From a virus (Duplodnaviria; Heunggongvirae; Uroviricota; Caudoviricetes), in IMG/VR virus record IMGVR_UViG_3300042569_003232, positions 1-64,000 of that record: a stretch of 64,000 nt of DNA, one strand, 5' to 3'. The notes under the pieces are model-generated. The model did not search any database, was not told where the DNA came from, and saw only the letters and a program-made list of their open reading frames with translations. Positions within the stretch are counted from its first letter, which is position 1; every line of letters begins with the position of its first letter. Made by a program: the position numbers and the translations under genes. Shown here piece by piece: positions 1 to 64,000 of this stretch.

Positions 1-607
1 TTTGGAATTACAGTAATCTTCCAAAAAGTTTTTTGGGAATAATTGTTGACGAGAAGCGACCCACTCAGCAGAGCAATTAATTGAGGATAGCAATAGTGCA
101 ATGAATAATATTTTCATAGTTGTATTTACCTGCACTATACCGCAACAACGTATTTTTTCAACAACTTTTTCCAAATTTCTAAATCTTCTATATTATTCAA
201 CACATAACGACTTTCTAACCAAGTTCTTTCCCAATCAGTTAGAAAAAAATTCGTTAATAAAAATGAGCTAATCGTTTCGTAATCCATAGGGTATTTTACT
301 ATACTTAATGCTTAAATAAAGCCTAATACCGTTACTTTTTCGTCACAAACTATTCCTCATCATCTTCTAGTTCTGATTCGATTAATAATAATTCATCTTC
401 TTCATCAGTAATTTCAAAGATTTCAATCATGCTTTAATTTTTACCCAACTAATCAATCGGCAGGCCAATCCGACAATAATTCCAAGAATTGCGGCAATTC
501 CAAGAATGTAAAAATAACCAAAAAATCCGTAAAGATTAAAAAAAATCATTTGAATTTTCAAATATAGTAGGAACAGTATTGTTGGTATAATCTGGAGCAT
601 AATTTTT

Positions 608-1147
608 TTAGCGGTTATTGATTAGAACCATTCGATTTTGATAACTGAGAAATCCCTTACATTTCGGGCAACGCATAGTTATTTTTTTCCCAATAATTTT
701 TTCATGATCATTTTTCATAATGTGATAAACTTTACAACCACATTTATATTCAAATCTCTTCAATTTGACTTTTCTAATAAGATCACTATTCTCATAATCA
801 TGACAACGAATTGGTTCGTAACCTAATTTTCTCATAGTAGTTTGCCAACCAATTCCATGTCCATTGTCTTTATAAACTTTATATGCAACAAGATGTGCAA
901 CTTCATGAGGAATAGTATCATCGAAAAAACTTTGTTTATTTCTGATAAACAACTCGGGATGAAAACTCATATGATTTATCTGAAGGTGTGCCAAACCTGC
1001 TACCCGTCCTCCTCCAATTTTTGTGTCCCATGAAGGACGTTTCCAATCTTTTAATGCTGGAAAAATTTTCTTTGCTTTTTCATAAACTTCATTGACTTTT
1101 TCTGTGATTTTTGCTTTATCCAAAGGATTAAGAAAAGTGGTAGCCAT
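608..1147 (-). CDS. SprT-like zinc metallopeptidase
   Basis: HEVAHL (HExxH) motif and C-terminal CxC...CPKC zinc ribbon in the 179-aa translation. Confidence 0.55.
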   Translation of the reverse strand: MATTFLNPLDKAKITEKVNEVYEKAKKIFPALKDWKRPSWDTKIGGGRVAGLAHLQINHMSFHPELFIRNKQSFFDDTIPHEVAHLVAYKVYKDNGHGIGWQTTMRKLGYEPIRCHDYENSDLIRKVKLKRFEYKCGCKVYHIMKNDHEKIIGKKITMRCPKCKGFLSYQNRMVLINNR

Positions 1148-1153
1148 AGTTTT

Positions 1154-1181
1154 ATATTAGCATAAAAAAAATCTCTGTCAA
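1154..1181 (-). promoter_or_regulatory. sigma70-like promoter (TTGACA-N16/17-TAATAT) ending about 6 nt before the ATG
   Basis: Read on the minus strand: TTGACA, about 16 nt, TAATAT, then aaaact-ATG of the SprT-like gene. Confidence 0.4.
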
Positions 1182-1307
1182 CGATTTTTCTCTGTCTTTC
1201 CGCCCATATTCACCAGATTTTTTTCTGCAATTTTATTACAGTTATTTTTGAGAATTATCGCAATTATGATAATTATTAAAATCAATAATTTAAATTTTTG
1301 TTATTCA

Positions 1308-1631
1308 TTAATTAAAATTTACATTTGTATTGGCATAATCTAATGTTAAAAGATTAGTGTCTTTTACTGTAAAATGGTTAACCTTTTTAAATTGAGGAAT
1401 TAAGGTCGATTTACCATGGAAGACAATTTCATCACAAGGAAAAGGAGGAGATGATGCTCTCAAATACAATACGCCATCTCTTATATCAACGGGTTCATGT
1501 ATTTCGAATTTTTTATCTGAATTAATATAAAGCAGACCTTTTATTTTTGTTACTCCTTTTCTAAGGAACCTTTCAAGAAAAGGTTCCTTTTTATCATTTA
1601 TATTATATTCAAACGTTAAAATTGTATTCAT
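1308..1631 (-). CDS. hypothetical protein
   Basis: 107-aa ORF directly downstream of 1635..1925; no recognisable motif. Confidence 0.4.
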   Translation of the reverse strand: MNTILTFEYNINDKKEPFLERFLRKGVTKIKGLLYINSDKKFEIHEPVDIRDGVLYLRASSPPFPCDEIVFHGKSTLIPQFKKVNHFTVKDTNLLTLDYANTNVNFN

Positions 1632-1634
1632 TAA

Positions 1635-1925
1635 TTAATATTCTTCTACTGAAAGTATTCTTGCAAAAGGAGTCAAATATTCCCACACACTTTCGTCTGG
1701 ATGAGGAACACCATTCCAATAATTATTTGCTGCATTAGTAACTTCAGGACTTTCTATATCAAAACCATCTGACACTAGCATTGAAATTTCACCACTCCAA
1801 TTCATATCATGTTTTTCAACTTTTCCCAAAGGTTCTACAACAAATATATAATCTGTTCCACCCCCAGCAAGATCAACATCTTCGTCATCATGGCACATAA
1901 AAACACTATCTTTATGGGATAGCAT
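1635..1925 (-). CDS. hypothetical acidic protein
   Basis: 96-aa ORF. A 54-aa ORF (about 1940..2104) lies just upstream in another frame. Confidence 0.4.
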   Translation of the reverse strand: MLSHKDSVFMCHDDEDVDLAGGGTDYIFVVEPLGKVEKHDMNWSGEISMLVSDGFDIESPEVTNAANNYWNGVPHPDESVWEYLTPFARILSVEEY

Positions 1926-2135
1926 TTCTGCTGGACGATATTTTTCTAAAATTGCATAAAAATCAGTGTTTGACCAATTTTTTCATAATCCGGATTAGGT
2001 CTTAGAATTGTTCCCACTGGAAGTTCAATCATGCTTCCATGAAAAAACTTTTTTGTTGGAGAATTATTTTCACTCACTAATTGGTATAAATCATCGAATT
2101 TCATAATTATATTTATTCTGAATTAAATTTAACGT

Positions 2136-2339
2136 TTATTCAGGATTTTGCGCTAACGGAAATTTGTCATCGTTGACAATTACCATTTGAAATTTTCTAC
2201 TGTCCGTTGTTCCTTCTACTAGAAATTTAGGAGAATACAAATCATTTTTATAGCCAGCCGCAAAAGTGAGACAATCTATGTCTCCCCCATATTCTTCTTT
2301 TATCTTTTGTAAATTTTCTAGTACCGCATCAAGTTTCAT
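2136..2339 (-). CDS. hypothetical protein
   Basis: 67-aa ORF with an ATG start, immediately downstream of the tRNA pair. Confidence 0.4.
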   Translation of the reverse strand: MKLDAVLENLQKIKEEYGGDIDCLTFAAGYKNDLYSPKFLVEGTTDSRKFQMVIVNDDKFPLAQNPE

Positions 2340-2352
2340 AGTACGTTTTGTG

Positions 2353-2427
2353 TGGTGTCCCCGTCAGAAATCGAATCTGAATCAGCAATTTAGAAGATTG
2401 CGGCTCTATCCATTGAGCTACAGGGAC
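2353..2427 (-). tRNA. tRNA-Arg (anticodon UCU)
   Basis: Reverse complement folds as a cloverleaf: acceptor GTCCCTG/CGGGGAC, D arm GCTC-AATGGATA-GAGC, anticodon loop CTTCTAA, T arm TCAGA-TTCGATT-TCTGA, encoded CCA. Confidence 0.85.
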
Positions 2428-2448
2428 GTATTTTATTTTTGGGGAAAT

Positions 2449-2524
2449 TGGTGTGCCAAGCAGGACTTGAACCTGCGACTTTTCGATTATCGGTCGAATG
2501 CTCTAACCACTGAGCTACTGGCAC
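2449..2524 (-). tRNA. tRNA-Ile (anticodon GAU)
   Basis: Reverse complement: GTGCCAG acceptor, GCTC-AGTGGTTA-GAGC D arm, anticodon loop CCGATAA, T arm GCAGG-TTCAAGT-CCTGC, encoded CCA. Confidence 0.8.
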
Positions 2525-2556
2525 GTTTCAGGTATTTACAATAATACCTATAAAAA

Positions 2557-2874
2557 TTAAAGTTTTCTTTTCAACTTGAAGAACAAATCGAACTTTGTTT
2601 GAACTGAATAGGTGTTTTTTACATTATCGACTCTAATGGAGTCCGGATTCCCATTAGAATCTGCAATTACATTGTATGAGGTGCTTGTGCATTTCTGGCA
2701 TAAACATCCATCTTGATCAATAAAAAACTGATCAAGATGAACATCTCCGAATCCCATTGGTTCTATTACTGATGTTAGGTCAATTTCCATAATTTTATTT
2801 TTAATTAATAAGTGCCCATTCGTCTGCCAGATAATACATTTTTGTCGAAAAATCACTAACATACATTTTTCCAT
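2557..2874 (-). CDS. hypothetical protein (Cys-containing)
   Basis: 105-aa ORF. An internal Met at about 2790 would remove the 74-nt overlap with 2801..3004. Confidence 0.4.
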   Translation of the reverse strand: MEKCMLVIFRQKCIIWQTNGHLLIKNKIMEIDLTSVIEPMGFGDVHLDQFFIDQDGCLCQKCTSTSYNVIADSNGNPDSIRVDNVKNTYSVQTKFDLFFKLKRKL

Positions 2875-3004
2875 CTCTGAAAATCATATGTTCAACTAAT
2901 TCTTTGGTTTTGCCCTTTTCTTCAAAAAATTTTCTTGTCCAAACAACTGTATTTTCTGGAGGAAAAATATCAGATAGTTTCTTCCAGTCTTTAGTGTCGT
3001 TCAT
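2801..3004 (-). CDS. hypothetical protein
   Basis: 67-aa ORF with a non-repetitive sequence. Confidence 0.4.
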   Translation of the reverse strand: MNDTKDWKKLSDIFPPENTVVWTRKFFEEKGKTKELVEHMIFRDGKMYVSDFSTKMYYLADEWALIN

Positions 3005-3043
3005 ATTCTCTATTATACGCCTTTTTCCGGTGCTGTCAAGACT

Positions 3044-3895
3044 TTACTCAACATTTATCCCGATAATTTTCGTTGATAAAATGTTATTTTCAACTCCTTG
3101 AGCAATTACTCCATTTGCATAAAATGGTTTATCTAAATTCCAATTCTTTTCACGAACTGCAACCAGCATATTTTTTGTTCGATATGTTGTTGAACGAAGA
3201 ATTGGGCGAGAATGTTTTGACAACCAATCCTGTCGAGTAACCAAGTATTGTTCAACCCATTTTTTCTCATCACCTCCGCTAACTGGAGGGAGTTCCGAAA
3301 ATCTTTTTCTTAAAAAAATTGGAACACTTCCAGAATGAATATATGAATCATAAATTACTAATGCACTAAGCGGAAGAGTAAAACCGTTTTTCTTAAAAAA
3401 ATCTATTGCAGGATTCCAATATTGTTCATCAAAAAATTCATCCTGTGCTTCCTTCATAATTGAATCACTTCCTGCACTCTTTAGTTTATTAATGAATGCA
3501 ACGTCATTTACCAACGATGTTGTTCCAATTTTTGAAAGATAAGGCCGAAAGAATGTTGAGTATTGACCATTTTTTTCAACATATTTAAGAATTAATTTTC
3601 TTAAATTTCCCCATTCTGTTGTTTGGCTTTTGCCGTAAGTTATTTGACGAATATCTTTTGGTCCATCCGAAAAAATAGAAACTTTGCTGTAATCTCCTTT
3701 TAAACTTCCAGTTTCAAAAACATTTAAAATGCTTTGAATTTTACCCTTTTTAGAAAGAACTAGATTTTTTTCTACAACTTTTGAGGGTTCTGGTGTAACA
3801 GGTTTAGATGATTCGTTTGTAGTCGGAGTTTCAATTTTCTTTGAAGAAAATGAATTCAGAATATTACTTAAAAAATTTAAAAAATTAGTAAACAT
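3044..3895 (-). CDS. glycoside hydrolase family 46 (chitosanase-like) protein
   Basis: Blocks VFETGS..DYSKV, SDGPKDIRQITYGKSQTTEWGN, AQDEFFDEQYWNPA, LVIYDSYIHSGS and DEKKWVEQYLVTRQDWL align with Bacillus Csn (IFENGTTEIQYGY, DDGRGYTCG, AQDKVNDHLYYQPA, AVMYDTVIQHGDG, DEKKWLNKFLDVRYDDL). A 50-aa Thr/Pro/Ser-rich N-terminal linker precedes them. Confidence 0.75.
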   Translation of the reverse strand: MFTNFLNFLSNILNSFSSKKIETPTTNESSKPVTPEPSKVVEKNLVLSKKGKIQSILNVFETGSLKGDYSKVSIFSDGPKDIRQITYGKSQTTEWGNLRKLILKYVEKNGQYSTFFRPYLSKIGTTSLVNDVAFINKLKSAGSDSIMKEAQDEFFDEQYWNPAIDFFKKNGFTLPLSALVIYDSYIHSGSVPIFLRKRFSELPPVSGGDEKKWVEQYLVTRQDWLSKHSRPILRSTTYRTKNMLVAVREKNWNLDKPFYANGVIAQGVENNILSTKIIGINVE

Positions 3896-3925
3896 AATTA
3901 TTACTACTTAGTTGGTATTATTTTG

Positions 3926-4156
3926 TTATCTTGCATCAAGATCAATTATATGATGAAAATAGTCCAATGAAAGCATTTGATTTAAAAATACTGTGCGTGG
4001 GTTGAATTGATCATGTTGGAACTGGTACGAATTAACATCATTGTAATTTTGCATGCCAAATCTTTTAATATCTGATGTATGACTCGTTCTAAATATACAA
4101 ACTATACAAACTTTATCATAAACAGAACGGTACACTGTAAATGTTAAATTTTTCAT
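3926..4156 (-). CDS. small protein, tag-only member of the HLLTLDY-tag family
   Basis: C-terminus QMLSLDYFHH; first of a tandem array of 9. Confidence 0.5.
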   Translation of the reverse strand: MKNLTFTVYRSVYDKVCIVCIFRTSHTSDIKRFGMQNYNDVNSYQFQHDQFNPRTVFLNQMLSLDYFHHIIDLDAR

Positions 4157-4161
4157 AAAAA

Positions 4162-4401
4162 TTAAAAAACTTGAATTGGTTTCCCGACAAAATCCAATGA
4201 CAATAAATTTTTAAATTGTAAAAATTCATCATCGCATATCCTTACATTATTTTCTATAAAAAAATTGTTTATTATTAGACTATGGTGTATATTTTTACGA
4301 TCTATACTGTATGCAAAAGGATCTATACAACTATATAAGATTGCGCTCACTGTTGAGCGATCAGTCAACATATTAAATGAGATATTGCAATAAAATTTCA
4401 T
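4162..4401 (-). CDS. small protein, tag-only member of the HLLTLDY-tag family
   Basis: C-terminus FKNLLSLDFVGKPIQVF. Confidence 0.5.
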   Translation of the reverse strand: MKFYCNISFNMLTDRSTVSAILYSCIDPFAYSIDRKNIHHSLIINNFFIENNVRICDDEFLQFKNLLSLDFVGKPIQVF

Positions 4402-4628
4402 ACTAGTTTATATTTTTTAGAAAAATAATCAACGGTTAATAAATTCTTATAAATTAAAACATCTTCAGATAGTTTATCAGAAATTATTGTATGATTAACA
4501 TATGTTATTTCATTTTTCCATACTGGTCTATATGATCTTGAAACATGCAACTGCTCTTTTGCAGTACCTTCATTAATTTTCGTAAAGAATAATTTATAAA
4601 TCGAACTTTGCATAAGGAAAATAATCAA
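4398..4628 (-). CDS. small protein, tag-only member of the HLLTLDY-tag family
   Basis: C-terminus YKNLLTVDYFSKKYKLV. The listed start is a TTG inside the previous gene's tag codons; the likely true start is the internal ATG (MQSS) near 4613. Confidence 0.5.
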   Translation of the reverse strand: MIIFLMQSSIYKLFFTKINEGTAKEQLHVSRSYRPVWKNEITYVNHTIISDKLSEDVLIYKNLLTVDYFSKKYKLV

Positions 4629-4854
4629 TGGTTAATAAGTTTGAATACTCTACACGATGAACACTAAATTTAGAACATTCACCATTAAACCAAGTTTCTC
4701 TGCTACAAATACTATCTAATTTACAGAATCCAAAACAACATAATATTATATCCACTCTTTTAAAAGAAATAAAATATCTAATATTTAACCAATTATAGAG
4801 TCTGAGTTTCTTTGAATTCATGTTAGAAAATTCTGGCTTTACAAAAATAATCAA
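4594..4854 (-). CDS. small protein, tag-only member of the HLLTLDY-tag family
   Basis: C-terminus YSNLLTIDYFPYAKFDL; likely start at the internal ATG (MNSKK) near 4821. Confidence 0.5.
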   Translation of the reverse strand: MIIFVKPEFSNMNSKKLRLYNWLNIRYFISFKRVDIILCCFGFCKLDSICSRETWFNGECSKFSVHRVEYSNLLTIDYFPYAKFDL

Positions 4855-5035
4855 GAGTTAATAAATTTCGGTATCTTGGCATTAGAATTTTCTCTGGATT
4901 TTTATCGCTTATAAAGGTGTCTTTTATATATTCCGCAACCATACCAATATAATAGTCTTCTCTATTATATCTATGAAAAGCCATCCTTGTTCCACTGTCA
5001 TCGTAATGAACATATAAATCGTATAAAAATATCAT
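4823..5035 (-). CDS. small protein, tag-only member of the HLLTLDY-tag family
   Basis: C-terminus YRNLLTLDYFCKARIF; ATG start. Confidence 0.5.
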   Translation of the reverse strand: MIFLYDLYVHYDDSGTRMAFHRYNREDYYIGMVAEYIKDTFISDKNPEKILMPRYRNLLTLDYFCKARIF

Positions 5036-5086
5036 ATCTCTACACTGAATATATGAGCATTACAGAAAAAATCAAGAGTTAATAAA

Positions 5087-5293
5087 TTATGAAATATAAT
5101 CTAATGTGATTAGATTTGCAAACCTATATACTTGAGTTTGTCCCACTTCTGGGAAATTTAATATAACACTATTGTTTATTCTAGTAAGCGAAAAAACATG
5201 TATATTTTCCACATTATAATTCCGATGAACACCATATACTGACGTAAATAATGGATAAATAGCTACATTATACACATTATTAGATTTCGACAT
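5087..5293 (-). CDS. small protein, tag-only member of the HLLTLDY-tag family
   Basis: C-terminus RFANLITLDYIS; ATG start. Confidence 0.5.
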   Translation of the reverse strand: MSKSNNVYNVAIYPLFTSVYGVHRNYNVENIHVFSLTRINNSVILNFPEVGQTQVYRFANLITLDYIS

Positions 5294-5552
5294 ATAAAAT
5301 ATAATCTGATGTAATTAAATTACTAAACATAACAAGTTGTCTTTCTTTAACATCTGGTAGATTTAATACCGAGCAAACATCTGTATTTTTTAGTAAACAT
5401 GTTAATTCTTTGTCTGGATCTATATTATTGTATGTAAATAATATATCATCCGATATAAAAAAATCGTTAAACGTTTTCGGCATAAGGTAGATAATCCAAA
5501 GAAAGAGTATTACAAAAATAACTACTATCAAATTTTCCCATATTTTTTCCAC
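5280..5552 (-). CDS. small protein, tag-only member of the HLLTLDY-tag family
   Basis: C-terminus MFSNLITSDYILYVEI. The listed start is GTG; an internal ATG (MPKTF) near 5483 would avoid the 86-nt overlap. Confidence 0.45.
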   Translation of the reverse strand: MEKIWENLIVVIFVILFLWIIYLMPKTFNDFFISDDILFTYNNIDPDKELTCLLKNTDVCSVLNLPDVKERQLVMFSNLITSDYILYVEI

Positions 5553-5721
5553 AATTTACAAAACAATATTTCTTGTCATTAGATTTCGTATAAAAATCAG
5601 GATCACTGAATGCACAAGTCAACGAATAGCTATCTCTACCCAAATAAAGCATAGGTTTTCCGAATACAATATTAAAATAAAGTGTAAAAGTTTTATTCAT
5701 ATGTCTGAATCTTTTATACAT
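5467..5721 (-). CDS. small protein, tag-only member of the HLLTLDY-tag family
   Basis: C-terminus FCNTLSLDYLPYAENV; Cys-rich. Confidence 0.5.
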   Translation of the reverse strand: MYKRFRHMNKTFTLYFNIVFGKPMLYLGRDSYSLTCAFSDPDFYTKSNDKKYCFVNCGKNMGKFDSSYFCNTLSLDYLPYAENV

Positions 5722-5897
5722 GAAATATAATCTAGTGAAATCAAATGTCTAAAACTTTCCGAAGAACTGTTTGTAACTTCTAAACAACTAGTTTCTTGAT
5801 AATATCCCGTCATCCGAAATACATATAAAGTAGATTCATTATTAGATAATGTACGAGCTTTACCATAAGTCTTAAAAAAAAGAATTTTATTCATCAT
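5697..5897 (-). CDS. small protein, tag-only member of the HLLTLDY-tag family
   Basis: C-terminus FRHLISLDYISCIKDSDI; ATG-ATG start. Confidence 0.5.
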   Translation of the reverse strand: MMNKILFFKTYGKARTLSNNESTLYVFRMTGYYQETSCLEVTNSSSESFRHLISLDYISCIKDSDI

Positions 5898-6078
5898 TAA
5901 TATTCATCTTATCATCTTTCCGACGAAGCCGAATCTTTGCAAGTTTTCTGGAAAATTTCTTAAAAATATTAAGATTAGAAATATCGCGGCAGCAATAGCA
6001 ACCGTATTTTCCACGTTTGTTTTTGCTGCCGTTTTTACAAAGTTTTTTCTGTTCTTGTCGAAAAATATCCATAATCAA
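5887..6078 (-). CDS. hypothetical basic Cys-containing small protein
   Basis: 63 aa, Lys/Arg-rich with CYCC. Confidence 0.3.
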   Translation of the reverse strand: MIMDIFRQEQKKLCKNGSKNKRGKYGCYCCRDISNLNIFKKFSRKLAKIRLRRKDDKMNINDE

Positions 6079-6476
6079 TTAAAGTCAATAACTGTCTCAA
6101 ACCTATTTTGCATTTTATTCAAAGTATGTTGAGGAACATTATGGATGTTACCATAGTTTTCTGTCAAAGTCAAGATTTCAAAAGGAATTTTGAGATTATT
6201 AGCAATAGTAATATATGGCTCAATTTCCTTTTTTGTTGTAAACGTGTTGCTGACAACAACTGTATACCCTGCGCTCAGTGCAAAAAAGGTGGCAGTCTGG
6301 CACCACTTGTGAGCATCCGGGACATGAGAAGGGACAAAAACATACTCACCATCCCGCTCAAAATACATATCTGCCTCATAATGTTTATATGTAGGATTTT
6401 CAGCAAGAATCTGTTTCGCTTTAGTGGTTTTTCCACTACCGGGCAGACCACGAATAATAATAAGTTTGTTGTTCAT
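6075..6476 (-). CDS. P-loop kinase, polynucleotide 5'-kinase-like (kinase domain only)
   Basis: KLIIIRGLPGSGKTT Walker A and a VVVSNTF block resemble the T4 Pnk kinase domain (KIILTIGCPGSGKST...VIISDTN). No HAD phosphatase domain is attached. Confidence 0.5.
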   Translation of the reverse strand: MNNKLIIIRGLPGSGKTTKAKQILAENPTYKHYEADMYFERDGEYVFVPSHVPDAHKWCQTATFFALSAGYTVVVSNTFTTKKEIEPYITIANNLKIPFEILTLTENYGNIHNVPQHTLNKMQNRFETVIDFN

Positions 6477-6487
6477 AGTTTATTAGA

Positions 6488-6763
6488 TTATAAATTAATT
6501 TCGTACCAAAAAAATGAATGACCTGCATCAAATCTGTAGAAAATTTTCGGTTCATCCCCTTTTGATCTACTAACAATCATTTCATCATTTTCTTTTTCTA
6601 AATTACTAATTAATTTATTCATTGAATCCCTGATGTCTTTGTCAGCTTCCAAAGATTCATCTAATCTATCTTTGAGAAAAAGTTTCAAATAATAGTTACG
6701 ATGAATCTTGTCTTCCAAGATTCTAATTTGTTCTTTTGATGGATTATGGTAAATGGTGTTCAT
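6488..6763 (-). CDS. hypothetical protein
   Basis: 91-aa ORF. Confidence 0.4.
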   Translation of the reverse strand: MNTIYHNPSKEQIRILEDKIHRNYYLKLFLKDRLDESLEADKDIRDSMNKLISNLEKENDEMIVSRSKGDEPKIFYRFDAGHSFFWYEINL

Positions 6764-6764
6764 A

Positions 6765-7076
6765 TTATTCCCAACTAATTTCTAAAACCAACCTTTTTGC
6801 TTTTCGAGAAACATTAATATTGATTTGAAAACCAAGAGTAATAAATTCTTTTTTAATAGCTTTAATACTCTTCATCTTGTTTTTATCAAGTTTGAAAAAT
6901 ACTTCGGTGTATTTGTATTCACCGATTGTTGCTGCATTCAATACTTTGGAAAGCAAATAACCAAATCCTTGAAAAATTTCAAGAGATTCAGTTTCTCCAG
7001 TGTTCTTGCAATGATTTATGAAAAAAGCTAAACTTTTAACTTTACTTGCAGAAAAATCTTTTGAATCAAAATTCAT
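6765..7076 (-). CDS. hypothetical protein
   Basis: 103-aa ORF. Confidence 0.4.
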   Translation of the reverse strand: MNFDSKDFSASKVKSLAFFINHCKNTGETESLEIFQGFGYLLSKVLNAATIGEYKYTEVFFKLDKNKMKSIKAIKKEFITLGFQININVSRKAKRLVLEISWE

Positions 7077-7083
7077 AATTTTA

Positions 7084-7326
7084 TTACCAAGAAATTATCC
7101 AACTGCTGTCTTCACCACGACGAGTAGAGCCAAAATATTCCAATTTATATCCTTTTTCTTCTAAAAGTTTTTTGATTACAGGTTCTACATGAGAAACACT
7201 GAGGCAGTATTGACCTCTTGCGATTGCACTATTTATTTGTTCAGACATTTCTACACTTAGTTTTTTAGCTTTTTCATAATTACCCTCGTCAATTTTTTTT
7301 TCGTGCTTCTTTTGCATCTGGAACAT
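7084..7326 (-). CDS. hypothetical protein
   Basis: 80-aa ORF. Confidence 0.4.
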   Translation of the reverse strand: MFQMQKKHEKKIDEGNYEKAKKLSVEMSEQINSAIARGQYCLSVSHVEPVIKKLLEEKGYKLEYFGSTRRGEDSSWIISW

Positions 7327-7341
7327 TCATAATAAGTGGAG

Positions 7342-7764
7342 TCATAGTGCTTTTAGTTGATTTTCAAGTTTTTCCAATTCCAATTTTGTGTTTCGAATTT
7401 TTTCTTCTAATCTCTTTTTGTCCTCGACGACTGCATATTGTTCAAAAATTTTTATTTGTTTGTCATAATACTCAAAATCAATTGAATATTGAATTAATTG
7501 TTCTTCATAGCGTTCGTTTTCCTCTTCCTCAATTACATCAAAAAAGACATCCATTTTATAATCAACATCCATTTCATAACTCATTTCAGTTATTTTTACT
7601 TTTTGTTGTAATTCTTCATCAGAAATATTCAAACGATTTTTTATACCATTTGCTATTTCTTCTAAAGTTACTCCTTCCCTACTAAGGGTCGAAATTTGTA
7701 TTCCCTGACTAATTCGCCGCACAATAGTTTTCTGCGGCATTTTTGGCAATCTCGGTAAAATCAT
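7342..7764 (-). CDS. hypothetical coiled-coil protein
   Basis: 140 aa with a Glu/Lys-rich heptad-like C-terminus. Confidence 0.4.
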   Translation of the reverse strand: MILPRLPKMPQKTIVRRISQGIQISTLSREGVTLEEIANGIKNRLNISDEELQQKVKITEMSYEMDVDYKMDVFFDVIEEEENERYEEQLIQYSIDFEYYDKQIKIFEQYAVVEDKKRLEEKIRNTKLELEKLENQLKAL

Positions 7765-7770
7765 TTTTAA

Positions 7771-8022
7771 TTAATAATTACGAAGGCTACGATAAAATCT
7801 TCGTTCATTTTCTGTCAAACTTTTCCATTCTTCAAAAGTGAGATTGTTAGGATTTCCTGTCATTTTTACCCATGCAGCATATTCGTTTGGCAATTCAGTT
7901 TTTTGATAATTAACTTCAGAAAAAACGAATATACTAAGAGTTGCCATGATCATAATTACTACAAACACTTCAGTTACAGTGTATGCAGAATTTTTCCTAC
8001 TTTTAGATTTTGGAATTTTCAT
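7771..8022 (-). CDS. hypothetical membrane protein
   Basis: 83 aa with a single hydrophobic segment (VFVVIMIMATLSIFVF). Confidence 0.4.
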   Translation of the reverse strand: MKIPKSKSRKNSAYTVTEVFVVIMIMATLSIFVFSEVNYQKTELPNEYAAWVKMTGNPNNLTFEEWKSLTENERRFYRSLRNY

Positions 8023-8153
8023 ATTACATTAGATATTTTGCACCAACCAAAACACCAACAATGATTAGCACACAAACAATGAATGCGCAACAACCTTTTT
8101 TCGGAGGTTCTGGAGTTTCGATTTCGAGATCGTATGGATGAATTGGCATAAAT

Positions 8154-8492
8154 TTATTTCTGTTCTTTGATGTAAAATTCTGATCCTTTTCTAAAGAAAT
8201 TTGCATTATCAATTAATGCTTGACCCAATTTGAGTCGAAGAGAAAAACTAGGTAAAATACGATTTCTTTTATCTTTATTATATTTGTAACCAAAACCGTA
8301 TGGAAAATTAGATACCCAGATTTCTCCAAATTCAGTGGTTATAGTGAATGCGCTTGCATCTACATGGCACACACATATATCAGAAATTACATCTTCTGAT
8401 TTTTCAGAATACAATTTGAAAATCAATTCCTCAATTTTGCTGTCCCAATATTTTGATTTTTTATCAAAAAGTGAAAGAATATAATCGAACAT
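8154..8492 (-). CDS. hypothetical protein
   Basis: 112-aa ORF. Confidence 0.4.
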   Translation of the reverse strand: MFDYILSLFDKKSKYWDSKIEELIFKLYSEKSEDVISDICVCHVDASAFTITTEFGEIWVSNFPYGFGYKYNKDKRNRILPSFSLRLKLGQALIDNANFFRKGSEFYIKEQK

Positions 8493-8504
8493 AAGTTTAT
8501 TATT

Positions 8505-8786
8505 TTAAGTGTGTTCTACAAAACCGTTTTTAGAAATATAACCATTCCGGACTGTGGTTCCGTGTCTATTAATATGGGGAACTTTAGTTGGTTTATTACC
8601 ACCAACAGTAGCGGATTTTTTCATTTTCTTTTTTTCTGTTGAATCCGCAGGACGAATAACGTGAAATCCTTTTACAGTATGTTCTCTTGCTTTTACATAA
8701 TTCTCGCATTTTTTCAACGAATCAGTCATAAGACGTTGATTAGTTTTACTTTTTTTCGTTCCAAAGTAAACTGAAAAGAGTTGCAT
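8505..8786 (-). CDS. hypothetical basic protein
   Basis: 93 aa, Lys-rich. Confidence 0.4.
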   Translation of the reverse strand: MQLFSVYFGTKKSKTNQRLMTDSLKKCENYVKAREHTVKGFHVIRPADSTEKKKMKKSATVGGNKPTKVPHINRHGTTVRNGYISKNGFVEHT

Positions 8787-8810
8787 AATTTCAAAAATTA
8801 TATTGGAAAT

Positions 8811-8886
8811 TGGTGCGACATACAGGATTTGAACCTGTGACCCGAGAATTATGAGTTCTCCGCTCTAACCACTGAGCTAATATCGC
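8811..8886 (-). tRNA. tRNA-Met (anticodon CAU; elongator-type, or a tRNA-Ile2 precursor)
   Basis: Reverse complement: GCGATAT acceptor (1-72 paired), GCTC-AGTGGTTA-GAGC D arm, anticodon loop CTCATAA, T arm ACAGG-TTCAAAT-CCTGT, encoded CCA. Confidence 0.85.
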
Positions 8887-8898
8887 ATCTTGGTAAAA

Positions 8899-9396
8899 TC
8901 ACCTTACCACTGTATCTGGCTTTTGCAACCCTTTTTCGGGATTTTCTTGCCTATCATCCAGCAAATACAAAAGTCCTCGACAATACTTTTTAATTTGTTT
9001 TTCTGAAGGAGAATCTGCCAAATTAGAAAGCATGTCTGCAATTTTTACAACTTTTGCAATAGGATGTTTTTTCACTCTTTCTAGGTATTCTTTATAAGAA
9101 ATTCCTTTATTAAGTGTTAAAACAGAAACTGCATCAATTACTGTTTCTGGAATTCCGCCTTCTACTAGACTTTGGACTGTTACATTTGTATCCTCAATTG
9201 TATCATGTAGCCATGCGGTTGCAATGATTTCAGCAGATTGATTTTTCAATCGCTCTGCAACTGCGGCAGGATGAACAATATAGTCAGTGACCATATCATT
9301 TCTATAATGACCTGCATGAGCAATTGTTGCAATAGCTTTTGCTTTTTCTACCAAATTTTCATCGTTTTCCATATTTTTATTCACTAATTTGAACAA
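8899..9396 (-). CDS. HD-domain phosphohydrolase
   Basis: H..HD signature (IAHAGH...LHDTIED) typical of the HD superfamily. Confidence 0.55.
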   Translation of the reverse strand: MFKLVNKNMENDENLVEKAKAIATIAHAGHYRNDMVTDYIVHPAAVAERLKNQSAEIIATAWLHDTIEDTNVTVQSLVEGGIPETVIDAVSVLTLNKGISYKEYLERVKKHPIAKVVKIADMLSNLADSPSEKQIKKYCRGLLYLLDDRQENPEKGLQKPDTVVR

Positions 9397-9892
9397 GTTC
9401 GAAATTAACTATATATCCTCCAAATTCAAGACTTTTACCCAATGTTACAGTGTATTTTTCATGATTGATATTGTTGATAATTAATCCTGCATGTTTCTCC
9501 GGTTTGATAACTGTTTTACATCTAATATCTTCTGGAATAACCAAATTATTTTCCTTTACCCACTGTTTGAGATATTCATTATAAAAATGAAATGCAATAT
9601 TATTACATTCATCAAGAATATTTACTAAATGGCTGTTTGCATCTACACAATAATTTTCATCCAGCATTTTTGCAAGGTTGTAACCGTCAAGTTGGTGCAA
9701 TCCATTGTTTTCAATTTCCTGAAAACACTCTGCAATTTCTTCATGCATTTCTTCATCATCAATTGGCATTCTTGCCCAATCGCAAAAACGTTTAATGAAT
9801 TTTTGCATTTTTTCAGAATTGTAGTCAATTTGACTAGCTTGGAATTTTGGTCTAATAATGTTGCTCATAAAATTAATTTGTAAATACGTCAA
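9377..9892 (-). CDS. hypothetical protein
   Basis: 171-aa ORF. Confidence 0.4.
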   Translation of the reverse strand: MTYLQINFMSNIIRPKFQASQIDYNSEKMQKFIKRFCDWARMPIDDEEMHEEIAECFQEIENNGLHQLDGYNLAKMLDENYCVDANSHLVNILDECNNIAFHFYNEYLKQWVKENNLVIPEDIRCKTVIKPEKHAGLIINNINHEKYTVTLGKSLEFGGYIVNFELVQISE

Positions 9893-10074
9893 TCAAAAAT
9901 CCTATAATAAATGCGATAATTGTTAGCATAAAGAATAGTCCGCAAACCCAAAATGGACTAAATATTATCATTGCCCATGATAATGTTAAAACATTGAATA
10001 GTTTTAAACATGTCAATAATACAATTGTTTTAATTGAAAAAAACAAAAATGATTCAGAAGATTCTTCTATAAAA

Positions 10075-10302
10075 TTATTTCAAAGATTTTGAGAAAAAGG
10101 CTAGTAGTAACATTCCTCCAAAGAATGCACAAAAACCCAAAACAAAAATTCCAAGTAAACCGTAAACAAGAATTACTGGAAAGAATACCCAAAACCATGA
10201 AATGTTGATTAGCCCAGTTAGTTTCAGAATTGCCAATAAAATGGTAATTGGAACTACTGGAATTGTGATTTTAATTGTATCTTTCATTTTAGACAGTTGC
10301 AA
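10075..10302 (-). CDS. small membrane protein
   Basis: 75 aa with two hydrophobic helices. Confidence 0.4.
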   Translation of the reverse strand: MQLSKMKDTIKITIPVVPITILLAILKLTGLINISWFWVFFPVILVYGLLGIFVLGFCAFFGGMLLLAFFSKSLK

Positions 10303-10843
10303 TCATTGCTTTATGTACTTCAATCCATTGAAGACAATTTCGAACTCTCATCAAAATAGTTCCTAACATGTTTTTACCACCTTTTTGAATATCCACTCCC
10401 CAAATTACATCGCCCCACCAATTTGTTTCTTCCAGAAATTTATTACCAGTAAGAAGAAGTTGACTTCGCAAATCTTCATTTCTAAAAAACTTATCCATTA
10501 AAATCTCAAACATAACTAAATATTTGATTTCTTCCCAATCACTTCGCAATTTTACGGTGCTTCCCCATTTTTTAACTTCTTTACAAGTCATTTTTTGAAC
10601 TTTTTCCAGTAATTCTGGACTTTGATCTTCTTTTTTTAGTTTTGCATACATGTATGCATGTTCAGAACTTGGAAACCTGTTTCCCAAATAAACTACATCG
10701 CATTTGTGGAAATTAGAAAGATATTTATATTCTCCGAAAAATCCCTTAATGTTATTTTCATTCCAAGTAATAATTTCTTTATAACCACCTTTTTCGTAAG
10801 GTTTACCGTTTAATTCTGCTTCGTCAAATAGTTTCATAGTCAC
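10289..10843 (-). CDS. NADAR (YbiA-like, DUF1768) domain protein
   Basis: FFGEYKYLSNFH...FPSSEHAYMYAKL matches the YbiA/NADAR core (F.....LSNF...F.S.EH.YQ..K). The likely ATG is at 10837; the listed start is GTG. Confidence 0.7.
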   Translation of the reverse strand: MTMKLFDEAELNGKPYEKGGYKEIITWNENNIKGFFGEYKYLSNFHKCDVVYLGNRFPSSEHAYMYAKLKKEDQSPELLEKVQKMTCKEVKKWGSTVKLRSDWEEIKYLVMFEILMDKFFRNEDLRSQLLLTGNKFLEETNWWGDVIWGVDIQKGGKNMLGTILMRVRNCLQWIEVHKAMIATV

Positions 10844-10870
10844 TTATATCAGATTTTCAGAGTTTGTCAA
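10843..10870 (-). promoter_or_regulatory. sigma70-like promoter (TTGACA-N16-TATAAG) ending 5 nt before the ATG
   Basis: Minus strand reads TTGACAaactctgaaaatctgaTATAAGtgactATG, immediately after the stop of the upstream MBL gene. Confidence 0.45.
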
Positions 10871-10873
10871 GAG

Positions 10874-11632
10874 TTAGAAGTGGAATTCTTGGTTTTTATC
10901 CACAAATCCTGCAAATCCATATTTTTCATAAGCAAGGGGTCTTTCAGAATAATGCATCATCCACATTTTCTTTTTCATTTCTTCCGGAAGTTTCTCCAAA
11001 TCAGAAATATGACTATGTACTTTACTCTTGAATCCAATTAATGTTTCACAATCATGAAACACAACGTCTGCATCCATTATTGCTTTTTTATTAATGTTTG
11101 CACTATCACTGCTCCAATAAATTTTTGTATTATTGATTTTAAACTTTAATCCATATGCATCTTTATTTCCAAAAGAACAAACAATGTGTGAATTTCTAAT
11201 CAATTCAAAAACCACATTTTCAAATTCAAAAGCACTACATGCGTGACATTCGGCAAAATTAGACAAATGCAGCACTTCGTTTCTGTAAATTCCCATGCTA
11301 GGTTTCAAACTATCCCAAATATCAGTTATAACAAGAGGATGAGCATACAATTTCGGTTTAATTACATTGCCATTTTTATCCAATTTTGGTTCAAAATAAC
11401 GAGAAAAAAACAAACTCTCAAAGAAACAATGATCTGCATGTAAATGTGAAATATACACTGCATCAATATCCTTATATGTTTTTTTCCATTCTTCTCGCCA
11501 AATGAAATTACTGGCAACCCCAAAATCAATTAAAAGATTTTTACCATTTATTGTTAATAGTGCATTTGAATTGCCTTCCTTTAAACTTGCAAATGCTCCT
11601 GATCTTCCCAAGAATTTTAATGTAGCATTCAT
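10874..11632 (-). CDS. metallo-beta-lactamase-fold hydrolase
   Basis: HLHADH motif (HxHxDH) with downstream His and Asp ligand positions. Confidence 0.6.
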   Translation of the reverse strand: MNATLKFLGRSGAFASLKEGNSNALLTINGKNLLIDFGVASNFIWREEWKKTYKDIDAVYISHLHADHCFFESLFFSRYFEPKLDKNGNVIKPKLYAHPLVITDIWDSLKPSMGIYRNEVLHLSNFAECHACSAFEFENVVFELIRNSHIVCSFGNKDAYGLKFKINNTKIYWSSDSANINKKAIMDADVVFHDCETLIGFKSKVHSHISDLEKLPEEMKKKMWMMHYSERPLAYEKYGFAGFVDKNQEFHF

Positions 11633-12634
11633 TTATAGAACTTTAAGTTTTTCAATAAACCAATTTTTTGCTTTATTAGTCAATTCTTTTGAAATATCCT
11701 TTGGAGTGAATCCTGAATTAGTGATTGTATCCATTTCTTCTTTAATCGCATCAGACGTTACCCATTTAATATACTCGCCAATATTCTTCATATCAAGAGA
11801 TTTACCAACATCATTCAAATATGCCAAACCTCTTTCCAATCGGTTTTCAGGGAGAATAGCATCAACGCATTCTTTAATAGAATCTAGTTTTTGAACATCT
11901 ACCAATGATAGAGTCTTAACATTGGAAACTGAATGTTTTTCTCCTTTTACTTTGAAGATAAATTTGTCATCAATATATACATCATCAACGGGACTCCATA
12001 CAACTCCTTCACCAACTCCAGAAACTCCAAAGTATTTGCCAACAGGACATTCCCTCTCAACCTCGTTTGTAATCGCTACCAAATCATTTGAAAAACTTCC
12101 GGGATTATTAAAATCAATAACTATATTCCACACTCCAAAAGAATTTATATTGAAAATTCTCCTTTCAAGATTATTAGAAATAAAACTAGGATTAAGATCA
12201 ATCCATTTGTCATCTGCTTTTACCTTAAAAATTACAAACATCCTTTCCAGTTCACTAACTGCAACGCCTTTTGCAATTCCTTTTCCACACCATTCTCCAA
12301 AGAATGCTACAGTTTCGCAATTGTAAACACTTCGAATAAATCGGCATGCTTCCTGAAAATATTCCATATTGTTTGCTGCAAATGCCGCAAAACCGAAATT
12401 GTCATCTCCCGGAGAGATAACTCTTTCCCGACTTTGAAACCAATATTCGTCGTTTTTTACAACTACTGCGGCATTGGTTCCATGAATTTTAACGGTTCCC
12501 CTAAATTCTAAGACTGGAAGAATTGATTTTTCATAAATGGGACGACCTTCTGAATCATCTCCACGATAAGATGCTCGCAATTCAATTGATTTGCATACAT
12601 TTCTAAACTGCTCAATGCTGGGAAATTTAATCAT
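11633..12634 (-). CDS. RNA ligase, Rnl2 family
   Basis: Motif I KIHGTN, motif III FFGEWCG, motif IV GEGVVW and motif V KVKGEKH in the order seen in T4 Rnl2. Confidence 0.75.
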   Translation of the reverse strand: MIKFPSIEQFRNVCKSIELRASYRGDDSEGRPIYEKSILPVLEFRGTVKIHGTNAAVVVKNDEYWFQSRERVISPGDDNFGFAAFAANNMEYFQEACRFIRSVYNCETVAFFGEWCGKGIAKGVAVSELERMFVIFKVKADDKWIDLNPSFISNNLERRIFNINSFGVWNIVIDFNNPGSFSNDLVAITNEVERECPVGKYFGVSGVGEGVVWSPVDDVYIDDKFIFKVKGEKHSVSNVKTLSLVDVQKLDSIKECVDAILPENRLERGLAYLNDVGKSLDMKNIGEYIKWVTSDAIKEEMDTITNSGFTPKDISKELTNKAKNWFIEKLKVL

Positions 12635-12651
12635 AATTTTGTTTTTGAATT

Positions 12652-13767
12652 TTAAAAATCTCTGATTCGGAGAAGTTTTCCAAATCTCGGAATGTTGTCA
12701 CTAGTAACACCAAAATACTTTACTGTCCAGTATTTATTTTTGTATTTTTCCTTGTTAGTTAGCAAGTCCCTAGAATAGCCGTCCTCGCCGTTTACGCCAA
12801 CACCAAAGGTCTTACCATCAGGCAATGCCATAATCGCTCTAGTAGCCAATCCTGAGCGATTGCCGACCCCTTCTTCAAGGTCCACAAGAAGGAACTCAGC
12901 ATCATCAAAACGTTTCATTTTAAGGAGACTTTCGGTTCTTCCATGAACATATGAAGAATTCAAGAATCGAATCATTAAGCCTTCATAACCCATTGAAATA
13001 AATTTATTTTCCTGTTCAAAAAGTTCCGCTTCGTTATCAACATATACGGAAGGAACAATTTTTACTTTATTAAATTTATTTGAATCATTCAACAAGTCGT
13101 GTACCAATCCTTCTCTCAAAACCATGGGCCATACACTGTGTTTTCCTGCAATATCATAAACATGATATTCTATCAGATTTTTAGATTCCTCTAATTGTTT
13201 TTTTGTTACCTTTTGTTTTCGAATAATCGACATTATCTTTTCAAATTCATTTTTCAATGAATGATTATACAATTCTCCATCCAATACCATTCCTTCTTCT
13301 AAAACATCTTTCAATTCATCTAGAATATGGGGAATTGAAACAATTTCTTCTCCTTTTCTAGTTTGAGCATATGGCTTTCCATCTTTTAGATAAATTATAC
13401 ATCTTCCGCCGTCCAATTTTGGTTGAACAATTACAGGATAAACAATTTTATGTTTTTCGTCCTGATATTTTTTTGCCAGCATTGGCTCAAAAAACTTTTG
13501 AACAATATTATGCTGGTCCAGTGAACCATTTTGTTCCAACTTTTTTTGCCACTTGGATTCTGCTTCTGCAATTGCTTGTTCAAACCCATTCCGATAATTC
13601 GCTTTTCCTTTATTTTTAGGCAAGCATTTTGTAAACTTTGAAACTGTTTGTTTACCATCAATCAAACCTTCAATTGTTCGAAATGAATCATCAGCTACTT
13701 CGATTTGCCAAATTCTCGTTCTTTTTGATTTATCTAAGCTGTAAATTGGAGGAAATGTTTTATTCAT
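12652..13767 (-). CDS. ATP-dependent DNA ligase
   Basis: Motif I PKLDGGR, motif III LDGELY, motif IV EGLMIR and motif V LLKMKRF. Confidence 0.8.
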   Translation of the reverse strand: MNKTFPPIYSLDKSKRTRIWQIEVADDSFRTIEGLIDGKQTVSKFTKCLPKNKGKANYRNGFEQAIAEAESKWQKKLEQNGSLDQHNIVQKFFEPMLAKKYQDEKHKIVYPVIVQPKLDGGRCIIYLKDGKPYAQTRKGEEIVSIPHILDELKDVLEEGMVLDGELYNHSLKNEFEKIMSIIRKQKVTKKQLEESKNLIEYHVYDIAGKHSVWPMVLREGLVHDLLNDSNKFNKVKIVPSVYVDNEAELFEQENKFISMGYEGLMIRFLNSSYVHGRTESLLKMKRFDDAEFLLVDLEEGVGNRSGLATRAIMALPDGKTFGVGVNGEDGYSRDLLTNKEKYKNKYWTVKYFGVTSDNIPRFGKLLRIRDF

Positions 13768-13926
13768 GGTTGAAATAATTAATTAGTTTGCAGATCCATT
13801 TGTCAATAAAGAAGATAATTACAAATGGAATAGTTGCAATTAATTGGAGTAATATAAACGGCAATGCTATTATTGCAATAGTTTTCTCTACTGCACTTAA
13901 AGATTTGATAAATTTGAAAATTGTGT

Positions 13927-14436
13927 TCATTCTTTGATTATATATTCTTGAACAAGTTCGTCAACCATTTTTTCATAAGGGTGCAGTTCTCTTGGATAAA
14001 TCTCTTTAACATTTCTTTTAATTTCCCATGTCTGCTTTAAACCACGGGATAATTCTTTTGCATTTATTTCTTTGCATTTATCAAGAAATTCCCGCCCGAT
14101 GGAGAGTCGCAACTTATATTCTCTTTTAGAAATATAGTAAGCATCGTTATAACCTACTAAATTTTGGAAATTTACAGATGCGAGCATTCCATAAAATAAT
14201 GAATTTTTAGCTGTGAGATAATCTAAATTAAAGCCCATGATTGCTCTAAGAACCAATTCTTTTTCAGAACTATTCAGTTTATGAAGACTCATATCAAACA
14301 TGGCTGAATGTTTTACCATCCACTCATTTTCAATACCAGCATCACTCCATTCTTTAATAATGGAGTCAATATGTTTACGAGATAAACGTTTGGGATATTT
14401 TCTCCTTATCTCGTTTGCTTGTTTATAATCAATCAT
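13927..14436 (-). CDS. hypothetical protein
   Basis: 169-aa ORF. Confidence 0.4.
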   Translation of the reverse strand: MIDYKQANEIRRKYPKRLSRKHIDSIIKEWSDAGIENEWMVKHSAMFDMSLHKLNSSEKELVLRAIMGFNLDYLTAKNSLFYGMLASVNFQNLVGYNDAYYISKREYKLRLSIGREFLDKCKEINAKELSRGLKQTWEIKRNVKEIYPRELHPYEKMVDELVQEYIIKE

Positions 14437-14701
14437 CGTATTTTACCGGATTTCCATCAATTTCCAATTCAGAACGAATTGACTCCTCTCCATTTTTATT
14501 CGACACAATTAGTTTTGTATTGAATACTGTTTCCTTGCATGAAATGATTTTATATGTAGGAAAAGCGTTTTCATAAAACTGTTTTACTGACAAACCATCC
14601 CGCATGAAACATTCATAAACAGAGAGAGGAATTGGAAGAATAACTTGTTGAACAACTCTTAGATTTTCGTCGTATAATGAGATTGAAAAGAATTTATACA
14701 T
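14429..14701 (-). CDS. hypothetical protein
   Basis: 90-aa ORF. Confidence 0.4.
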   Translation of the reverse strand: MYKFFSISLYDENLRVVQQVILPIPLSVYECFMRDGLSVKQFYENAFPTYKIISCKETVFNTKLIVSNKNGEESIRSELEIDGNPVKYDD

Positions 14702-15008
14702 TTTTTTCCTTAATTACTTCCTGCCATTCAGTTACTTTATGTCCTTCGTCATACCAGATAGCTGCCTGACTACTATCTTTTGTTTCAAGTGGAATATAAT
14801 TAATAATTGTTGTCCACTTTCTTTCCGGTTCTCTTGGCTTAATTCGCCAATAATCAGGAATGCTTAATAGATTAGGACCAGCACCAGTTCCATCATAATC
14901 AATCCATTGTTGAGAACTAGACTGGAAATTCTGTAAAATTCTTCCTTCACTAATTGCTTTATACAATTCAATAAGAAATAGTGATTTTGCAATAATAGTT
15001 TCGTTCAT
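14694..15008 (-). CDS. hypothetical protein, paralog of 18439..18744
   Basis: Shares ELYKAISEG...WIDYD...YWRIKPREPERKW with ELFTAISNE...WADLD...YRIKPEPRKIW in 18439..18744. Confidence 0.5.
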   Translation of the reverse strand: MNETIIAKSLFLIELYKAISEGRILQNFQSSSQQWIDYDGTGAGPNLLSIPDYWRIKPREPERKWTTIINYIPLETKDSSQAAIWYDEGHKVTEWQEVIKEKNV

Positions 15009-15213
15009 ATGATTTTATTTCATTGCAATTTTACGTGTATAATAATTGTAGTCTATTACAACAGTGTGAGGTCCGGGAATAGCAATTGGTTTCGAATCTT
15101 ATTTTTCATTTGAATCTTTTATTTCTTTTTTAGTTTGAACTTTCATTTTTGCCCGAACATTTGTTTTCGATGAATAATACTTGATTTTTTTGTAGTTAGC
15201 ATTTTCACTCATT

Positions 15214-16824
15214 TTATTGATATTTGCTAAGATTTTCCCGAACTTCTGAAAGAGTGTAATCCTTCAAGAGTTTTCCGTCTTCGAAAATTTTCACAAATTC
15301 GCAATTCATTACTTCACTCCATGATGCACCATCTTTAAGATAAAATTCGCTATTTTCATCTTTAAACACTGCCGTAAGACCCTTTGCAGATTTCTTGAAT
15401 GCAGCACCCTTTGGAGATTTATAAATTTCAAGAGGATTTCCATCAATTACCGCATATGTTGCCTTTACTGCATAACCATCAGTGTCACGGGTAACATATT
15501 GATAGGAGTAGCTACCAATTCCGAATACAACGTTTGTACTAGCAAACCTTTTCCTTGCCAATCGACTGCAAATTTGTTCTGCACGCTGCAATGTGATAGA
15601 ATCGCCATAAATCAATCCTACATGACTATCAAGAAGATCATAACCTTGTTCAGTAATGGTGCCTCCGAAAATCTCCCACAAACATTCGATACTACCATCA
15701 ATTTCGCTTTCAGAAAGTTCTGCACCTTTCAAACCGCCTGTTTTTGGGTCAGGACTGAGTTCATATTTTTTACCATTATGAATAATAATTTCATCGCCAT
15801 TATATCCAGTAACAACTTTAACTGGATCACCAGTATCAGGACGAAACACCACTTTGCCATCACGATTCAAAATATCATCTTTCAAGATTCGGGCAGTTAC
15901 AGTAATTGTATGCCAATAATCAAAACTATCAGCAACAATACTCACAATTCCCTTTGGATAAACTACTGTAATCAATCTCCGAACATATTCCACATCCGCA
16001 AGATTCATTAGTTCATCTTCGATAATTACCTCACCATTATTAGTTTTTTCGATCCGAATTTTATTAACAAAATCCAAGATAACGGAACATGCCACACTAT
16101 GTTCTGTTGCGGCAACACTTCCAACAACCAATTCCTTTTCACAATTTGCATTGTAATACGTTTCAAGAAATTCAATTACGGGAATAGTATCCGATCCTGT
16201 AAAGGAGAATGCATGTCCTGCTCCGCTCATACATGCGGCTTCCAGTCCAAACATCCCCCGGAAAGAGAAGTCGTGTCCTTGCCACTGCACAAAATCAGTA
16301 TTACCAACCGTCATCCGCGCATATTTATTCAAAATCTTTTTGAATTTATGCGCAGTCGTGGCACTCGTACACATTCCCCAAAGCGTTGTGCTTAGAATTG
16401 TTTCCAGATAATTGGTAAGCCAAAAGAACTTTTTGTGAGTATTCCAGATAATTAGACTTGGAATCTTTAGTTTATGTTCTGTTCCTTCTGGAAGAGACAT
16501 AATACAAATTGGAAGATATCCAAGTTCATGAAGTTCCCGAATATGACTGTCTCCAACTTCATTAGGCCCAAGATAGTTATTAATAACCCGAGAAAATTTA
16601 GCCAATACTTCTTCAATTGGTTTGTTGAAAAAGTTTTCATTCCATTGACGAATAAGATATTCTTTGGAAAAGTAATTTCCCCCGATATATACTACAGTGT
16701 CGCTATTTTCGCGGCGAGTGTTTCTTGCCGTGTAATTAGCAAGAATTAGTTCTGTTTTATCGGCATACTGCCGACGATGGTCAATTTTATATCCGTCAAT
16801 TTGAAGAGGTGGAAAGATGTTCAT
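15214..16824 (-). CDS. nadV: nicotinamide phosphoribosyltransferase (NAMPT/NadV)
   Basis: Blocks WLTNYLETIL, HDFSFRGM, AATEHSV, VSIVADSFDYWH, RPDTGDP and GLIYGDSITLQ are colinear with human NAMPT and phage NadV. Confidence 0.85.
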   Translation of the reverse strand: MNIFPPLQIDGYKIDHRRQYADKTELILANYTARNTRRENSDTVVYIGGNYFSKEYLIRQWNENFFNKPIEEVLAKFSRVINNYLGPNEVGDSHIRELHELGYLPICIMSLPEGTEHKLKIPSLIIWNTHKKFFWLTNYLETILSTTLWGMCTSATTAHKFKKILNKYARMTVGNTDFVQWQGHDFSFRGMFGLEAACMSGAGHAFSFTGSDTIPVIEFLETYYNANCEKELVVGSVAATEHSVACSVILDFVNKIRIEKTNNGEVIIEDELMNLADVEYVRRLITVVYPKGIVSIVADSFDYWHTITVTARILKDDILNRDGKVVFRPDTGDPVKVVTGYNGDEIIIHNGKKYELSPDPKTGGLKGAELSESEIDGSIECLWEIFGGTITEQGYDLLDSHVGLIYGDSITLQRAEQICSRLARKRFASTNVVFGIGSYSYQYVTRDTDGYAVKATYAVIDGNPLEIYKSPKGAAFKKSAKGLTAVFKDENSEFYLKDGASWSEVMNCEFVKIFEDGKLLKDYTLSEVRENLSKYQ

Positions 16825-17015
16825 ATGTTTTGTATTTTTGTTTTAAAGTTTAATTATTTTAGAAGATTGTCTAGTTTAGTTGATATGTTTTGATTAGCAG
16901 GGGATAGCGGATAGATATCTATATATTCGGAATACCTGATGGTACACTCTACACTATGTTCAGAAGGAGAAGGGATTCTATTCGGAACTTTTAGACCACT
17001 ATCTTTTTGTTTTGA

Positions 17016-17040
17016 TTCAGCTTTATTCAGCTTTATTCAT
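17016..17040. repeat. 2.5 copies of a 10-nt tandem direct repeat (ttcagcttta)
   Basis: cagctttattcagctttattca seen just before the stop of 17045..17497, inside a 220-nt non-coding gap. Confidence 0.5.
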
Positions 17041-17044
17041 ATCA

Positions 17045-17497
17045 TTAATTCAGCAAATTGTTAATTTTAGATGCTAGTGCTTTTTTATCAGCAAGATTAT
17101 TAGAAAGTTCACTTGCTTTTTGTAAAACTTTTCCAAAATCCCTTTTTGAAGTTGTTTGAAAATGATCTACTGCTTTCTTTACAACTTCGTTCAATTCTTC
17201 TTCACTCATTTCAGGAGGAAGAAACGTTTTTAAAATGTCGATTTCCGATTTTTCTTTGTCTGCCAAATCAATTCGGTTTCCTTTTTGGAATTGAAAGATT
17301 GAATCTTCTCTTTGAGAAACTTGTTTTCGAATAACTCCTAAGATTTCATCATCACTCAATTCCGCTGAAATATTTCCACTTCTCAAGGATGCATTACTCA
17401 TTGCATTTTTAAGTGCCCGAAGAACAGATAAACGAGTTTTATCATTGTTCTTCATTGAAGTCTTGATATTTTCGTCAATTTGTAGTGCTAATTTCAT
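17045..17497 (-). CDS. GatB/YqeY-domain protein
   Basis: 150 aa, colinear with B. subtilis YqeY (LSVLRALKNA...; FLPPEMSEEELNEVVKK resembles YLPEQLSEEELRTIV). Confidence 0.75.
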   Translation of the reverse strand: MKLALQIDENIKTSMKNNDKTRLSVLRALKNAMSNASLRSGNISAELSDDEILGVIRKQVSQREDSIFQFQKGNRIDLADKEKSEIDILKTFLPPEMSEEELNEVVKKAVDHFQTTSKRDFGKVLQKASELSNNLADKKALASKINNLLN

Positions 17498-17509
17498 ATT
17501 TTTTATTCT

Positions 17510-18397
17510 TTAATACCAAACATTAATAATTTTGAAGTTACTTGGAAGTTGTTCTTTTTCCAAATCCCTGTAGGAATTTGTAGAAATTACCAAATCATAT
17601 AGTTCTGAAAGTTCTTTATATCCTTTTGAGAAAATGCCATGAACAACCAAAAGGTAGATTTTATTCGCTTTTTTCTCTTTCAAGAGTTTAGCGAGTTCAA
17701 TGAATGTTCGACCGCCGTCAACCAAATCATCAAATATTACTACATCTTTGTTTTCAACATTTCCCTCCAAAGATAGCCCAACTATCTCACCTGTCAACTG
17801 ATTTCGGACTTTGCTTGCATGAAATACTGTTGGAAAAAATGGAAAACCTTTTGCAAAATTTTCAACTCTTTCTTTTGCGCCTTTGTCTGGTGCAACAAAA
17901 AGGAGATCCTTTAGTTCACCACTATAGTTTTCAAGAAAAAGATTTCTAAATTCATGGTCCTTGCTAATCACGCTCAGATTCCTGAATTTGTCAATTGTAA
18001 CTTTTGAATGCGGTTCAATTGTAAAAATATTGTTGAAAAATAAGTCATCCATCAAATTTTTGAAAACTTGAAGAGAAAAACTTTCTCCGGGACTGCAAAC
18101 ACGATCCTGCCGTCCATAAGGAAGAAACGGTGCATTCAAAAATAAGACATCATATGGTCTTATCCTACGAATTGCATCAACTGCCATAAACAATTCAATA
18201 ATTGAGTCACTGCTAGTCAATTGAGAATCAATTACAATGCTGGCATCTTGGAATGAAACATTCTTTAGTTGTTCACTGTCAATTCTGAATCCAACTTCTC
18301 CCGAAGGAAACTTCCAACTTTTGAAGTTTAGAATTTGAGTAGGTCCAGAATCTTTTCTATCATCTGTAATTTCGGACAATCTTATTTTTTTAATCAT
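17510..18397 (-). CDS. prs: ribose-phosphate pyrophosphokinase (PRPP synthetase)
   Basis: PYGRQDR (Prs PY.GYARQDR) and the PRPP-binding loop VVIFDDLVDGGRTF. Confidence 0.7.
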   Translation of the reverse strand: MIKKIRLSEITDDRKDSGPTQILNFKSWKFPSGEVGFRIDSEQLKNVSFQDASIVIDSQLTSSDSIIELFMAVDAIRRIRPYDVLFLNAPFLPYGRQDRVCSPGESFSLQVFKNLMDDLFFNNIFTIEPHSKVTIDKFRNLSVISKDHEFRNLFLENYSGELKDLLFVAPDKGAKERVENFAKGFPFFPTVFHASKVRNQLTGEIVGLSLEGNVENKDVVIFDDLVDGGRTFIELAKLLKEKKANKIYLLVVHGIFSKGYKELSELYDLVISTNSYRDLEKEQLPSNFKIINVWY

Positions 18398-18438
18398 AAT
18401 TTTACTTTTTAACTTTTCGTAGCTTGACGGTTTTTGGT

Positions 18439-18744
18439 TTAACTTTTTTCTACAAATTCGATTACATTAATTCCATCTTTTTCCCAATTTAGCGCATGTT
18501 CTTCATCGGTAGTCCAATCACAGTACGGATCATCAGGATCACCATTTACCCATATTTTACGTGGTTCCGGTTTAATTCTGTAATTATCTGGATACAATAC
18601 AAAATATCTTAATTTTATAGGATCATAATTTAAATCCAAATCTGCCCATTTTTCTCCTAGACTGACTTGAATTGTTTTCTCGTTTGAAATTGCGGTAAAC
18701 AATTCTGCCAATTTTTTGGCTTTATCTTTAAAATTTTTATCCAT
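18439..18744 (-). CDS. hypothetical protein, paralog of 14694..15008
   Basis: See 14694..15008. Confidence 0.5.
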   Translation of the reverse strand: MDKNFKDKAKKLAELFTAISNEKTIQVSLGEKWADLDLNYDPIKLRYFVLYPDNYRIKPEPRKIWVNGDPDDPYCDWTTDEEHALNWEKDGINVIEFVEKS

Positions 18745-18769
18745 AATTTTGATTTTATTATCGAAAAAT

Positions 18770-18791
18770 GCCTTGGAAAATTTTCCAAGGC
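18770..18791. terminator. bidirectional hairpin terminator
   Basis: Perfect palindrome gccttggaaaattttccaaggc flanked by A and T runs, after the stop of the SPFH gene. Confidence 0.6.
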
Positions 18792-18807
18792 ATTTTATTC
18801 GTTTTTA

Positions 18808-19698
18808 TTACTTCACCATTTCATTAAAATTCATCAAAGGCTGAATTTCTCCTCCAATGAACTTTGGCAATTCTCCATTCCAACCTTCAATTGCCCGCAT
18901 CTTCAATACATCTGGATTAGCACGAATACTCTCGCCTTCTAGTTGAAGGGCTTTTGCCTTTGCTTTTGCTTCTGCTTCATATGCATATGCCTTTGCATCC
19001 GCCGCAATTTTCGTTTTTTCCGCTTCCATCGCAGACGCTTCCTTGTCTGCTCGCGCCTTTTCCACCTGTTGTTGCTGCTCTGTCTTAAACCTTGACAATT
19101 CTGCTTCTTGTTCTTGTGCTTTTTGTTCCCTGACCTTTTTAGCAGTTACTCCATCTTGGATAACCTTTGGCAAAATAACATCCCGTACCATAACCTCTTC
19201 AATTAGAATGCCTTTTGTAAGCATATACTTCGACAATTCTTCTGTCATTGAAACTTGAATTCTTTGTTGAGTTTCATTATTAAAAAATTCCTCTGCGGTT
19301 TTAACACTGCGACTTGCTTCACGAATCAAACTGCGGGTTTTTGGATCAATATGTCGAGCAATAATAGCATCCCTATCTCCCGTATTTTGATAAAGTTGTG
19401 GAGCACTCTTGCTGTCAATTCGCCACTTAATTGAAATATCTGCTTGAGAAGTTAGTTGATCCTGACTTGGAAAACTAATATCATCCAATGTATAAACATC
19501 TTGACGACAATCCAGATCATGAACTTTAGAAAGAGGATTCAAAAAGTGAATTCCTTCCGGCAAAGTTTCATTGCTAACTTTTCCAAAGGTTGTGACAACC
19601 CCTGTGTTTCCAGTTGGAACTTTGTGACAACTGGAAACTGTTAGGCAGAATGCAGCAAAAGCAGTAGTGAATGCGAGTGTAAATGTAACAGGATTCAT
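18808..19698 (-). CDS. SPFH/Band-7 (stomatin/HflC-like) domain membrane protein
   Basis: N-terminal signal/TM segment, Band-7 core (TGNTGVVTTFGKV...) and a C-terminal Ala/Glu/Lys-rich coiled coil. Confidence 0.65.
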   Translation of the reverse strand: MNPVTFTLAFTTAFAAFCLTVSSCHKVPTGNTGVVTTFGKVSNETLPEGIHFLNPLSKVHDLDCRQDVYTLDDISFPSQDQLTSQADISIKWRIDSKSAPQLYQNTGDRDAIIARHIDPKTRSLIREASRSVKTAEEFFNNETQQRIQVSMTEELSKYMLTKGILIEEVMVRDVILPKVIQDGVTAKKVREQKAQEQEAELSRFKTEQQQQVEKARADKEASAMEAEKTKIAADAKAYAYEAEAKAKAKALQLEGESIRANPDVLKMRAIEGWNGELPKFIGGEIQPLMNFNEMVK

Positions 19699-19740
19699 AG
19701 ATTTATTTTATTTTAGGTTTGTTGTTTTGTTTAGGGAAAC

Positions 19741-19815
19741 TGGTAGACCGTCAGGGATTCGAACCCTGTTCACCAGATTAAAAGTCTAGTGCTTAACCAT
19801 ACAAGCTCACGGTCC
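19741..19815 (-). tRNA. tRNA-Lys (anticodon UUU)
   Basis: Reverse complement: GGACCGT acceptor, GCTT-GTATGGTT-AAGC D arm, anticodon loop CTTTTAA, T arm CAGGG-TTCGAAT-CCCTG, encoded CCA. Confidence 0.85.
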
Positions 19816-19971
19816 AGATTATCAGAATATTTTTATTTCAATTTAACAGATTGATTTTTTTGGTTTGCTGTAAATATTCTTATTTGATTTTATCGTCCTT
19901 TTCGTTAAGATATGTAAATCTTAAATAAATCAGGGAAACACTAAAACAACCGCATTAAAGAGTTTTTGCTG

Positions 19972-20181
19972 TCATGCTTTTCGATTCCGCCGATAAAGTA
20001 GTGCCAATCCTGCAATTGTCAACAGAACAAATGGGGATTTTGGTTCTGGAACAACTTGGGGATAACACTGCCAAGTTGTTCCATTATAGTGGCAAACACC
20101 ATCTGGTCCACTGCCTCCAAGAGTTGATAGTTGAGCATGAGAAGTAAAAGTTAGTAGGATGAGGATAAGGATAGTTTTCAT
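19972..20181 (-). CDS. small secreted protein with a PEP-CTERM-like sorting signal
   Basis: N-terminal signal peptide (MKTILILILLTFTSHA), short two-Cys mature region, then VPEP, a hydrophobic segment and RRNRKA at the C-terminus. Confidence 0.5.
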   Translation of the reverse strand: MKTILILILLTFTSHAQLSTLGGSGPDGVCHYNGTTWQCYPQVVPEPKSPFVLLTIAGLALLYRRNRKA

Positions 20182-20187
20182 AAATTT

Positions 20188-20433
20188 TTATTCTTTTGTT
20201 TTATCTGTATTTTTATGGGGCCAATACTGATCGTTTATATCTACTAGAAGTATTGCTCCTGTAATCAGGAAAAAGATAAAATAGAAAATTACATCTCCCA
20301 TATTATTTTTAATCATAGCAGAAATAAGATGGGCGGTAATGAGAATCATTGCAAGAGAGTAATACCCAACCCAAAACTTTGCACATTTTTGAATGTTGGA
20401 GAAACACTTTTTGATTTGTTCGAATTTGTTCAT
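20188..20433 (-). CDS. small membrane protein
   Basis: 81 aa with two hydrophobic helices. Confidence 0.4.
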   Translation of the reverse strand: MNKFEQIKKCFSNIQKCAKFWVGYYSLAMILITAHLISAMIKNNMGDVIFYFIFFLITGAILLVDINDQYWPHKNTDKTKE

Positions 20434-20491
20434 AAGGTAAACATTTTAGAAGATTTTTTCCATACGTTTACCGTGCCTTGTAAGTAAAGAT

Positions 20492-21001
20492 ATGGAACAA
20501 GAAACAAGTACCACCGAAACACCCAATGTCAAGAAAAAAGCTCAAGTTAGTGATGAAGAATTTATCAATGTTGTGAAAACTAATTTTTCAATTTTATCTT
20601 GTTTGAAAGCATTGAATTTAGTTCCCGCAGGAGGAAATTATTTGTTTTTTCACAAAAGAGTCAAAAAGTTAGACTTGGATACTTCACATTTTACCGGAAT
20701 GGGTCACTTAAAAGGTAAAACTCATAATTGGGCACCAGAAATTTCAGTTGAAGATGCTTTTGTAATTGGTGGAAGTTTATCTTCTTATAAACTTCATCAA
20801 AAAATTAAAAAGTATAACTTGAAAGATTACAAATGCAGTTATTGTGGGATTTCCGAATGGAATGGAAAAGAACTATCTCTGCATTTAGATCATATTAATG
20901 GAATTAATAATGATAACAGATTAGATAATCTAAGGTTTCTTTGTCCTAATTGCCACAGTCAAACAGATACATATTGTGGTAAAAATAAGAAAAGAAAATA
21001 A
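20492..21001 (+). CDS. HNH homing endonuclease
   Basis: CSYCG...HLDHINGINNDNRLDNLRFLCPNCHSQ is a canonical HNH motif with a CxxC...CxxC zinc site. Confidence 0.8.
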   Translation: MEQETSTTETPNVKKKAQVSDEEFINVVKTNFSILSCLKALNLVPAGGNYLFFHKRVKKLDLDTSHFTGMGHLKGKTHNWAPEISVEDAFVIGGSLSSYKLHQKIKKYNLKDYKCSYCGISEWNGKELSLHLDHINGINNDNRLDNLRFLCPNCHSQTDTYCGKNKKRK

Positions 21002-21088
21002 TGGTAGGAGTGGCGGGACTCGAACCCGCACGGCCCAAGGCCAGGGAATTTTAAGTTCCCTATGTGCTACCAATTTCATCACACTCCC
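21002..21088 (-). tRNA. tRNA-Leu (anticodon UAA)
   Basis: 87 nt with a long variable arm, anticodon loop CTTAAAA, T arm GCGGG-TTCGAGT-CCCGC, encoded CCA. Confidence 0.8.
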
Positions 21089-21168
21089 AAAATTGTATTT
21101 TTACTGTACCACCGTTTTTTCTCTGGTCAACAGATTTCTGCTTTTCTTACTACTAAAATTCTTAAAAT

Positions 21169-21244
21169 TGGTGCGACATACAGGATTTGAACCTGTGACC
21201 CGAGAATTATGAGTTCTCCGCTCTAACCACTGAGCTAATATCGC
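21169..21244 (-). tRNA. tRNA-Met (anticodon CAU), second identical copy
   Basis: 76 of 76 nt identical to 8811..8886. Confidence 0.85.
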
Positions 21245-21313
21245 ATATTTCCATTACTTACTCTACCACACCTCTTTTCTTTGTCAACCCTTTTCTGCTA
21301 CTTTCTTGTGCTA

Positions 21314-21763
21314 TCAGCGGAAAATTTTCACACCTTGTACTGTTTGATTTTTCTTAACTACATTCAATACGTCTTCCACAAACTTATTCACTTCTTCAAG
21401 AATAATATTGCTTTTTTGAGGATTGGAACTACGATTTGTCATGCATTCAATCCACTTTTGTGTAATATACTCGCGGATTTTTGCATCATTAATATCTTCT
21501 GTTACGTCTTTTGTTTCAAAAAGAAACCAGTCATATGCTTTTTTGAAAAGATCAGAAATATATTTTCCTTCCAAATCCAAAGGAAAAATCTCGTTACTAA
21601 AATCCTCTGCTTCTTTTCTATAGAAACCGTTAGTCAATCCTTGTACAAGAGTTATGCCACCAGGTCTAGGACGAACTTTATCAATCATATACAATTCAAA
21701 ATTGTGAAAACACCAATCTTTGATTTGCCAAGTTTTTATTTGTACTTTAGTTTTCGGATTCAT
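21314..21763 (-). CDS. hypothetical protein
   Basis: 149-aa ORF. The plus-strand ORF 21281..21772 over the same DNA is judged spurious. Confidence 0.45.
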   Translation of the reverse strand: MNPKTKVQIKTWQIKDWCFHNFELYMIDKVRPRPGGITLVQGLTNGFYRKEAEDFSNEIFPLDLEGKYISDLFKKAYDWFLFETKDVTEDINDAKIREYITQKWIECMTNRSSNPQKSNIILEEVNKFVEDVLNVVKKNQTVQGVKIFR

Positions 21764-21778
21764 AAAATTTAATTTTTA

Positions 21779-22063
21779 TTAAGATTCATTAATATGAACA
21801 GCATGTGCAAGCAAATATTCGTAAACTTCTTTCAGTTTTTTAGCTTGTTCTATTCTTTCGTTTAATGCACTGTTGTATGCATCTGGACCTTGAACATAAT
21901 AATCCCGTGCATGGAATTGAATTTTATTAAATTCTTCTATTGCATCCTGTAATTTATTCAATGCATTATCATAATCTTCTAGTAGAGACTTTTTTCCAGT
22001 TCCGTTAAGATGAATAGTGGGAAGAGTGTTTGGCATGTCTTTTTCTCTGGTGTGAGTGAACAT
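21779..22063 (-). CDS. hypothetical protein
   Basis: 94-aa ORF. Confidence 0.4.
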   Translation of the reverse strand: MFTHTREKDMPNTLPTIHLNGTGKKSLLEDYDNALNKLQDAIEEFNKIQFHARDYYVQGPDAYNSALNERIEQAKKLKEVYEYLLAHAVHINES

Positions 22064-22104
22064 AGCATACCCTCTAGAGTTGTCGAGAGGTTTTTCGTCT
22101 TTTC

Positions 22105-22440
22105 TCAGAAAATGTGTCCCAATGTGTGGTTTGGTATATAATCCAAGGACAGTAAATAATTATTACGGAATGATACATGATATACATTTTTAGGAAAATA
22201 AATTAATGCAGTTAATTGATTGCCCTCACACCAGAAAGCATTTCCAACAGTTTTTGGTGAATACTTTAAGTTAATTAACAAATTGTGATTGCAATCAAAA
22301 CTTCCTCTAACAAATTCCAGTGTTCCTTTTAAACTAGTTAATTTATTAATACTGCAATCGAAATATCCAACATTTTTAGTTGTAATAATTTCTAATTTTC
22401 TTAAATTACGTTTTTGAAGGTAATAATCTATTGCACTCAT
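22105..22440 (-). CDS. LTSL-repeat family protein (about 3 repeats), C-terminal HLLTLDY-type tag
   Basis: FDCSINKLTSLKG / FDCNHNLLINLK repeats; C-terminus YLLSLDYIPNH. Confidence 0.6.
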   Translation of the reverse strand: MSAIDYYLQKRNLRKLEIITTKNVGYFDCSINKLTSLKGTLEFVRGSFDCNHNLLINLKYSPKTVGNAFWCEGNQLTALIYFPKNVYHVSFRNNYLLSLDYIPNHTLGHIF

Positions 22441-22443
22441 ATA

Positions 22444-23091
22444 TTATATTTTACGATTTGATGGGACGTAATCCATTGTTAATAAATGATTTTTTTTATA
22501 ATTTATATTATATGGATTTTTAGCAGAATAAATCAAACTCGTCAATTTATTAATATAACAAGAAAAATAACAAGAAGACTCTCCACCAATTCTTTTCGGT
22601 CCTCCTTTCAAAGTAATTAATTTATTATTCATACAAAAAAAACACCCATAAATATTTTTCGGACTTCCTTTCAAGTCAGTTAGTTCATTACTATAACAAC
22701 GAAAATTCCCATTTATAGTTTTCGGTGCTCCTTTTAAATTAATTAATTTATTATCACTGCAAGTGAAATGTCTGCCAACAGTTTCTGGACTTCCTTCTAA
22801 AGATGTTAATTCATTATTATCACAATAAAAATCCGCCCCGACTTCTTTCGGACCTCCTTTTAACGATTTTAATCTATTATATCTGCAATCAAAATCTCCA
22901 TCAATACGGGCTGGCGATCCTTCTAAACTAGTCAATCTGTTACTAAAACAATTATAGTCTTTTTTTACAAATTTTGGACCTCCTTTTAAGCTAATTAATT
23001 TATTAAAACTACCATCAAAACTTCCATTTATAATTTCTGGAATATTTTCTAACTTTTTTAAATTTTTATTATTAATATAAATGCTGCTCAT
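22444..23091 (-). CDS. LTSL-repeat family protein (about 8 repeats), C-terminal HLLTLDY-type tag
   Basis: N-terminal NLKKLENIPEII cap; repeats F-x-C-x-x-N-x-L-T-S-L-[KE]-G-x-P; C-terminus HLLTMDYVPSNRKI. Confidence 0.65.
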   Translation of the reverse strand: MSSIYINNKNLKKLENIPEIINGSFDGSFNKLISLKGGPKFVKKDYNCFSNRLTSLEGSPARIDGDFDCRYNRLKSLKGGPKEVGADFYCDNNELTSLEGSPETVGRHFTCSDNKLINLKGAPKTINGNFRCYSNELTDLKGSPKNIYGCFFCMNNKLITLKGGPKRIGGESSCYFSCYINKLTSLIYSAKNPYNINYKKNHLLTMDYVPSNRKI

Positions 23092-23094
23092 ATA

Positions 23095-23343
23095 TTATAG
23101 TTTATGATTTGATGGGACGTAATCCAATGTTAATAAATGATTTCTAGAATACAATAAAAGAATCATTTCTTTAGGACAATATAAAATGCTAGTTAATCTA
23201 TTATGGAAACATCCTAAATAACCCATAACAACTTTTGGAGAACCTTTAAGAGAAGTTATTTCATTGTAGTCACAATGTAACCCTTCAAAAAGCACTCTAG
23301 GAATATTTTCCAATTTTTTTAAATTTTTATAATAAAGATTCAT
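23095..23343 (-). CDS. LTSL-repeat family protein (about 2 repeats), C-terminal tag
   Basis: NLKKLENIP cap; C-terminus HLLTLDYVPSNHKL. Confidence 0.6.
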   Translation of the reverse strand: MNLYYKNLKKLENIPRVLFEGLHCDYNEITSLKGSPKVVMGYLGCFHNRLTSILYCPKEMILLLYSRNHLLTLDYVPSNHKL

Positions 23344-23347
23344 AAAT

Positions 23348-23752
23348 TTAAATTACTAAACTTGTTATGTAATCCATTGTCAAAAAATTATTTTCTCTGG
23401 TCCAGTATAACGCTACCGAATTCTTAGGAGAGTATATCATGCTAGTCAATTCATTTTCTACACAATGAAAAAAACATCCAACAACTCTGGGAGCACCGTG
23501 TAAAGTAGTTAATTTATTACAACTACAATTAAAACTTCTTCCTATTGTTCGTGGACTTCCTTTTAAATCGGTCAATTTATTATGAATGCAATAAAAAGAA
23601 CCCCAAACGCTTTTCGGACCTCCCTCTAAAGACGTTAAATGATTCTCGCTGCAATCAAAAATTCCATCTACATGTTCTGGAATATTCTCTAACTTCTTTA
23701 GATTTTTATTACTAATATAAACATCATTCATAAATTTTACAATTTGGAACAT
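23348..23752 (-). CDS. LTSL-repeat family protein (about 4 repeats), C-terminal tag
   Basis: NLKKLENIPEHV cap; C-terminus FLTMDYITSLVI. Confidence 0.6.
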   Translation of the reverse strand: MFQIVKFMNDVYISNKNLKKLENIPEHVDGIFDCSENHLTSLEGGPKSVWGSFYCIHNKLTDLKGSPRTIGRSFNCSCNKLTTLHGAPRVVGCFFHCVENELTSMIYSPKNSVALYWTRENNFLTMDYITSLVI

Positions 23753-24128
23753 AATCAGTTGTTAATAAATGATTTTCAGTAAAAACCACGGTACGCATAG
23801 TTTTAGGCGAGTATAAAAAATCAGTTAATTTATTACCTCTAATAAAAAACCCGCCTCCTATAAATCTTGGACCTTCTTTTAAAGTAGTTATTTTATTATG
23901 TTTACAAACAAAAAATTCACCAATTCTTTTTGGGCATCCCTTTAAACTAGTCAAATAATTCCAACTACAATTCACATATCCATCTACAATTTCTGGTGAT
24001 TCTGGAAAAATTTTATACTTTTCATTAAAAATCCAAATACATTTCATATTTTTACATATTTCTACAATAATTTGGAAAATAATCTCTTGATAAAAGATGA
24101 TTTTGTGCCGACCAAAAATAATGCGCAT
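23724..24128 (-). CDS. LTSL-repeat family protein (about 3 repeats), C-terminal tag
   Basis: C-terminus HLLTTDYVPNCKIYE. Confidence 0.55.
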   Translation of the reverse strand: MRIIFGRHKIIFYQEIIFQIIVEICKNMKCIWIFNEKYKIFPESPEIVDGYVNCSWNYLTSLKGCPKRIGEFFVCKHNKITTLKEGPRFIGGGFFIRGNKLTDFLYSPKTMRTVVFTENHLLTTDYVPNCKIYE

Positions 24129-24492
24129 TTTTAGGAGAATATAACAAACTAGTTAACTTATTTTCGTCACAATAAAATGTGTCTCCGACGAATTTAGGTG
24201 CTCCTTTTAAGCTAATTAGATTATTCATACTGCAAACGAAATCTATCCCCGTACTTTCTGGTCCTCCTAATAAATTGGTTAAAAAATTACTCCTGCAATT
24301 AAACATCCCCTTTACAATTTTCGGTGAACCATTTAAATTAGTTAAATGGTTATCCCGACAGTGAAAATTTCCATATATAATTTCTGGAATATTTTCCAAT
24401 TTTGTTAGACTTCTATTATCAAGGGTCAAATTACTCATCTTCGTTCTCTTGTGGCTTATGCACATCCGTTTGCATAGCATACTTTTCTCCAA
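24052..24492 (-). CDS. LTSL-repeat family protein (about 4 repeats), C-terminal tag
   Basis: SLTKLENIPEII cap; C-terminus HLLSRDYFPNY. The likely start is the internal Met (MSNLTL) near 24438. Confidence 0.55.
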   Translation of the reverse strand: MEKSMLCKRMCISHKRTKMSNLTLDNRSLTKLENIPEIIYGNFHCRDNHLTNLNGSPKIVKGMFNCRSNFLTNLLGGPESTGIDFVCSMNNLISLKGAPKFVGDTFYCDENKLTSLLYSPKNAHYFWSAQNHLLSRDYFPNYCRNM

Positions 24493-24874
24493 GAGAAATA
24501 TACATAAATGAGTAAACTCCTCCGAACAGCCAGCACAATGCAGACCAGTACCATTGATGAAATCCTAGCAACAGAATATAGAGTATAGTCAATAAAACTA
24601 CTATAATTTTACTAATCAAAAAATAAGCAGGAGGTTTCTTTGTTGCCGATTGATTAATATGTTTACAAAGAAAATAATAAACAATTGAAACCGGAATAGT
24701 GCAAAGGAAAAGAAAGTTGTAGCCATATGCCATATATTTTGCCACAACATTATTATAAATTGTTGCAAGATGAATGGTTACAAGAGGAATTAGGAATATT
24801 CCAAAGGAAATTATTTTATTAAATATTTTAATCATAATTTTTATTATTAAAAAGGGGTGGAAGAATTCTTCCAC
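24431..24874 (-). CDS. polytopic membrane protein
   Basis: Four hydrophobic segments. The listed N-terminus reads through the terminator hairpin, so the likely start is an internal Met near 24835. Confidence 0.4.
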   Translation of the reverse strand: MEEFFHPFLIIKIMIKIFNKIISFGIFLIPLVTIHLATIYNNVVAKYMAYGYNFLFLCTIPVSIVYYFLCKHINQSATKKPPAYFLISKIIVVLLTILYILLLGFHQWYWSALCWLFGGVYSFMYISLGEKYAMQTDVHKPQENEDE

Positions 24875-24884
24875 CCCTTTTTCT
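24854..24884. terminator. hairpin terminator
   Basis: ggggtggaagaattcttccacccc palindrome followed by T runs on both strands. Confidence 0.55.
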
Positions 24885-24895
24885 TGTTTTTTGTT

Positions 24896-25162
24896 TTATG
24901 CCAGATTCACATTCTTTTGCCGATCCCCTACAACTTTCATAATGTTGTGCTTTGTCTTAAAGACTTCCGCAGGATGATTAGCCACCCATGAATTATCTTT
25001 CGTAAATTCATAAAATGTTTCTTCTGTCATTCTCGCTTTGATTCGTACAATCAACGCATCCCAGAATTCACCAAGTTTATTTTGTGGCTGGTCATAAACT
25101 TGATCATAAACCCTGTTGTATACTGGTTCAACAACAGTTTCGGAATTTTCTGGCGTTTCCAT
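24896..25162 (-). CDS. hypothetical protein
   Basis: 88-aa ORF. Confidence 0.4.
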   Translation of the reverse strand: METPENSETVVEPVYNRVYDQVYDQPQNKLGEFWDALIVRIKARMTEETFYEFTKDNSWVANHPAEVFKTKHNIMKVVGDRQKNVNLA

Positions 25163-25199
25163 AATATAATTTTTCTAAATTAGTTAATTGAATTAATTA

Positions 25200-25556
25200 T
25201 TAGTCTGCAACGTTGCGTTTAGCCATTGCAAAATAGTCAAACTCTTGTTGCATATCAATTTCCCATTCTCCCGGAGGAATTGGAATTGCGGTATGACGAT
25301 CAGCAATTACGCATTGCACACTGGTTTCGGTTTCATTCTTCATAAACCGACGAGTTTTCGCGGAATTATGATAAAACTTTACACCGGGGTTATTCATGAT
25401 AACATGGTGATTGCCAGTGACTTCACTGTTTGCAATAATAATTTGTTTATCATGATGTTGTTCTGGGATTGCATCCTCGGGAATTTTTGATTGGAAAATC
25501 AAGCATTCACCGTGAACGATTCCTTTTGTTTGATTATCTGTTGGGTCTGTATTCAT
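25200..25556 (-). CDS. hypothetical protein
   Basis: 118-aa ORF, His-rich. Confidence 0.4.
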   Translation of the reverse strand: MNTDPTDNQTKGIVHGECLIFQSKIPEDAIPEQHHDKQIIIANSEVTGNHHVIMNNPGVKFYHNSAKTRRFMKNETETSVQCVIADRHTAIPIPPGEWEIDMQQEFDYFAMAKRNVAD

Positions 25557-25594
25557 ATATTTGTATTTATGGGATTTTTAGTTTGAGTGGATTT

Positions 25595-26635
25595 TTATGC
25601 AATTCCAATGATATTAATCTTACGATCATTGAAACGGAAATTAATGGCATCTTCCAAAGTTTTACATCTAGGATCAACTGCTTCAACATGCCAAACTCTT
25701 GTGGTTTGATTCAGCATCTTCAAGTGGGGAGCATAATCAACTCCGGGGAACAAGCAATTCATATCATGTAGTTCGTATTCGCTATTCGTCCACCATTCAT
25801 TGTCATAGTTTTCGTAGGTATCCAGTTTAGATCCGAATGAAAGCATTCGCTCAATTCCGACCTTTCGGATAAATTCCATACGAACATCGGCATTCGTAAT
25901 TTCAGTATAGCGATTAATGTCGATTTGACTGGAATGAGTGTTTGCCAACCAATCAGGAACAACAACACCGTTAATACAATAGTAATTCAAATCTCCATAT
26001 CCAGCATAAGAAATAGCAGGACCGCTATCATTATGGAATTGTTTATTCGCATTAAATTTCAATGTAGTGACTTTTTGGGAAGCAATTGCTACTTTATCCA
26101 TAAAGTAAACTGCACCCAATTGTGACATTTCCTTCCAGATAAGATACTTTTCCCGATATTCACCCAAATCGTCATTACAAAGATCCATGTAAAAATCAAA
26201 GAATGTATGGCTCAAAGAGTCAAGGCTACCTCCGAACAATGGATAGAAAAACTTGCCAATTTGAACCTTTTCAGTTTTATCGAAATTGTCAATTTCTTCA
26301 ACAAAAGGAACAGCTTCGAAATAATTTTTAATGTTTTCCTTAATACTGTTAATTGGATAACCTGCTTCAATAAAATGGGAAGCAACCCAGCCTTCAAGTG
26401 GATTATCTACAATAACTACCGGAGTTTTCGGAACTTCCAAAAAGATTTCTTGGAATTTATGAATTGTATCCACAGTCTGATCATAATCAAGACGATTTGT
26501 GGACAAAGCATTCTTAAATGCTTCAGCGAAAATGCTTGGAACTTTTTCGGTATTAATGTCGCTTAGTTTCATAGATTGGTTTGGTGATGGGTCTATTATA
26601 CACGGGGAAAAAGGGTTGTCAACGATTTTCTGCAT
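25595..26635 (-). CDS. hypothetical protein (346 aa)
   Basis: Long ORF with normal composition; no motif recognised. Confidence 0.5.
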   Translation of the reverse strand: MQKIVDNPFSPCIIDPSPNQSMKLSDINTEKVPSIFAEAFKNALSTNRLDYDQTVDTIHKFQEIFLEVPKTPVVIVDNPLEGWVASHFIEAGYPINSIKENIKNYFEAVPFVEEIDNFDKTEKVQIGKFFYPLFGGSLDSLSHTFFDFYMDLCNDDLGEYREKYLIWKEMSQLGAVYFMDKVAIASQKVTTLKFNANKQFHNDSGPAISYAGYGDLNYYCINGVVVPDWLANTHSSQIDINRYTEITNADVRMEFIRKVGIERMLSFGSKLDTYENYDNEWWTNSEYELHDMNCLFPGVDYAPHLKMLNQTTRVWHVEAVDPRCKTLEDAINFRFNDRKINIIGIA

Positions 26636-26897
26636 TTCTTCTGCTAAATTTCTCGTAAAATATGGAACCGTGATTAGGAACGTAATCCAAAGAAATTAAA
26701 ACATTAAATTCTGCTGAAAACTTGTGGGATGTTTTTGGAGAATATAATAAAGTTGTTAGTTTATTTCCCTGACAATAGTAAAACTGTGTATGTACAAATT
26801 TTAAACCTCCTTTTAAACTAGTTAAATTAAAATAACTATAATAGCATGTTCTACTAACATTCTTTACCGAAACGGTTATTATATTCATAAATATCAA
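26619..26897 (-). CDS. LTSL-repeat family protein (about 2 repeats), C-terminal tag
   Basis: C-terminus VLISLDYVPNHG. Confidence 0.55.
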   Translation of the reverse strand: MIFMNIITVSVKNVSRTCYYSYFNLTSLKGGLKFVHTQFYYCQGNKLTTLLYSPKTSHKFSAEFNVLISLDYVPNHGSIFYEKFSRRNAENR

Positions 26898-27232
26898 AAG
26901 TTGAAATTGTAGTACAAAATTATCGAATTCTCAGGAACATAATCCAAAGAAATTAAAACATTAAATTCTGTTGAAATATACCCTTTTATTTTTGGACAAT
27001 ATAAAAAAGTGGTCAATTTATTATTATGACAATTAAAATTTCTTTTCACGAATTTCAAAGAACCTTTTAAAGTAACTAATTCATTATAAGAACAATCAAA
27101 CCGACCGTGGATAAATTCTGGACTTCCCTTTAGATTACTTAAATAATTACCGCTGCAATCAAAAGAACCTTCCACTATTTTTGGAAAATTCTGTAATTCA
27201 GATAATCCTTTGTTAAAAACATCAACACTCAT
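26894..27232 (-). CDS. LTSL-repeat family protein (about 3 repeats), C-terminal tag
   Basis: LSELQNFPKIV cap; C-terminus VLISLDYVPENS. Confidence 0.6.
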   Translation of the reverse strand: MSVDVFNKGLSELQNFPKIVEGSFDCSGNYLSNLKGSPEFIHGRFDCSYNELVTLKGSLKFVKRNFNCHNNKLTTFLYCPKIKGYISTEFNVLISLDYVPENSIILYYNFNF

Positions 27233-27239
27233 GTTTAAA

Positions 27240-27500
27240 TTAATAGCTTATAAAATTATTTGAATAATCCAGAGTCAAAAAATTATTCCAGAATATAATC
27301 ATGTTAGCCTGTCTTTTAAAAATTATATTTATTTTCGTAACTTTAGGAGAAAACAAAGGACTTGTTAAATGGTTTTCCACCGCATATATATTATGTGTAT
27401 ATTTTGGGCATCCTTTTAAACTAGTCAACAGTTTTCTCTCACAATAGAATATTCTATCTACATTTTCAGGATAATTGTAAAATGTCAAATCGGTTTTCAT
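27240..27500 (-). CDS. LTSL-repeat family protein (about 2 repeats), C-terminal tag
   Basis: C-terminus FLTLDYSNNFISY. Confidence 0.5.
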   Translation of the reverse strand: MKTDLTFYNYPENVDRIFYCERKLLTSLKGCPKYTHNIYAVENHLTSPLFSPKVTKINIIFKRQANMIIFWNNFLTLDYSNNFISY

Positions 27501-27511
27501 ATTTTATACAG

Positions 27512-27907
27512 CTATTTAACAAGAGGAATATAATCCAATGAAAGAAAATGGTTGTTGTGATCATATTTTCTAGTTCCGAGCAATTTAGGAAAAAATAATA
27601 AATTAGTTAACCGATTATCATTAATAGCTAAACGCCATCCTACAAATTTTGGTCCTCCCTTTAAAGTAATCAAATTATTTCTAGCACATTCAAAATCTAA
27701 TCCAACTTCTTCTGGACCTCCAATTAAATCTGTTAGATAATTTAGATGGCACCAATAACTATTAACAACAATTTTCGGACCTCCTTTTAGACTCTTTAGA
27801 GAATTAGAACTACAATCAAAACTCCCCTCAATTTTAAAATATTCATTGTGTAATTCTTTTAAACCGAGTAACGATACATTATAACTTCCATCTTTAACTT
27901 TTTTCAT
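27512..27907 (-). CDS. LTSL-repeat family protein (about 4 repeats), C-terminal tag
   Basis: C-terminus HFLSLDYIPLVK. Confidence 0.6.
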   Translation of the reverse strand: MKKVKDGSYNVSLLGLKELHNEYFKIEGSFDCSSNSLKSLKGGPKIVVNSYWCHLNYLTDLIGGPEEVGLDFECARNNLITLKGGPKFVGWRLAINDNRLTNLLFFPKLLGTRKYDHNNHFLSLDYIPLVK

Positions 27908-27919
27908 ATATTAGGTAAT

Positions 27920-27960
27920 AAAAATGGTTAGATGGTTTATTCAGCCATCTAACCATTTTT
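27920..27960. terminator. bidirectional hairpin terminator
   Basis: aaaaatggttagatgg-tttattcag-ccatctaaccattttt. Confidence 0.6.
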
Positions 27961-27975
27961 AAGTTTTAATTTTTA

Positions 27976-28608
27976 TTATTCACTGGATTCCGCAGTTTCC
28001 ATATCAACTTCGCCAGAGTCCAGTTGCTTAGTTTCATGCAACAAGAAGTTGAAACTTTTCAGTTTAAATGCTTGCCATTCAAAAGGAACCATTTTTCGCA
28101 AAACAACTCCTTCTGCCCATACATCATTTTTACAAATAGTGCATTTCTTTTCCAGATAAGTATTAATCATTTTATCAAGAAAATCTTGATGCCAATGATT
28201 ATGAACACTCAAATCAGGAAAAAGATTTTCAGCCTTTCCATAATAATGTGTTTTGGGTGTTTTGAAACCGAATTTACGACAAAATGCTTCCAATTCTGGA
28301 TGAGAAAAAGTGTAAACATTTCCGCATGGACTTGTATAAGTTACGTTGAAAACATAAAAATCACAAGTATTTGGAGCACAGGAATAATCATATCCACGTT
28401 GGATAGGACTACCATTTGGTGTATATCCCACGATTTCACCCGTAACGGAAATGCCTTTACTCAACGAAGGGAAAATCTTATCTGCAACAATTTTCCAAAC
28501 ATCTGCATCATAAAAATGATTATGTTGTTGCTGATTTTCTTTTTTCTTAAACAATTGTTTTATTTTTTTAATCATATTTTTTATATCTCCATTTATAGCC
28601 ATAAGCAT
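27976..28608 (-). CDS. C-terminal portion of a split RNA-ligase-like nucleotidyltransferase (motifs III-V)
   Basis: GEIVG (motif III-like), AEGVVLRK (motif IV-like) and FKLKSF (motif V-like). It lies immediately downstream of the GIY-YIG gene that separates it from 29364..30197. Confidence 0.4.
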   Translation of the reverse strand: MLMAINGDIKNMIKKIKQLFKKKENQQQHNHFYDADVWKIVADKIFPSLSKGISVTGEIVGYTPNGSPIQRGYDYSCAPNTCDFYVFNVTYTSPCGNVYTFSHPELEAFCRKFGFKTPKTHYYGKAENLFPDLSVHNHWHQDFLDKMINTYLEKKCTICKNDVWAEGVVLRKMVPFEWQAFKLKSFNFLLHETKQLDSGEVDMETAESSE

Positions 28609-29341
28609 GTTTAACTTTATTTTTCAATGCATAGTTTATACACACATTCGAACAAAGTCCTAGAAATTTAGTGGCATCTTTCTGTGATTCAAACGAACGA
28701 ATTACGTTACCATTCATATCCAACATTTCAATAGCTTTTTTACATTTTTCTCTATTTCGAGACTTTATAGGCTTTATTTTTTCACCTAAAAAAACTCTAC
28801 TCCAAAAAAATCCATAACATGTTCTATCAGACTTTAAACTCGCTTTTCCAATATTTGAAGAATTATAATTTAAACATCTTTCGATTTCCTTTAAACCGTT
28901 CCATTTAGTAATGAATGTTCCATCCAAATCATATTGATATATTTCAATCGAAGATGGATTATCTTTTCCAAATTTCCCTTTTAAGGTAGAATTCACCGAT
29001 TTTTTTAAATTAGACTCTTTAGTATGTTTAACTCCTAAACAATTTCCTGCGGTTTTGCATATATTGTATTCTGGAGTCAATGAATTTATATAGAACTGTT
29101 CTCGTATTATTAATTCTTCTTTAGAACAATCTTCTAATATTTCAAATGTAAAAGAGTTTTTGCCATATTTATTCCATGCTCTTTGTAAGACTATTGAATG
29201 ATGTCTATTTGTCTCAAGTCTATTTTTATGTGTATAAAATCTTGCTAGTACATCGACTGCACTGCCTATATAACATTTATTGTTTATTGTATTGGTTATT
29301 TTATATATTCCTGAATTTGAACGAGTTTTTGTTTTTCTCAT
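28568..29341 (-). CDS. GIY-YIG homing endonuclease (I-TevI/Seg-like)
   Basis: GIYKITN...YIGSA...R...N..LQRAWNKYG...F.F.ILE...EL..REQFYI is a canonical GIY-YIG core; C-terminal basic DNA-binding region. Confidence 0.85.
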   Translation of the reverse strand: MRKTKTRSNSGIYKITNTINNKCYIGSAVDVLARFYTHKNRLETNRHHSIVLQRAWNKYGKNSFTFEILEDCSKEELIIREQFYINSLTPEYNICKTAGNCLGVKHTKESNLKKSVNSTLKGKFGKDNPSSIEIYQYDLDGTFITKWNGLKEIERCLNYNSSNIGKASLKSDRTCYGFFWSRVFLGEKIKPIKSRNREKCKKAIEMLDMNGNVIRSFESQKDATKFLGLCSNVCINYALKNKVKHAYGYKWRYKKYD

Positions 29342-29363
29342 TCAAATATTTACTGTAAAGTAA

Positions 29364-30197
29364 TTAAGAATCTACTAAATTTGTATTTTTCAAGACACGA
29401 CGACTGGAATACAACATTCCATATTCAGTTTCTTGAACTTTACAGCCAAAGAATTTTGCAATTTTATCTTTCCAAGATAGATTTTTATTAACTAATACAT
29501 GACTGACCACAAAATTACATCCATGGATTTTTTCAGTAATTGCAATATAATCATCGGGGTCAATCTTTTCCACTTCTTTTTTCAAATGACTGGTATCAGG
29601 ATGAAAATGGAATTGGTTTTCAATCAACTTGGATTTATACTTTTTAGTATTTCCCTTTGGTTTGTTACCAGATGGAACCTTTTCCACCATGTTGCGAGGA
29701 ACGTACTTTTTACACAAAACATGGTTACAAATTTCGTCAAAATCAGTTCCAACATCTTTTTCAGAAATTTTAATTTCCTTTGAAAGAAAATCTTTACAGA
29801 ACTTTTCAATTTCAGAAACAGGAACAACGTATCCTTCGCTTTTTTCTCCACGCAATCGAACTGCTTTTACTCGACAATTCGCTTCAAACATTCCTTTTTG
29901 AAGGGAATCTTGGTTAAGAGAGTTGTCTCGAAAAGAATTAGTGTATTTCAGGAAATCTGCGGAAATTGCACATTCCAAAGGAAAATAAACATACAAATCA
30001 TTTTCTTTTGCAGACAATCCAGTAATTACGTTATTACCGTAGATTGCTAGGCATTGCAAGCGATCTGCATTAAAATGGGGTCGCAAGTTCTGCAATTTTA
30101 CAATTGTTGCGAGATAATTTTCGTTATATTCTTTAGATTTTGAGTACATATTATTTAACGGAGGGAGTAACAATGCAATTTCCGTGGTTTGGAGCAA
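29364..30197 (-). CDS. N-terminal portion of a split RNA-ligase-like nucleotidyltransferase (motif I KIHGCN)
   Basis: EKIHGCNFVV, resembling Rnl2 motif I (KIHGTN), lies near the C-terminus of this 277-aa ORF. The ORF stops 22 nt before the GIY-YIG gene. Confidence 0.4.
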   Translation of the reverse strand: MLQTTEIALLLPPLNNMYSKSKEYNENYLATIVKLQNLRPHFNADRLQCLAIYGNNVITGLSAKENDLYVYFPLECAISADFLKYTNSFRDNSLNQDSLQKGMFEANCRVKAVRLRGEKSEGYVVPVSEIEKFCKDFLSKEIKISEKDVGTDFDEICNHVLCKKYVPRNMVEKVPSGNKPKGNTKKYKSKLIENQFHFHPDTSHLKKEVEKIDPDDYIAITEKIHGCNFVVSHVLVNKNLSWKDKIAKFFGCKVQETEYGMLYSSRRVLKNTNLVDS

Positions 30198-30660
30198 GAA
30201 GCATATAACTATGCAAATTCAATTTGAATTTTTTTCCCATCATTTGTTTAAATTCCTCTAGTTCTTTTTCCGAAGACACGAGAATTTCTACTTCCACGGG
30301 ATCAAATGAAATTGACAATTTTCGTTTTTCATAAAATTTGATATTTCTTGCATCTGTTTTTTTATGGACGCATTTAACCAAATCATCAAAAAACAAAAAC
30401 TTTTCTTGTTTTTTTGCAGCTTTTGAAAGACGATTAACCAGCCGAACAAATCTTCGAAAATCTTCAGGAGACATCTTCAATAGTTTTTGCAAATCAAAAA
30501 ACATTGACCATTTACTGTAAATGTTTTTAACCAACATTCTTTTCTGAAGGAAAAAATGTTCAAAAAGATTTCTTGCATCACTATCATTTTTCCTTTGAAC
30601 TTCCTTGAAAAGAAGTTTGATTTTTCTCTTAAAACTGACGTTTGATGAATAGATTTTCAT
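30151..30660 (-). CDS. hypothetical basic protein
   Basis: 169-aa ORF. Confidence 0.4.
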   Translation of the reverse strand: MKIYSSNVSFKRKIKLLFKEVQRKNDSDARNLFEHFFLQKRMLVKNIYSKWSMFFDLQKLLKMSPEDFRRFVRLVNRLSKAAKKQEKFLFFDDLVKCVHKKTDARNIKFYEKRKLSISFDPVEVEILVSSEKELEEFKQMMGKKFKLNLHSYMLLAPNHGNCIVTPSVK

Positions 30661-30891
30661 TTAATTAATAATTAACGTTTAACAGAGTGATATGCTTGCA
30701 TATAATGAACATCCAAAGGAAATTGAGGAGGAATTCCCTGACTACCATCAAACAAACCTTCTGTTTGCATTTTTTTGATGTATTCAGGAGCGATTTCAAG
30801 TTCAACTGGTTTAGAATCTTCGTTTTTCATAGGTGGCTTATAATACACTAGGTAAAGAGGGTGTCAACAATTTTCTGGAAATTTCTGGACC

Positions 30892-31197
30892 TCAATAGTA
30901 ATCCAAAGTTAACAAATGATTTTTTTGAAAATCACGCAATCTTTTTATTTTCGGACTATATATTAAACTAGTTAAATAGTTACCAAATATCTCAAATGCC
31001 CAACCTACAATTTCTGGTCCGCCTCTTAAACTAATTAATTTATTATCAAAACATAAATAATGTTGATTTACAATTTTTGGTCCATTTTGTAAATCCACTA
31101 ATTTATTGTTATTACATATAAAACTTCCGTATATAATTTCTGGAAATTTATCCAAAACAGTTAGCTGTTTGTAGCTGCAATTAAAATGTTTCGTCAT
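30892..31197 (-). CDS. LTSL-repeat family protein (about 3 repeats), C-terminal tag
   Basis: C-terminus HLLTLDYY. Confidence 0.6.
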   Translation of the reverse strand: MTKHFNCSYKQLTVLDKFPEIIYGSFICNNNKLVDLQNGPKIVNQHYLCFDNKLISLRGGPEIVGWAFEIFGNYLTSLIYSPKIKRLRDFQKNHLLTLDYY

Positions 31198-31495
31198 GTC
31201 TTGGAAAATAATCTAAAGTTAGTAAATGGTTCATCGTACAAAATGGTATAACCTGCGATTTTGGAGTATATAATAAACTAGTCAAATTATTTCTATTACA
31301 ATAAATCCGTTTATCAATTTTTTTTGAAATACCTTTTAAACTAGTCAATTTATTATAACTGCACGAAAAATATCCTTTTATATGTTTTGGCGATCCATCT
31401 AATGTAATCAAATTATTATGATAACAAATAAGACTTTCCTCCATAATTTCTGGCAAAAAGGGAAGTTTTGTTAAATTTTTATCAGAAATATGCAT
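31181..31495 (-). CDS. LTSL-repeat family protein (about 3 repeats), C-terminal tag
   Basis: NLTKLPFLPEIM cap; C-terminus HLLTLDYFPRHDETF. Confidence 0.6.
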   Translation of the reverse strand: MHISDKNLTKLPFLPEIMEESLICYHNNLITLDGSPKHIKGYFSCSYNKLTSLKGISKKIDKRIYCNRNNLTSLLYTPKSQVIPFCTMNHLLTLDYFPRHDETF

Positions 31496-31498
31496 AAT

Positions 31499-31801
31499 TC
31501 AAAAATAATCCAAAGTTAGTAAATGGTTTTTATAATAACTAAAATTCATATATCTACGTTTTTTAGGAAAATATATTAAAGATGTTAAATAATTGTTAGC
31601 ACAAAAGAACATGTTTTCTACTTTTTTAGGCGATCCTTTTAAACTAATTAATTCGTTGCAATAACACACAAAACCAGTTACGATTTCTGGTCCGCCCTCT
31701 AAAGTTGATAATTTATTATAACCACACAAAAAATATTCCTCTATAATTCTCGGAATTGATAATTTTGTCAAACTGTTTAAATTTTTACCAGAAAGATTCA
31801 T
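31499..31801 (-). CDS. LTSL-repeat family protein (about 3 repeats), C-terminal tag
   Basis: C-terminus HLLTLDYF. Confidence 0.6.
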   Translation of the reverse strand: MNLSGKNLNSLTKLSIPRIIEEYFLCGYNKLSTLEGGPEIVTGFVCYCNELISLKGSPKKVENMFFCANNYLTSLIYFPKKRRYMNFSYYKNHLLTLDYF

Positions 31802-31915
31802 TTTATATACAAGGAATATAATCCTTTGTTAGTAAACTGTTAGTAAAATAAAAACCTATAATTATTTTAGGTGCAGGTAACAGGCAAGTTCTTGAATATG
31901 TATTAGAGAGGCGCA

Positions 31916-32230
31916 TTATTCGTTATAAGAGATATAATCCAAAGTTAATAAAAGATTTTTGAAATAATAAAAGTTGTTGATTATTTTGGGTGCATATAAC
32001 AGACTAGTCAAATTGTTATCAAAACAATCATAAATTCCCGTATGCATAATATTTTTCGGTCCCCCTCGCAATGTGGTTAAATCGTTAGCACTGCAATCGA
32101 AATTTCCAAATACAAATTTCGGTCCTCCTTCTAAATTACGTAATTTATTAAAACCGCAATCAAAATCTCCAATTATAATTTCTGGAATATTTTCCAATTT
32201 TATTAATTTTTTATACCCACTCATATACAT
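31916..32230 (-). CDS. LTSL-repeat family protein (about 3 repeats), C-terminal tag
   Basis: KLIKLENIPEII cap; C-terminus LLLTLDYISYNE. Confidence 0.6.
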   Translation of the reverse strand: MYMSGYKKLIKLENIPEIIIGDFDCGFNKLRNLEGGPKFVFGNFDCSANDLTTLRGGPKNIMHTGIYDCFDNNLTSLLYAPKIINNFYYFKNLLLTLDYISYNE

Positions 32231-32380
32231 TTTTCATTTTTTTCATTTTTATTTTCAAACCAGTTCATTTACTGTATGCCCCTTTTTTGAAGTGTCAACT
32301 ATTTTTTACCAGAAAAAATTTTTGTTTTCTCATTGACAAAGGGGAAAAATAATCCATGATGCCCATCAACCAAATATTCT

Positions 32381-32809
32381 ATGAAAAGCATTTATAAAAC
32401 TCGCAATTTGACGAAAGAAGAATTGTTCCGGATTTTGTCTGTGGGCGTTTCTGAGAATGATCAAAACACTATTAAGAATAAAATCGAAGATTTGCCAATT
32501 GATAATTATTATTTGGCACTAATTCCCCGTTCTTTGGAGTTTGATGAAACTGTTAGAAAAGAATGGTGCCTAACAATTCAAGTGGGCATTACTAGCAATA
32601 ATTGCAAGCATTTGCTGGATCTTGACGTTAGCGGATTCGCCCAAAAAACGGTTCCAGTAAATTTCAATTATTACGAAAATAAAATTAATTATTTTCATTC
32701 GGATTCTTTTATGGAATTCATCTTTTCCGAAAAATTGGAAGAACATGAAGAGAATTTTTTCTGCGAGTTTGTGAAAAATTTCTTTGACAAAGCACTCCTC
32801 CCAGAGTAA
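32381..32809 (+). CDS. hypothetical protein
   Basis: 142-aa ORF. Confidence 0.4.
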   Translation: MKSIYKTRNLTKEELFRILSVGVSENDQNTIKNKIEDLPIDNYYLALIPRSLEFDETVRKEWCLTIQVGITSNNCKHLLDLDVSGFAQKTVPVNFNYYENKINYFHSDSFMEFIFSEKLEEHEENFFCEFVKNFFDKALLPE

Positions 32810-32836
32810 TAATTACCACACCAAATAAATCAGCTT

Positions 32837-33136
32837 ATGAATAATATTAAACCAGAACTTATCGGATTTTATTCCAGTTGTTATCCAAATCAAGATGTAT
32901 GTTTTATGGTAGGTATGGGCGATGTTTCGAATGATGAAATGATGGAAGATGACGAAGTGGAAGCAGCAGCAGAATCATTTTTCGAAAAATCTCCTGTTCT
33001 TCGAAATAATTATAGTCGGGATGCGGAATGTTATTATACATTTTCAAATCTTTCTGCTAAACAAGTATTTGATGCTATTAAAGATTTGGGCTTTACTTAC
33101 AAAGGTCCAGTTGATAAAGCTGCAATTAATTTCTAA
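32837..33136 (+). CDS. hypothetical acidic protein
   Basis: 99-aa ORF. Confidence 0.4.
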   Translation: MNNIKPELIGFYSSCYPNQDVCFMVGMGDVSNDEMMEDDEVEAAAESFFEKSPVLRNNYSRDAECYYTFSNLSAKQVFDAIKDLGFTYKGPVDKAAINF

Positions 33137-33205
33137 TTTTACACCCAAGAAAAAGCAAAACAAACCAAAATAAACAACAACAACAACAAAAAACCAAATA
33201 AATAT

Positions 33206-33646
33206 ATGGCTCGTCCTACAAATCCAAATAATCGTTATTCTCTCGTTTGCAAAGTTACTGGAGAGAGTGTTCCGACTAACCCAAAGCAATTCAACGATCT
33301 AATGAATCGGTATAATATTTCTGCCGAACAATTGGACAATAGTTATGTTTCTCGGGGTGGTCGCAACATTATCAAAAGTGAAAATCTCACTAAGGAACAA
33401 GCAATTGAAAAGTATGGCATTCATCAGAATGTTGCTGATATGTTGAAGTGTCTTGCTCCCACTACAAAGGTCAACAAGCCTCGTAAAGCAAAGGTTGCAC
33501 TGCTTTCCCCGGAAGCACCAGAAACCGCACCAGAAGCAGTTGAGGCAGGAGAAATCCATGCAGTAGAGGAATCCACTGAATCGGACGAATCTTCTGATTC
33601 TGTGGTGTTTCTAACTGAAGATGTCCATGACGAAGTGACTGTGTGA
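33206..33646 (+). CDS. hypothetical protein
   Basis: 146-aa ORF with an acidic, Ser-rich C-terminus. Confidence 0.4.
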   Translation: MARPTNPNNRYSLVCKVTGESVPTNPKQFNDLMNRYNISAEQLDNSYVSRGGRNIIKSENLTKEQAIEKYGIHQNVADMLKCLAPTTKVNKPRKAKVALLSPEAPETAPEAVEAGEIHAVEESTESDESSDSVVFLTEDVHDEVTV

Positions 33647-33652
33647 CCCTAA

Positions 33653-33693
33653 TAAAAAAGGGGTTTCTGCAAAATTGCAGAAACCCCTTTTTT
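33653..33693. terminator. strong bidirectional rho-independent terminator
   Basis: aaaaaaggggtttctgcaaaattgcagaaacccctttttt: a 12-bp GC-containing stem with an A run on one side and a T run on the other. Confidence 0.75.
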
Positions 33694-33722
33694 CTATTTA
33701 TAGACTAAATAATTTTTAACTT

Positions 33723-33989
33723 ATGACAGACGAAGAAATTAAATCAAACTTGGAAAACATTGCTGACGATTTTGGAATTGAATTAACTTCCAGACAAACC
33801 AAAAAACTTAGCAAATTGATTGCAGAACTAAGTGAAGAAAATGCAAGTCGGGAAGAAATTTTTGAAGAGTTGAAAACTGTTTCTCCAGATGATGAAGATG
33901 AAGATTGGAATGAATTAATCGAAGCTATGGTCGATTTTGTGGTTGACAATATGGATGACTTCGAAGAATATCAAGATGATGAAATTTAA
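33723..33989 (+). CDS. hypothetical highly acidic protein
   Basis: 88 aa, Asp/Glu-rich. Confidence 0.4.
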   Translation: MTDEEIKSNLENIADDFGIELTSRQTKKLSKLIAELSEENASREEIFEELKTVSPDDEDEDWNELIEAMVDFVVDNMDDFEEYQDDEI

Positions 33990-34018
33990 AAACATCTTAA
34001 CTAGAAAATCATTTCATT

Positions 34019-34342
34019 ATGAAATTTGATCGTTCTTTTAAAGAATTGGAAAAATTACCAAGATCACCAAAAATTATACATGGAAGTTTCTTTTTGTGTG
34101 GTTATAATTCGTCAACTAATTTGGAAAATTCTCCCCAAACGGTAGAAGAAAATTTTCACTGTTATCATAATAGATTAACTAGTTTATATGGAATATCCAG
34201 ATTTATTGGAGGTCACTTATATGGGGAATTTAATCGTTTGTCTAATTTAATATATGGTCCAAAAATTATAACTTCTATATCTATTAAATACAATCACTTA
34301 TTATCTTTGGATTATTCTAACACAAGAAATTTATGGAAATAA
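34019..34342 (+). CDS. LTSL-repeat family protein (about 3 repeats), C-terminal tag
   Basis: ELEKLPRSPKII cap; C-terminus HLLSLDYSNTRN. Confidence 0.6.
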   Translation: MKFDRSFKELEKLPRSPKIIHGSFFLCGYNSSTNLENSPQTVEENFHCYHNRLTSLYGISRFIGGHLYGEFNRLSNLIYGPKIITSISIKYNHLLSLDYSNTRNLWK

Positions 34343-34836
34343 ATTTATCCGGTAAAAGATTACCAAAATTACCAGAACTTCCTGAAATTATAAATGGCGA
34401 TCTTTGGTGTCATAATAATAAATTAACTACATTAAAAGGATCGCCGAAAATCGTAAATGGAAGTTTCTATTGCAGAAGAAACCGATTAACTAGTTTAGAA
34501 AAAGGGCCAAAATTTGTCGGAACCCATTTCTGGTGTAGCGTGAACAGGTTGACTAGTTTAAAAGGAGGTCCAGAAAATGTGGGTGACGAATTTCATTGTA
34601 GTGATAACGATTTAACTAATTTAGAAGGATCACCAAAGAGTGTTGGTAATTTTTGGTGCGAAGAAAATGATTTAATTACTTTATATGGCGCACCAAAAAG
34701 AGTAAATGGATGTTTTATGTGTAATCGTAATAAGATAACAAGTCTAATTTATACACCAAAAAATCCTTTTGAGTTATCGTACATTGCTAACTGTTTATTA
34801 TCTCTTGATTATATCCCGAATAGTGTTCATATATAA
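34333..34836 (+). CDS. LTSL-repeat family protein (about 6 repeats), C-terminal tag
   Basis: RLPKLPELPEII cap; repeats NxLT[ST]LxGxPxxV; C-terminus CLLSLDYIPNSVHI. Confidence 0.65.
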   Translation: MEINLSGKRLPKLPELPEIINGDLWCHNNKLTTLKGSPKIVNGSFYCRRNRLTSLEKGPKFVGTHFWCSVNRLTSLKGGPENVGDEFHCSDNDLTNLEGSPKSVGNFWCEENDLITLYGAPKRVNGCFMCNRNKITSLIYTPKNPFELSYIANCLLSLDYIPNSVHI

Positions 34837-34859
34837 ACCGTATTTATTTAGTTACCATT

Positions 34860-35120
34860 ATGAATATCGACCTTTCTTGTAAAGATTTACCAGAACTACC
34901 ATCTTTTCCAAAAATTTTAGATGGTTATTTTTGGTGTGCCGACAATCTTTTAACTAGCCTAAAAGGATGTCCAAAAATTATAAATTCTAGTTTTGATTGC
35001 TCTTATAATAAACTAGTTTATTTACTAGAAACCCCAAAAATAGTAATGGGAAGAAGTTGGTATTCTTATAATCATTTACTGTCAAGGGATTATATTCCAT
35101 TTAATAAACATCTAGTATGA
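34860..35120 (+). CDS. LTSL-repeat family protein (about 2 repeats), C-terminal tag
   Basis: C-terminus HLLSRDYIPFNKHLV. Confidence 0.55.
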   Translation: MNIDLSCKDLPELPSFPKILDGYFWCADNLLTSLKGCPKIINSSFDCSYNKLVYLLETPKIVMGRSWYSYNHLLSRDYIPFNKHLV

Positions 35121-35440
35121 ATATTGATTATTCTTTTAAAAAATTAACAAAACTGCCAGAATTACCAGATTTTGTAAAAGGAATGGCAGTTTTCAGTAAT
35201 AATCAAATAACTAGCTTACAAGGATCACCTAGAATTGTACTTGGTTATTTTGACTGTTTCAGAAATAACTTATTTACTCTAAAAGGAGGTCCGAAAATTG
35301 TAAAAGGGAATTTTAATTGCGGTTGGAATAACTTGAATAGTTTATTATATAGTCCAAAATTATCAAGAAATGTATTTTGTTATTATAATAATCTGATTTC
35401 TTTTGATTACGTTTCAAGTGTAAAAAATTTCCAAATATGA
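35117..35440 (+). CDS. LTSL-repeat family protein (about 3 repeats), C-terminal tag
   Basis: KLTKLPELPDFV cap; C-terminus NLISFDYVSSVKNFQI. Confidence 0.6.
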   Translation: MNIDYSFKKLTKLPELPDFVKGMAVFSNNQITSLQGSPRIVLGYFDCFRNNLFTLKGGPKIVKGNFNCGWNNLNSLLYSPKLSRNVFCYYNNLISFDYVSSVKNFQI

Positions 35441-35817
35441 TAAATATAACATATTTAAAAAATAATGGAATTAAAATCTTTCATGATAACGGCAATAGTT
35501 TGATTTGTATACTTAGAGGTTTGACTAGTTTAGAAGATTGCCCTAAAAATATAAATGATCACGTTAATATTAAACACAATAAATTAACTAATTTAAAGGG
35601 ATCGCCACAAACTATAAGAGGAGGGTATAATTGTAGTTGCAATATTTTGTTTACTTTAAAAGGAGGTCCAAAAAATGTCGGAGGAGCATTTTATTGTTCG
35701 AGAAATAGACTAACCAGTTTGTTATATTTTCCTAAAGAACCACTTTGGACCTCATATCATCATAATAACTTGCTGTCAGTTGATTATATTCCAATTAATC
35801 TGGAAAACATATTATGA
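35437..35817 (+). CDS. LTSL-repeat family protein (about 3-4 repeats), C-terminal tag
   Basis: C-terminus NLLSVDYIPINLENIL. Confidence 0.6.
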   Translation: MINITYLKNNGIKIFHDNGNSLICILRGLTSLEDCPKNINDHVNIKHNKLTNLKGSPQTIRGGYNCSCNILFTLKGGPKNVGGAFYCSRNRLTSLLYFPKEPLWTSYHHNNLLSVDYIPINLENIL

Positions 35818-36197
35818 ATGTTTATTACAATAACCAAGGTTTAAAGAAAATACCAGTTTTTCCTAAAATTTTTGATGGCAATTTTGAAGTTGCCATCAAT
35901 CAGTTGACTAGCTTAAAATGTTCCCCAGAAGTTGTCAGAGGACACTTCGACTGTGCTGCTAATAATTTATCGGATTTAAAAGGAGCACCAAAATTTGTTA
36001 AACGTTATTTTAATTGTCAATTTAACCAATTAACTAATTTAAAAGGAGCACCGAAATTTGTAGGGAGACTTTTTTGGTGTTCCTTTAATAAATTAACTAA
36101 TTTGATATATTCTCCTAAAACAACACTTCGGGTAATGTGCAACAGTAATTCGTTATTAACAATGGATTATATCTCCGCTCAAAAAGATGAACTTTAA
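35814..36197 (+). CDS. LTSL-repeat family protein (about 4 repeats), C-terminal tag
   Basis: C-terminus SLLTMDYISAQKDEL. Confidence 0.6.
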   Translation: MNVYYNNQGLKKIPVFPKIFDGNFEVAINQLTSLKCSPEVVRGHFDCAANNLSDLKGAPKFVKRYFNCQFNQLTNLKGAPKFVGRLFWCSFNKLTNLIYSPKTTLRVMCNSNSLLTMDYISAQKDEL

Positions 36198-36771
36198 ACT
36201 AACATTAGAAAATTTAGAGGAACTTCCCAATCTTCCAGAAGTAATTCTTGGAAATTTTGATTGTAATTATACTGATTTAATTACACTTAAAAATATTCCA
36301 AAAATTATAGAAGGAGGTTTCTTTTGTAGTTATACTGGAATATCATCATTAGAAAATGGTCCAAAAAGTGTTGGAGGAAGTTTTATCTGTAATTATAATA
36401 GCTTAATTAATTTAAAAGGAGGTCCAAAAAGAATTGGAGGACATTTGCTTTGTAATGGCAATAAATTAACTACTTTAGAAGGAATGCCGCAAAGTATTGG
36501 AGGAGGATTTGAATGTAGCAATAATAAGTTAGTTAATCTAATTGGAGCACCGAAAATAGTACATGGTTTTTTCAATTGTGAATTTAACTATTTAGTTACC
36601 TTAAAAGGTTCACCAAAAATTATAGATGGTTATTTTCATATTTACCGAAACAAATTAAATAGTTTTTTATTTGGACCAAAAATTTTTAAAGATGATTTTT
36701 TCCCAACTTTTGGCAAAGGTAATCACTTGATTTCTATGGACTATTGCTCTAATGTAAACTTCGACACATGA
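36187..36771 (+). CDS. LTSL-repeat family protein (about 7 repeats), C-terminal tag
   Basis: LENLEELPNLPEVI cap; Gly-rich repeat variant (GGPKRIGG); C-terminus HLISMDYCSNVNFDT. Confidence 0.6.
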   Translation: MNFKLTLENLEELPNLPEVILGNFDCNYTDLITLKNIPKIIEGGFFCSYTGISSLENGPKSVGGSFICNYNSLINLKGGPKRIGGHLLCNGNKLTTLEGMPQSIGGGFECSNNKLVNLIGAPKIVHGFFNCEFNYLVTLKGSPKIIDGYFHIYRNKLNSFLFGPKIFKDDFFPTFGKGNHLISMDYCSNVNFDT

Positions 36772-37190
36772 AAACAATATCTATATTTTTTATCATTTCT
36801 TGTTTATGCTCTTGTTCTGCAATAGAAAAAGAACAAACACAGAAACCCTCTGCTTTGCAAAAAATAAAAGCACGCATAACATATTATTATCCACAAGCAC
36901 CATTTGGTAAAAAGGTTAGTGACCAAAATACCAAAGTTGCAAAAAAAGGAATTACTGTTGCAGCACATCCAGATTTTAAGTTTGGAACTAAAATTATTAT
37001 TCCAAACTTAAAAGGTAAAGTCGGAAATGGAACATTTATAGTACAGGACCGAGGAAGTGCAGTAACAAAGAAAAAAGCATCAAAAGGAAAAGGATATGTT
37101 TTTGATGTTTTTGTTGACAATCGAAAAGATATGAATATATTGCAGCACAAATCTCCAGAATGGATGGAAGTATTTGTCGTTAAAAATTAA
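36768..37190 (+). CDS. lipoprotein with a 3D (MltA/YuiC-like) domain
   Basis: Lipobox IISC after a hydrophobic leader; GITVAAHPD...GTKIIIPNL...GTFIVQDRGSAV...FDVFV matches the 3D-domain pattern (G.IAVDP..IP.GTKV.I.G...y.v.DrGgaI...IDvf). Confidence 0.55.
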   Translation: MKTISIFFIISCLCSCSAIEKEQTQKPSALQKIKARITYYYPQAPFGKKVSDQNTKVAKKGITVAAHPDFKFGTKIIIPNLKGKVGNGTFIVQDRGSAVTKKKASKGKGYVFDVFVDNRKDMNILQHKSPEWMEVFVVKN

Positions 37191-37199
37191 CTTAATATA

Positions 37200-38381
37200 A
37201 TGGACTCGCAATATATCACATCAAATAACCGAATAACTATTACAAAATTCGCAGACATCAAGAAATCTCTTCCAATTGGAACATATGCTATAATGTATGA
37301 TCCAATGAGCGGTTATTACTTGGAAAAAAGGGAAGATTTCACTTTCCCAGAAAAAATATACACTTCAACTGAATCTATTGTTGATCGGGTAATTGATACA
37401 TTTCGAAAAATCAATCGGGGTATGGGAGTTCTGTTGAGTGGTCCGAAAGGAACTGGAAAAACTATTGAAGCAAAACAAATTTGTGCAAAAATAGGAATTC
37501 CCGTAATTATTCTTCCCACTGCATATGATGATGATAAGTTTGTACAATTCATTGAAAATATAAACACTACTTCAATTATTTTTATTGACGAGTTTGAAAA
37601 ATTGTATAGTGATGAAAAATCCAGAAATTTCTTCCTTTCTATTATGGATGGAACAAGTAAATCTCGGCATTTATTTTTATTGACTTCTAATGACGTTAAT
37701 ATTGGAAAATATTTTCTTAATCGTCCACAGCGTATTCGTTACAGCAAGAGTTATGACTTTTTAAGCGAAGAAATGATTGATCTTATAGTGCATGATAAAC
37801 TCAAAAATAAAGAAAAATTGAGTATTGTCAGCGATCAATTACTAAAAATTCCTCAATTAAGTATGGATGTTCTAGTGAGTATTTTGGAGGAATGTAATCT
37901 TTATGATGAAATTCCAAGCGACTTTATTAATTTCTTTAATGTTGAACATGAACGTCCAAGTTTTTATAGTCTTGTTTTGCGAAAAACTGGATATTATCTA
38001 AAAAATCCAGAAACTAATATTTATGAAGTTGATGAAAATACTATATCTTCTTTAGAGGATAAACTCGAAATGTTCCTACAAGGCGATACTTCATTAAAAG
38101 AAGAAATTCTTAAATATTATTCGGTGGAAAATCGTGAGTATAAATCGGATTATACAGTAGTTGGTATAAAAATGACTCCGAATGATAAAAATCCAACGAT
38201 TAGTACAGATACTTCATTAATCGGAGATTATAAAACGGAAAAATACGAAAGTATTTATTGGATTCCTGATGAAATAGTCTCATTTAAAGAAAATCGAAAA
38301 GGATTTGAAGCAGTTCACATTAATGGAAGTGTATTAATTGGACGAGTTCGTCCAAGAATGAAACATAACTTTGCTTTCTAA
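37200..38381 (+). CDS. AAA+ family ATPase
   Basis: Walker A LLSGPKGTGKT and Walker B IIFIDEFEK. Confidence 0.6.
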   Translation: MDSQYITSNNRITITKFADIKKSLPIGTYAIMYDPMSGYYLEKREDFTFPEKIYTSTESIVDRVIDTFRKINRGMGVLLSGPKGTGKTIEAKQICAKIGIPVIILPTAYDDDKFVQFIENINTTSIIFIDEFEKLYSDEKSRNFFLSIMDGTSKSRHLFLLTSNDVNIGKYFLNRPQRIRYSKSYDFLSEEMIDLIVHDKLKNKEKLSIVSDQLLKIPQLSMDVLVSILEECNLYDEIPSDFINFFNVEHERPSFYSLVLRKTGYYLKNPETNIYEVDENTISSLEDKLEMFLQGDTSLKEEILKYYSVENREYKSDYTVVGIKMTPNDKNPTISTDTSLIGDYKTEKYESIYWIPDEIVSFKENRKGFEAVHINGSVLIGRVRPRMKHNFAF

Positions 38382-38400
38382 AAAACCCTCTTGACAAGAG

Positions 38401-38438
38401 CGCACTACTGGATATTCTCCAGTAGTGCGTTTCTTTTT
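38401..38438 (+). terminator. rho-independent terminator
   Basis: cgcactactgga-tattc-tccagtagtgcg hairpin followed by tttcttttt, 20 nt after the stop. Confidence 0.65.
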
Positions 38439-38445
38439 ATAAATT

Positions 38446-39366
38446 ATGAATTTTAATAACTGGTCCCTTTGTTGCATTAGTAAATCATTGTCTGATTCTA
38501 AACAGAATTTCAAAACAATGACATTGTCACAATTTAATAAACAATCAAAAATAATTTCTTTAAAAGAACTATGCAGTCGCATCTTACATAATATTGTTCA
38601 TACCCATCGGACTATTCGTTTTTGTCAGGATAATAATATTAGTGGGTATCGGATTTCATCTTCTTTGTTTCCAGTTATAACACATGATTCGGTTAATCTC
38701 TGTATTTCAGAATTGCCTAATTTCTCAGAAATCAAAGCTGAACTAGAACGTATCAAACAAACTATTCAGAAAAAGTTTATTAAATTGTCGGCACATCCAT
38801 CGGAATATATTTCATTGTCTACAAACGATCCAAATATTCTTAAAAACTCCTTTCGTGACTTGGCGCAGCATGCAGAACTCTTTGACCTCTTAGGCTTGCC
38901 CCAAGATTATAGTTGCCCTCTCAACATTCATGTTCGTAAAGACGGTGATCCTAGAGCCATTACAGACAATGTAATGCGCAACTACGAAACTCTACCAGAC
39001 AACGTTCGTAATCGCTTGGTATTGGAGAACAATGACAATCGCAATGGTGTTTGGAGTATTCAAAATCTATTTAAATATTTCTCCGAACCATACAAAATTC
39101 CAATTACATTTGATTATCTTCATCACTCTTTGCTTCCCGGTGATCTTTCTGAAAAAGACGCTTTTCAGCTTGCACATTCCACATGGGGAATGTATACTCC
39201 CCTCTTTCACTATAGTGAAGGAATTGTGGAAAAAAACATGGTAACTAAAAAACATAAAGATTTACCAGATAGTTATCCAACTATCCATAATCCTCATATT
39301 TTTCTTGATGTTGAATTAAAACATAAAGATCAGGCTATTTTTAAACTTCAAAATCACATTCTATAA
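38446..39366 (+). CDS. uvsE: UV-damage endonuclease (UvdE/UvsE family)
   Basis: Colinear blocks HTHRTIRFCQDNNISGYRISSSLFPVITHD, KLSAHPSEYISLS...LNIHV, VLENNDNRNG and TFDYLHH match B. subtilis UvsE ([35 protein letters not shown]...INIHIGG, LENDD, VFDFHH). Confidence 0.75.
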   Translation: MNFNNWSLCCISKSLSDSKQNFKTMTLSQFNKQSKIISLKELCSRILHNIVHTHRTIRFCQDNNISGYRISSSLFPVITHDSVNLCISELPNFSEIKAELERIKQTIQKKFIKLSAHPSEYISLSTNDPNILKNSFRDLAQHAELFDLLGLPQDYSCPLNIHVRKDGDPRAITDNVMRNYETLPDNVRNRLVLENNDNRNGVWSIQNLFKYFSEPYKIPITFDYLHHSLLPGDLSEKDAFQLAHSTWGMYTPLFHYSEGIVEKNMVTKKHKDLPDSYPTIHNPHIFLDVELKHKDQAIFKLQNHIL

Positions 39367-39369
39367 ACT

Positions 39370-40326
39370 ATGATTCATTCTTCGTTACAACACATTGTAG
39401 GTCAGGAAAACGCAAAAAATCTACTTAGTTTGAGTATTTCAAGTGTAGGTCATAATGGTGATTTGATTCAACCGCTTTTGTTTGGGGAAGCAGGATTAGG
39501 AAAAACTGAAATTGCACGCGCATATGGCAATGCAATTGCTGAAGAACTAGGTGTCTCAATGCAGGAATTTGCATCGCCTAATGATTTTCGTCTAATTAAA
39601 GATTTTGATCCAATTCTAGATATTCTATCCAATGAAAAGAAATATGTTTTGTATATTGATGAATGTCATGAATTAGATTTGAAAATGGTTTCTCATGCAA
39701 AATTTCTGGTTTTTCTAAGAAAAGCATTAGATCGTCAAAATGATGGAAAACTGTTGCAAGTGGGAGATACTGTTTTAACGTTTAATCGCAAAAATCAGGT
39801 AATTATTCTTTCCACAAATCATCCAAATAAAGTTGATGCTGCATTGCAATCCAGAATGAATATTATTAATTTGGTAAATTATAATATGAAGGAAATGAAA
39901 GAAATTACCCGATATATTCTTTCTAAAAATAATTTGGAATGTGATTGTGAGCAAACATTGGATCGAATTGCTGCATGTGGACGAGGAACTGCCCGTCCAA
40001 TTACAAATCTAGTTCAAGATGTATTCAATTTAATGAATATAACAACTGTAACAAATGAATTTGCAATGAAAGCATTACAAATGAAAGAAATGTATCCAGC
40101 AGGATTAAAAATTGCAGAAATTAAAGTTTTGGAATTGTGTAGTATTAAACAATATAATAGAATGCAAATCATTTCTGCTATTTCAAATCTTCAAGGTTGT
40201 TTTGGAGAAAGTATTGCATATCTTATTCAAAGAGGATTATTGACGGCAGAAAGCAACGGTTATAAGACTACAGAAAAAGGAAATAAATACATAACTTATA
40301 TTACTAGGGAAGGTTTTTCTTGGTAA
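39370..40326 (+). CDS. RuvB-like AAA+ ATPase
   Basis: Walker A GEAGLGKTEIARA, Walker B LYIDECHEL and a sensor region; 318 aa, similar in size to RuvB. Confidence 0.5.
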   Translation: MIHSSLQHIVGQENAKNLLSLSISSVGHNGDLIQPLLFGEAGLGKTEIARAYGNAIAEELGVSMQEFASPNDFRLIKDFDPILDILSNEKKYVLYIDECHELDLKMVSHAKFLVFLRKALDRQNDGKLLQVGDTVLTFNRKNQVIILSTNHPNKVDAALQSRMNIINLVNYNMKEMKEITRYILSKNNLECDCEQTLDRIAACGRGTARPITNLVQDVFNLMNITTVTNEFAMKALQMKEMYPAGLKIAEIKVLELCSIKQYNRMQIISAISNLQGCFGESIAYLIQRGLLTAESNGYKTTEKGNKYITYITREGFSW

Positions 40327-40710
40327 TTGTTGACAAAATCACTTTTTTCTGTAATATACCTTATGAACTTGAATATAAATCTTAATGTAGACATTGATTT
40401 GTCTGACGAGTATCTTGAATCAAGACTGGATTATTTTATGCAAACCATTAAGACTATTCAAGAAAAGCATAATTTGACTTGCACAGTTCAACCCGTAATC
40501 AAACCAAAAAATTATGAAATTGGTCCATTAGAGCAAGAATATTTGAGAATTTCAGGAAGAACCCGAATGAATCATTCTTATACTCATATGACTCGGGAAG
40601 AACAAGCAGAATATTATTTGAATAGAATGGGCAATAACCATATTAAAACTGATGAAGATCCTGTTGTTCTTCCTATAGAAGAAAATGTTAATTCTGATCC
40701 TTTGAGCTAA
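40327..40710 (+). CDS. hypothetical protein
   Basis: 127-aa ORF. Confidence 0.4.
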   Translation: MLTKSLFSVIYLMNLNINLNVDIDLSDEYLESRLDYFMQTIKTIQEKHNLTCTVQPVIKPKNYEIGPLEQEYLRISGRTRMNHSYTHMTREEQAEYYLNRMGNNHIKTDEDPVVLPIEENVNSDPLS

Positions 40711-40714
40711 AATT

Positions 40715-41131
40715 ATGAACAAGAACTTATTCCGTGTATTTAATAAAGTTAATGGAAAATATCTAAACATTAATAAAAATGAGATGTTTGATATTAATCA
40801 TTGCTTGAATGATGAGAACTATGTTGTGGAACAATTCACTGGATTAGTTGATAAAAACCAATGTAAAATTTTTGAAGGTGATATTGTGAAATATGCTCGT
40901 TATCGTATAGATGTTGATTTGGATGAATACGGTCATGTTGAACGAAATGTTGTAGAAGAGGGTGTAGATGAAGGAGTGATTAAATATTCTGCACCATCTT
41001 TTATTCGTGAAATCTTGTATCAAAAAGTAAAGGGAGAAATGGAAATATCCTTTCTTTCGAAAGAAGTGCTGCCAACTGATTCTCAAAGATTGGAAATAAT
41101 TGGAAATGTTCATCAAAATCATAAAGTATGA
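40715..41131 (+). CDS. YopX-family protein
   Basis: QFTGLVDKNQCKIFEGDIV resembles the YopX core (TGLkDknGkeIyEGDIv). Confidence 0.5.
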   Translation: MNKNLFRVFNKVNGKYLNINKNEMFDINHCLNDENYVVEQFTGLVDKNQCKIFEGDIVKYARYRIDVDLDEYGHVERNVVEEGVDEGVIKYSAPSFIREILYQKVKGEMEISFLSKEVLPTDSQRLEIIGNVHQNHKV

Positions 41132-41394
41132 AAAAGAATGCTTTTTTACCTGAAACTCTTTCTGATGCTGAATTAGATAGCATTTGCCTTTCTGTTGATC
41201 ATTCTTATGGATTACATTTGCCGGACAAGATTAGAGCAGAAATGCCTTTTGTCAGCGGATTTACCGAGCAAGAAAAAAAGGATTTTCAATTTCTTGTAAA
41301 AGAAATGTATTCTGCAATTCGAAAAGAATTCGTCATTTTAGAAAATCCTCAAAATAAAAACAAAAGAACCAAAGAATCTAAACTAAATTTTTAA
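41128..41394 (+). CDS. hypothetical protein
   Basis: 88-aa ORF. Confidence 0.4.
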   Translation: MKKNAFLPETLSDAELDSICLSVDHSYGLHLPDKIRAEMPFVSGFTEQEKKDFQFLVKEMYSAIRKEFVILENPQNKNKRTKESKLNF

Positions 41395-41396
41395 AT

Positions 41397-41729
41397 ATGG
41401 AAAATCTAAATGAACTAGAAAATGCATTGGACAAAATGATGTCCGATCAAACTGAAAAAAGAGTCCGTACCTTTGTTGCTCGCTTCAAAGGTAAAAATAT
41501 TGTAACAAGCAGTGGCAAAAGTTCGTGGAAAGCGGTGAATCATGCAAAAGCAGCAATCCGACTACATTTTTCAGAATTAGAAAATGCATACAAATACGGT
41601 TATGAATTAGGGACAAATTTTTGGAATAGAGTTTATACTAACAAATTTACAATTGAAGAACGCGAACAAAGAGAAAAAGATTTTATGAAAAAACTTTGGG
41701 AATTGATTGAATTTAAAGAACTTGAATAA
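41397..41729 (+). CDS. hypothetical protein
   Basis: 110-aa ORF. Confidence 0.4.
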   Translation: MENLNELENALDKMMSDQTEKRVRTFVARFKGKNIVTSSGKSSWKAVNHAKAAIRLHFSELENAYKYGYELGTNFWNRVYTNKFTIEEREQREKDFMKKLWELIEFKELE

Positions 41730-41737
41730 ATTATATT

Positions 41738-42778
41738 ATGGGCGGAAAATTGCTTAAAAATTGGAATCTTCCAGAAAAAAGATTAGATCCAGATTCTTAT
41801 AAAAGAATTTGTGATCAAGTCACAAATACCCTCATTTCAGACTGTTCTGAAAGTTGGATACATTGTGCTGTTCCTTTGTCTTTGAGAAAAAAGGAATCAC
41901 ATGGAGACATTGATATTTTTGTAAGTGTTTCTTATGCTGAAAACTATTATGGTCAATGGAGAGAACAACCATTCAAAGAGTATATTCATAAAGTATATGG
42001 TTACATTCCTCATCAAAATTCAAATGTATTCTCATTTCCGGTTGAAGATTATCAAATTGATGTAACTTTCGTACCTTGTAATGATTTTGATTCCAGTATC
42101 AATTATGCATCATGGGGGGACACAAGCAATCTATTAGGTAGAATATTTCATAAAATGGGACTGCACTTTGGACACTCCGGATTATCTTTCTGGATTCGTC
42201 AGGGATTGTTCGATAATAACATCAATTGGACTGATAATGATCACATTTATGAAAAATTCATAATTTCCAAAAATCAAGAAGATATCTTGCAATTAGGAGG
42301 ATTTGATTATAATGTTTGGAAAAGTGGTTTTGATACAGAAGAAGATGCATTTCAATTTGTAATTAGTGGTGATTATTTTGATCCTTCACTTTTTGCATTG
42401 GAAAATCTTAATCATATTAATCGGGTTAGAAATAAGAAACGAGGAATGTATATGCGATTTGTGGAATATATCGCAGATAAAGGATTTTCTCCCAAAAAAA
42501 CATTTCTTTCTAAAGAGAATTATTCATTGATTTTCCAAGAAAAATTCCCTTTTCTAAAAGAAGCAATAAATGATTATCGTTTTGAATATCAGAAAACTAA
42601 AATAATTAATGAAAAATTTAATGGTCGTTTGATTATGGAGAAATTTCAGGAAATTTCAGGAATACAAATTGGAAAATTAATGAATAACATTCGTAAAGAA
42701 TATTCAAGAGACAGTCTTTTAACCTTGACGAGTTCCGAAATTAGTGATATAATCCAGAAAGCATACTCAAATCTATGA
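41738..42778 (+). CDS. putative Pol-beta-superfamily nucleotidyltransferase
   Basis: ESHGDIDIFVSV resembles the hG[GS]...DhDh nucleotidyltransferase signature. Weak call. Confidence 0.3.
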   Translation: MGGKLLKNWNLPEKRLDPDSYKRICDQVTNTLISDCSESWIHCAVPLSLRKKESHGDIDIFVSVSYAENYYGQWREQPFKEYIHKVYGYIPHQNSNVFSFPVEDYQIDVTFVPCNDFDSSINYASWGDTSNLLGRIFHKMGLHFGHSGLSFWIRQGLFDNNINWTDNDHIYEKFIISKNQEDILQLGGFDYNVWKSGFDTEEDAFQFVISGDYFDPSLFALENLNHINRVRNKKRGMYMRFVEYIADKGFSPKKTFLSKENYSLIFQEKFPFLKEAINDYRFEYQKTKIINEKFNGRLIMEKFQEISGIQIGKLMNNIRKEYSRDSLLTLTSSEISDIIQKAYSNL

Positions 42779-43137
42779 AATGTCCACATTGCAATAGCAC
42801 TTCGTTGTCTCCATCAGAATTTCAAGTTTTGTTGTTGTCTAATCCTCCACAACTGCAATATATTTGTAATGATTGCGGGGAATATTCCAGTCAATATGAA
42901 TTTTCAGAAAAACATATGAACACTGAATCAGAAGAACCGAAAATTGTTATTGGATCTCACCAATATTCTTTGGAAGAAAGTTATGCAATTGAATTTGCAA
43001 AACGAAAAATTCAAATAATCCGAGATGAGATCTATGATGAGCTTTTTGGTAAATTGAAAACGTATTCTCCGTATGAAGGAAATTATGCAGAAATTCATAA
43101 GCATTTGACTAACCTAATTAAATACATTAATGAATAA
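42775..43137 (+). CDS. hypothetical zinc-ribbon protein
   Basis: CPHCNS...CNDCG near the N-terminus. Confidence 0.4.
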   Translation: MKCPHCNSTSLSPSEFQVLLLSNPPQLQYICNDCGEYSSQYEFSEKHMNTESEEPKIVIGSHQYSLEESYAIEFAKRKIQIIRDEIYDELFGKLKTYSPYEGNYAEIHKHLTNLIKYINE

Positions 43138-43459
43138 AAGTAAAACAATTGCAGACAAGATTGCTGATACAAAAATCTTGCTGGATAAATATCTTCAATC
43201 TAAAAAAGAGCGGGAAGAACTTATAGTTAATACTACATTCGAAAAAATTATTAATGAATTACACTCCCTTTTAAAGAATTATATTGATGATCCATACCAG
43301 ACCATTAATATTGATCTAAGAATTGAGACACCACTACTAGTCAATAATCTTCATTTGGCAGAACTTGTAAAAAGCCGTTGTCAGCAGTATTTTAATTTGG
43401 CTACGATAATATCACAAAATGATGGTGCTGCATTCTATATTATTATAAAAAATGAATAA
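43130..43459 (+). CDS. hypothetical protein
   Basis: 109-aa ORF. Confidence 0.4.
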   Translation: MNKSKTIADKIADTKILLDKYLQSKKEREELIVNTTFEKIINELHSLLKNYIDDPYQTINIDLRIETPLLVNNLHLAELVKSRCQQYFNLATIISQNDGAAFYIIIKNE

Positions 43460-44150
43460 CATTGTTCTATACGGTGATACACATGGTTTTTGGAGTAGAA
43501 TGAGTAATCGCATTCGCCAAAATCACGAAAATTCTTATATTATTCATGTTGGAGATTTTGGAGTAGTGGATGAAGATCGTATTGAAAGTTACTATCTGGA
43601 ATCTCTTCAAAAAGCATTGGAAAAAAAGAATTGTTTTCTTTATGTAATAAGGGGTAATCACGATAATCCGAACCGTTTTCTAAAAACTCATCATCCTTAT
43701 GGGTTTTCCAATATACTCTTTCTTCCAGATTATACCGAACTCAATCTGCTAGGGAAAAAGATTTTACTAGTTGGTGGCGGTATAAGCGTTGATCGGTATA
43801 AGCGAACAGAAGGAGAAGATTATTGGAAGGACGAAAAGTTCAAATTTGATCCAAATTATGAATACATCAATTATGATTTAGTTGTAACACATATTAAACC
43901 AAGAAGTTGTAATTGTAAAAAAGGATACAAAGACATTCAATATCATATTGATCAAGATATAAACTTGTTGAGAGATTTAATCGAAGAATCCGAAGAAGCA
44001 GACAAACTTTATCAAAAAACCAAACCTGCGGATTGGATTTTTGGTCATTATCATCTTAGTTTTACTGAAAAATTCGAAGATACAATTTTCAAATGTTTAA
44101 ATGTTGATGAAGATTATCTATACTATTCTACTAAACCACCTTTCCAATAA
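43452..44150 (+). CDS. calcineurin-like metallophosphoesterase (PPP-type phosphatase)
   Basis: GDTHG, VGDFG(v)D and RGNHDN motifs in canonical order. Confidence 0.75.
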   Translation: MNNIVLYGDTHGFWSRMSNRIRQNHENSYIIHVGDFGVVDEDRIESYYLESLQKALEKKNCFLYVIRGNHDNPNRFLKTHHPYGFSNILFLPDYTELNLLGKKILLVGGGISVDRYKRTEGEDYWKDEKFKFDPNYEYINYDLVVTHIKPRSCNCKKGYKDIQYHIDQDINLLRDLIEESEEADKLYQKTKPADWIFGHYHLSFTEKFEDTIFKCLNVDEDYLYYSTKPPFQ

Positions 44151-44158
44151 CTATATAA

Positions 44159-44668
44159 ATGAGCGAAAATCTTCCTGATATTGAAAAATATAAATCTCTC
44201 ATTGAATTGGATAATATTCGTCTGGAATATTATAAAAAGAATCCTGAATTGATTATAGAATCAACTCCATGGGAAGCAGTTGCAGTTTGTGCTATGTGCT
44301 ATTCCAGAATAGCACTTGATCATAGTTGTCTCCGCCCTGCATCCTTAAATGTAGGTTATACTTCATATAAGGAAAGAATTCCTAAATGCCCGAATTGCAA
44401 ATATCGTTATCCAAAACATTTACGCAATACTTCAAAAGTTAAAGATAAAGATACTGCAATCTTTTTCAGAATTCCCTATTTAATTATACGATGTCGTTCT
44501 CATATCTTAGAGAAAAATATCAGACAGAATTTTTTTGGTAAAATATTAGAAATCACAATAAACAAATTTGATGAAATTCAAATAATTGAGGATCATTCTA
44601 ATATGGAAATCGTGGAAAAAGATTTAGTAGCATCCAATCTAGCATATGACTTAGGACTAAACTTATGA
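44159..44668 (+). CDS. Cys-cluster (zinc-finger-like) protein, paralog of 45833..46327
   Basis: N-terminal IEKYKSLIELDNIRLEYYKKNPELIIES...AVCAMCY...CPNCKYR is shared with 45833..46327. Confidence 0.45.
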   Translation: MSENLPDIEKYKSLIELDNIRLEYYKKNPELIIESTPWEAVAVCAMCYSRIALDHSCLRPASLNVGYTSYKERIPKCPNCKYRYPKHLRNTSKVKDKDTAIFFRIPYLIIRCRSHILEKNIRQNFFGKILEITINKFDEIQIIEDHSNMEIVEKDLVASNLAYDLGLNL

Positions 44669-44782
44669 AAATTATTATCACAATTATCACACTATTTTTT
44701 ATAGTAATCACAGTTCCAGATTATTCTAGGCATAGTCCTAAAATGAACAAGCACTTAAATCAAAAATATATTTGTTAACTAT

Positions 44783-45061
44783 ATGAAACATCTACCGATA
44801 ATCACTGGTATAATGAATGTAATTTTGGCATGTACTGTATGGTTTTTTGCATATCAATTAGAAATTGAAAAACAGAAAAATCAAACAGTTAAAGTAGATG
44901 ATTATGTAAAATGGTTAACAACTCTGCCAACATCACATTTTAGAAATAATATGTTAATTGTTTTTCGGGCAGAGTTTGAGAAAGACAGTAAACTTTTGTT
45001 TTCTATTCTAGAATCTTATAATGAAATGAAAAATGAAGAAAATGAAGAATTGCAGAAGTAA
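44783..45061 (+). CDS. small membrane protein
   Basis: N-terminal hydrophobic helix. Confidence 0.4.
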   Translation: MKHLPIITGIMNVILACTVWFFAYQLEIEKQKNQTVKVDDYVKWLTTLPTSHFRNNMLIVFRAEFEKDSKLLFSILESYNEMKNEENEELQK

Positions 45062-45069
45062 ATATCTGC

Positions 45070-45840
45070 ATGTATAAAATCTTCTTATTCTCTTTACTAT
45101 TCATTTCATCATGTGCATCAGTTAAACCTTTACCAAATGTTCCAAAACATCGAACACCATCAAAAACGGCAAAAGTTTTTTATCCACTAAATAACTGGAG
45201 TATAAATTCTGCAAATGATTTGAAAAATGTTCAAAAACAATTAAATGCAACAATTCTCAAAGACGAAGAAATTACTATTCTTGATTTAAATGGTGGTATT
45301 ATTGATGGAGAAAAACAAAAAGGAGACGGTAGTCAAAACGAAAGTCAAGAACCATTATTCAGAGCAAACATACCATTTGTAATAAAGAATGGCTTTATAA
45401 GAAATAACAAAAATGCGGCCACTTTTGCGGCCAAAAATAGTGGAATAGAAAAGGTAACATTTTTGAATATTGGAGAAGATGCAGTAGCAACGTCTCGAAA
45501 AGCAATAAATTTTTCAGTAAGTGATTGCGAATTTTTAAATAGTAAAAATGGGGATAAAAGTGTGCAACTCAACCAAGCAGAAAATGCAGTAGTGGAGAAA
45601 AACCTAGTTTATGGAGGCATTACTGGTGTAAGAGTTCATGAGAGTTCATGGGCAGATTCCAACACTACTGCATTTTGTGGAGATAACTCTTTTATAGGTG
45701 TTGACACTGCATGGAATGTGAGTAAAGGTGTGTTAATTGTAGAAAAGAAAAATTCTTATAAAAACGTAAGATTGCCATTTAAGGTTAATCAAAACGCAAA
45801 AATTACAAACCCAGACGGAAAAGTCGAAAATAATGAATAA
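45070..45840 (+). CDS. lipoprotein, possible right-handed beta-helix (polysaccharide lyase-like)
   Basis: Lipobox FISSC. Gly/Asn-rich repeats (NGGIIDGEK, VTFLNIGEDAV, LVYGGITGV) suggest a parallel beta-helix. Weak call. Confidence 0.35.
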   Translation: MYKIFLFSLLFISSCASVKPLPNVPKHRTPSKTAKVFYPLNNWSINSANDLKNVQKQLNATILKDEEITILDLNGGIIDGEKQKGDGSQNESQEPLFRANIPFVIKNGFIRNNKNAATFAAKNSGIEKVTFLNIGEDAVATSRKAINFSVSDCEFLNSKNGDKSVQLNQAENAVVEKNLVYGGITGVRVHESSWADSNTTAFCGDNSFIGVDTAWNVSKGVLIVEKKNSYKNVRLPFKVNQNAKITNPDGKVENNE

Positions 45841-46327
45841 TGAACCTACTATTGACAAATACAAATCATTAATTGAAATGGATAATCTTCGTTTGGATTA
45901 TTTTAAGAAAAATCCAGAGTTGATAATCGAATCTAAAGAATGGAGAACATTTGCAGTTTGTGCAAAGTGCTATGCTAAAATTTCGCTAAATCACAATTGT
46001 TTAAATCGTACAGTTCATTATTTTCCATATTATAGAACAGGTTGCCCCGGATGTAAATATCGAAATAACACGTATTTGCTCTCACTGTCTATTGAAAGCA
46101 TTCCAATTCTGGAATATCCAATTCCTCATTTAGTAATTCGTACTCGTACACATGTAATAAATCGAACAAAAAAATCTAAATTTGGTTTTTTTACAAAAAT
46201 TGTAGAAGATTGCGTAATTGAAACAGAAGTTCTGGAAGACAATTCATCTAAAGAAAAACAAATAGAATTAATTGCTAAAATTAAATCTGGAACAGATTTT
46301 ATATTTGAAAAACTGAGATTAACATGA
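45833..46327 (+). CDS. Cys-cluster (zinc-finger-like) protein, paralog of 44159..44668
   Basis: See 44159..44668. Confidence 0.45.
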   Translation: MNNEPTIDKYKSLIEMDNLRLDYFKKNPELIIESKEWRTFAVCAKCYAKISLNHNCLNRTVHYFPYYRTGCPGCKYRNNTYLLSLSIESIPILEYPIPHLVIRTRTHVINRTKKSKFGFFTKIVEDCVIETEVLEDNSSKEKQIELIAKIKSGTDFIFEKLRLT

Positions 46328-46767
46328 AAACCGTTACTAATTTTTCCAGAAAAAATATCAGAGAATACAATCAGAAATTATCTAAAGATAGTGCAATTTG
46401 GATTAGTATTGGAGAACCCGGCGAGGAAAACAGTAAAGTTGTAAATGAGAGTTTGTCAGAAATTCCTCATTTGCATTTGGATTTTTGGGATGTAGTTCAA
46501 CCAATTGAATTCGATGGAGAAATTTTCCATCCTCCGAGTGATGAAGATGCCAGAAAAATCGTTGATTTTATTTTAGAACATAAAGACAAAGATATTTTGG
46601 TAAATTGTGCAGCAGGAGTTAGCCGCAGTGGTGCAATTGCCCAATTCTGTAGTTATGCATTAGCTTATAAGTGGACCGAAAATGGTAAACGAAAAGCTGT
46701 TCCTAATTTTTTATTATACAATAAAATGATTTCATATTATCTTTCAAAAAATGAACCAGAAGTATAA
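46324..46767 (+). CDS. cysteine-based (CX5R) dual-specificity/RNA-phosphatase-like protein
   Basis: VNCAAGVSRSGAI matches the PTP/DSP P-loop signature HCxxGxxRS. Coupled by ATG/stop overlap to the downstream ligase. Confidence 0.6.
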   Translation: MKTVTNFSRKNIREYNQKLSKDSAIWISIGEPGEENSKVVNESLSEIPHLHLDFWDVVQPIEFDGEIFHPPSDEDARKIVDFILEHKDKDILVNCAAGVSRSGAIAQFCSYALAYKWTENGKRKAVPNFLLYNKMISYYLSKNEPEV

Positions 46768-47398
46768 AAAGTATCCACGGACTTTTCATTTTCCATTTTC
46801 AGAAGGAGTAACCAGTGATGATAAAGTTCAACACGATTTAAGTGTATTCAAGGATGAAATCGTGGTTACTAAAAAGATGGATGGGGAAAATACCACAATG
46901 TATAATGATAATATTCATGCTAGAAGCATTGATAGTAAGCATCATCCCTCAAGAGATTACGTCAAGAAATTTCATTCAGAAATAAAACATCACATTCCTG
47001 AGAATTTCAGGATTTGCGGAGAAAATTTATATGCAAAACATAGTATTTTCTACGAAAATCTAGAAAGTTATTTTTTGGTATTTAGTATTTGGGAAGATGA
47101 TGTTTGTTTAAGCTGGGATGATACAATTGAATATTGTGAATTATTAAATCTTAAAACTGTTCCAGTTTTATTCACTGGTCAATGGAAAAAATCACCCGAA
47201 GAATTTCATCTAGAAATGCAAAAAACTTTAGATTTTTCTAAAGATGAAGGTTATGTAGTTAGAAGTCGAAACTGTTTCCATGAAAACGAATTTTCTAAAA
47301 AAGTTATAAAATTTGTCAGAAAAAATCATGTACAAACAAGTTCACATTGGATGACTGAAGAAATTTGTAAAAACCTTCTTGACTGTCCGCAAATCTAA
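46751..47398 (+). CDS. minimal nucleotidyltransferase RNA ligase (PF09414/DraRnl-like)
   Basis: N-terminal KYPRTFHFPFSEG, motif I KMDGEN, motif III ICGENLYAKH, motif IV DEGYVVR and motif V KVIKFVRK. Confidence 0.65.
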   Translation: MNQKYKKYPRTFHFPFSEGVTSDDKVQHDLSVFKDEIVVTKKMDGENTTMYNDNIHARSIDSKHHPSRDYVKKFHSEIKHHIPENFRICGENLYAKHSIFYENLESYFLVFSIWEDDVCLSWDDTIEYCELLNLKTVPVLFTGQWKKSPEEFHLEMQKTLDFSKDEGYVVRSRNCFHENEFSKKVIKFVRKNHVQTSSHWMTEEICKNLLDCPQI

Positions 47399-47430
47399 TG
47401 TAAGTTACCCCCTCAAAGGAGATAAAAATT

Positions 47431-49137
47431 ATGTTCACTACTAAAAAAACACAACTATTCCAAACACCCGAAAAGCAAAAATCCGTGAAAAACTCTCCGG
47501 TTCAAAACGTTACATCATCTGCATTTGTTAATGCTGCACTGAATATTCAGAATAACACTCTTTCCGAAAATGGTGCTGTTAAATTGAAAAGCACTTTGGA
47601 CCCATTTGTTGATCAATTTGGTCAAACGAGTAATTACCTAAAACTTCGCTCTTTTGCTGAAATTGAAAAGGATTGTGAAACTCTTTGGGCACTTGATCCG
47701 CTCAATACCGTAAAGTTCGCGCATTTTCTTCGTACAATTCCTCGCAAAGTGTCCATGTTTGATGGATCGGTTACAGAAGAACCACAAAAAGGTTCCGAAT
47801 TGAAGCATGAAAGTATTATGCGAATGATTTGGTTGAGTACAAAAAGTCCAGAAACTTTTTGGAGCAACATTGTATTGTTTATTAGTCTTGGAAGTTGGCA
47901 TGATGTTTTCACTATGCTTCAAACCGATCTCATTTATAATGGATGGGAAAATAAGAAATTGGATTGGAAGAAATTTGGTGATCTGATTTTCTCTGGATTG
48001 AACAACACTAACACTGTGAACTTGGTAAAGAAATATCTTCCACAAGTTAAGACTCGCAGTGTATGTAAGAGCGTGGAAAGCCAAGCTAATTGCATGATTG
48101 CAAAATGGATTTGCAGTTTGCTTTTTGGAAGTAAACAGACCTCTTATAATTATAAGTTGTACCGTCAGTTGAAAACTAGTGGATCTGCTCATGAATGGCA
48201 AAAACTTATTTCTCAAAAGCGATTCTCAGAAATTAAGTTTGATCAAATTCATGGTCGGGCACTTAATTTGCTGGTAAAGAGTAAATTCCTTAAAAATCAA
48301 AATCTTACGGATCAATATAGTGCATGGATTAAATCTCCTGAAACAAAAGATGTGAAGTATACTGGATTTGTACATGATTTGTTTGGAACACTTCCTGATC
48401 ATCTTAGTAGCGTGGACTTGCATGTTCGTGAAACAATTAACAAGCAATTTTCTACTCTGGTAGAAAAAGCAAAGAGTGAAAAAAATGATAAATCAACTGA
48501 TTGGATTGTGGTTCGGGATACTTCAGGATCTATGGAATCAAATGCAATTGGAACAAAGATTAGTTCTTATGATATTGCAAAATCAATTGCTCTGTATTTT
48601 TCAGAATTTCTATCAGGTCGTTTTGCAAATTCTTGGATTGAATTTAATTCTGATGCAAAATTGCATTCTTGGAAAGGTCAAACGCCAATTGAAAAATGGT
48701 TTAATGATGATTCATCATGTGTTGGATCAACCGACTTCCAAAGTGTAATTGATTTGTTCGTAACTTTGAAGAAAACGGGAATCTCTGAAAGTGAATTTCC
48801 AAAAGGAATTCTTTGCATTAGTGATGGCGAATTCAATCCAAGTCAACTAAATGAAACAAATGTTCAAACTGCTCGAAAGAAACTATTGAGTGGTGGTTTT
48901 AGTGAAGATTTTGCAAATTCTTTCCAAATTGTATTGTGGAATATTCCAAATAGTTATTATGGACATGTAAAACCAAAATTCGAAACTACTGCAAAGGAAA
49001 AAGGATCGTACTATTTCTCTGGTTATAGTCCGTCTATTATTTCATTCTTGAATGGTCATGAAATTGAAACTCCCCGGCAATTGTTTGATGCAGCAATGAA
49101 TCAACAAATCTTGAATTTGATTGAAGTAAAAGTTTGA
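47431..49137 (+). CDS. vWA-domain protein, possibly Ro60/TROVE-like
   Basis: C-terminal vWA domain with MIDAS DTSGSM and downstream ...ISDGEFNP. About 350 aa of helical N-terminal region. Size and architecture resemble bacterial Rsr, but N-terminal similarity could not be confirmed by eye. Good SD (aaaggag) upstream. Confidence 0.4.
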   Translation: MFTTKKTQLFQTPEKQKSVKNSPVQNVTSSAFVNAALNIQNNTLSENGAVKLKSTLDPFVDQFGQTSNYLKLRSFAEIEKDCETLWALDPLNTVKFAHFLRTIPRKVSMFDGSVTEEPQKGSELKHESIMRMIWLSTKSPETFWSNIVLFISLGSWHDVFTMLQTDLIYNGWENKKLDWKKFGDLIFSGLNNTNTVNLVKKYLPQVKTRSVCKSVESQANCMIAKWICSLLFGSKQTSYNYKLYRQLKTSGSAHEWQKLISQKRFSEIKFDQIHGRALNLLVKSKFLKNQNLTDQYSAWIKSPETKDVKYTGFVHDLFGTLPDHLSSVDLHVRETINKQFSTLVEKAKSEKNDKSTDWIVVRDTSGSMESNAIGTKISSYDIAKSIALYFSEFLSGRFANSWIEFNSDAKLHSWKGQTPIEKWFNDDSSCVGSTDFQSVIDLFVTLKKTGISESEFPKGILCISDGEFNPSQLNETNVQTARKKLLSGGFSEDFANSFQIVLWNIPNSYYGHVKPKFETTAKEKGSYYFSGYSPSIISFLNGHEIETPRQLFDAAMNQQILNLIEVKV

Positions 49138-49223
49138 CAGTATATTAAACTGTCTGGTGGAAAACCGTTGCTTCACAGCACGTCCCTAACCTTTTCGGTT
49201 GCTCAGGTTAAACCGTATTTTTT
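49136..49223 (+). terminator. tandem hairpins after the vWA gene, the second followed by a T run
   Basis: gacagtatattaaactgtc, then cggtt-gctcaggtta-aaccg followed by tatttttt. Confidence 0.5.
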
Positions 49224-49276
49224 CTAAAAACGCATACAGCAAATAATTATGAATCTACAAAATTCAAAAATGCGTT

Positions 49277-49501
49277 TTGATTAATAATTTTATGAATATT
49301 ATAATTTTTAGTATAATTGTTACTGCATTGTTGATTGTTTCGCTCATTCTTATTCAAATCCTATTGGATAAATTGAACACTCAAAGAATAGTTAATATAA
49401 CATTAAATGCTGAGGTAAAGGAACTGGAAAGAGAAATATTGACTTATTATTCGGATGAAATCATCGACCTAGATGAGCAGCATGATGAATATGGAATTTA
49501 A
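49277..49501 (+). CDS. small membrane protein
   Basis: Listed start is TTG; the likely ATG is at 49292 (MNIIIFSIIVTALLIVSLILIQ). Confidence 0.35.
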   Translation: MINNFMNIIIFSIIVTALLIVSLILIQILLDKLNTQRIVNITLNAEVKELEREILTYYSDEIIDLDEQHDEYGI

Positions 49502-49790
49502 CGAAAAATTAGATAAAATCCAAAAATTAGAAAACGATTGGGACGGTCATGGTTCACCGCCATTTTCTAAAACTACAATTGAAACAACTAGGAAATTTTT
49601 GAATCTTTTATGTCAAGGGTTCACGGTATATAGTGTAGCACCAACTAGTGACGATAGCATTTTAGTAAAATTAACTACTAATAATGATAAACTAATTATG
49701 TTGGAAATTGAGGAAAATGATATTGGAATTGCAGTGGAAATAAATGAAAAAGGGGAGAAATATACATACTTTGATGTTCAATTAAAATAA
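49473..49790 (+). CDS. hypothetical protein
   Basis: 105-aa ORF. Confidence 0.4.
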   Translation: MSSMMNMEFNEKLDKIQKLENDWDGHGSPPFSKTTIETTRKFLNLLCQGFTVYSVAPTSDDSILVKLTTNNDKLIMLEIEENDIGIAVEINEKGEKYTYFDVQLK

Positions 49791-49793
49791 TAA

Positions 49794-50543
49794 ATGAAAA
49801 TACTTTTACAAAAAAAGAAAATTAGTAATGAATGGAATAGTCAATTTGAATCATTTTCAAAAGCTCTAACATACAATCAAATTTTGACAGAAGAAAAAGA
49901 TTTTATTTTCTGGTCATATTATTTGGCAATTGGAAATTTCGATTTTGTCGAAAAAAGTAAAAACATCGGAGCAAATGTTTTCGAGAATTCTGAATGGTTT
50001 AAATATAGCTATTATGCTCGTTTTTTTGGCGATGAATTATTAAATCGTGATTATTGTATTTTACCTGCCGTTGAGCTTAAAAGATTAAAATATGAAATCT
50101 TGGGAAGATATTCCGAGGATTGTAAAATCTTTGTTCGTCCAGATGCCGGAAATAAAGTATTCACAGGAACAATTCTGGATATAGAAGAATTTGATAGTTT
50201 CTCAGAAGAGTACAATGAAAATCTAGTTGTGATTAGCAAGCCCAATTTTGACATTACCGGAGAGTGGCGTTTTGCGGCTTCCTGCGAGGGGGAAATTTTA
50301 GGAGTGTCTTTGTACCGCTACAGCAACAACCTTGTTTCTGCGGCTTCCTGTCCACCAAAGATGATGGACTACGTAACTAGTCTCCTAAAAGATTTTAAAG
50401 AGTATCCAAATAAAATCTTAACAATAGATATTGCATCTATAAATGATAAACGTTATAAAGTTATTGAATGCAATGCATTTTCTACTTCCGGGTTATATGC
50501 TATGAAACCCGAAAAGATTGTTGAATATATAAAACTATTATAA
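49794..50543 (+). CDS. hypothetical protein (possible ATP-grasp-like fold)
   Basis: 249 aa; the ATP-grasp suggestion is only a weak impression. Confidence 0.35.
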   Translation: MKILLQKKKISNEWNSQFESFSKALTYNQILTEEKDFIFWSYYLAIGNFDFVEKSKNIGANVFENSEWFKYSYYARFFGDELLNRDYCILPAVELKRLKYEILGRYSEDCKIFVRPDAGNKVFTGTILDIEEFDSFSEEYNENLVVISKPNFDITGEWRFAASCEGEILGVSLYRYSNNLVSAASCPPKMMDYVTSLLKDFKEYPNKILTIDIASINDKRYKVIECNAFSTSGLYAMKPEKIVEYIKLL

Positions 50544-50683
50544 TAAATCTGGTTACTAAAAAACTTTTCAAAAATGTTGATTTTTGTAAGTTTTGTGGTA
50601 AAATAGATTTCACAAATTGCGGAAAATTGAGAAATTTATTTCTCGGCAGATACTAGAATGCGATAAGTAAAACTTACGCACAT

Positions 50684-52984
50684 ATGAAAGAACAATTTCA
50701 ACCTATGGATATAACAATTATTAAAAGAAACGGTAGTAAAGAAAGATTTGATGCGAATAAAATAAATAAAGTTTTGGAATGGGCGACAGATGATATAAAG
50801 GACGTTAATATCACAGATATTATCATGAGGGCAAAGTTATCTATAACAGATAATATAACATCCACTAATATCCATGATGCATTAATCACCGCAACTGAAG
50901 ATTTGATAACCGTTGATACTCCTTTATACGAAAAGGTTGCGAAAAATCTATTAAACTATAAATTGAGAAAAATCGTGTGGGGCGGCAAAAATCCTCCAAA
51001 ACTAATCCATTTTGTTCAAAAAATGGTAAACTATAAATATTGGGATTCTTCTTTAATTGAAAAATACTCCGAAAAAGATTTAAATAAAATAGATGAAATA
51101 ATAGATCACGAACGAGATTTTTTATATCCGTATGGCGGACTTGTTCAATTAATGAGTAAATACCTCGTTCAAAATAGAAAAACCAAAGAGATTTTAGAAA
51201 CTCCTCAATTCCAAATCATAGGAATTGCAATGGCACTTTTTGCGGATGAAAAGAATGATCGTCTAGAATGGATAAAAAACTTCTATACGGAAACTTCTAA
51301 GAACATGAGTGTAAATTGGCCCACTCCGATTTTATCAGGAGCAAGAACAAAAACCAAGAGTTATAGTTCTTGTTGTTTAATTGATATACTTGATACAAAA
51401 GAAAGTTTATTTGCAGCAAATACCACTGCTGGCATGGTTACTTGTGATAAATACGGAATTGGTCTAAATCTATCGCGTCTTCGTCCAATCAATGCACCAA
51501 TTAATAATGGCGAAACTCTACATACTGGAGTTGTTGCATGGTTAAAAATGTATCGTGATACGATTAAATGCTGTCAGCAAGGAGGTGCTAGACGAGGTGC
51601 AGGAACAGTCACTTTTCCTATATTTCATCCAGAGATTATGACGATTCTTCAATTGAAGAATAATCAAGGAACACATGAAAATAGAGTACACGATATAGAT
51701 TATTCTATCACAATTTCTAAACTGTTCTGGGATAGAATTAAGAAAAAACAAACAATTTCACTGTTTTCCAGTGTGGATGCTCCTGATTTATATGAAAAAT
51801 TCGGAACTCCAGAATTTGATGAATTATACGTTAGATATGAAAATGATCAAACCATTCCTCGTATAACAGTTTCCACCTCTACCGTAGATGGTTTGGCGAC
51901 TGTATTATTTACAGAACGAATGGAAACTGCTAGAATATATCTAGTGAATATTGATATTGCTAATCAGAATTCTCCATGGAAAGATGTTGTACAAATGAGC
52001 AATCTCTGTCAAGAGATACTACATCCTCTCAAAGCAGAAAGATTTACAAACGATCCAGAATCAGAAATAGGTGTTTGTGTATTAGCAGCAGTTAATATGC
52101 TAAAGATAAAAAATGACGAACATCATCGAAAGGTATGTAAATTAATTGTTAAAGTGTTGAATAATTTAATAGATATTCAAAATTATTCAGTTAAAGGTTG
52201 TGAAAATTTTGCAAAAAATAAAAGAAGTCTGGGAGTCGGAGTAACTAATTTTGCTGCTTGGTTAGCAAGAGATTCATTAAATCATAATTCTACTGAATCT
52301 TTGGAAAAGACTAACAAGTTTTTTGAAAAACAACAATATTATTTGATGGAAGCTAGTATGGAATTAGCAATAGAAAATGGTCCTGCTCCACATTTCCATC
52401 GTTCCAAATATTTTAATGGGGAACAATCACCTTTGGATTTATATGCAAAAACACTTGATTCATTAGTCGAATCTCATCATTTGGATTGGAACGGGTTAAT
52501 GGAAAAAATAAAAATCCACGGAATGAGAAATATGACCCTAACTGCTCAAATGCCAGTTGAAAGTTCTAGTGTGGTACAAGGAACTACTAATGGAGTCGAA
52601 CCAATAACATCCCTAATTATTAAGAAAAGTTCATTAGAAAAAACTGCTATTCAAATTGTTCCCGGCTTGAACAAATACAGTCAATATTATCTGAAAAAAG
52701 GAGATATAAAATCCAATGAAGGTATTATAAAAATTAATGCCGTAATTGTCAAATGGTTGGATATGGCTAGTTCATTTAATATGTACTATGATAGTGATGT
52801 TTATCCTGATAAAAATATTCCATTGAGTGATATTCTAAGAGATCATTTAATGGCAACACATTATGGAATGAAAACGTTCTATTATTGCAATACTAAAAAG
52901 AAAAAAGATAGTCTTGCAGATGAATTAGATATACCTCAATCCGAAGAAAATAGCGGTTGTGAAGGTGGAGCATGTGCATTGTAA
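50684..52984 (+). CDS. nrdA: ribonucleotide reductase class Ia large subunit
   Basis: N-terminal ATP-cone (ITIIKRNGSKERFDANKI), 766 aa, C-terminal CEGGAC redox pair. Confidence 0.9.
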   Translation: MKEQFQPMDITIIKRNGSKERFDANKINKVLEWATDDIKDVNITDIIMRAKLSITDNITSTNIHDALITATEDLITVDTPLYEKVAKNLLNYKLRKIVWGGKNPPKLIHFVQKMVNYKYWDSSLIEKYSEKDLNKIDEIIDHERDFLYPYGGLVQLMSKYLVQNRKTKEILETPQFQIIGIAMALFADEKNDRLEWIKNFYTETSKNMSVNWPTPILSGARTKTKSYSSCCLIDILDTKESLFAANTTAGMVTCDKYGIGLNLSRLRPINAPINNGETLHTGVVAWLKMYRDTIKCCQQGGARRGAGTVTFPIFHPEIMTILQLKNNQGTHENRVHDIDYSITISKLFWDRIKKKQTISLFSSVDAPDLYEKFGTPEFDELYVRYENDQTIPRITVSTSTVDGLATVLFTERMETARIYLVNIDIANQNSPWKDVVQMSNLCQEILHPLKAERFTNDPESEIGVCVLAAVNMLKIKNDEHHRKVCKLIVKVLNNLIDIQNYSVKGCENFAKNKRSLGVGVTNFAAWLARDSLNHNSTESLEKTNKFFEKQQYYLMEASMELAIENGPAPHFHRSKYFNGEQSPLDLYAKTLDSLVESHHLDWNGLMEKIKIHGMRNMTLTAQMPVESSSVVQGTTNGVEPITSLIIKKSSLEKTAIQIVPGLNKYSQYYLKKGDIKSNEGIIKINAVIVKWLDMASSFNMYYDSDVYPDKNIPLSDILRDHLMATHYGMKTFYYCNTKKKKDSLADELDIPQSEENSGCEGGACAL

Positions 52985-52999
52985 ATTTCTAAATAAATT

Positions 53000-54058
53000 A
53001 TGAAAACAGTATTAAATAAAGTCCCTACTGATATTTTGGCTCAACCAATGTTTTTTGGAGAAGATTTGGGTCTTCAACGTTACGATATTGTAAAATATCC
53101 AGAATTCCAAAAAAGTTACGAAGATCAACGAAAAAATTATTGGCAAGCAAATGAAATTCCAATATCAAATGATCGTGCTCAATTTGAAAATTTGTCTGAA
53201 GCAGAAAGATTTGTTTTTATTAACAATCTGAGCTTTCAAACAATGGGAGATTCGTGTCTTTCTAGAACTATTGAAAATCTAAAAAAACACGTAACCAATT
53301 CAGAATTGGAATTTGCAATGAATTGGTGGATTCTTATGGAAAACACCCATTCTGAAAGTTATACACATATTTTAAGAAATATAGTTCATCGTCCAAGCGA
53401 TTTTTTTGATGATATTTATAAAAATACTGAGGTGATGAAACGGGCTACACAACTTACTGATAGCTTTGATAATCTATTGTCTGCGGTTGGTGATTCTCCA
53501 AAAGAAGAACTATTTAAAACAGTTCTATCACTACAAATTGCAGAAGGGATATTATTTTATGTAAGTTTTGCATGTACTTATTGGTTTGGAACTAGAGGAC
53601 TCATGAAAGGAAATGCAGATATTATCAAATTAATCAATCGTGATGAAGACTTACATGTTGCGATAACACAGAATATTATCAAAAAATGGACGGTTGATCC
53701 AAAAGAAGGATTTCAGGATATTATAAAAAATAATAAAGATGTTATTTATGATGCATATAAACTTGCTGTAAAGCATGAACAAGATTGGGCAAATTATTTG
53801 TTTTCTAAAGGACCATTACTCGGGTTATCCGTTTCTCAATTGCATGGGTATGTTGAATGGTTGGCAAATATCAGATTGCGGTCAATGGGATATAGTCAAA
53901 TTTTTGAAACTAAGAAAAATCCTATGGGAAGTTGGTTAAAAGAATATATTAATTCTGATGAGATTGATGCTGCTCCACAAGAAAAACCAATATTGGATTA
54001 TGAAAAGGGCAAAATCAGTAATGATTTAGAAAATAGTAATTTGGAATTTGAATTTTGA
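53000..54058 (+). CDS. nrdB: ribonucleotide reductase class Ia small subunit
   Basis: Di-iron ligand blocks (ENTHSESY; EGILFY) and 352-aa length. Confidence 0.85.
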   Translation: MKTVLNKVPTDILAQPMFFGEDLGLQRYDIVKYPEFQKSYEDQRKNYWQANEIPISNDRAQFENLSEAERFVFINNLSFQTMGDSCLSRTIENLKKHVTNSELEFAMNWWILMENTHSESYTHILRNIVHRPSDFFDDIYKNTEVMKRATQLTDSFDNLLSAVGDSPKEELFKTVLSLQIAEGILFYVSFACTYWFGTRGLMKGNADIIKLINRDEDLHVAITQNIIKKWTVDPKEGFQDIIKNNKDVIYDAYKLAVKHEQDWANYLFSKGPLLGLSVSQLHGYVEWLANIRLRSMGYSQIFETKKNPMGSWLKEYINSDEIDAAPQEKPILDYEKGKISNDLENSNLEFEF

Positions 54059-54635
54059 AAGTATGAAACCTATTTGGGAAAAATCAGATGATGAATTCAT
54101 CAAAAACAATTATACCATTTTGGGCGGAAAACAATGCGCAGAGCGATTAGGAAAAACATTATCTGCGGTATATTCTAGGGCGACTTTTTTAAAAATTCAA
54201 AAACCTATAATACCAACAAAATCATCACACATACCTAAAAAGATAATTGCACAAATAAGAATTCATGCACAAGCTAAAAATAGAGTCTGTTCGATAGACG
54301 AAATGGATATTTATAATATTTGGGTAAAGCAAAATAAAAAATGTGCGTTATCTGGGATGTACGTCCAATTTCACTCTATTCCAAAATTATCCACTGCATC
54401 CGTGGATAGAATAGATTCCCGAAAAGATTATACACTTGATAATATTCAGATTTTACATAAGGATATAAATTTATCAAAAAGAATATATACTGATGAATAT
54501 TATATTTATCTATGCAAATTAGTAGCAGAAAATAATAAAAACTCAAGTCATGTTGACCAAACTGAAACCGTATGGTTGGACGATATAACTAATGATACCA
54601 TCTATCCAGTTCGTGCGATGAAGCATGAAAAGTAA
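54048..54635 (+). CDS. HNH_3-like homing-endonuclease-related protein (possibly degenerate)
   Basis: CALSG...ASVDRIDSRKDYTLDNIQILHKDINLSK resembles the HNH_3 pattern (DHIDG...DNL), but the first His is replaced by Arg. N-terminal HTH-like region. Overlaps the nrdB stop by 11 nt. Confidence 0.4.
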   Translation: MNFESMKPIWEKSDDEFIKNNYTILGGKQCAERLGKTLSAVYSRATFLKIQKPIIPTKSSHIPKKIIAQIRIHAQAKNRVCSIDEMDIYNIWVKQNKKCALSGMYVQFHSIPKLSTASVDRIDSRKDYTLDNIQILHKDINLSKRIYTDEYYIYLCKLVAENNKNSSHVDQTETVWLDDITNDTIYPVRAMKHEK

Positions 54636-54644
54636 CAATACTGC

Positions 54645-55028
54645 TTGACAAATCCAGAAAATCCTGTAAAGTGCCTTATGTCCGAACCTGACAACTCAAC
54701 AGAAGAAATCTCCCAAGAAGAACTTTTTAGCGGAGAAATTGATGCACCTGTAGACGAAAACTCAATCCCAGAATATGAACATTATTTCCTTCCTCCAATG
54801 GACCGTTTCATTCTTAATAACTTGGCTCCAGTTGGAGTACAAGAAGTTAAAAAGTTCAAAGAAAAAATGATTGTAAGATCATTGTTCTTGTCCTTTAGTT
54901 CTTTGAATTATGGTAATACCTTTCTTCAAAAGACTACTAACAACGACAATATGTTTGTTAGAGGAATCCACAAGCATACTATTTATGATTTCGAACTTGC
55001 AAAAAGATATGGAAAAGCCAGAAATTAA
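54645..55028 (+). CDS. hypothetical acidic protein
   Basis: 127-aa ORF. Confidence 0.4.
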   Translation: MTNPENPVKCLMSEPDNSTEEISQEELFSGEIDAPVDENSIPEYEHYFLPPMDRFILNNLAPVGVQEVKKFKEKMIVRSLFLSFSSLNYGNTFLQKTTNNDNMFVRGIHKHTIYDFELAKRYGKARN

Positions 55029-55425
55029 AATGGTAATAGTGATTCGGAAAGATTTGAAAATGAGCAAAGGGAAAATCGCATCACAAGCATCCCATGCATG
55101 CATGAAAATCTTTTTCGATAATCTTCAACCCGATATGTTTCAAATTCCAACAGAAACATGGTATATCAATAATCCAAATCTCAACGGTTGGATCGTTCCT
55201 AACAGACCGTATTTTGAAGAATATATAAATGGTTCATTTGTAAAAATTGTTGTAGGTGTAAATTCTTTAGAAGAACTACAATCAATTTATGAGAAAGCAA
55301 CTCAAAAGAAAATTCATGCAAGTCTGATAAAAGATTCCACCCTTCAAGATTATACTGCTGTAGCCATTGGACCATGGAGAAACAGTGTAATTGATGAAAT
55401 AACACGCCATTTACCTTTACTTTAA
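55009..55425 (+). CDS. peptidyl-tRNA hydrolase, PTH2 family
   Basis: MVIVIRKDLKMSKGKIASQASHA matches PTH2 ([24 protein letters not shown]). Start trimmed from the listed 54910 to an internal Met. Confidence 0.7.
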   Translation: MEKPEIKMVIVIRKDLKMSKGKIASQASHACMKIFFDNLQPDMFQIPTETWYINNPNLNGWIVPNRPYFEEYINGSFVKIVVGVNSLEELQSIYEKATQKKIHASLIKDSTLQDYTAVAIGPWRNSVIDEITRHLPLL

Positions 55426-55429
55426 AAAT

Positions 55430-55939
55430 ATGCATACAATATTTTCTTTTAACTCATCACATCCTCAGTCAACTAGTCTTATGTCTTTAAGCGGATCTTA
55501 TGTTGTTCCAAGTATTCTAAAAATTAAACTTTTGGAAGATTCTGCTAAAATGCCTACAAGGGCACACTCTACGGATCTTGGTTATGATCTTTATGCACTA
55601 GAAACCATGTATATTCCTTTTGGAAAACCTGTAAAAATTCGAACAGGAATTGCAGTAGAATTTCCTAAAGGATATGGTGCATTTATTAAAGACCGAAGCA
55701 GTATGGCAAGTAAAGGATTAGCTACTATTGGTGGAGTTATTGACGAAACTTATACAGGCGAAATTAGTGTTATTATGCTCAATTTGAATTTTTCATTTTT
55801 TAAGAAAAAGATAATTCATAAAGGAGATAAAATTGCTCAATTAGTTCCAATTCAAACCGTTAATTGGGATATAGAAGTTGTAGAAGAATTGTCTGTTGGT
55901 GAACGAGGAAACAAAGGATTTGGCAGTTCTGGAAAATAA
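55430..55939 (+). CDS. dut: dUTP diphosphatase
   Basis: dUTPase motifs GYDLYA, RSSMASKG and GVIDETYTGEI. Confidence 0.8.
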   Translation: MHTIFSFNSSHPQSTSLMSLSGSYVVPSILKIKLLEDSAKMPTRAHSTDLGYDLYALETMYIPFGKPVKIRTGIAVEFPKGYGAFIKDRSSMASKGLATIGGVIDETYTGEISVIMLNLNFSFFKKKIIHKGDKIAQLVPIQTVNWDIEVVEELSVGERGNKGFGSSGK

Positions 55940-56279
55940 TAAAATAATGAAAAAAGAAAAATATTTTATCGGAATTGACTCAAATGATGTAATTTGGGGA
56001 ATTGGTCCTAGTCGGGAACTTGCATTAGAAGAGGTTCGCATTAATTTAAGCGGTTGTGCGGAAAAGTACCTTCCTGAAAAAGATCAATATATTATTTTGG
56101 AATGTACAAAAGAAATGTATATTGATATTTTTGGTAGCGGGTATTGTCATGGAGACGATGAACCTTATTGGAAATATAGTGAAAAACGAAAAATTGCATA
56201 TTTTCCAAGAAAACGTAAACGAAAAAACGTTTTCAAATTATTGAAGAGAAATCGAAAAACCTATTCAGGAAAAGATTAA
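55896..56279 (+). CDS. hypothetical protein with a basic C-terminus
   Basis: 127 aa with a KRKRKNVFKLLKRNRK tail. Confidence 0.4.
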   Translation: MVNEETKDLAVLENNKIMKKEKYFIGIDSNDVIWGIGPSRELALEEVRINLSGCAEKYLPEKDQYIILECTKEMYIDIFGSGYCHGDDEPYWKYSEKRKIAYFPRKRKRKNVFKLLKRNRKTYSGKD

Positions 56280-56311
56280 TAAAAATAATCCGCCATAATA
56301 AATAAAATATT

Positions 56312-57304
56312 ATGGCGGATTATTTTTTACCTGATTTTAAAGTACATGATGTAGGAAGTATTTCTTCTCTTTCTCAGATTTATCCTCAAAACGTCAGGGA
56401 TTTAAACGTTCCTAAAGTATGGACAAAAACAAAAGGAAAAGGAGTAACTGTTGCAGTATTAGACACTGGTTGTCCGAAAAATCATCCTGATTTAAAAGAT
56501 AATGTAGATATTTCTGCATCCCGTTCTTTTATTAACAATGAGGATATATACGATTTATTTGTTGGACATGGAAGTCATGTAAGCGGAACGATTGGGGCAG
56601 TTGACAATGCAGAAGGAATTGTAGGAATTGCGCCAGAAGTCCGAGTAGTATGTATAAAAGTATTGGATAAAAACGGTTCTGGAGGAAATGAAAGTTTAAT
56701 TCGTGGATTATTATATTGTTTAAAAGATTTAAAACCTGATGTTATTAACATGAGTTTAGGTAGTCCGTATCCAATGCCTGATGTAGAAAATATTTTAAAG
56801 GAATTACATAAGCAAAATATTCCAGTGGTGTGTAGTGCAGGTAATAACGGTCAGGAAAATGTTTTATATCCTGCAAAATATGATGATGTTATTGCAGTTG
56901 GAAGTTATACAAGTCCCGACTTAAAAGATCGCAGCCAATTTTCTTCTTACGGTGCAGAATTAGATTTAATGGCACCCGGAGACGAAATATTAAGCACATA
57001 TATAAATGGTGGTTATGCAGTTATGAGCGGAACAAGTATGGCAGCACCTGCGGTAACTGGTGTAATTGCATTATTAATTGCATATCATAAACAAAATAAT
57101 AGAACTTTAACAGTTAATCAAATTAAAAAATTAATGTATGCAAGTTGTATTGACCTTGGTGAAGTCGGATTTGATAAACAGCATGGTTGGGGTGTAGTAA
57201 ATCCTGAAACATTATTCAACGCAGAAGTTCAAGGAATAAAGATAAAGAAAAAAGTAAGTTTTTTACAAAAATTAAAAGATTTTTTCAAAAATCTTTTTAA
57301 GTAA
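56312..57304 (+). CDS. subtilisin-like serine protease (S8)
   Basis: Catalytic triad blocks VAVLDTG, HGSHVSGTIGA and GTSMAAPAVTG. Confidence 0.85.
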   Translation: MADYFLPDFKVHDVGSISSLSQIYPQNVRDLNVPKVWTKTKGKGVTVAVLDTGCPKNHPDLKDNVDISASRSFINNEDIYDLFVGHGSHVSGTIGAVDNAEGIVGIAPEVRVVCIKVLDKNGSGGNESLIRGLLYCLKDLKPDVINMSLGSPYPMPDVENILKELHKQNIPVVCSAGNNGQENVLYPAKYDDVIAVGSYTSPDLKDRSQFSSYGAELDLMAPGDEILSTYINGGYAVMSGTSMAAPAVTGVIALLIAYHKQNNRTLTVNQIKKLMYASCIDLGEVGFDKQHGWGVVNPETLFNAEVQGIKIKKKVSFLQKLKDFFKNLFK

Positions 57305-57308
57305 ATGA

Positions 57309-57608
57309 ATGGAAACATTCGTTTGGTTATTAGCATGTGCAGGTCTAACATTTATAATTGTTCATGCAACAATTATGGATAAATTGAAAATTCGTCCTTT
57401 TTTACAAAAATTCAGTTTTACAAGAGACTTGATAAAATGTGCATTGTGCACCGGAGTTTATGTTAGCGCATTATTTTCTTTGATTTATCAACCAATAGAA
57501 GCGGTACCTCTTTTTATTTTCGGAGGTGCCGCATTTTCTTTTTTATATGAAAGAGTTGTAATTTTATTAGATGAATTAATTTTAAAAATTAGCAAAAAAA
57601 CTCATTAA
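57309..57608 (+). CDS. small membrane protein
   Basis: 99 aa with three hydrophobic helices. Confidence 0.4.
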   Translation: METFVWLLACAGLTFIIVHATIMDKLKIRPFLQKFSFTRDLIKCALCTGVYVSALFSLIYQPIEAVPLFIFGGAAFSFLYERVVILLDELILKISKKTH

Positions 57609-57886
57609 CCATATTCAGATTGAACGTATTTAGCTAGTGCAAATTGTGAAAATTCTTTAAACATCCATTTTCGGGAATTTTCAGGAATACGTTTTTCATT
57701 TGCATATATTTCAAATGCTTTAAATTTTGCTTGTTCTGGTGAATATGCAATTACGGTTTCTGTCCAACCAGTTTTATATACTTTATGTATTTTTCTATTA
57801 AATTTATCGCTTTTGTTTTTTACAACGTATTTTAAAAGAATTTCTTTATTTTCTAATATAGAATTTATGAAATCGTCGAACAACAT
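57605..57886 (-). CDS. hypothetical protein
   Basis: 93-aa ORF. Confidence 0.4.
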   Translation of the reverse strand: MLFDDFINSILENKEILLKYVVKNKSDKFNRKIHKVYKTGWTETVIAYSPEQAKFKAFEIYANEKRIPENSRKWMFKEFSQFALAKYVQSEYG

Positions 57887-57888
57887 AA

Positions 57889-58239
57889 TTATTCGGGGGC
57901 AGGTTCTTCTACGATAGGATCTGGTTCGCTTATAATCGGAGTGTTTCTAGCAGCAATCCAATCTTGTAATGGAGCAACTGAATCAATAACGGCTTGAAAT
58001 GCGGCAGCAACTGCTGGAACTTGTTGAACTGCTAAGAATAATTCATCAGTTCTAACAGTTTGAAGAAGACTCAAATCTGCTAATTCTCCTGTACTTGAAC
58101 TCATTGGTAAACAAGCTATTTGCACTGTTCCTTTGCTAATCGTCGGACATTGAATTACAAGATTGTAAATCCACAAAATATCAAAAACTTTTTGTGAAAC
58201 TGGTGGGGTTTGTATAATTTCTTTAATTGGTATTGGCAT
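57889..58239 (-). CDS. hypothetical protein (possible tail-associated)
   Basis: 116 aa, upstream of the tail-fibre genes in the same operon. Confidence 0.35.
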   Translation of the reverse strand: MPIPIKEIIQTPPVSQKVFDILWIYNLVIQCPTISKGTVQIACLPMSSSTGELADLSLLQTVRTDELFLAVQQVPAVAAAFQAVIDSVAPLQDWIAARNTPIISEPDPIVEEPAPE

Positions 58240-58253
58240 ATCTTTTATTTACT

Positions 58254-58904
58254 TTAACCGGGCATTATTATTCTAGGATGTGTTGCAACAGTTGGATTAT
58301 TAATTGCTGTATTAATAGAACCACGTTCTAAATCATTTATATTTCTTAATAATGGAACATATGAAACAAGGTTCATTGGTCTAATTAATGCTGGAGAGAA
58401 ATTTTTTGATAATGATAAAATTTCTTCCGATGATAAATCGCTATTCCAAATACCTACTTCTGCTAATTGTCCATTTACTAATGCATAATTTGGGGAAGCA
58501 GAAAAAATAGTTCCAATATTATAAGTATTCACGGTTGTGGTTGTTTGAACTTGTGTATTCGTGCTCCTTAACACTCCATTAACATATATGGAACGAGATG
58601 ATAATGATGAAAAAACCCCTGCAATATGATGCCATGTTCCTGTCGAAAGTGTAGGGGCATAATATGCCCCTACTTCTGCACCTGTATTTGATCTATGCCA
58701 AGCTCTTACGCCAAAACCTGTTGCATATTGAATTGCTATTGCTCCTGATCCTGTTGAATGACTTAATCCTATTATCGCTGGACCTCCATCTGGAGTACCG
58801 TTAAGGTTAATCCAACCCGCCATAGTACAAGGAAACATATTTGCTCCAAGTGGATAAGTGCTAGATATATATTGTGTGGATGCTTTGACAAAATTATATG
58901 CCAT
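58254..58904 (-). CDS. LamG-like (concanavalin-A-like lectin) jellyroll protein
   Basis: C-terminal LAEVGIWNSDLSSEEILSL resembles the Laminin_G_3 signature (LDEVRIYNRALSAEEI). Confidence 0.5.
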   Translation of the reverse strand: MAYNFVKASTQYISSTYPLGANMFPCTMAGWINLNGTPDGGPAIIGLSHSTGSGAIAIQYATGFGVRAWHRSNTGAEVGAYYAPTLSTGTWHHIAGVFSSLSSRSIYVNGVLRSTNTQVQTTTTVNTYNIGTIFSASPNYALVNGQLAEVGIWNSDLSSEEILSLSKNFSPALIRPMNLVSYVPLLRNINDLERGSINTAINNPTVATHPRIIMPG

Positions 58905-58907
58905 ATT

Positions 58908-60455
58908 TTAATTGATTGTTCTCAATTCAACACTAACTAATTGTGCAGTGTCTGTGGTCATTGTATCATTTGCATTAATACTATCACGGAATATTCTTAA
59001 TGCATAAATATCTCCTTCGGTTAATGAATCAGTTGATGTTAATGTGATATCTCCATTCATTAATGATAATCCCGCAGTTCCTGTAATTGGAACATCAACT
59101 GATGCAGATGTTGCATAACTTAATGAAGAAACTTTCTTAATTTGTGCTCCCCAACGGCAACTGCTTGTTGTTGCCGTTCTTGTAGAAAATCGAATTTTAA
59201 CCAATAATCCATCATTCATAATTGTTCCTTCAGGAATTGTTCCTACAAATCGTGCTTCTCTATTAGGAGCAAGAGGAGGAAAATTCAATACAGCAATATT
59301 ATCAATATTTCTTGTATCAAGTGTTGCAAAATTTGCGGAAACTGGTTGATTTTCCGTTGCAATAAATGTTTCAATTGTTCTAGTGGAATTTATATTATTC
59401 CAACGAGCATTAGATGCATCATAAAAACGTAATCTATTAACAGTGCTATTAAAATAAACATCTCCTGTTTCTGGAGAAGATGGAGCTGCCGCTATTGGAG
59501 AAAATAATATTGATCCCGATGATTTTATTCGTAAAACTTCATCTAATGAGTTTAAGGTAGATGAGGGCGTAACACTAGGCTTTGTTGTACGAAATCTTAT
59601 ATCTCCTCCATTTGCAGTTCCAGTACTTCTTGATCCATCTATAGTGAATAATGCACCTGCGGCATTCGCACTGCCTGTAACAGACTGTAATGATAACGTT
59701 TGCGGAATTGGAGACGCGGCATCTCCTCCTCCTAATAATAAATTTCCAGCACTTCTTCTTGCTAAAATTAAATCATTAGGTTGAGAAACATCCCCACCTG
59801 CTGTCCATGAAAATAATCCAGTAGAAATTATTTTCACTCCTCCACTGACTCGTATATTTCCAGCGTTAAAGTCAGTGTTAGTTGCCGTGAAAGCCAAAAT
59901 AGGATTTGAACCTCCGGGAGTAATACTGTATGTCATGAATTTAGTGTTTGTCGGTGCTGTCTCTCGTATTGCCTCTAATACAAAAGTACCTCCACCGTCA
60001 CCTATCAGAGATGCTTCAACAAATGCACGAAATTGCATAGTATATGAACGTGATAGATTATTGGACCAAGATTGCCCTTCCCATGTCAGTGCAGGACTAT
60101 TTTGTTTTCTGGTAGAAGTTGCGGGATTAGTATTGCGGATTCTCAAACGTGACAATGTACTTGTTCCAGATAATGCACTAACCGTTTCGGTAGACCCTAG
60201 TATAATTTCATTTCCTAATACGGATGTACCTGATACTGCTCCGAATGATAGGTTATTTCTAAATTGAATTTCTGTTCCAGTTCCTGCTGCTCGCCAATTT
60301 CCACTATTTGAATTTACAGTAGTATTAAAGAAATTCCCAAGTGATGATACTGCAATTTTTTTCGTTGTATCATTTGCTACATCAACAATTGGAAAAACAT
60401 CATTAACAGATGGTGTTACTAAGCTAGTTAAATCTGTGATTTTGGAATCAGGCAT
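58908..60455 (-). CDS. tail fibre protein
   Basis: 515 aa, rich in Ser/Thr/Gly/Asn/Ala with beta-rich low complexity, next to the LamG gene. Confidence 0.5.
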   Translation of the reverse strand: MPDSKITDLTSLVTPSVNDVFPIVDVANDTTKKIAVSSLGNFFNTTVNSNSGNWRAAGTGTEIQFRNNLSFGAVSGTSVLGNEIILGSTETVSALSGTSTLSRLRIRNTNPATSTRKQNSPALTWEGQSWSNNLSRSYTMQFRAFVEASLIGDGGGTFVLEAIRETAPTNTKFMTYSITPGGSNPILAFTATNTDFNAGNIRVSGGVKIISTGLFSWTAGGDVSQPNDLILARRSAGNLLLGGGDAASPIPQTLSLQSVTGSANAAGALFTIDGSRSTGTANGGDIRFRTTKPSVTPSSTLNSLDEVLRIKSSGSILFSPIAAAPSSPETGDVYFNSTVNRLRFYDASNARWNNINSTRTIETFIATENQPVSANFATLDTRNIDNIAVLNFPPLAPNREARFVGTIPEGTIMNDGLLVKIRFSTRTATTSSCRWGAQIKKVSSLSYATSASVDVPITGTAGLSLMNGDITLTSTDSLTEGDIYALRIFRDSINANDTMTTDTAQLVSVELRTIN

Positions 60456-60665
60456 ACTAATTATTTATTACAATGAGATTGTTTTTCAATTCTGATTTAA
60501 TAATAATTTACCACCATCTTGTTGTAAAAGAAAACTTCCATCTTGTTTTAATAAAGCAGATGTTAGCACCGGAGTTGGAGGCGTTATTCCACTTCCTCCT
60601 TTTCCTAAGAGATTTCGATTCCAATGTTTGAATATTCTTGGTGCTGATATTCTTCTCATAAAATA

Positions 60666-61031
60666 TTAAACGCAGAATAATTCTTCAGGAATGAATTTTT
60701 TATACATAAATGCAATTCCAACACCACTCGTAACCGTAAAACTCGTTAATGGCGCAATCCATGAATATCCAGCAGGATATGCTCTGTTAGCAAAATTACT
60801 ATTTGTTGCAGAATATATAAGAGTGTTTGTATCATTAGTATTACGAAAACCAACACTAGCAAGAATTGAGTCAGTTAAAAAATCTATTGTATAAAATACA
60901 TAACCTGCTGGGGCAGTATATGTTCCTGCGGTTGAAAAATAAATTTGACCGTGTCCTCCTGTTGCTAATTCCCAAGAAAAAAGGGCACGACGGTCATTAA
61001 ACAAGGTACTTGTACTTGGTTGTAGATTCAT
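60666..61031 (-). CDS. hypothetical structural protein
   Basis: 121 aa, Thr/Ser/Gly/Tyr-rich like the fibre proteins. Confidence 0.4.
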   Translation of the reverse strand: MNLQPSTSTLFNDRRALFSWELATGGHGQIYFSTAGTYTAPAGYVFYTIDFLTDSILASVGFRNTNDTNTLIYSATNSNFANRAYPAGYSWIAPLTSFTVTSGVGIAFMYKKFIPEELFCV

Positions 61032-61057
61032 ATCTTTACTTATCTATATAATAAAAA

Positions 61058-61090
61058 AAGGCATTCGGTTAAGAATGCCTTTTTAAAAGT
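61058..61090. terminator. hairpin terminator
   Basis: aaaaaaaggcattc-ggttaag-aatgccttttt after the stop of the clamp-loader gene. Confidence 0.55.
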
Positions 61091-61249
61091 TATTTATTAA
61101 TTATAGTATGATGAATTTTATTAGGTGGTTCTCTGGATTTTAGAGGTTCATTCTTTTTAGAATTTTTACCAGAACAAATCTTTTTTTGTTCTTCTTCTAA
61201 TTTTAGCATGAGAAATACATTCATAGTATCCACTATTTATCATTCAATC

Positions 61250-62155
61250 TTATTTTTTAGCGTTTAAATTGAACAATAATGCACAAAAATTAATTTCCTG
61301 ATCAAGAACGAATACATGACGATACAAATATTCACTGATAATCAAGCACTTGTGCACATCTCTTTCATTCGAATAGAGATTAAATAAGCCCTTCATCAAA
61401 AAGTGATAATCATTTCCAAAACCATCTGCATGATCAACTAATTTTTGACGAATAATAAAAACACTTTCATTTGCATCAATATCTTTTTTAAGACTAGAAA
61501 CAAAATCATTTTTATCATCACTCTTATAAATGAATTTTCCACTATAACAGCATTTTTGTAATTCATTAATTGTTTTACGAATATCGGGAAAATATTGTTT
61601 TACTAGTGTTCGTAGATTACTGACTTGATCTTTTTCAACAACTACTTTTTCCGCTTTAACAATTTCGACAACTCTTTGAATCAATTGTTTTTCACTGCAA
61701 CAAAAATTAAATTCTTGACAACGTGAGCGAATTGCTTCAATAAGTTTATTCTTATAGTTTGCCGTAAGAATAAACTTACAGGTATCAAGATATTCCTCCA
61801 TCACGCTTCGCAATGCTTGCTGTGCGATTAGTGAAATTCCGTCTGCTTCATCCAAGATAATGATTTTTTGTTTACCGTCAATGCTACTAACTGAAATAAA
61901 ATCTGAAATCAAGTTTCTCACAGTTTCGATATTTCCTTGTTCACTTGCATTAATATACAAATATGCATTTGGCGAAAACTTTTTTGCAAGAATTTTGGCA
62001 ATTGTACTTTTGCCAATTCCGGGAGAACCGATAAACAAAAGATTATTAGGAATATCAGTTAATTCAGAAAAAAACTTTTTATCATCATCACTGAGAATTG
62101 CATTCTCGATATTTTGCGGGCGATATTTTTCGGTCCATACTTGTTGCAGAGTCAT
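61250..62155 (-). CDS. clamp-loader (RFC/gp44-like) AAA+ subunit
   Basis: WTEKYRPQ RFC box, Walker A GSPGIGKST, Walker B ILDEADG. Confidence 0.75.
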   Translation of the reverse strand: MTLQQVWTEKYRPQNIENAILSDDDKKFFSELTDIPNNLLFIGSPGIGKSTIAKILAKKFSPNAYLYINASEQGNIETVRNLISDFISVSSIDGKQKIIILDEADGISLIAQQALRSVMEEYLDTCKFILTANYKNKLIEAIRSRCQEFNFCCSEKQLIQRVVEIVKAEKVVVEKDQVSNLRTLVKQYFPDIRKTINELQKCCYSGKFIYKSDDKNDFVSSLKKDIDANESVFIIRQKLVDHADGFGNDYHFLMKGLFNLYSNERDVHKCLIISEYLYRHVFVLDQEINFCALLFNLNAKK

Positions 62156-62260
62156 AGGATATTTTAGCAGAAGATATAGTTTTGTAAAGAAGTATTCTAC
62201 TCGCCATGAAATAAGGCTATTACTAAGACTGCTATAATTGTTGCAAAAATAATTTGTGAA

Positions 62261-62440
62261 TTATCCATTGATTAGAGTCTTTCCTTGATATTGAAGCATG
62301 GGACTAGGATTTTCTTTAATTTGAATACTTTGTAGTTGTGCCAACATTCTGACAACTTCTTGTGCTTTATCAATTGGAATGGAAAATGTTTGATTTCCAA
62401 CAGTTACATTTATTCGGTTTGAAGATATTAGATTACTCAT
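62261..62440 (-). CDS. hypothetical small protein
   Basis: Trimmed to the internal Met (MSNLISS) because the listed N-terminal extension overlaps tRNA-Cys. Confidence 0.35.
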   Translation of the reverse strand: MSNLISSNRINVTVGNQTFSIPIDKAQEVVRMLAQLQSIQIKENPSPMLQYQGKTLING

Positions 62441-62451
62441 AAAAATTAAAA

Positions 62452-62526
62452 TGGAGTTGGTAACTGGAATCGAACCAGTGTGGCGGGTGTTGCAGACCCG
62501 AGCCTTAGCCACTCGACCATACCAAC
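62452..62526 (-). tRNA. tRNA-Cys (anticodon GCA)
   Basis: Reverse complement: GTTGGTA/TACCAAC acceptor, anticodon arm CGGGT-CTGCAAC-ACCCG, T arm ACTGG-TTCGATT-CCAGT, encoded CCA. The D stem is only 3 bp. Confidence 0.65.
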
Positions 62527-62580
62527 ATATGAAACTATTTATTGAAATAGCGTCTTTTTACAGTAAATCACTATATAGAT

Positions 62581-62856
62581 ATGTCAACAGAAAAAACTAA
62601 AAATGTAATTCATATAATTCCTTATGGATATTATGCATATACTTCAAAATTAAATCAAGGATTAGGTTTATTAATTATAGAAAAACATGAAAAAACTGTT
62701 AGCGGTTTAAAATTGAATATTGGCAAAATTCAAAAATTTGATATGAGTATTTTGTCTTTTGAAACATTGCTCGCATATAACACAATTGAATTTGTAGAAA
62801 AAGTTCCAAAAGAAGTTGGAAACGAGATGAGGGAAATGTACAAGAATATAGTTTGA
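62581..62856 (+). CDS. hypothetical protein
   Basis: 91-aa ORF. Confidence 0.4.
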   Translation: MSTEKTKNVIHIIPYGYYAYTSKLNQGLGLLIIEKHEKTVSGLKLNIGKIQKFDMSILSFETLLAYNTIEFVEKVPKEVGNEMREMYKNIV

Positions 62857-62885
62857 CAAGTGCATATTTTATTGTAATATAAAAT

Positions 62886-63815
62886 ATGTCAAACTATTAC
62901 GACACCATTATTATCGACGGCAATAATTTTCTATTCCGTGCATTTTTTGTAAATCGTCCTGATAAATTTGTAAATGAATTGAATGTTACACCAATTCATC
63001 AGTTCTTATATATGTTGAAATCAGTAACGTCGCAATATAGGGCTAAAAAAATCATTCTGACATGGGACAAAAAATTAAATTCTTTTAAAAAGAACTTTCG
63101 TCGTGAACTAGTTCCTTATAAAGAACATCGGGTCGAAAACGACAAGACAACTCAATTATTGAATACTATTTCTCATATTCAGAAATTTATTGATGCATTG
63201 GGCATTCAAACAATTTTACCTGTTAATATGGAAGCAGATGACGTAATCCGTTACTTGACAATTAACACAGAGGAAAAAACATTAATTGTATCTAGTGATC
63301 ATGATCTCCTACAGTTAATCAGAAAAAATATTCACGTATTCTTGCCTACAAAAAATCTAATTGTAGATATTATTAATTTCCAAGAATATACAAATTGTAA
63401 AACTCCTGAAATGTTTGTATTGTTTAAAAGTATTCTCGGAGATAAATCTGATAATATTTCGGGATTGGAAAAATACGGAAAAGTTAAAGCAAAAAACCTT
63501 GCAGAAAAGATTTATAAAAATAACAATATAGATTTTAGTAATGCTGATTTGACATTAACAGAAGAACAACAGGAAATTATTAATCGTAACTTACTCGTTA
63601 TGGATTTGTCCAATACTGAAGTGGTTTATCCTGAAGAATATAGTTTTTATAAAAAGCAAGAAGAAATTAAAAATCCAGATTTTAATGAAGAAACTTTAAA
63701 AGATTTATTCACGGAATATGAATGTATTGCTTTTCTGAATAATTTCAATGAATGGAAATATCTATTTGATAAGAATAAATCGAATAATGATTTACTATCA
63801 TTCATCCGAATGTAA
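62886..63815 (+). CDS. 5'-3' exonuclease / flap endonuclease (T4 RNase H / T5 D15-like)
   Basis: N-terminal IIIDGNNFLFRAFF, characteristic of the PIN-like 5' nuclease family, plus downstream acidic clusters. Confidence 0.75.
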   Translation: MSNYYDTIIIDGNNFLFRAFFVNRPDKFVNELNVTPIHQFLYMLKSVTSQYRAKKIILTWDKKLNSFKKNFRRELVPYKEHRVENDKTTQLLNTISHIQKFIDALGIQTILPVNMEADDVIRYLTINTEEKTLIVSSDHDLLQLIRKNIHVFLPTKNLIVDIINFQEYTNCKTPEMFVLFKSILGDKSDNISGLEKYGKVKAKNLAEKIYKNNNIDFSNADLTLTEEQQEIINRNLLVMDLSNTEVVYPEEYSFYKKQEEIKNPDFNEETLKDLFTEYECIAFLNNFNEWKYLFDKNKSNNDLLSFIRM

Positions 63816-63823
63816 ATAAAAAT

Positions 63824-64000
63824 ATGAACTTATTACAAAATACACCAATTTCATGTCGCAACTGTCGCCAAATGACACCGGGTAGAGAAGCACCTGTTCG
63901 TAAAGCTGATGGATCTCTAGTAATGGAATGTCAATGGCGTTGCGGAAGATGCGGCACCTTTTTAAAAACAGGAATTACCAAAATTATAGAACCACCTAAG
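63824..64000 (+). CDS. zinc-ribbon protein (partial, runs off the window)
   Basis: CRNC...CGRCG Cys pairs; truncated at the window end. Confidence 0.35.
   Translation, partial: MNLLQNTPISCRNCRQMTPGREAPVRKADGSLVMECQWRCGRCGTFLKTGITKIIEPPK

Follow-up and report, generated by a model that had tools for sequence, protein, structure and literature searches.

In Salmonella, the bacterial Ro60 protein Rsr is encoded in an rsr-yrl-rtcBA operon. Phage T4 heals and seals tRNAs with Pnkp and Rnl1 (and Rnl2), countering anticodon nucleases. The Ro60 protein of Thermus phage phiLo (PDB 9l5y) binds two adjacent Y-like RNAs, Yrl1 and Yrl2, and the host PNPase (PMC12135203), and in 254 bacteria and 22 phages, YrlA RNAs are encoded on the same strand as a Ro60 gene and no more than 4 kb from it (PMC4201824). 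Here we analyzed a 64,000-nt stretch of a Caudoviricetes genome (IMG/VR record IMGVR_UViG_3300042569_003232; hereafter, the window). We consider it fairly probable that it carries a Ro60-type phage gene and, next to it, a candidate RNA partner, and that the RNA-end enzymes beside this gene are lineage-specific. The protein-plus-RNA pair is a known kind of system, and the RNA family, marked by an ACAGCAA motif, appears to be undescribed.

Three genes on the + strand encode a Cys phosphatase (147 aa, 46324-46767), a stand-alone RNA ligase domain (215 aa, 46751-47398) and a Ro60-like DUF2828/DUF7788 protein (568 aa, 47431-49137). A sequence-only reading of the window had described them as co-directional and overlapping. 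Its coordinates and motifs for the phosphatase, ligase and vWA genes match ours and the genes are co-directional, but only the first two overlap (by 17 nt), the ligase and Ro60-like genes being 32 nt apart. The terminator scan found no terminator-like site between the three. The co-directional, tightly packed gene string spans at least 44159-50543, well past the trio, and a 164-aa ORF upstream shares 4 nt with the start of the phosphatase gene, thus the boundaries of the trio are arbitrary. The surrounding region consists of many small co-directional ORFs; its content differs from one relative to the next, and an IS605 TnpB insertion is among the differences.

The 568-aa protein is folded as a TROVE-like helical ring (about residues 31-350, nt 47521-48480) with a C-terminal vWA domain (nt 48493-49134) that has a complete MIDAS (D363 of D363-TSGS, S365, S367, T434 and D465). 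It is similar over its full length to mycobacteriophage Ro-like proteins, themselves DUF2828+DUF7788, and its family is the one named 'Ro-like RNA-binding protein' by mycobacteriophage annotators. The gene is thus a real phage Ro60-type gene, of the ring-shaped RNA-binding type by family. The resemblance to Ro60/Rsr proposed earlier is borne out by the ring fold and these phage intermediates, which would together place the protein in Ro60, but not by sequence: no TROVE (PF05731) match was found, and the family profile retrieved no Ro60 from the PDB. As at phiLo Ro60, small stem-closed RNAs adjoin the gene on the same strand, and both systems likely co-opt host RNA decay or surveillance. The two proteins share only about 12% sequence identity, however, and that of the window belongs to another Pfam family (DUF2828/DUF7788). 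The phiLo RNAs are defined by a CGAA motif and lie upstream (PMC12135203), whereas those of the window family carry ACAGCAA, lie mostly downstream and are often arrayed with tRNAs. Binding was measured by others for phiLo and is predicted for the window protein.

The non-coding stretch downstream of the Ro60-like gene is 139 nt long when counted up to the following TTG ORF, or 154 nt up to an ATG at 49292. This spacer, previously described as about 150 nt of highly structured non-coding sequence, is indeed non-coding but is not highly structured as a whole (MFE -27 kcal/mol vs -22.8 +/- 3.5 for shuffles, z -1.21; 25 of 200 shuffles did equally well). Its 3' part (49225-49285) does fold better than shuffles (z -2.36, 2/200), and here the expected structured small RNA element is present as a single-copy, ~55-nt Y-RNA-like unit (unit 1, 49227-49285, + strand; our model R1, 22.8 bits, E 3e-3) that begins ~90 nt past the stop codon. 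Its 9-bp terminal stem (49227-49235 with 49270-49278) is followed by the invariant ACAGCAAA (49236-49243), an inner 5-bp/7-nt hairpin with loop CUACAAA (49250-49266) and a GAUUAAU tail that is off consensus. No recognisable promoter for unit 1 was found at the window locus. The Rfam scan of the spacer gave no match at gathering score, the weak match of unit 1 being to Dicty_Class_I_RNA (17.7 bits). R1 has two matches below E 0.01 in the window (49227-49278 and 19844-19880), the second marking unit 2 (19816-19880, - strand; 24.5 bits, E 1e-3), also recovered by the stem search. Unit 2 has its stem at 19880-19872 with 19832-19824, ACAGCAAA at 19871-19864 and an inner loop CUGUUAA, and joins tRNA-Lys(UUU) (19741-19815, - strand; ARAGORN and Rfam) through the 8-nt spacer GAUAAUCU. 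The two are probably co-transcribed.

Across phages, each unit consists of a unit-specific 8-9 bp stem joining its 5' and 3' ends, an invariant single-stranded ACAGCAA(A/U), a variable inner module and a short YUGAUA tail of the GAUA type. The inner module is an anticodon-arm-like hairpin in units such as unit 1, and elsewhere a YrlA-like, tRNA-like T/D-arm domain. In most of the relatives examined, co-oriented units adjoin the DUF2828 gene, for example in Leptolyngbya phage Lbo-JY46, Bacillus phage Thrax2 and Mycobacterium phage Loadrie. In the DUF2828 loci (751 kb), the gene strand has 226 copies of ACAGCAAA and the opposite strand 14, compared with 15 and 15 in control loci (617 kb). For 98 of 189 occurrences, the 8 nt just before the motif have an exact reverse complement 20-175 nt downstream (1-3 in three controls), and this test validated a unit in 53/83 DUF2828 loci. 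Covariation is seen at each of the 8 stem pairs (267 double-change cells vs 75 in shuffles), and sliding the stem register drops pairing to 35-42%. R1 matched 112 times in DUF2828 loci, always co-oriented, and not once in 671 kb of controls. Units lie downstream of the DUF2828 gene in 154 cases (97 within 1 kb) and upstream in 24. The stem covariation and genomic association suggest that this RNA is a candidate partner of the Ro60-like protein.

The layout recalls bacterial Rsr with YrlA/YrlB, where co-oriented Y-like RNA genes likewise lie within 4 kb of a Ro60-type gene (PMC4201824). Some RNAs in both settings have tRNA-like modules, and both gene strings include an RNA ligase and an RNA-end-modifying enzyme. 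The ligase of the rsr operon is RtcB, however, whereas that of the window is an ATP-dependent PF09414 enzyme; the end enzyme is the cyclase RtcA in the one and a Cys-phosphatase in the other; and the enzyme linkage of the window is not conserved among relatives. A T-loop motif is found in 43 of 71 long units, and one long unit matches Rfam YrlA across the full model, including the T- and D-arms (39.4 bits, E 5e-7), although long units of relatives peak at 39 bits, short of the gathering score (69). The window RNA lacks a T/D-arm domain and has no YrlA match in Rfam. In mycobacteriophages, the Ro-like protein (Loadrie gp54, LeBron gp53) has DUF2828+DUF7788 as in the window, at 22% identity over 93% of length, and downstream of the gene lie three ACAGCAA units, of which one has T- and D-arms. 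Their stems start UGG.. rather than AG.. in a GC-rich genome, and neither Rfam YrlA nor R1 detected them. The Dictyostelid Class I RNAs (Rfam RF01414), reported as Dictyostelia-specific, are eukaryotic, with a DUSE promoter and a known partner in the RRM protein CIBP (PMC7919456). They match the phage units almost exactly in layout: in length (about 60 nt), (A)AG start, short terminal stem of variable sequence with kept pairing, conserved motif next to the stem containing UACAGCAA, variable A/U-rich interior and CUG(U/A) end. Against this model the best phage unit has 39.3 bits (E 6e-4), so that none reaches its gathering score of 41.5.

By analogy with Ro60 and its Y RNAs, the protein, an RNA-binding TROVE-like ring closed by a metal-binding vWA domain, would bind the unit stem plus the ACAGCAA motif, and the RNA would gate the ring or tether it to other factors, e.g., host exonucleases like PNPase. 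Such a particle would act on tRNAs, tRNA-like or damaged RNAs during infection. The ligase and phosphatase may heal and seal the RNA ends that it handles, which would parallel the bacterial rsr-yrl-rtcBA operon with unrelated enzymes.

A stronger model, proposed by the sequence-only reading, holds that the trio is one repair operon against host anticodon nucleases, in which the phosphatase heals, the ligase seals and the Ro60-like particle presents damaged tRNA/RNA; we regard this as rather unlikely. The tight packing of the trio is in keeping with it, and the Salmonella rsr-yrlBA-rtcBA operon is a functional precedent. The ligase is, as claimed, a bona fide RNA-ligase nucleotidyltransferase, matching PF09414 (113 bits, E 2e-32) and two PHROG families annotated 'RNA ligase' (phrog_34045 and phrog_24030), with motif I K42-x-DG (K42-MDG), motif IV EGYVVR and motif V KFVRK; its jumbo-phage relatives all share K42, D44, G45, E91, E166, G167, R171, K187 and R190. 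Like T4 with Pnkp/Rnl1, the window phage has an RNA ligase, end-healing enzymes and tRNAs, to which it adds a PNK-like P-loop kinase (6075-6476, - strand; AAA_33 match, E 1.4e-12), as described earlier, and a second RNA ligase (PF09414, 332 aa, 11633-12634, - strand). The seven tRNAs were confirmed, and Pth2 is recorded (as PTH2) downstream on identical contigs. A supposed split third ligase, if the gene next to the second RNA ligase (12652-13767, - strand) was meant, reads as one intact ATP-dependent DNA ligase with an OB domain. Precomputed Pfam matches on identical contigs also place a calcineurin-like phosphoesterase (Metallophos) upstream (43452-44150, + strand). Inner hairpin loops of the units fit the anticodon-loop pattern YU-NNN-RA (22/53 vs 0.6 expected). 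Mycobacteriophage LeBron likewise encodes PNK and RNA ligase (PMC13148394), not adjoining its Ro-like gene.

The enzymes also differ from those of T4. There, the healing 3'-phosphatase is of the HAD type and fused to the kinase, whereas the adjacent enzyme of the window is a Cys-phosphatase, and T4 Rnl1 and Rnl2 (also Rnl5) have extra domains, whereas the window ligase is a bare nucleotidyltransferase domain of a family (4899 members, mostly 205-215 aa) whose fusion partners are HNH and in no case a phosphatase. The CX5R phosphatase assignment was correct: the conserved active site is present (P-loop C95-AAGVS-R101 in VNCAAGVSRSG, candidate general acid D56). The enzyme has a generic atypical dual-specificity phosphatase (DSP) fold, nearest STYX and atypical DUSPs and not RNA phosphatases. 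Cys-phosphatases are not known to heal 2',3'-cyclic or 3'-phosphate ends. No particular affinity to RNA 5'-phosphatases was seen, with BVP ranking 32nd and PIR1 41st, behind ordinary atypical DUSPs. The sequence-only reading would have been undone by a lack of TROVE similarity together with a protein-phosphatase-like enzyme; TROVE similarity was found in the ring fold, therefore the repair idea is weakened for the enzymes and not refuted.

Gene neighbourhoods also argue against a conserved functional cassette. No second trio member was found within +/-4 kb at 80 other Ro60-like loci or 80 other ligase loci. Among 320 clusters of proteins neighbouring DUF2828 genes, none occurs in more than 10/81 loci, and the ten largest, the only ones scanned, held no RNA-repair enzyme except Metallophos phosphoesterase (4 loci). 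Four phosphatase relatives adjoin other, unrelated neighbours, and Pseudomonas phage relatives of the phosphatase show no linkage to RNA enzymes. The ligase-to-Ro60-like adjacency is shared with one sister sub-lineage only (L179/L180, about 63% identity), with the phosphatase about 1 kb upstream, and this shared arrangement is explained by common descent. Among close ligase relatives, the phosphatase is confined to the two sub-lineages holding the Ro60-like gene, which, like the recurring adjacency, favours the operon; three others (L181-L183) lack both genes and have Metallophos upstream of the ligase, directly abutting in L183 and close in L181 and L182. The ligase, and with less certainty the phosphatase, is a lineage-specific addition directly upstream of the Ro60-like gene.

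Because the ACAGCAA elements often lie in tRNA arrays, they could serve tRNA transcript processing instead of the protein. They would then be punctuation of RNA islands (promoter-proximal leaders, or processing/stability signals of tRNA arrays), anticodon-arm decoys or very reduced tRNAs, the Ro60-like gene merely sharing the islands. Genes for tRNAs occur in 43/80 DUF2828 loci (270 tRNAs, all co-oriented; 0.37 per kb vs 0.06 per kb in controls), where units are interspersed with tRNAs and tmRNAs; consensus promoters in relatives are sited so that transcription would begin at the unit's 5' AG; and the abutment of unit 2 on tRNA-Lys and the anticodon-like loops point the same way. We nevertheless find this quite improbable: control loci with 37 tRNAs have zero units, many DUF2828 loci with units (e.g., L001, L035, L019 and L015) lack any tRNA within 4 kb, tRNA-Lys alone among the window's seven tRNAs is flanked on its 5' side by a unit, and long units match YrlA, a known Ro60 partner class. 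In 10-13 of 57 distinct relatives (control 2/328), moreover, the gene's own start is a unit with the AUG inside its stem (AG-AUG-UUU-RAC-AGC-AAA ... ACAUCU), a feature difficult to account for if the protein does not read the element. Neither the window gene nor its nearest relatives have this start-codon unit, which looks like an autoregulatory operator mimic and hints that the protein binds the element.

That the trio are unrelated accessory neighbours in a hyperplastic early/middle region, the phosphatase acting on phosphoproteins or small molecules and the ligase working with the upstream Metallophos, agrees with the variable string of small ORFs and its TnpB insertion, the DSP fold, the unlinked Pseudomonas phage relatives and the Metallophos of L181-L183, but is most improbable, as the ligase-to-Ro60-like adjacency is kept over about 37% protein divergence in two sub-lineages, Metallophos adjoins the ligase family in just 2/80 other loci, and this account denies the enzyme link only, being compatible with the pair of Ro60-like protein and RNA.

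Two smaller hairpins precede unit 1 on the + strand. One, from fold prediction, crosses the stop codon of the Ro60-like gene (GACAGU-AUAUUAA-ACUGUC, 49136-49154) and has a counterpart at the same place in L179 with compensatory changes (GUCAGU/ACUGAC). The other (CGG..CCG followed by a U-run, 49197-49215), at which the terminator scan makes no call, has counterparts in L179 (ACGG..CCGU) and L008 (GCGG..CCGC), and is possibly a weak terminator or a lineage-specific motif.

The 568-aa protein of the window, encoded at 47431-49137 (+), had been guessed to be a Ro60-like protein, and the guess was borne out for the architecture, by fold (Foldseek matches and the MIDAS), but not as a TROVE match in sequence. 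Pfam assigned DUF7788 to the C-terminal third (49.1 bits; cut-off 27.1) and DUF2828 to the N-terminus at 22.5 bits, under the cut-off of 29 that relatives do reach, and the protein matched phrog_850 'RNA-binding protein' over residues 30-551 (E 3e-30). TROVE (PF05731) gave no Pfam match at E<=0.1, and PDB sequence searches with the protein alone or with a 37-sequence family profile returned no Ro60/TROVE chain. An AlphaFold model built on 37 relatives was confident (pLDDT 82.5, pTM 0.81), and in it residues 31-350 are all helical, with an alpha/beta domain after them. The best five Foldseek matches in the PDB were all TROVE/Ro60 entries (~550 columns aligned), and the predicted model has the Ro60-type order of a helical-repeat ring and then a C-terminal vWA domain. 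The MIDAS (DxSxS...T...D) is complete, with D363, S367, T434 and D465 invariant and S365 at least 90% conserved in the 37 relatives. Relatives were found by tblastn against phage records in 231 genomes; the mycobacteriophage 'Ro-like RNA binding protein' was matched over its full length at 22% identity and is itself DUF2828+DUF7788 by Pfam. The 568-aa protein belongs to a divergent, phage-rich branch outside the TROVE family as Pfam defines it. Its predicted fold supports the Ro60 reading, and would put the large and mostly unannotated DUF2828/DUF7788 family (these 231 phage records and >1500 metagenomic proteins) in the Ro60 class.

The sequence-only reading had placed this gene last in a set of three co-directional, overlapping genes, and as an observation it was largely correct. 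In the ORF listing the phosphatase (147 aa, 46324-46767), the RNA ligase (215 aa, 46751-47398) and the Ro60-like gene are all on the plus strand, but only the first two overlap (17 nt) and the third begins 32 nt past the second. The tightly packed plus-strand ORF string spans at least 44159-50543, well past the trio, and a 164-aa ORF 5' of the phosphatase overlaps its start by 4 nt; the boundary of the trio is therefore a choice of that reading and no feature of the DNA. The whole region was found in identical copies in freshwater metagenome contigs of up to 136 kb. The spacer 3' of the 568-aa gene measures 139 nt to the next possible start and 154 nt to the ATG at 49292, which is the start used in the identical contigs. 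The locus DNA gave two short matches only against phage records, PADLOC returned nothing meaningful, and NCBIfam matched none of the three trio proteins.

This spacer had been called highly structured, a description that held for its last ~55 nt only (fold z -2.36): as a whole, shuffles fold as well (z -1.21), and the 5' two-thirds alone gave z -0.82. At the gathering score, Rfam found only the seven tRNAs in the window; a permissive search of the spacer gave only a weak match to the Dictyostelium Class I RNAs (17.7 bits), and nhmmer with the whole spacer found no match in the relatives. The sole lead came from short-word blastn, in which the 13-mer CATACAGCAAATA recurred beside the gene in many relatives. 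The 8-mer ACAGCAAA occurred in 226 gene-strand versus 14 other-strand copies in 751 kb of DUF2828 loci (relatives' loci with 4-kb flanks), and in 15 versus 15 copies in the control loci, 617 kb of phage sequence retrieved with the ligase as query.

The bases preceding each motif complement a stretch 30-150 nt 3', with a stem sequence unique to each copy. In an unselected test, an exact 8-nt reverse complement lay at the expected place in 98 of the 189 motif occurrences, as against 1, 3 and 1 in controls and none of the 30 motif occurrences in the control loci. A strict stem test validated a unit, as we call this hairpin element, in 53 of 83 loci. Across 92 units, all eight stem pairs had changed on both sides (267 such cells versus 75 in shuffles), and pairing fell from 99.9% to 35-42% when the stem register was slid. 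The 99.9% is by construction, because the aligned units had been selected for pairing; the real tests of the stem are the covariation and the unselected reverse-complement test. A covariance model of the unit (R1: stem, motif and tail) was built with the variable interior trimmed, since MAFFT on full-length units misregistered the 3' stem strand. In the DUF2828 loci R1 gave 112 matches at E<=0.01, every one in the orientation of the gene; the control loci (671 kb) gave no match. Units whose stems have 6-7 bp or start differently escape it, such as those of Thrax2 and Loadrie, which were found by eye and motif. Two other accounts were dropped: a reading of TGATAA-N16-17-A/T-rich as tandem promoters, because the unit-specific complementary stems covary, and a hammerhead reading of CUGAUAAG, where another base stands in place of the essential G and the topology appears not to fit.

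The consensus unit consists of (A)AG, 6-7 variable stem bases, ACAGCAA(A/U), an interior, a complementary strand ending in CU, and GAUA(AG). Short units have a median length of about 65 nt and an A/U-rich interior, which forms a 5-bp stem with a 7-nt loop in 53 of 102 cases (15.9 +/- 3.5 in shuffled interiors). The anticodon-loop pattern YU-NNN-RA was present in 22 of these 53 inner loops, where 0.6 were expected; the loops of this kind came from short units in L001, L018, L035, L063, L066, L069, L070, L074, L084 and other relatives' loci. CUUUUAA was the commonest inner loop (seven copies), with CUUGUAA in three copies and also CUCGUAA, CUGAUAA and CUUCUAA; a second loop class is (A/U)UUGGU(A/U). 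Of 71 long units (90-150 nt), 43 have a T-loop motif, which was seen in no short unit. One long unit matched Rfam YrlA (RF02553) end to end, including the T- and D-arms, at 39.4 bits (E 5e-7; gathering 69), and another long unit reached 33.3 bits.

R1 had just two matches below E 0.01 in the window, at 49227-49278 (+) and 19844-19880 (-). Unit 1 (49227-49285, +) starts 90 nt past the stop codon of the 568-aa gene and is co-oriented with it, as a Y RNA-like gene would be. It has the stem AAAACGCAU/AUGCGUUUU, ACAGCAAA at 49236-49243, an inner hairpin at 49250-49266 (+) with the loop CUACAAA, and an off-consensus tail, GAUUAAU; its fold z is -2.36. The window spacer gave no YrlA match at E<=10 and has no T-loop. 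Unit 2 (19816-19880, -) has an inner hairpin at 19854-19838 with the loop CUGUUAA and ends 8 nt before tRNA-Lys(UUU) (19741-19815, -), the only one of the seven window tRNAs beside a unit. A promoter-like site, TTTACA-18-GATAAA, would start transcription at the AAG of unit 2, and an SPFH/Band 7 gene (18808-19698, -) lies immediately 3' of the tRNA and unit. Two further hairpins in the first part of the spacer 3' of the Ro60-like gene (49136-49154 and 49197-49215) have counterparts with compensatory changes, GUCAGU/ACUGAC and ACGG/CCGU in L179 and GCGG/CCGC in L008.

Across phages, 154 units lie downstream of the gene and 24 upstream, with 97 of the downstream ones within 1 kb. Leptolyngbya phage Lbo-JY46 carries five units just past the stop codon of the gene. 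Bacillus phage Thrax2 has four units, flanked by a tRNA array on one side and the gene on the other, and TTGACA-17-TATAAT precedes one of them. Mycobacterium phage Loadrie has three units 3' of gp54, of which the second bears T- and D-arms. Several relatives have a terminator 3' of the protein gene and then a consensus promoter set to start transcription at the AG of the unit. Consensus sigma-70-type promoters, for instance TTGACA-17-TATAAT, are positioned to start transcription at the 5' AG of the first unit in L002 (3421-3520) and L179 (about 7610-7700); L010, L009 and L015 have such a promoter just past the gene, placed for the 5' AG of the first unit, and these promoters of the first unit often come after the intrinsic terminator that closes the protein gene.

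Transfer RNAs were found in 43 of 80 DUF2828 loci, 270 in total and all co-oriented with the gene, at a density six-fold that in the control loci. Thirteen of the 270 are within 100 nt of the DUF2828 gene, which often stands in an island of RNA genes (loci L012-L090). Other RNAs of these islands are tmRNAs, a hatchet ribozyme at L027 1435-1585 and, in L075, a group I intron (2443-2653) and an abiF RNA (1631-1668). Among 489 flanking ORFs in 320 clusters, no protein neighbour of the gene was conserved (the largest cluster occurred in 10 of 81 loci), and the ten largest clusters, those scanned, held no RNA-repair enzyme beyond one Metallophos phosphoesterase (4 loci). Cronobacter phage S13, a T4-like phage, has two overlong 'tRNAs' (121 and 113 nt, one typed 'OTHER'; L003 5883-6126) about 500 nt 3' of its DUF2828 gene. 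No ACAGCAA unit was found near them, so a different partner RNA is possible there.

Of 57 distinct relatives, 13 have a gene whose own coding sequence opens with AG-AUG-UUU-RAC-AGC-AAA, and 10 of these 13 have the complement ACAUCU a further 25-110 nt on, as against a control rate of 2 in 328 windows. The start codon is then part of a unit-like structure, in the strand that forms the 5' side of its stem, and R1 also matches the coding-start sites in these relatives. In L021, L022, L025, L027, L029, L031, L040, L046, L050 and L053 the mimic takes up the opening ~65 nt of the Ro60-like ORF, around locus position 3999-4065. It is absent from the window gene (AUGUUCACUACUAAA) and from the relatives closest to it. 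The arrangement resembles an operator mimic for autoregulation, and the pattern of bases suggests that the protein may read the unit and regulate its own translation.

Ro60-Y RNA particles are known in animals, some bacteria and a few phages, and the bacterial rsr-yrl-rtcBA operon is a functional precedent for Ro60 beside a ligase. That operon has RtcB and RtcA, whereas the window has PF09414 and DSP-like neighbours, a likeness in function only. Phage Ro60 with adjacent Y-like RNAs is already established: YrlA-type RNAs have been reported close to the Ro60 gene in 254 bacteria and in 22 phages (PMC4201824), the Ro60 of the Thermus phage phiLo binds two neighbouring RNAs as well as host PNPase (PMC12135203), and Iyer et al. 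noted that a subset of jumbo phages has a ROT/TROVE protein, regarded as a platform for repair whose partner is tRNA-like (PMC7824862). The window differs from these systems in its DUF2828/DUF7788 branch and in an ACAGCAA handle in place of a CGAA-type motif. Units of its type also differ from known Ro60 RNAs in their arrays among tRNAs, their anticodon-arm-like modules and, in some relatives, the start-codon mimic. Compared with known Ro60 operons, the clade of the window has unrelated enzymes, an ATP-dependent ligase and a Cys-phosphatase.

Short units also resemble the dictyostelid Class I RNAs, which have an AAG start, a variable short stem, UACAGCAA, a variable interior and a CUGU end in ~60 nt (PMC7919456). 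Against the Class I gathering score of 41.5 (RF01414), the window unit scored 17.7 and the best phage unit 39.3, and none passed in 16 further loci; the likeness is striking, yet sub-threshold. Short units scoring 29-39 bits, with the AG start, variable stem, UACAGCAA and CUG end of the Class I model, were at L001 6734-6791, L019 6379-6432, L035 6202-6259 and L022 6319-6384. Literature searches on DUF2828, phage anticodon-loop decoys and Dictyostelium TROVE proteins returned nothing bearing on the element. The literature searched contained no description of it and no DUF2828-RNA link, and absence there is no proof of novelty.

A joint reading, which we consider unlikely, would make the ACAGCAA RNAs dedicated ligands of DUF2828-type Ro60-like proteins in phages that infect cyanobacteria, Firmicutes, Actinobacteria and a wide range of uncultured hosts. 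On this reading the RNAs would be a modular library: a constant protein-binding handle (terminal stem and ACAGCAA) would bear swappable anticodon-arm or tRNA-like modules, and the particle would use these as bait, decoy or guide against host nucleases that target tRNAs. The ligase would have been recruited in the clade of the window, giving a Ro60-centred repair hub with parts unrelated to RtcB/RtcA, and the dictyostelid Class I RNAs, with their nearly identical layout, would be eukaryotic members that might partner a DUF2828-type protein.

The DUF2828/DUF7788 family gains an easily searched candidate partner RNA. This widespread family of small RNAs, tied to a Ro60-like protein family that had no annotation, is a by-product of greater interest than the cassette from which the analysis began. 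If confirmed, the likeness of the inner hairpins to anticodon arms and of the whole RNA to the Class I RNAs of social amoebae would be of specialist interest.

The phosphatase has the CX5R P-loop, candidate general-acid Asp and DSP fold of a Cys (PTP/DSP) phosphatase. In 19 relatives the loop C-x-A-G-x-S-R-S-G is invariant, and all share an F-x-D motif that may provide the general acid. The family profile matched DUSP14, 16, 18, 10 and 22, baculovirus PTP-2 and vaccinia H1 at E about 1e-4; the fold marks a dual-specificity phosphatase only and gives no pointer to the substrate. The neighbours of four relatives examined were unrelated, one having an Rnl2-type ligase 2 kb away, and the relatives in Pseudomonas phages showed no linkage to RNA enzymes. 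The ligase scored 113 bits against PF09414 (cut-off 27) with the whole model covered, the ligase domain being residues 35-189. Among jumbo-phage relatives such as XacN1, CcrSC, ME3 and RsoM2USA, its K42, D44, G45, E91, E166, G167, R171, K187 and R190 (motifs I, III, IV and V, with the catalytic lysine) are invariant. Its family comprises 4899 proteins at E<=1e-10, in which the stand-alone ~210-aa form is usual. Some relatives carry an N-terminal HNH nuclease or another extension, and the window ligase has neither; fusion to a phosphatase was found in none of the best 120 of the 4899. Rnl2 and Rnl5 need their extra domains to seal nicks, and both the Rnl2 C-terminal domain and the Rnl5 N-terminal OB-like domain are absent from the 215-aa ligase. 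PDB sequence searches with the ligase alone or as a profile gave nothing useful. The window ligase is an ordinary member of a known phage ligase family.

The proposal that the three genes form a repair cassette found no comparative support past one clade. We searched for the trio by tblastn and HMM profiles in 160 IMG/VR loci, and none of the 80 Ro60-like loci (40-65% identity) or 80 ligase loci held two of the three genes, query-identical strains aside. Support within the clade came from L179/L180, where the ligase (64% identity to the window), Ro60-like protein (63%) and phosphatase (43%) co-occur in the order phosphatase, two small ORFs, ligase and Ro60-like gene; next come a promoter and six or more units in an array. 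L181-L183 have a ligase of 66-68% identity, neither phosphatase nor Ro60-like gene, and a Metallophos phosphoesterase 5' of the ligase, which abuts it in L183; an IS605 TnpB gene and a small ORF intervene in L181 and L182. Of 80 other loci, just 2 had a Metallophos homologue beside the ligase family. The ligase-Ro60-like adjacency is shared by two sub-lineages of one clade and is explained by common descent, and the co-occurrence of the phosphatase with the Ro60-like gene in both is at best a weak hint. That phosphatase, ligase and Ro60-like protein form a repair cassette is possible but is the weaker claim; the trio is an arrangement of one clade and no conserved system.

Several other genes were observed in the window and its relatives. 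The IS605-type TnpB (OrfB_IS605 / Cas12f-like) is encoded on the opposite strand at L181 3284-4495 and L182 1987-3198, between the Metallophos gene and the ligase region. The window has paralogous Cys-rich ORFs at 44159-44668 and 45833-46327 (169 and 164 aa), both beginning M..E..I(E/D)KYKSLIE(L/M)DN(I/L)RL.Y(Y/F)KKNPELIIES and without a match in Pfam and PHROG; a homologue lies directly 5' of the ligase in L181 and L182. A second PF09414 RNA ligase (332 aa, 11633-12634, -), which came from Pfam and was not detected as a paralogue with the Rnl2 query from L095, adjoins an ATP-dependent DNA ligase that is intact and has its OB domain (12652-13767, -). In the same gene string as the trio, an R2K-clade ATP-grasp protein (PF18299/PF14243; phrog_7313) is encoded at 49794-50543 and is followed by ribonucleotide reductase.
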